A DNA stretch of 14,783 nt from a bacterium (GTDB taxonomy: Bacteria; Arandabacterota; Arandabacteria; Arandabacterales; JALGWA01), in contig JASFEA010000080.1 in the NCBI GenBank assembly GCA_050125095.1, forward strand, positions 1-14,783, read 5' to 3'. Both the position numbers and the translations under genes were made by a program. Within the stretch, counting starts at the first letter, position 1. Every line of letters begins with the position of its first letter. Under the pieces are notes generated by a model that had not been told where the DNA came from, made no database searches, and worked only from the letters and a program-made list of their open reading frames with translations. This document shows positions 1 through 14,783 of the stretch, in pieces.

Positions 1-490
1 GCGCTTCGCCGAGGCGCTCGCGTTCGCCTACCACCGTACGCATGGCGTCGACACCAAGATCGCCAGGATATTCAACACATACGGGCCGCGCATGCGATCC
101 GGAGACGGACGCGTCGTGCCCAATTTTATAATGCAGGCCATTGAAGGCAAACCGCTCACCGTATACGGCGACGGCAAACAGACGAGGAGTTTCTGCTTCG
201 TTTCCGACCTGATCGAGGGGATATACCGGCTGCTGGTTTCCGACGTGAACGATCCTGTGAACGTCGGCAACCCGCATGAGATGACCATTCTCGAGTTCGC
301 CGAGAAGATCATCGAGGTTACCGGCGCCAAGAGCGACCTCGTTTTCGAGAAGCTCCCGGTGGACGATCCCAAGGTGAGGCAGCCCGACATAGGGCGCGCG
401 AAGAGTCTTTTCGGCTGGGAACCCGTCGTGTCCATCGAAGAAGGCCTCAAGCGCACAGTCGATTACTTCAGCAATATAGCCGGAAAATAA
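1..490 (+). CDS. NAD-dependent epimerase/dehydratase, UDP-glucuronate decarboxylase (UXS)-like; 5'-truncated
   Basis: Frame is open from base 2: [31 protein letters not shown]...[39 protein letters not shown]...PVNVGNP...[10 protein letters not shown]. These are UXS-subfamily extended-SDR signatures. Stop TAA at 488-490. Confidence 0.88.
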
Positions 491-515
491 CACCGGTTCA
501 GAACTGGAGGAGCAT

Positions 516-1526
516 ATGGTAAGGGTAGCTGTAGTCGGGGCCGGCTACTGGGGACCCAATTTCATAAGGGTCATCGAAGAGCTCGGCGACTCGGAGCTCG
601 TGGCCGTCTGCGACAAAGACCCGGCGAAACTGGATAAGGTGACCGACCAGTATCCTCTGGTCAATGTCACGGACGACTTCGACGCCCTGATCGGGCGCGA
701 CGACCTCGACGCCGTCATAGTCGCGACGGGCTCGGAGGCCCATTATTCGGTCGCGAAGGCATGTCTCATGAAAGACAAGCACGTGCTGGTCGAGAAGCCC
801 ATTTCCCTGAAGTCGGCGGATGCCGACGAACTCGTGGGACTTGCGCGAGACCGCGGCAAGGTGCTGCTCGTCGGGCACCTTCTCAGGTACCACAGCGGCG
901 TGATCAAGCTCAAGGAGTACATCGACAGCAAGGCGATCGGGGACGTGCTCTACGTTTACACGACGCGGGTCAACCTGGGCAGGGTGAGAAAAGAAGAGAA
1001 CGCGATGTGGAGTTTCGCGACGCATGACATTTACGTCGTGATGTATCTCCTGGGGGCCGACCCGTTGTCCGTTACGGCGTCCGGCCAGTCGTATGTCCGG
1101 AAGGGCGTCCATGACGTGGTATTTCTCACGCTGCACTTCCCGGGCGACGTTATGGCGCATCTTCACGTCAGCTGGCTCGACCCCCACAAGATCCGCAAGA
1201 CCACGGTCGTGGGCGACAAGAAGATGGCTGTTCTGGACGACACCGCGGCCACCGAGAAACTCCGCATATACGATAAGGGCATCGACTACACTCCGTCTTA
1301 CGGCGACTACGGGGAATCGCTCTCGGTCCGCATCGGGGATATCAGCATTCCCAAGCTCGACATGAAGGAGCCGCTGAAGGTGGAGTGCCAGCATTTCCTT
1401 GACTGCATTATTAAGGGCGACGAGCCGCTCACGGGTGGAGAACAGGGCCGCAAGGTCATCCAGATCCTGGAAGCCGCGGACCAGTCGCTCCGCGAAGAGA
1501 GCCGGGCGATCCCCATCGGAGGCTGA
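516..1526 (+). CDS. Gfo/Idh/MocA family oxidoreductase (WbpB/WlbA-like UDP-sugar 3-dehydrogenase)
   Basis: GAGYWG Rossmann motif, HVLVEKP and VGHLLRYH; GGAGG RBS upstream; context of sugar acetyltransferase and aminotransferase genes. Confidence 0.85.
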   Translation: MVRVAVVGAGYWGPNFIRVIEELGDSELVAVCDKDPAKLDKVTDQYPLVNVTDDFDALIGRDDLDAVIVATGSEAHYSVAKACLMKDKHVLVEKPISLKSADADELVGLARDRGKVLLVGHLLRYHSGVIKLKEYIDSKAIGDVLYVYTTRVNLGRVRKEENAMWSFATHDIYVVMYLLGADPLSVTASGQSYVRKGVHDVVFLTLHFPGDVMAHLHVSWLDPHKIRKTTVVGDKKMAVLDDTAATEKLRIYDKGIDYTPSYGDYGESLSVRIGDISIPKLDMKEPLKVECQHFLDCIIKGDEPLTGGEQGRKVIQILEAADQSLREESRAIPIGG

Positions 1527-1529
1527 AGC

Positions 1530-2285
1530 ATGGAAAGACATATCGATCCCACCGCCAAGATTGCAGAGGGAGTGGAGCTCGGGACTTATGTGCACATCGG
1601 GGCGAACGTCTCGATAGGAGAGGGCTCGCGGGTAGGCAACTTCGTGGTGATACACGACGACACCGAGATAGGCAGAAACGTGACCATAGGGGACAACACG
1701 GTTGTCGGGAAGACCCCGATGCGCGCGTCTATAAGCACGCTCAAAGAGAAGAAGCTCCCGCCAGCCGTAATATCCGACAGGGTCATGATGGGGAGTTCAG
1801 TCTCCGTATACCGGGGCTCCAGGATCGGCGAGGGAGTGATGATAGCCGACCTCGCGTCCGTTAGGGAAGACGTGGAGGTGGGCAAGCACACCATCGTCGG
1901 GCGCGGCGTTGCCATCGAGAACAACACGCGCGTTGGGAACTACGTCAAGCTCGAGACAAACTCCTACATCACGGCGCACAGCATAGTGGAAGACAGATGC
2001 TTCATAGCGCCTGGCGTCACCACGTCCAACGACAATTTCCTCGGGAGAACGGAGGAGAGGTTCAAATACACCAAGGGCCCGCATATCCGCAAGGGGGCCA
2101 GGGTGGGCGCCAACGCCACGCTGCTGCCGGGCATCACCCTCGGTGAGGACGCGGTCGTCGGCGCCGGCTCCGTGGTCACGAAGGACGTGCCGCCGAGGAA
2201 GACGGTCATAGGCGTCCCCGCCGGCATTGTCAGGGACACGCCCAAGGAGCAACGGGTGGAAGCGCAGGGCTATCCAGAGGACTAG
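1530..2285 (+). CDS. Hexapeptide-repeat (left-handed beta-helix) sugar N-acetyltransferase, WbpD/WlbB-like
   Basis: Extensive [LIV]GxxxxI hexapeptide repeats; C-terminal VGANATLLPGITLGEDAVVGAGSVVTKDVP...GVPA. Confidence 0.85.
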   Translation: MERHIDPTAKIAEGVELGTYVHIGANVSIGEGSRVGNFVVIHDDTEIGRNVTIGDNTVVGKTPMRASISTLKEKKLPPAVISDRVMMGSSVSVYRGSRIGEGVMIADLASVREDVEVGKHTIVGRGVAIENNTRVGNYVKLETNSYITAHSIVEDRCFIAPGVTTSNDNFLGRTEERFKYTKGPHIRKGARVGANATLLPGITLGEDAVVGAGSVVTKDVPPRKTVIGVPAGIVRDTPKEQRVEAQGYPED

Positions 2286-2358
2286 TGCGCGCGCGGCGGG
2301 CAGGCATTAAAACCTGGAGACGGAAAAAGGACGACTATATTGTTCAGGAGGTAAGGAG

Positions 2359-3456
2359 TTGAAGGTTCCCCTAATCGACCTGGTAAGGCAGTACAAGTCA
2401 CTCAAGAATGAAATCGACGCCGGAATGGCGGAGGTGGTCGAAAGCGGCAGGTTCATCATGGGGCCGTGGGTCGCGGAGATCGAGAAAGAGCTGAGCGGCC
2501 TCATGGGCACCAAGTATGGCATGGGTGTCGCCTCGGGTACGGACGCGCTCGAAGTCGCCCTTCGCGCTGTGGACCTCAAGCCGGGCGACGAAGTGATCAC
2601 GACGCCCTTCTCGTTCGTGTCGGTCGCCGAGGTCGCGGTGAAGATGGGTGCGGGCTGCGTGTTCGTCGATATCGATCCCGATAACTTCAACATGATCCCC
2701 GCCCGGATCGAAGATGCCATTACGGATAAGACAAGGGCGATAGTCCCCGTTCATCTCTTCGGACAGAGCGCCGACATGGACGCCATAAACGAGATCGCCG
2801 CAGAGAAGGGGATCCCGGTCATAGAGGACGCCTGCCAGGCAATCGGCTCGCGCTACAAGGACAGGCCCGTGGGCTCGCTCGGCGACCTGGCGACTCTGAG
2901 CTTCTTCCCGACTAAGAACCTGGGCTGCTACGGCGACGGCGGCATGGTGCTGACAAGCGACGACGGCTATTACGAGCTCGCCTCCAGCATCAGGAAACAC
3001 GGCGAGTCTGAGCGCTACAAGTACAAGTATATCGGCATGAACAGCCGGCTCGATTCCATACAGGCGGCGGTGCTTCTCGCCAAGGCGAAGAAGATAGAAC
3101 AGTGGAACGAGAGAAGGCGCGAGATAGCGGGCATATACAGGGAGGCCTTCGCCGACGTACCGGTCGAAACGCCCATCGAGGAAGACTACGCCTATCACAT
3201 CTACCACCAGTATACAGTCAAGGTGGAGAAGCGCGACGAGCTGAAGGCCTTCCTCACTGAAAAGGGCGTGGGTTGCGCGATTCATTACCCGCTCGGGATT
3301 CACCTTCAGGAAGCATATGCGGCGCTCGGCTACAGACCCGGTGACCTGCCCAACACCGAGGAGGCTGCCGCCCGGGTCCTGTCGCTTCCCGTGTTCCCGG
3401 AGCTGGAGCAGGCGGAGATGGAATACGTCATCTCGACGGTAAAAGAGTTCTTCTAG
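2359..3456 (+). CDS. DegT/DnrJ/EryC1/StrS family PLP-dependent sugar aminotransferase (WbpE/WlbC-like)
   Basis: SGTDAL, PVHLFGQ, IEDACQA and SFFPTKNLGCYGDGG (PLP-binding Lys); TTG start with AGGAGG at 2346-2351. Confidence 0.92.
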   Translation: MKVPLIDLVRQYKSLKNEIDAGMAEVVESGRFIMGPWVAEIEKELSGLMGTKYGMGVASGTDALEVALRAVDLKPGDEVITTPFSFVSVAEVAVKMGAGCVFVDIDPDNFNMIPARIEDAITDKTRAIVPVHLFGQSADMDAINEIAAEKGIPVIEDACQAIGSRYKDRPVGSLGDLATLSFFPTKNLGCYGDGGMVLTSDDGYYELASSIRKHGESERYKYKYIGMNSRLDSIQAAVLLAKAKKIEQWNERRREIAGIYREAFADVPVETPIEEDYAYHIYHQYTVKVEKRDELKAFLTEKGVGCAIHYPLGIHLQEAYAALGYRPGDLPNTEEAAARVLSLPVFPELEQAEMEYVISTVKEFF

Positions 3457-3470
3457 AACCGAAGACATGA

Positions 3471-3491
3471 GGGTGCCCTTGACGGGCGCCC
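3471..3491 (+). terminator. GC-rich hairpin after the aminotransferase; possible terminator or mRNA-stabilising stem
   Basis: GGGTGCCC-TTGAC-GGGCGCCC, an 8-bp stem with one G-U pair, 14 nt after the stop. No U-tract. Confidence 0.35.
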
Positions 3492-3721
3492 CATCGTCCC
3501 GCCGGTCCATCTGCCATATTCTCGGCTCGGAGGCGCTCGGCATGCAATGGGGATTCTGTATTCAAAATCACCTGATTCCAGGCCGGCCCTGGCTCGGCCG
3601 GGATCGGCGACATCGCATGTCCGCTGCCCCCGGGGGGACATCAGGCGGCATGATGGGGGGAGTAATCACATACGGCAAATTCTGAGCACTTTAAGCGATT
3701 CCTGTAACCTCTTAAAATGCC

Positions 3722-3750
3722 TTGACAAGAAATTGCCTGCTTTCTATGAT
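3722..3750 (+). promoter_or_regulatory. Sigma70-type promoter for the wecA-like gene
   Basis: TTGACA (3722-3727), 17-nt spacer, TATGAT (3745-3750), in an AT-rich patch. Confidence 0.75.
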
Positions 3751-3787
3751 ACCAACGGTTGGGAATAGCCAGGGGGGCGTGTACGTG

Positions 3788-4960
3788 ATGAACTTGCTGC
3801 TATTTATAGGGGCCGGGTTGTTGGGATTCAGTTTTTCCCTGGCATGCGTCCCCTTGAGCAGCCGCATATCGAGGTTCGTCCGGGCGGTGGACCATCCAGT
3901 GCCGGAGAAAGTCCACAGGAAGCCGATGCCCCGGCTCGGAGGGCTGGCCATCTACCTGGGGTTCTGGCTGAGCGTATTCGTGCTGTATCTGGTTTACGGC
4001 GAGGCCCTCGGGGCCTTCGAGCGCCAGGTCCAGGGCCTTCTCCTGGGCAGTTCCCTTATTCTTTCGGTAGGCATACTGGATGACATCTTCGGGCTCGGCG
4101 CCTGGGTGAAGCTCTTTGTTGAGATCGCCGCGGCCGTCGTAGTGGTGAGCTTCGGTTTCCGTATGCTCCCGGCAGGCAGCCTTGGCTTCCTGGGCGGCGC
4201 CGGCGAGGTCGTCGTTCTTGCGGGCAGCATCGTCTGGATTGTCTGGGTGACCAATGTCTTCAATCTCGCCGACGGACTCGACGGCCTGGCGGCCGGCATC
4301 GGCGGCATCGTGAGCCTGAGCATCATGGTTCTGGGGCTGAGTCTCGGTGTCCCCTGGGTCGGCCTGCTGAGCATTATCCTCTTCGGCGTGTGCACGGGTT
4401 TTCTGGTTCACAATTTCCCGCCGGCCCGAATCTTCATGGGAGACAGCGGCAGCCTCTTCCTGGGTTTCACCTTCGCCTCCGTAATCATGGGAGTCGCGGG
4501 CGTTGACGGCGGGCACGGCATATCGCTGCTGGGCATTCTCGCTCTCGGAGTTCCCATGATCGACGGTATCGGCGCCGTCTTGCGGAGGCTGATCAACCGC
4601 CAGAGCATCATGACGGGTGACCGCGACCACCTGCATTACAAGCTGCTGCTCAGGAACGGGAGCAGGCGCAGAGTGGCCCTGGTGATCTACCTGATGACGG
4701 TGGGCTTCAGCGGCCTATCGCTTCTCATCTACTTCAAGTTCAACGGGCACGGACCGCTGCTTGCGCTGGCAAGCACATGCGTCGCGGCGGTGCTGGTTGT
4801 GAAGCGCTTCAGGCTGCTCGAGCTCTACATAAGCAAGTATCATCTTCTCCCCGGAAAGAGCCTCTCCGGGTTCCTTCTGGATGAGAGCGGGGAGGTCCGG
4901 ACGATTCCCGGCTCGAAACCCTCAGGCGACAAGGAGAAGACACTCGCTCCGACCCGCTAG
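3788..4960 (+). CDS. MraY/WecA/TagO family undecaprenyl-phosphate GlcNAc-1-phosphate transferase
   Basis: Multi-TM protein with KVHRKPMPRLGGLAI, GILDD, NVFNLADGLDGLA, HNFPPARIFMGDSGS and DRDHLHY. Start moved to ATG 3788 because the ORF-track start (TTG 3722) is the -35 box. Confidence 0.9.
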   Translation: MNLLLFIGAGLLGFSFSLACVPLSSRISRFVRAVDHPVPEKVHRKPMPRLGGLAIYLGFWLSVFVLYLVYGEALGAFERQVQGLLLGSSLILSVGILDDIFGLGAWVKLFVEIAAAVVVVSFGFRMLPAGSLGFLGGAGEVVVLAGSIVWIVWVTNVFNLADGLDGLAAGIGGIVSLSIMVLGLSLGVPWVGLLSIILFGVCTGFLVHNFPPARIFMGDSGSLFLGFTFASVIMGVAGVDGGHGISLLGILALGVPMIDGIGAVLRRLINRQSIMTGDRDHLHYKLLLRNGSRRRVALVIYLMTVGFSGLSLLIYFKFNGHGPLLALASTCVAAVLVVKRFRLLELYISKYHLLPGKSLSGFLLDESGEVRTIPGSKPSGDKEKTLAPTR

Positions 4961-4964
4961 GGGC

Positions 4965-5519
4965 CTACCGGTACATTGCCTTAATTCTGCCCCATGTGCC
5001 GGATTCTACCGCCGATCCGGGTGGTCCGTCGAAGTACAGGCAGTCGAGCCTTATCCTGGTGCCGCTGAGATTGAGGATGCGTAAGGTGAAGGTGCCCTGT
5101 TCGATATTGAGGAAGTCGCTCCCGGCGACTTCGGTGTAGAGAACGGCCGATCACCCGATGCCGAGGCCGAGGGTGTGATAATAGGACTCGAGATCGCCGC
5201 CGCCCTGGGCGCCGCCTGTTATGGTCATGCGCGCATCGCCTTCATAGTCGAGCTCATTGGCCGAGCGCAGCGTGTCGGCATAAGCGGCCGGCGCCGGGAC
5301 GGTAAGGCTCAGCTCGATCCACTCTCCGGGCGAATCGAATCCCTCAACTGCATAGCCGCCGCTGGCGGCGCCGCAGATTGTCACGTGTATTTCCTCTCCG
5401 CCCGTGTTGAACGAGGCGGTGTAGGTCTCGGCCTCCACGGTGATCTGGTGGGCGTAGGTGCATGCGGGCAATAGAACGGCGACTAACGCGGCCGCCATAA
5501 CCGCTGGCAATCTGACCAA
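4965..5519 (-). CDS. Secreted CBM6/CBM35-like protein with in-frame UGA at codon 123; putative selenoprotein, 184 aa
   Basis: TTG start at 5519 with AGGAGG 7 nt upstream and signal peptide MVRLPAVMAAALVAVLLPACTYA. After the TGA (5151-5153) the frame continues SAVLYTEVAGSDFLNIEQGTFTLRILNLSGTRIRLDCLYFDGPPGSAVESGTWGRIKAMYR to TAG 4965-4967. The C-terminus matches the neighbours' motif, and a SECIS-like hairpin follows the UGA. Confidence 0.72.
5112..5132 (-). promoter_or_regulatory. Candidate bacterial SECIS element
   Basis: mRNA reads GAAGUCGC-CGGGA-GCGACUUC: a perfect 8-bp stem starting 18 nt 3' of the UGA, with a 5-nt loop starting 26 nt 3' of it and G at loop position 2. Confidence 0.62.
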
Positions 5520-5560
5520 TATACGGCCTCCTCTTGTCCGGTTAGCATTAGTTACTATAT

Positions 5561-5589
5561 ATATTACCATTAACGGCGCGACAATACAA
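5561..5589 (-). promoter_or_regulatory. Sigma70-type promoter for the UGA-containing gene
   Basis: Minus strand TTGTAT (5589-5584), 17-nt spacer, TAATAT (5566-5561), preceded by a TGn extended -10; AT-rich. Confidence 0.55.
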
Positions 5590-5605
5590 GCGGTTTAGGC
5601 CTGAT

Positions 5606-5639
5606 TGGGGTCAGACTATGGGGTCAGGTCTTGAATTGC
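5606..5639. repeat. TGGGGTCAG direct repeat / REP-like half element
   Basis: TGGGGTCAG at 5606-5614 and 5619-5627; the second copy extends as GGGGTCAGGTCTTGAATTGC. Confidence 0.35.
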
Positions 5640-5685
5640 ACAATGGAGTAGGCCCCCAAAAGCGCAATTTCGGGAGCCGCCCCGC

Positions 5686-6558
5686 CTAGCGGTAAATCGA
5701 CTTGATGCTGCCCCATGACGTCTTCTCGAGGACCGTGGGACCATGGCACCCCAGGTAGATCCGCCACGCCAGTTCGCAGTATCCATACTGGGTCGCGTCC
5801 TCGGTTGTATCCTGCAGATCCTTGAACCGGAGCGGGGGGCAATATTCGAACCCCTTGCCGAAGTAACCGGAGTGCATCACGGCGTAGTGGCTGCTGTACG
5901 GCCTGGGGAAGAGAGCTTCAAGGCAGCCGTAATCATGCATGTCGCAACCCTGCTCGACACTCATCCCTATGTTGTCTGTGCCCAGAAATGCCGGACATAC
6001 CCCATGGATGTCGTCAGTATACGTCCAGGTAACGAGCACATTCGGGCCTGAAAGCGGCTGGCCGGGATCAATACAGCAAGGAGTCAGGCAGAGCGCTGGG
6101 TCAACGGGAATCTCAATCCACCCCGAGTTTCCCTGAAGCCACAGCGGCCCGCTGTCCCAGAGAGGGGGACCCAACGGGCATCCGTTCTCGTCCGCGCAGT
6201 ATACTTCCATTTCGGCCGACATGTTTCCACAGTAGATTGGGCCGCTTCCGGTGAAATCGAGCACGCGGATCAATTCCAGAGTCTGGCATGCCGCGGGATC
6301 GCAAGGGGAGAAGCCCGACATTGAATTATCACCTATCCGGAACCAGGTTCCCACTACATCTCCCTGCTCGAATTCCCAACCCCACCACCATGAGTAAGTG
6401 GGGCAGGGGATGAAGTAATAGTAGTTGAGAGCGCAGCCATCCAGGGACTCCATCCCGAAGTCGTCGCGAAATTCATAGGCCCTGCCCTCAAGGGCGAGTG
6501 CCGGGGCCGTCCCAAGCAGTACCGCGCAGGCCGCAAGCATCATCACACGGGTTCTCAT
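5686..6558 (-). CDS. Secreted Cys/aromatic-rich hypothetical protein (paralog B) with C-terminal SWGSIKSIYR
   Basis: AGGAGGA RBS, signal peptide ending PALA, 17 Cys; co-linear with the upstream paralog (NYYYxIPCPTYSW, RVLDFTG, PRPY..MHSG, ELAWRIYL). Confidence 0.85.
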   Translation of the reverse strand: MRTRVMMLAACAVLLGTAPALALEGRAYEFRDDFGMESLDGCALNYYYFIPCPTYSWWWGWEFEQGDVVGTWFRIGDNSMSGFSPCDPAACQTLELIRVLDFTGSGPIYCGNMSAEMEVYCADENGCPLGPPLWDSGPLWLQGNSGWIEIPVDPALCLTPCCIDPGQPLSGPNVLVTWTYTDDIHGVCPAFLGTDNIGMSVEQGCDMHDYGCLEALFPRPYSSHYAVMHSGYFGKGFEYCPPLRFKDLQDTTEDATQYGYCELAWRIYLGCHGPTVLEKTSWGSIKSIYR

Positions 6559-6570
6559 TGCAGTCCTCCT

Positions 6571-7437
6571 TCACCGGTACATGGACTTGATATTGCCCCA
6601 GGTGGCCGGCTCGGTCTCCGAGGGGCCGTAACACGTCAGGTATATCCTCCAGGCCAGTTCTATGTACCCGTAGTCGGTGGCGTCGGGCGTGGTGTCTCGA
6701 CCGTCCTTGAACCACTGCGGAGGACAGTATGTGAAGTCCTGTCCGTAGAAGCCCGAGTGCATGGTGGTGTAATAGCTGTTATAAGGCCTGGGGTAGATGC
6801 TCGAAAGGCAGCTGATGTCATGCATTTCGCAGCCGGCCTCGAGGTTGGAGCTGACGTTGTCGGTGCCCCACTCCGGGTAGAAGTGGTGTCTGCCGACATG
6901 TTTCGCTGTTATGAGTACTCTGGGTGCCGACGGCTGGCCGCCCGGGATGACGGAGCAATCGCATATGCTCAGGGGAGGATCCACAGAAATGTAGTTCCAC
7001 CCAAATCCCGTCTTCCAGGGACCCATCGACCAGAGCGAGGGGCCGACTGGGCAGCCGTATTCGTCGCAGCAATAGATATCGAATTCCACCTCGTGATGAG
7101 ACGGGTATGGAATGCCGTATCCGGTGAAGTCCAGGACCCGGAACATGTCCAGCGTATGGCATTCGTCCGGGTCACAGGCTGTGCCTGTAGCCATTGAAAT
7201 GTCACCGACCTGAAAGAAGGCCCCGACTATGTCATCTTGCTCCCAGCCCTCGAAGCTCCAGAACCATGAGTAAGTCGGGCAGGGTATGTAGTAGTAGTAG
7301 TTGAGATAGCAGTCTTCCAGGGACTCCATCCCGAAATCCTCTCTGATCTGATACGCCCTGCCATCAAAGCTCAACGCGGGACAGGCGGATACGATTACTG
7401 CCAAGACGACGGTGAATGCAATAATAGTATTCCGCAT
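6571..7437 (-). CDS. Secreted Cys/aromatic-rich hypothetical protein (paralog A) with C-terminal TWGNIKSMYR, 288 aa
   Basis: True start is ATG 7437 (MRNTIIAFTVVLAVIVSACPALS) with AGGAGGT RBS at 7444-7450; 14 Cys; aligns end to end with 5686..6558. Confidence 0.85.
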   Translation of the reverse strand: MRNTIIAFTVVLAVIVSACPALSFDGRAYQIREDFGMESLEDCYLNYYYYIPCPTYSWFWSFEGWEQDDIVGAFFQVGDISMATGTACDPDECHTLDMFRVLDFTGYGIPYPSHHEVEFDIYCCDEYGCPVGPSLWSMGPWKTGFGWNYISVDPPLSICDCSVIPGGQPSAPRVLITAKHVGRHHFYPEWGTDNVSSNLEAGCEMHDISCLSSIYPRPYNSYYTTMHSGFYGQDFTYCPPQWFKDGRDTTPDATDYGYIELAWRIYLTCYGPSETEPATWGNIKSMYR

Positions 7438-7498
7438 CGCTGGACCTCCTTGATCCTCATATCTTCTGCTCGCTCGCCCTGTAAGCTCGCACGGTCTG

Positions 7499-7527
7499 AT
7501 TATACCACGCCGTCCCCCGGTACTCAA
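7499..7527 (-). promoter_or_regulatory. Sigma70-type promoter for the paralog pair
   Basis: Minus strand TTGAGT (7527-7522), 17-nt spacer, TATAAT (7504-7499), with a TGn extended -10. Confidence 0.7.
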
Positions 7528-7536
7528 TCCCATTTC

Positions 7537-7566
7537 TTGACGCTTGGGCCGGCGCTGTGTTACCTT
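7537..7566 (+). promoter_or_regulatory. Sigma70-type promoter for serS (divergent)
   Basis: TTGACG (7537-7542), 18-nt spacer, TACCTT (7561-7566), preceded by TGn. Confidence 0.5.
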
Positions 7567-7599
7567 GCACAAAACACATGAAACCGGAGACATCCTCAA

Positions 7600-8871
7600 A
7601 TGCTGGATCCCAAATTTATCCGGGCCAATCCCGACGCCGTCAGGGAGGCGGTGAGGAACAAGCTCGAGAAGGTCGATATCGACGAATTCCTGAAACTCGA
7701 CGGGGAGCGCCGCGACCTCCTTCAGGAAGCCGACGCCCTCAAACAAGAGCGCAACACCGTCTCGGAGGAGATCGCCCGCGATAAGAAGCAAGGCGGCGAC
7801 CCCAGGGCAAAAATCGAGGAGATGCGCGCGGTCTCGGCCAAGATCAAGAACCTTGACGGCATGCTCAAGCAAGTCGAGGAGAAGATCGACTCCGTGCTCA
7901 TGTGGGTCCCCAACATCCCGCATCCGGACGTGCCCGTGGGGAGGGATGAGAACGACAACCAGGTAGTGCGAGAATGGGGCTCGCCTCCGGAGTTCGACTT
8001 CGAGCCCAGGCCCCACTGGGACGTCGCCGAGGCCCTTGACATGGTCGATTTCAAGCGCGGCGCGACCGTAGCCGGGAGCAATTTCGTCATCTTCAAGGGG
8101 AAGGGCGCGAAGCTCGTGCGCGCGCTGATGTCGTTTATGCTGGACATGCATATCGAGAAGCACGGGTACAGGGAAATCTGGCCCCCGTGTCTTTCCAACC
8201 GCGACGCAATGTTCGGCACCGGACAGCTGCCCAAGCTGGAAGAGGACATGTATCACGCGCCCGTCGACGACTTCTTTCTCATACCGACCGGGGAGGTGCC
8301 GCTGACCAACCTCCACAGGGGCGAGATCCTGGACGGCGAAGATCTTCCACTCCGCTACACGGCTTACACCCCTTGCTTCAGGCGGGAGGCCGGCTCCTAC
8401 GGCAAAGACACGCGGGGGCTTCAGCGCGTTCACCAGTTCGACAAGGTGGAGCTCGTGAAGCTCGTAAGACCAGGGACCAGCTATGACGAACTCGAGTCGC
8501 TGGTCGCGGACGCCGAGGACATTCTCCAGGCTCTAGGGCTGGCGTACCGGGTCAACATGCTGTGCACGGGAGAGCTCTCCTTCGCCGCGGCCAAGTGCTA
8601 CGACCTCGAAGTCTTCGCGCCGGCCCACAAGAGATGGCTGGAAGTCTCGTCCTGCTCCAACTTCGAGGACTTCCAGGCGCGGCGCACCGGCATCAGGTTC
8701 AGGCCCGCCAGGGGGGAGAAGGCGCAGTTCGTTCATACCCTCAACGGTTCCGGAGTGGCCTTCCCGAGGGCTATCATCGCGATACTGGAGACCTATCAGA
8801 CCCGGGACGGAAAGGTGCGGGTGCCGGACGTCCTCGTCGCCTATATGGGCGGGCTGGAGGTCATCGAATAG
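7600..8871 (+). CDS. serS: Serine--tRNA ligase
   Basis: MLDPKFIR N-terminal coiled-coil arm; LIPTGEVPL, CFRREAGSYGKDTRGLQRVHQFDKVE, EVSSCSNFEDFQARR and HTLNGSG. Confidence 0.98.
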   Translation: MLDPKFIRANPDAVREAVRNKLEKVDIDEFLKLDGERRDLLQEADALKQERNTVSEEIARDKKQGGDPRAKIEEMRAVSAKIKNLDGMLKQVEEKIDSVLMWVPNIPHPDVPVGRDENDNQVVREWGSPPEFDFEPRPHWDVAEALDMVDFKRGATVAGSNFVIFKGKGAKLVRALMSFMLDMHIEKHGYREIWPPCLSNRDAMFGTGQLPKLEEDMYHAPVDDFFLIPTGEVPLTNLHRGEILDGEDLPLRYTAYTPCFRREAGSYGKDTRGLQRVHQFDKVELVKLVRPGTSYDELESLVADAEDILQALGLAYRVNMLCTGELSFAAAKCYDLEVFAPAHKRWLEVSSCSNFEDFQARRTGIRFRPARGEKAQFVHTLNGSGVAFPRAIIAILETYQTRDGKVRVPDVLVAYMGGLEVIE

Positions 8872-8884
8872 ACCCCTGTTACGG

Positions 8885-9340
8885 GTGAGCAAAGTGCGAT
8901 TTCTGGTAGACCGGACAGCCGGGAAACTGGCCCGTTATATGAGAATCCTGGGGATCGATACGGACTATATCGCGACCTGCGACATGCCGCCTATCGTCAA
9001 GCTCGCGAGGCAGTCGGGACGCACGGTGGTGACCCGTAACGCGCGGCTCGTCGACCGGCTGGGCGGCGGCCTTCTTCTTGAGAGCGACGCGCTGTCTGAA
9101 CAGGTGACGCAGGTCGTGCGGACCGTCGGCGAGGAAAACCTCGCTCCGTTCACCCGTTGCAGCGTCTGTAACGAGAAGCTCAAACGCGTGGAGAAGGAGA
9201 GCCTTAAGGGCAGGATACCCGAATACGTATATGAGACGCAGGACGAGTTCGCCACCTGCCCTTCATGCGGAAGATACTACTGGAAGGGAACGCATTGGGA
9301 TAAGATGAAAGAGGACATCGAGAGAATGGTGGGAGGTTGA
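8885..9340 (+). CDS. Mut7-C RNase domain protein (PIN-like fold plus Zn ribbon)
   Basis: FLVDRTAGKLARYMRILGIDT, R..VTR, FTRCSVCN...CPSCGRYYWKGTHW. Confidence 0.88.
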   Translation: MSKVRFLVDRTAGKLARYMRILGIDTDYIATCDMPPIVKLARQSGRTVVTRNARLVDRLGGGLLLESDALSEQVTQVVRTVGEENLAPFTRCSVCNEKLKRVEKESLKGRIPEYVYETQDEFATCPSCGRYYWKGTHWDKMKEDIERMVGG

Positions 9341-9347
9341 TCTTGAG

Positions 9348-10208
9348 ATGACGACAGTCGGAGAGAGAGTCAAAGGCATGATACCGGTGCTCAAGGTGGA
9401 GGGCGAGACCGTCCCCGAGGTCTGGGAGCGGGCGGTCATTCTCTGCTGGAACGAAGGCATAAGCATCAGGACCGAATACGACCGTCCCGACGACCCGCCC
9501 AGCAGGGACTGCTCCATGATCATGGTGATGAATGACCCTCTGGGCGAGCCCCGCATCCACAGGGCCTTTCCCGGCGGGCTCGAGGACCTTGAGGTATACC
9601 GGCTCGAGGTCGTGGACGGAATACACGACGACTGGATCAAGCCGGAAGAGGGCAAGTGGAGCTACACCTATCACGAGCGGCTGTATTCGTATCCGCACGC
9701 GGAAGGCGCAGAGCGCATTGACCAGATGGCCTACATCGCCGACAAGCTCTCGAAGGCCCCCTATTCTCGGCGGGCCCAGGCCATTACCTGGGTGGTCAAG
9801 ACCGACAGGTTCTTCGAGGACCCACCCTGCCTGCAGAGGATATGGTGCAGGCTCATGGACGAGGGCGACCGGTCGGTTCTCAATATGAACGTCCACTGGC
9901 GGTCGAGAGACGCCTACAAGGCCGCTTTCATGAATCTATTCGCGCTCACAGACCTCATGCGCCGCATGGCCGGGTCAATAGAGGAAAAAATCGGCAGGCC
10001 GGTCGCCTGCGGCAGGTACGCCGAGTTCGTGGACAGCTTCCATATCTACGGATCCTACTTCAAGGAGTTCGAGGGCTTCCTCAAGACAGTCGAGAAGCGC
10101 AAGTTCGAGGACCGGGTCTGGGACTCGAGTTTCGCAGAGCCGGTTTTCGAGGAGGCAAGGAAGAAAGTCGCCGACGGCACCTGGAACTGGCGCGAGCAGA
10201 GCGAGTAA
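9348..10208 (+). CDS. Thymidylate synthase family protein (archaeal-type ThyA-like)
   Basis: YTYHERL, SRRAQAITW, catalytic PPCLQ, WRSRD..AFMN and DSFHIY. An alternative start exists at ATG 9378. Confidence 0.8.
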   Translation: MTTVGERVKGMIPVLKVEGETVPEVWERAVILCWNEGISIRTEYDRPDDPPSRDCSMIMVMNDPLGEPRIHRAFPGGLEDLEVYRLEVVDGIHDDWIKPEEGKWSYTYHERLYSYPHAEGAERIDQMAYIADKLSKAPYSRRAQAITWVVKTDRFFEDPPCLQRIWCRLMDEGDRSVLNMNVHWRSRDAYKAAFMNLFALTDLMRRMAGSIEEKIGRPVACGRYAEFVDSFHIYGSYFKEFEGFLKTVEKRKFEDRVWDSSFAEPVFEEARKKVADGTWNWREQSE

Positions 10209-10267
10209 CAACAAGTGTGTGCTGTGTGTACCGGCGCGCACGCGACCGGAGAGAGGGAGGGTAGACC

Positions 10268-11512
10268 GTGAGGCTGCGCGCAATTGTGAACGTGACCGGC
10301 GCCAGGACTTACACCTTCATCGCCGCGATGATATTGGTCGTACTGATATTCGCTTACACGTATTCCCTGGTGAGGAGCTTCGAGGTGCAGACGAACACCC
10401 TGACGAGAGTGTTCGCCAAGTTCTGCGCCGCCGCGACCTATCCCGCGACGCGCGACGAGGAAGTGCGCTACATCTTCGACGAGATAATAAAGGACATCAA
10501 CTTCCCCATCGTCATCACCGACCCGAGAGGCGTGCCCTACACCTGGAAGAACGTCGGGGAGCATATCAGCGCCGACGATGTCAGCTGGGACCTCTTCGTG
10601 GATACAAACCCGGCCGACCCGCCGCCGGGGACCATGAGCGAGATAATAGCGGTCGTGAACGAAATGGACGCGCGCAACCAGCCGGTACTCATGTTTGATC
10701 CCGTGACCGGCAGGTTCCTGGGCAGCGTGCACTACGGGGAGCCGGCGATCACAAGCGGCCTCAAATGGCTTCCGCTTGCGTCCGGGGCGCTGCTCGCCGT
10801 ATTCATACTTATGAGTTATCTGGGCCTCCGCGGAATAATCGTCGGCGAGCGCAGATCGATATGGGTGGGCATGGCCAAGGAGACGGCGCATCAGCTTGGA
10901 ACGCCCCTGTCGTCGCTCATGGGTTGGGTGCAGATTCTCAAGGAGCACTCGGCCGACGACCGCACGCGCCGGGCCGTACACGAGATGGAAAGCGACATCA
11001 TGCGCCTCACCAAGATCGCCTCGCGTTTCGGCAAAGTCGGCTCGCCGCCCAGGCTCGACATGGAAGACGTGGTGGAGATCGCGCGCAGCGCCGTCGACTA
11101 TCAGAAGAAGCGCCTCCCTTCGCTCGGCAAGGAAGTGGAGATCAAGGAGCATTACGGCAACGTGCCCAGGACGCTGGTCAACACCGACCTCCTGGAGTGG
11201 GCCGTGGAAAACCTCGTCAAGAACGCCATCGACGCCCAGGACAAGTCCAGGGGCATCGTTGAAGTCAGAACTACTTATATTCCCCAGAAGCACGTGGTAT
11301 CAATAGAGGTTGAGGACAACGGCAGGGGAATGGACCAGAAGAGCTCCAAGAAGATATTCGATCCCGGCTTCACGACGCGCAAGGGCGGCTGGGGGCTGGG
11401 ACTCCCGCTTGCGAGGCGCGTCGTGGAAGAGTACCATGGAGGCAAGCTGAGACTGGTAAGAACGACCCCCGGGCGGGGCTCGCTCTTCGTCATAGAGATC
11501 CCCGCGGTATGA
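10268..11512 (+). CDS. Membrane sensor histidine kinase
   Basis: Two TM segments; H-box WVGMAKETAHQLGTPLSSL, N-box ENLVKNAIDA, G1 DNGRGM, F-box IFDPGFTT, G2 GWGLGL. Confidence 0.93.
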   Translation: MRLRAIVNVTGARTYTFIAAMILVVLIFAYTYSLVRSFEVQTNTLTRVFAKFCAAATYPATRDEEVRYIFDEIIKDINFPIVITDPRGVPYTWKNVGEHISADDVSWDLFVDTNPADPPPGTMSEIIAVVNEMDARNQPVLMFDPVTGRFLGSVHYGEPAITSGLKWLPLASGALLAVFILMSYLGLRGIIVGERRSIWVGMAKETAHQLGTPLSSLMGWVQILKEHSADDRTRRAVHEMESDIMRLTKIASRFGKVGSPPRLDMEDVVEIARSAVDYQKKRLPSLGKEVEIKEHYGNVPRTLVNTDLLEWAVENLVKNAIDAQDKSRGIVEVRTTYIPQKHVVSIEVEDNGRGMDQKSSKKIFDPGFTTRKGGWGLGLPLARRVVEEYHGGKLRLVRTTPGRGSLFVIEIPAV

Positions 11513-11552
11513 TGCGGGGCGCTGAGCGCGGCACAGCGAGGTGACCGGAAAC

Positions 11553-13115
11553 ATGGCTGAATCCAAGACAACTATACTCTGGGTGGACGATGAGATAGAT
11601 CTTCTCAAGAGCCACATCCTATTTCTTGAGGAAAAGGGCTATGAAGTAATACCGGTCTCCAACGGGGAAGACGCGGTGCGCATCGTCGCCACGAAGCCTC
11701 CCAACATAATGCTGCTCGACCAGATGATGCCCGGCCTTGACGGCATATCGACTTTCTTGAGAGTAAAGGAGGTCAACCAGGCCGTGCCGGTCATCATGAT
11801 CACCAAGATAGAAGAGGACGAGCTCATCGACGAGGCCTTGAGAAAGCGCATAGATGACTTCCTGTTGAAGCCCGTAAACCCCGTCCAGATACTCTCGGCG
11901 GTAAGGAGGATACTGGAAAGCAAGGCCATTCGCGAGAAGGAGCTCTCCCGCGAGTACGTGGATCACTTCAACGAGATAGAGGCGATGAAGTCCGCGGCGG
12001 AGGGGTGGGAGGACTGGATAAATATACATGAGAGGCTGAGCGAATGGGACAACATCCTGGATGAGTTCCCCGACAGCGGGCTCATGCAGACTCACCTGGA
12101 CCAGCGGCGGCAGTGTAACGTCGACTTCAGCATGTTCATCGAGAAGAACTACCGGACCTGGGTCAATGACGGCGAGAGACCGAGGTTCTCAGTAGACATA
12201 GTAAAGGACTTCGTCGCTCCCCACAGGCGTGAAGGCCGCAGGGTGTATTTCATAGTGATCGACTGCCTCAGGCTTGACCAGTGGCTGGCCATACAGCCGA
12301 TGCTCGAGCCCTATTACAATGTCCGGTTAGACCACTATTACTCCATCCTCCCGACGGCGACGCCCTACTCGCGGAACGCGATATTCAGCGGCCTGTTCCC
12401 GAGCGAGATCGCGTCGGTCCACCCGCAGTACTGGAACGAGCAGGAAGACGATGAGGTCGGCAAGAACCGCTTCGAGAGGCAGCTCATGGACGCGCAGCTC
12501 AAGAGGATGGGGCTCGCCGTGACCCCGCCCGTCAAGTATCTCAAAGTATACGATGCCGATGAAGCCCAGCTGGTTAAGCGCCAGATCCCCACGCTGGGGA
12601 ATTTGCCGATGGTGGCCCTGGTTTTCAACTTCGTGGACATTGTCGCGCACAGCCGGTCGGAGATGCGGATATTGCAGGAGATCCTCCCCAACGAATCGGC
12701 TTACCGCAGCTTCACCCGGTCCTGGTTTGCCCATTCGCCGCTCCTGGATATAATGAAGGCCGTAGCCCAGGAGGACGCTGTGGTTGTGGTCACGACGGAC
12801 CACGGTTCGGTGCTGGTGAGAAGGTCGGCCAAGGTGCTGGGCGACCGGGATACCTCGACCAACGTCCGGTACAAGTACGGCAACAACCTGAACACCGACG
12901 CTCGCCAGGCGCTCTATATAAAGGCCCCGCTGGACTATAAGCTCCCCGCCGAAGGGCTCAACAAGAACTACATCGTCGCCAAGGAGGATTTCTACTTCGT
13001 CTATCCCACCAATTTCCATGAGTACGAAAGGTACTTCAGGGACAGTTTCCAGCATGGCGGGATATCCTTAGAGGAGATGGTCCTCCCATGCGTGACTCTC
13101 GAGCCGAAGAGATAG
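11553..13115 (+). CDS. porX: PorX-like response regulator (receiver plus PglZ/alkaline-phosphatase-superfamily domain)
   Basis: Receiver ILWVDDE...LLDQMMPG...LKPVNP; PglZ-type motifs IDCLRLDQW, SILPTATPYSRNAIFSG, NFVD..H, TTDHG and FQHGGISLEEM; followed by tsaE as in Bacteroidota. Start ATG 11553 follows GAGGTG. Confidence 0.85.
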   Translation: MAESKTTILWVDDEIDLLKSHILFLEEKGYEVIPVSNGEDAVRIVATKPPNIMLLDQMMPGLDGISTFLRVKEVNQAVPVIMITKIEEDELIDEALRKRIDDFLLKPVNPVQILSAVRRILESKAIREKELSREYVDHFNEIEAMKSAAEGWEDWINIHERLSEWDNILDEFPDSGLMQTHLDQRRQCNVDFSMFIEKNYRTWVNDGERPRFSVDIVKDFVAPHRREGRRVYFIVIDCLRLDQWLAIQPMLEPYYNVRLDHYYSILPTATPYSRNAIFSGLFPSEIASVHPQYWNEQEDDEVGKNRFERQLMDAQLKRMGLAVTPPVKYLKVYDADEAQLVKRQIPTLGNLPMVALVFNFVDIVAHSRSEMRILQEILPNESAYRSFTRSWFAHSPLLDIMKAVAQEDAVVVVTTDHGSVLVRRSAKVLGDRDTSTNVRYKYGNNLNTDARQALYIKAPLDYKLPAEGLNKNYIVAKEDFYFVYPTNFHEYERYFRDSFQHGGISLEEMVLPCVTLEPKR

Positions 13116-13119
13116 GGCA

Positions 13120-13620
13120 GTGTTTGAAATAGCGGAGTTCCTTTCCACATCACCCGAAGAAACCTCCCGCCTCGGCGAGCGGCTGGCGGCTCACCTGAGA
13201 GCCGGCGACGTCGTGGCCCTCACGGGGGCAATAGGGGCGGGCAAATCCCTTTTCGCCAGGGCCGTTGCCGGAGGCCTCGGCGTCGACGTGACGATGACGA
13301 GCCCGAGTTTCGTCATCGTGGCTTCTTACGAAGGCGGCGAGGACGGCCCCGATGTTAATCACATCGACCTCTACCGGTTGCACGATTACGGCGAGGCCCT
13401 GGCCGCGGGCGTAGGCGACGCCGTCCGCTCGGATGCCGTGAGCCTGGTGGAGTGGGCGGATCATGTGCCCGAAGTCCTGCCGGCCGAGAGAATCGAAATA
13501 CGATTCGAGCCGGGCAGGGGAGTCGATGAGAGACTTATCGCCATCGAGCCCTCTGGCTATGATCTGGGCGCGAGGCTGTTTGATTTCATGAGGGCAATAA
13601 TAAAGGAGCGTTTCAGTTGA
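13120..13620 (+). CDS. tsaE: tRNA threonylcarbamoyladenosine biosynthesis ATPase TsaE
   Basis: Walker A GAIGAGKS, SPSF, HIDLYRL and LVEWAD. Confidence 0.95.
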   Translation: MFEIAEFLSTSPEETSRLGERLAAHLRAGDVVALTGAIGAGKSLFARAVAGGLGVDVTMTSPSFVIVASYEGGEDGPDVNHIDLYRLHDYGEALAAGVGDAVRSDAVSLVEWADHVPEVLPAERIEIRFEPGRGVDERLIAIEPSGYDLGARLFDFMRAIIKERFS

Positions 13621-14354
13621 GAGTGCTTGCGATAGAGACGACGGGGGCCGTGGGCAGCTTCGCAATAGTCCGGGGCCCGGCGGCGGGCGCGGGGGATGAG
13701 ACCGGGCCCGAAATCGTCGCCGAGACAAACCGGGACATATTGGGCCGGCACGTGGAGATGAGCGTCGATATAGTGAGGGAAGTGCTGGATGAGGCCGGTG
13801 TGCGGCTCGAAGACCTCGACGGGCTGGCGGTGTCGCTCGGCCCGGGTTCCTTCACCGGCCTCAGGGTCGGCCTCGGCATTGCCAAGGGGCTCTGCGTAGG
13901 CGCCGGCCTCCAGCTTGCCGGCGTGCCGACGCTTGACTGCCTGGCCCGCCCTCTGGCCGGCCGCGGCGGCATGGTGGCGACGGCCAGGGACGCGAGGAGG
14001 GGCGAGATATACTGCTCCCTGTACAGGCCGGGCGAGGGCGGGCTGGAGCGGCTCACCGGCTATATGTCGCTTGCGCCGGAAGACCTCATTGAAGAGATTC
14101 AGGCCATGCGGGGCACCCCGGGCGAGCGCGTCACGCTCGTGGGCGACGCCATCGCCACATACGGCGATATACTGCTGAGAATGCCGGGCGAGGTTGACTT
14201 CGCCCCCGAGGATATGTGGAATGTAAAGGCCTCGGTGGTCGGGGCCGTCGGGCTGGAGCACCTGGCGTCGGGGCTTGTGCTTGACATGGACTCGGCTGAG
14301 CCGATTTACGTCAGGCCCTCCGAGGCCGAACGCATGCGAAAGGGCCTCAAGTGA
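13617..14354 (+). CDS. tsaB: tRNA threonylcarbamoyladenosine biosynthesis protein TsaB
   Basis: VLAIETT, GPGSFTGLRVG, DARRGEIY and PIYVRPS; TTGA overlap with tsaE. Confidence 0.95.
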   Translation: MRVLAIETTGAVGSFAIVRGPAAGAGDETGPEIVAETNRDILGRHVEMSVDIVREVLDEAGVRLEDLDGLAVSLGPGSFTGLRVGLGIAKGLCVGAGLQLAGVPTLDCLARPLAGRGGMVATARDARRGEIYCSLYRPGEGGLERLTGYMSLAPEDLIEEIQAMRGTPGERVTLVGDAIATYGDILLRMPGEVDFAPEDMWNVKASVVGAVGLEHLASGLVLDMDSAEPIYVRPSEAERMRKGLK

Positions 14355-14365
14355 GATATGACAGG

Positions 14366-14783
14366 ATGACGGGCGGCAAGAGACCCGCCATCAGGCGGAT
14401 GCGCGAGGAAGACATCGACGAGGTTTACCGCATCGAGGAGGACCTCTTTCCCATGCCATGGCCCAGGCGGAGCTTCGTCTTCGAGGTGGGAAACGAAAAA
14501 ACCTCATATGCAATAGTCGCCGCCGAGGATAACGTCATCATAGGCTACGCCATCGGCTGGTTCGTGGGCGACGAGCTCCATATAGGCAACGTCGCGGTGA
14601 GGAGGGACCGGCAGGGCGCCGGCGTCGGCAGGGACCTCCTGGAGGACTTTCTGCGCGAGGCTTCGGCGAGGGACGCGTCCTGCGTCACGCTCGAGGTCAG
14701 GGCGAGCAACGTAAAGGCAATCGCGCTTTACCGCAGGTACGGCTTCAGGGGGATAGCCATCCGGAGGAACTACTACACGGACA
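14366..14783 (+). CDS. rimI: Ribosomal protein S18 alanine N-acetyltransferase RimI; 3'-truncated, absent from the ORF track
   Basis: Own translation: MTGGKRPAIRRMREEDIDEVYRIEEDLFPMPW...ELHIGNVAV...QGAGVG...TLEVRASNVKAIALYRRYGF..IAIRRNYY; tsaE-tsaB-rimI synteny. An alternative start is GTG 14351, overlapping the tsaB stop. Confidence 0.93.
   Translation, partial: MTGGKRPAIRRMREEDIDEVYRIEEDLFPMPWPRRSFVFEVGNEKTSYAIVAAEDNVIIGYAIGWFVGDELHIGNVAVRRDRQGAGVGRDLLEDFLREASARDASCVTLEVRASNVKAIALYRRYGFRGIAIRRNYYTD

Follow-up and report, generated by a model that had tools for sequence, protein, structure and literature searches.

A probable exported selenoprotein with a predicted CBM6/CBM35-type fold encoded beside a WecA-like gene

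The locus, its neighbours and a shared C-terminal tag

The window, by which we mean the whole analyzed stretch of 14,783 nucleotides, carries on its reverse strand a gene at 4965..5519 that begins with a TTG start (5517-5519), spans 184 codons and ends with a TAG stop (4965-4967). After the residues ...YHTLGLGIG the frame meets an in-frame TGA at 5151-5153, which divides it into 122 codons, the TGA and 61 further sense codons. Public gene calls for the locus end at this TGA (P0004, 122 aa). An earlier note, made from the sequence alone, had claimed that the ORF caller stops there and that the frame stays open for another 61 codons, which held when the frame was re-read. A ribosome-binding site, AGGAGG, was read from the sequence at 5527..5532 of the reverse strand, 7 nt before the start codon. 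The N-terminus displays an n-h-c sequence ending in TYA and followed by HQ, and the structural model places a helix at residues 4-19. From this pattern, common to the orthologues, and from the model helix, without a signal-peptide predictor, we infer a signal peptide covering residues 1-23 (MVRLPAVMAAALVAVLLPACTYA before HQ; 5451..5519, reverse strand). A consensus scan of the spacer upstream of the gene (5520-5685) detected no sigma-70 promoter site, and a scan of the locus found no terminator. The earlier claim that promoter, ribosome-binding site and signal peptide are all intact was thus only partly upheld: the second was seen, the third is inferred and the first was not confirmed.

Downstream, 4 nt separate the TAG from the stop codon (TAG, 4958-4960) of a convergent glycosyltransferase family 4 (WecA-like) gene encoded at 3722..4960 on the forward strand (Pfam PF00953, E 5.5e-34), exactly as had been claimed. 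The WecA-like gene adjoins the putative selenoprotein gene in 13 related loci, retrieved with the narrower alignment A4 (13 sequences), and provides a syntenic anchor of the orthologues. Upstream, on the same reverse strand, are two paralogues: a 290-aa exported protein rich in Cys and Trp (5686..6558) and a 288-aa protein (6571..7437), both with the same C-terminal tag as the window protein. In 7 of the 13 syntenic loci, a homologue of the first adjoins the selenoprotein gene. Pfam and NCBIfam searches of both neighbours, in which the read-through protein was included, assigned no family and returned only a chance-level match to Trp_ring (E 0.036).

The tag of the read-through protein, ESGTWGRIKAMYR, occupies residues 172-184 (4968..5006, reverse strand) and is common to about 50 other exported proteins of the genome. 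The extension terminates in ...VESGTWGRIKAMYR, and the two upstream genes terminate in ...TSWGSIKSIYR and ...ATWGNIKSMYR. The proposal that this terminal match is not due to chance was confirmed, because 52 open frames of the genome (at least 50 codons) carry the motif at their end, the three shortest of which (61, 61 and 68 codons) are the post-TGA pieces of three copies of the family. No Pfam or NCBIfam model matches the tag, TWGxIKxxYR, and the region is of low confidence in the structural model (block means 63 and 60). Like the type A sorting domain of the T9SS (Por_Secre_tail, PF18962), it is a C-terminal element common to many unrelated exported proteins; however, Por_Secre_tail is a beta-sandwich domain of 80 residues, whereas the tag has about 13. 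A test for T9SS type A cargo with PF18962 and TIGR04183 gave no match in the window protein; in P0082, a homologue with Cys in place of the UGA, a FlgD_ig/Por_Secre_tail domain occupies the position of the tag. It is conceivable that TWGxIKxxYR is an undescribed export or sorting tag of the lineage, its role in sorting being inferred rather than shown.

Conservation of the TGA codon and of the frame beyond it

To begin with the genome itself, TGA occupies the same column in all four copies of the family. Across 61 related genomes, 18 of which carry the family, it was found in 42 of 44 matched places, down to 28% identity, and the remaining two places are C-terminal fragments that fall short of the column. 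The column, G-x-G-x-[G/S]-U, was verified in 31 loci and in one contig beginning at the TGA; it was also verified in 10 of the 13 loci from named MAG records. Each module contains exactly one TGA, always at this one column. The family comprises a short tagged form located beside wecA and a long lipoprotein form. In every one of the 16 close database proteins the gene call stops directly ahead of the column, and the same holds for 107 of the 150 representatives listed (50% identity clusters), which terminate in the motif preceding the UGA.

Among family matches, the versions with selenocysteine (Sec) far outnumber those with Cys. Cys occupies the column in 15 of 15 aligned full-length homologues, and these Cys homologues are single continuous proteins. 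Within the 150 representatives, 25 blastp stretches from 21 proteins span the column, with Cys in 19, Thr in three, Ala in one, Gln in one and a gap in one; Trp was found in none of the 25. The Thr, Ala and Gln residues occur in some distant multi-domain homologues, so the wider superfamily does not share the reactive residue throughout.

The codons that follow the TGA are under purifying selection, as shown by dN/dS values of 0.07-0.16 downstream of it and 0.16-0.34 upstream in three within-genus pairs. The TGA itself is not confined to a single assembly: contigs of four sequencing runs from four studies cover 5151-5153 without any difference, one of these runs possibly being the source of the window itself.

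These data bear on the simplest alternative, in which the gene is decaying and the TGA genuinely terminates it, having arisen by a recent nonsense mutation, by pseudogenization or by a sequencing error. In its favour, gene callers stop at the TGA, and TGA is in principle one transition away from TGG. Against it stand the same TGA in 18 genomes, the absence of Trp from the column in every homologue, the low downstream dN/dS and the identical codon in the contigs of four runs. We consider this alternative all but excluded, and it is refuted because the TGA is conserved across related genomes.

A SECIS-like hairpin and the selenocysteine machinery

Downstream of the UGA, a SECIS-like hairpin was identified at 5112..5132 of the reverse strand, composed of GAAGUCGC-CGGGA-GCGACUUC with an 8-bp stem and a 5-nt loop at 5120-5124. 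The distance from UGA to loop is 26 nt, the hairpin overlaps the codons for E-V-A-G-S-D-F, and the 21-mer folds with an MFE of -11.1 kcal/mol. The published bSECIS model (PMC13188914) describes an apical loop of 3-9 nt, a stem of 4-16 bp, a spacing of 16-37 nt between UGA and loop, a G in the first two loop positions and an MFE of -7.5 kcal/mol or lower, and the window hairpin meets it. A scan of 4900-5600 against Rfam at E 10 returned no match; this negative carries little weight, since bacterial SECIS elements are poorly covered there.

Across the homologues, stems measure 6-8 bp, the loop reads CGGGA in 28 of 29 hairpins and the UGA-to-loop spacing is either 23 or 26 nt. An MFE of -7.5 kcal/mol or lower was reached by 23 of the 29, the other six being weaker when folded as 21-mers. 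RNAalifold returned one 6-bp stem with a 5-nt loop. Double changes that preserve pairing were seen in seven of the eight pairs tested, and the covariation score was reached by none of 500 shuffles, with slid controls scoring far lower. This signal stems largely from a few lineage splits (a short form GUC..GAC, a long form GCU..AGC and a single GCC..GGC); the independent events are few and are tied to amino-acid changes, which limits what the covariation can carry. A second line of evidence is codon choice. The Ala-Gly-Ser codons read GCC-GGG-AGC in 27 of 29 homologues and the Gly codon is GGG in all 29, although GGG makes up only about 22% of Gly codons in the genome's long frames, which shows that synonymous sites are frozen within the hairpin. 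In the Sec forms, the hairpin itself encodes the conserved A-G-S protein motif, which is not kept in the Cys forms.

The genome also encodes a full apparatus for selenocysteine. All components scored above the curated cut-offs, with two selD copies at 398 and 355 bits, selB at 380, selA at 561 and tRNA-Sec at 75.5; ARAGORN likewise reported a tRNA-SeC with anticodon tca. One selD copy itself carries Sec (SCSG-U-ASK), and its hairpin has an 8-bp stem and a CGGGC loop, a loop type like that of the family. A SelW-like CxxU gene of the genome has the loop CGGGT. A scan of the genome's open frames for TGA codons with a downstream hairpin (stem of 6 bp or more, loop CGGGN) yielded 11 candidates, namely two family members, one SelW-like CxxU gene and eight others; it missed selD owing to a length filter. 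Among the 18 genomes carrying the family, selA exceeded the cut-off in 17, the exception being a genome that is 57% complete.

TGA otherwise acts as a normal stop in this genome. Among 2267 open frames of 300 codons or more, 981 end in TGA, the commonest stop of long frames, as do 6 of the 14 window genes, 13 of which contain no internal TGA. Genome-wide reassignment of TGA was rejected on these grounds.

A related alternative is that the UGA is read through without selenium, either by a near-cognate or suppressor tRNA inserting Trp, Cys, Arg or Gly, or by reassignment of TGA in the lineage. In support of it, the inserted residue cannot be told from sequence data alone, and the Cys of the homologues is also compatible with Cys insertion at the UGA. 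Reassignment is contradicted by the stop usage just described; the selenium-free reading as a whole is further opposed by the single TGA per module at one column, by the bSECIS-type hairpin that follows, with its loop type as in the selD of the genome, and by the full Sec machinery in 17 of the 18 carrier genomes. We regard read-through without selenium as very unlikely.

Predicted fold, proposed reactive site and place among selenoproteins

Modeling of the full-length protein with AlphaFold2 gave a confident structure (pLDDT 90, pTM 0.81), in which residues 24-165 (5025..5450, reverse strand) form a beta-sandwich like that of the CBM6/35 modules. The top Foldseek matches to the model were CBM6/CBM35 domains with probability 1.00. 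VIA-align superposed it on the CBM6 structure 2cdo_B with Z 17.3 and an rmsd of 2.2 A over 130 of 137 residues (model range 23-165), and on CBM structures more broadly with Z 17.3-14.6, rmsd 2.0-2.8 A and 117-131 aligned residues. Sequence-based support is weaker. A family profile compared with PDB sequences gave weak matches to CBM6/35-type modules (E 5e-4 to 0.04), and the Pfam models CBM_6 (PF03422) and CBM_35 (PF16990) did not match the read-through protein even at E 1. In the ESM Atlas, all matches to the Cys homologue P0020 remained below 0.9, with unnamed clusters at 0.87-0.89 and CBM_6/CBM_35 clusters at 0.78-0.79.

Three strands of the model (129-139, 142-152 and 156-164) fall after the Sec codon. 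The protein is thus predicted to be a CBM6/35-type beta-sandwich that is complete only with read-through, and the earlier claim of a CBM6/35-like layout split by the TGA held at the level of predicted structure only.

The fold also weighs on the possibility that the UGA is a true terminator, so that a 122-residue protein is made and the 61 codons beyond are translated separately, by termination-reinitiation, or not at all. For this reading, databases list the two pieces as distinct short genes (P0094 and P0112, for example, correspond to the downstream one), and some termination at UGA is expected in any selenoprotein gene. On the other side, the first in-frame ATG, GTG or TTG after the TGA comes only at codon +59, and the downstream piece always follows in the same frame with zero gap. 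That piece bears the export tag yet lacks a separate signal peptide, the 122-residue product would miss the last three strands of the sandwich, and the Cys homologues are unbroken. Termination as the main outcome is accordingly judged very unlikely.

We therefore return to selenocysteine insertion as the preferred reading: 5519..4965 of the reverse strand very likely (probability about 0.9) encodes an exported selenoprotein of 184 residues with UGA 123 translated as Sec, although no selenium, full-length-protein or RNA data are available. The assignment of the codon at 5151..5153 (G-L-G-I-G-U) rests on TGA conservation, the Cys homologues and the contigs, and the earlier interpretation that this UGA encodes selenocysteine is additionally supported by the hairpin, the Sec genes and the fold. 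The checks that the earlier note had proposed came out in its favour: homologues keep the TGA with a conserved downstream frame and hairpin; other homologues mostly carry Cys, and never Trp; the codon is present in contigs of four sequencing runs; selA, selB, selC and selD are all present in the source genome; and structure prediction indicates that the last three strands need read-through.

In the proposed mechanism, UGA 123 would be recoded by the cell's own SelA/SelB/SelD/tRNA-Sec system, directed by the coding-region SECIS hairpin, whose 8-bp stem carries a CGGGA loop 26 nt beyond the codon. The product would consist of the signal peptide, the CBM6/CBM35-type beta-sandwich and the short C-terminal TWGxIKxxYR tag. 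Sec123 is predicted to occupy the tip of a loop rich in glycine (G-x-G-I-G-U), which aligns to the loop immediately preceding the W-T-T-W stretch of 2w47. Its proposed partner is Cys49 (codon at 5373..5375, reverse strand; C-x-x-A-S-G-G), nearly invariant in alignment A3 (36 sequences) and invariant in A4. The earlier note had suggested pairing of Sec with the Cys of either ICGAASGG or LDCLYF; the former, which is Cys49, is conserved, and the latter is not. Sec123 and Cys49 may act as a reactive selenol/thiol pair within what was once the sugar-binding cleft, an inference made without distance, binding or activity data. In that case the module would serve outside the cytoplasm for covalent capture, redox chemistry or the binding of soft metals or chalcogens, and would not be an ordinary lectin.

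The comparison with CBM6, CBM35 and CBM36 modules (2cdo/2cdp, 5fui, 1uxz, 2w1w/2w47, 1w0n) shows both kinship and divergence. The predicted model shares their beta-sandwich, and the N-terminal E-A-E and the C-terminal ...R-L-D... strand of the window protein resemble the CBM6 pattern, whereas sequence identity is only 9-21%. Rather than a module of a glycoside hydrolase, the window protein is an exported protein of 184 residues that stands alone, without a catalytic domain, and its family has an invariant Sec/Cys together with the nearly invariant Cys49. The W-T-T-W stretch, as in CBM35 2w47, is a ligand-binding stretch of classical CBM6/35 modules; the loop that precedes this Trp-containing stretch in 2w47 carries G-I-G-Sec in the window protein.

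Redox enzymes that have a thioredoxin fold or carry a cofactor make up the majority of known bacterial selenoproteins (2026 review, PMC13188914). The selenoproteins catalogued outside the cytoplasm are DUF1573 (UGC), an FCYXU-type TonB-dependent receptor, an MtrB/PioB-type barrel, a UshA-like protein and ExtKL (PMC13188914). They share with the window protein the presence of Sec in an exported or envelope protein, a coding-region SECIS, Cys homologues and genes often mis-annotated as truncated or split, but their folds and families are unrelated to it. Another point of comparison is MccSep of Geobacter sulfurreducens (bioRxiv 10.1101/2025.11.18.688581), a periplasmic multiheme polysulfide reductase (pentaheme cytochrome) in which Sec and Cys jointly act on an extracytoplasmic chalcogen substrate, and whose gene was once annotated as two, divided at the UGA. 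Both are selenoproteins bearing a signal peptide (predicted for the window protein); unlike MccSep, the window protein has no CxxCH motif and has a lectin-type fold, and a link to sulfur is only a hypothesis.

No earlier description of this large family of secreted lectin-fold selenoproteins was found in the literature and databases searched. NCBIfam release 20.0 gave no match to the read-through protein at E 1, selenoprotein models included, and Table 1 of PMC13188914 (2026, 119 selenoprotein families) lists no CBM-like or lectin-like family, the BSepDB supplement family list not being covered. Literature searches for a CBM-type selenoprotein found none, the matches appearing unrelated by title and abstract start, and no paper was found on Eisenbacteria and selenocysteine.

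A bolder reading remains possible, in which this would be the first "seleno-lectin": the Sec-Cys pair would replace the aromatic ligand platform of an exported CBM6-fold module, allowing covalent extracellular capture or conversion of a substrate, with delivery by the undescribed TWGxIKxxYR tag. Candidate substrates would be polysulfide or elemental sulfur, selenium species, or soft metals in sulfidic sediment. If true, Sec would be at work on the cell surface in a binding fold that is not of the thioredoxin type and has no cofactor.

Together, at least 107 database clusters (50% identity) are cut at the UGA, leaving the family invisible to domain searches. If the selenocysteine reading is correct, the gene ties the Sec system of the lineage to the TWGxIKxxYR tag borne by about 50 of its proteins, and the known scope of Sec use would extend to the ligand loop of a lectin-type beta-sandwich that is secreted. 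The family would then suggest that anaerobic bacteria of sediments and wetlands carry out selenol chemistry at their surface or beyond it.

The window gene and its in-frame TGA

The window gene (5519-4965, minus strand) starts at a TTG codon (5519-5517) located 7 nt after an AGGAGG motif (5532-5527, minus strand), and the N-terminus of its product reads MVRLPAVMAAALVAVLLPACTYA|HQITVEAETY... The frame meets a TGA at 5153-5151 (minus strand), preceded by ...YHTLGLGIG, and remains open for 61 further codons, running to ...SAVLYTEVAGSDFLNIEQGTFTLRILNLSGTRIRLDCLYFDGPPGSAVESGTWGRIKAMYR and a TAG at 4967-4965, with 4 nt between it and the stop codon (TAG) of the convergent WecA-like glycosyltransferase-4 gene (wecA, 3722-4960, plus strand). 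In the window copy, no in-frame start codon occurs after the TGA before codon +59. The earlier note had claimed the 61-codon extension, the 4-nt spacing and a terminal motif shared with both upstream genes, all of which held; the sole part of that observation that could not be confirmed was an intact promoter, as a sigma-70 consensus scan of the spacer upstream of the gene found none.

The window's own genome carries four copies of the family (the window and contigs C15, C30 and C124), and all four have TGA at one column, within G-x-G-x-G-U; the C124 contig begins at the TGA. Across the own genome and the relatives searched, the family was found in 18 of 61 genomes, with TGA in 42 of 44 matched places (a single TGA in 40, two in one, and a TGA plus a TAG in another); the other two are C-terminal fragments that do not reach the column. 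Within the phylum, 17 of the 18 genomes searched contain the family, with TGA every time. The column was checked residue by residue in 31 loci, and likewise in 10 of the 13 loci found in named MAG records; four of these records are titled Candidatus Eisenbacteria. All 16 matches in a 5.8-billion-protein index are gene calls of 112–126 aa stopping exactly at ...G-[LIVQ]-G-I-[G/A/S]. The same motif ends 107 of 150 representatives taken from the 200 proteins matching at E up to 1e-3 in a 1.84-billion-representative library. Positions 5151-5153 are also identical in contigs from four sequencing runs belonging to four studies (wetland, sediment, seawater), one of which is possibly the window's own source. 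The possibility that the TGA is a lesion is thus ruled out by its conservation across copies, genomes, database gene calls and the four runs.

Contigs from other runs show single-base differences at window positions 5283, 5505 and 5533 (contigs X2 and X3 have A>G and T>C, and X4 has C>T); two of these lie within the gene, and all leave the TGA and the downstream hairpin untouched. In a named MAG record (L063, ~2350-2950), one frame holds two module copies separated by ~200 codons, their motifs being G-W-G-F-G-U and G-M-G-L-G-U.

Selenocysteine machinery, SECIS-like hairpin and downstream translation

Profile searches detected selA (561 bits), selB (380 bits), selD (398 bits, and 355 bits for a selD with its own TGA) and tRNA-Sec (75.5 bits) in the genome, all over cut-off, and ARAGORN reported a tRNA-SeC with anticodon tca. 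The TGA-containing selD (SCSG-U-ASK; G000:C59:10192-11321, loci L006 and L020) has an 8-bp stem with a CGGGC loop after its UGA, and the tRNA-SeC lies ~120 nt downstream on the same contig; a second selD, without TGA, sits inside a 753-codon open frame on contig C26. A small SelW-like gene on contig C13 (plus strand, TGA at 0-based offset 19218; …IYYCVR-U-KFLPQ…, a CxxU motif) likewise has a 7-bp hairpin with a CGGGT loop after the UGA. Among the 18 family-carrying genomes, selA exceeds the cut-off in 17, the exception being a genome 57% complete. Otherwise TGA serves as a regular stop in this genome. Of 2267 open frames with 300 codons or more, 981 terminate at TGA (a rough count that does not exclude shadow frames), as do 6 of the 14 window genes; internal TGA is absent from 13 of those 14.

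One and the same hairpin follows every TGA in the family; its window copy, GAAGUCGC-CGGGA-GCGACUUC (5132-5112, minus strand), is SECIS-like. RNAalifold on 29 aligned sequences returned only one stem, of 6 bp, capped by a 5-nt loop. In an 8-pair version of the stem, 80.8% of cells are paired and 7 of the 8 pairs show pairing-preserving double changes (U-A 14/C-G 9/U-G 4; C-G 19/U-A 8); the covariation score was reached by 0 of 500 shuffles, and sliding the 3' arm by 1–3 columns as a control lowered pairing to 27–51%. The CGGGA loop is found in 28 of 29 sequences, the distance from UGA to loop is 26 nt in short forms and 23 nt in long forms, and in 23 of 29 the 21-nt hairpin folds with an MFE no weaker than -7.5 kcal/mol (-11.1 in the window). 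The published bacterial SECIS model (PMC13188914) specifies a loop of 3–9 nt, a stem of 4–16 bp, G in the first two loop positions, a spacing of 16–37 nt and an MFE of at most -7.5; the values of the family hairpin fit it. One caveat is that the compensatory changes track a small number of lineage splits and go together with amino-acid differences (V..D vs A..S), so independent covariation events are few. Within the hairpin, Ala-Gly-Ser is encoded as GCC-GGG-AGC in 27 of 29 sequences, and Gly is GGG in all 29; GGG accounts for ~22% of the Gly codons used in the own genome's long frames. The A-G-S motif is not conserved in Cys homologues. These fixed codons, together with the similarly looped selD hairpin, probably reflect constraint at the RNA level.

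In three within-genus pairs (dS ~1), dN/dS was 0.15, 0.16 and 0.07 after the TGA versus 0.34, 0.29 and 0.16 before it, which makes translation of the downstream part very likely. Synonymous sites were saturated in more distant pairs, and an in-genome paralogue pair was less constrained both after the TGA (0.57) and before it (0.39).

The C-terminal tag and family forms

The two genes upstream (5686-6558 and 6571-7437, minus strand) encode paralogous exported proteins of ~290 aa with a high content of Cys, Trp and Tyr. They end in ...SWGSIKSIYR and ...TWGNIKSMYR, i.e., in the TWGxIKxxYR tag, and neither matched Pfam or NCBIfam. A scan of all 268 contigs of the genome (3.35 Mb, GC 60%) found W-G-x-I-K-x-x-Y-R-like endings in 52 open frames that were 50 codons or longer (e.g., on C8, C117, C35 and C115), mostly following ...G-P-x-A-x-E-P-x-T, the fuller form being E-P-x-T-W-G-x-I-K-x-x-Y-R. 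The terminal motif common to the window gene and its upstream neighbours is therefore not due to chance. The shortest three tagged frames (61, 61 and 68 codons) coincide exactly with the post-TGA pieces of three family copies; they bear an export-type C-terminal tag and no signal peptide. No library model matches this lineage-wide tag. In the Cys form P0082 (289 aa), a FlgD_ig/Por_Secre_tail T9SS domain takes the place of the window protein's short tag, which would fit a role of the tag, inferred and no more than possible, as an export or sorting element.

Short forms (~185 aa) consist of signal peptide, module and tag and converge with wecA at 13 loci within the order; homologues of the two Cys-rich tagged neighbours adjoin the selenoprotein gene in seven of these 13 syntenic loci, with seryl-tRNA synthetase beyond. 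Long forms (~355–367 aa, with the paralogues L003 943-2064 on contig C30 and L047-L055 at ~355–374 aa) have a lipoprotein-like ...C-G signal, a ~200-residue N-terminal region (no Pfam match in L003) and the same Sec module at the C-terminus, without the tag. Elsewhere, the window encodes a Mut7-C RNase-domain protein and, after it, a 286-aa protein whose only match is a weak one to thymidylate synthase (E 8e-10; 8885-10208). At 10268-13115, a histidine kinase precedes a fusion of a response-regulator receiver with a PglZ domain.

Predicted fold, Cys homologues and the putative Sec/Cys site

The AlphaFold2 model, built from 36 aligned sequences that comprise Sec forms (U written as C) and Cys forms, has pLDDT 90.0 and pTM 0.81, with a signal-peptide helix (4–19), eleven strands across residues 25–164 and a low-confidence tail. 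Its best PDB matches in Foldseek are the CBM6/CBM35 modules 2cdp, 5fui, 2cdo, 2w1w and 2w47 (probability 1.00, target TM 0.70–0.79); VIA-align ranked CBM6 2cdo_B highest (Z 17.3, rmsd 2.2 Å, 130 aligned residues, model 23–165), followed by CBM35, CBM36 and Cry-toxin domain III (Z 14.5–15.6). Three strands (129–139, 142–152 and 156–164) follow Sec123, and the domain is therefore predicted to be complete only with read-through; the earlier note's claim of such a CBM6/35-like domain held at this level of predicted structure. By sequence, the kinship is remote: the window protein matched nothing in Pfam or NCBIfam even at E 1, and the family profile matches CBM6/35-type chains weakly (E 5e-4 to 0.04). 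In the alignment with CBM35 2w47, the G-I-G-U loop falls directly before the W-T-T-W stretch of 2w47. In CBM6/35 structures, this region supplies the ligand cleft with an aromatic residue.

Cys occupies the column in all 15 proteins (177–289 aa, match crossing the column) hand-picked by eye from the 150 listed representatives, the invariant columns of their alignment being E, G, G, C(U) and D. A blastp comparison over all 150 yielded 25 column-spanning stretches in 21 proteins, with Cys in 19, Thr in three, Ala, Gln and a gap in one each, and Trp in none. The non-Cys cases are distant repeats of the large multi-domain proteins P0048, P0053 and P0163 and one alignment end (P0054); Thr, Ala or Gln stands at the column in P0053, P0163 and one repeat of P0048. 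According to the earlier note, Trp at this column would have refuted the Sec reading; as none of the spanning stretches has it, that refutation fails. P0023 (2778 aa), P0048, P0053 and P0163 are giant proteins of many domains, in which as many as 22 stretches match the module.

Given the SECIS context, the Sec-competent organism and Cys in homologues, UGA123 is very likely a sense codon, and Sec is inferred to be the residue inserted. We put the reading of an exported selenoprotein, recoded by the organism's own SelA, SelB, SelD and tRNA-Sec, at about 0.9, its function being inferred. Sec had been suggested to pair with the Cys of ICGAASGG or of LDCLYF: the former (Cys49) is nearly invariant in the 36-sequence alignment and invariant in a narrower one of 13 sequences, and the latter is not conserved. 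The remaining Cys of Cys forms and long forms occur in pairs, as expected for exported proteins, which makes a C49–U123 partnership plausible, although the pairing is still inferred. By analogy, MccSep, with an extracytoplasmic Sec/Cys pair acting on polysulfide (bioRxiv 10.1101/2025.11.18.688581), offers a precedent, for the window protein a lead only.

Most characterised selenoproteins have thioredoxin-like folds (PMC13188914), and no CBM-like or lectin-like entry is among the 119 prokaryotic selenoprotein families catalogued there in 2026 (Table 1). deep-Sep (PMC12013277) and BSepDB (PMC13326102) do not mention carbohydrate-binding folds, listing in their supplementary family tables not being excluded, and no description of this family was found in the literature searched. 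The window gene thus very likely represents real, canonical Sec recoding, the inserted residue being inferred, in a family and fold previously undescribed for it in that literature. We propose that Sec123 and Cys49 may work together as a reactive or chelating site in a former sugar cleft.
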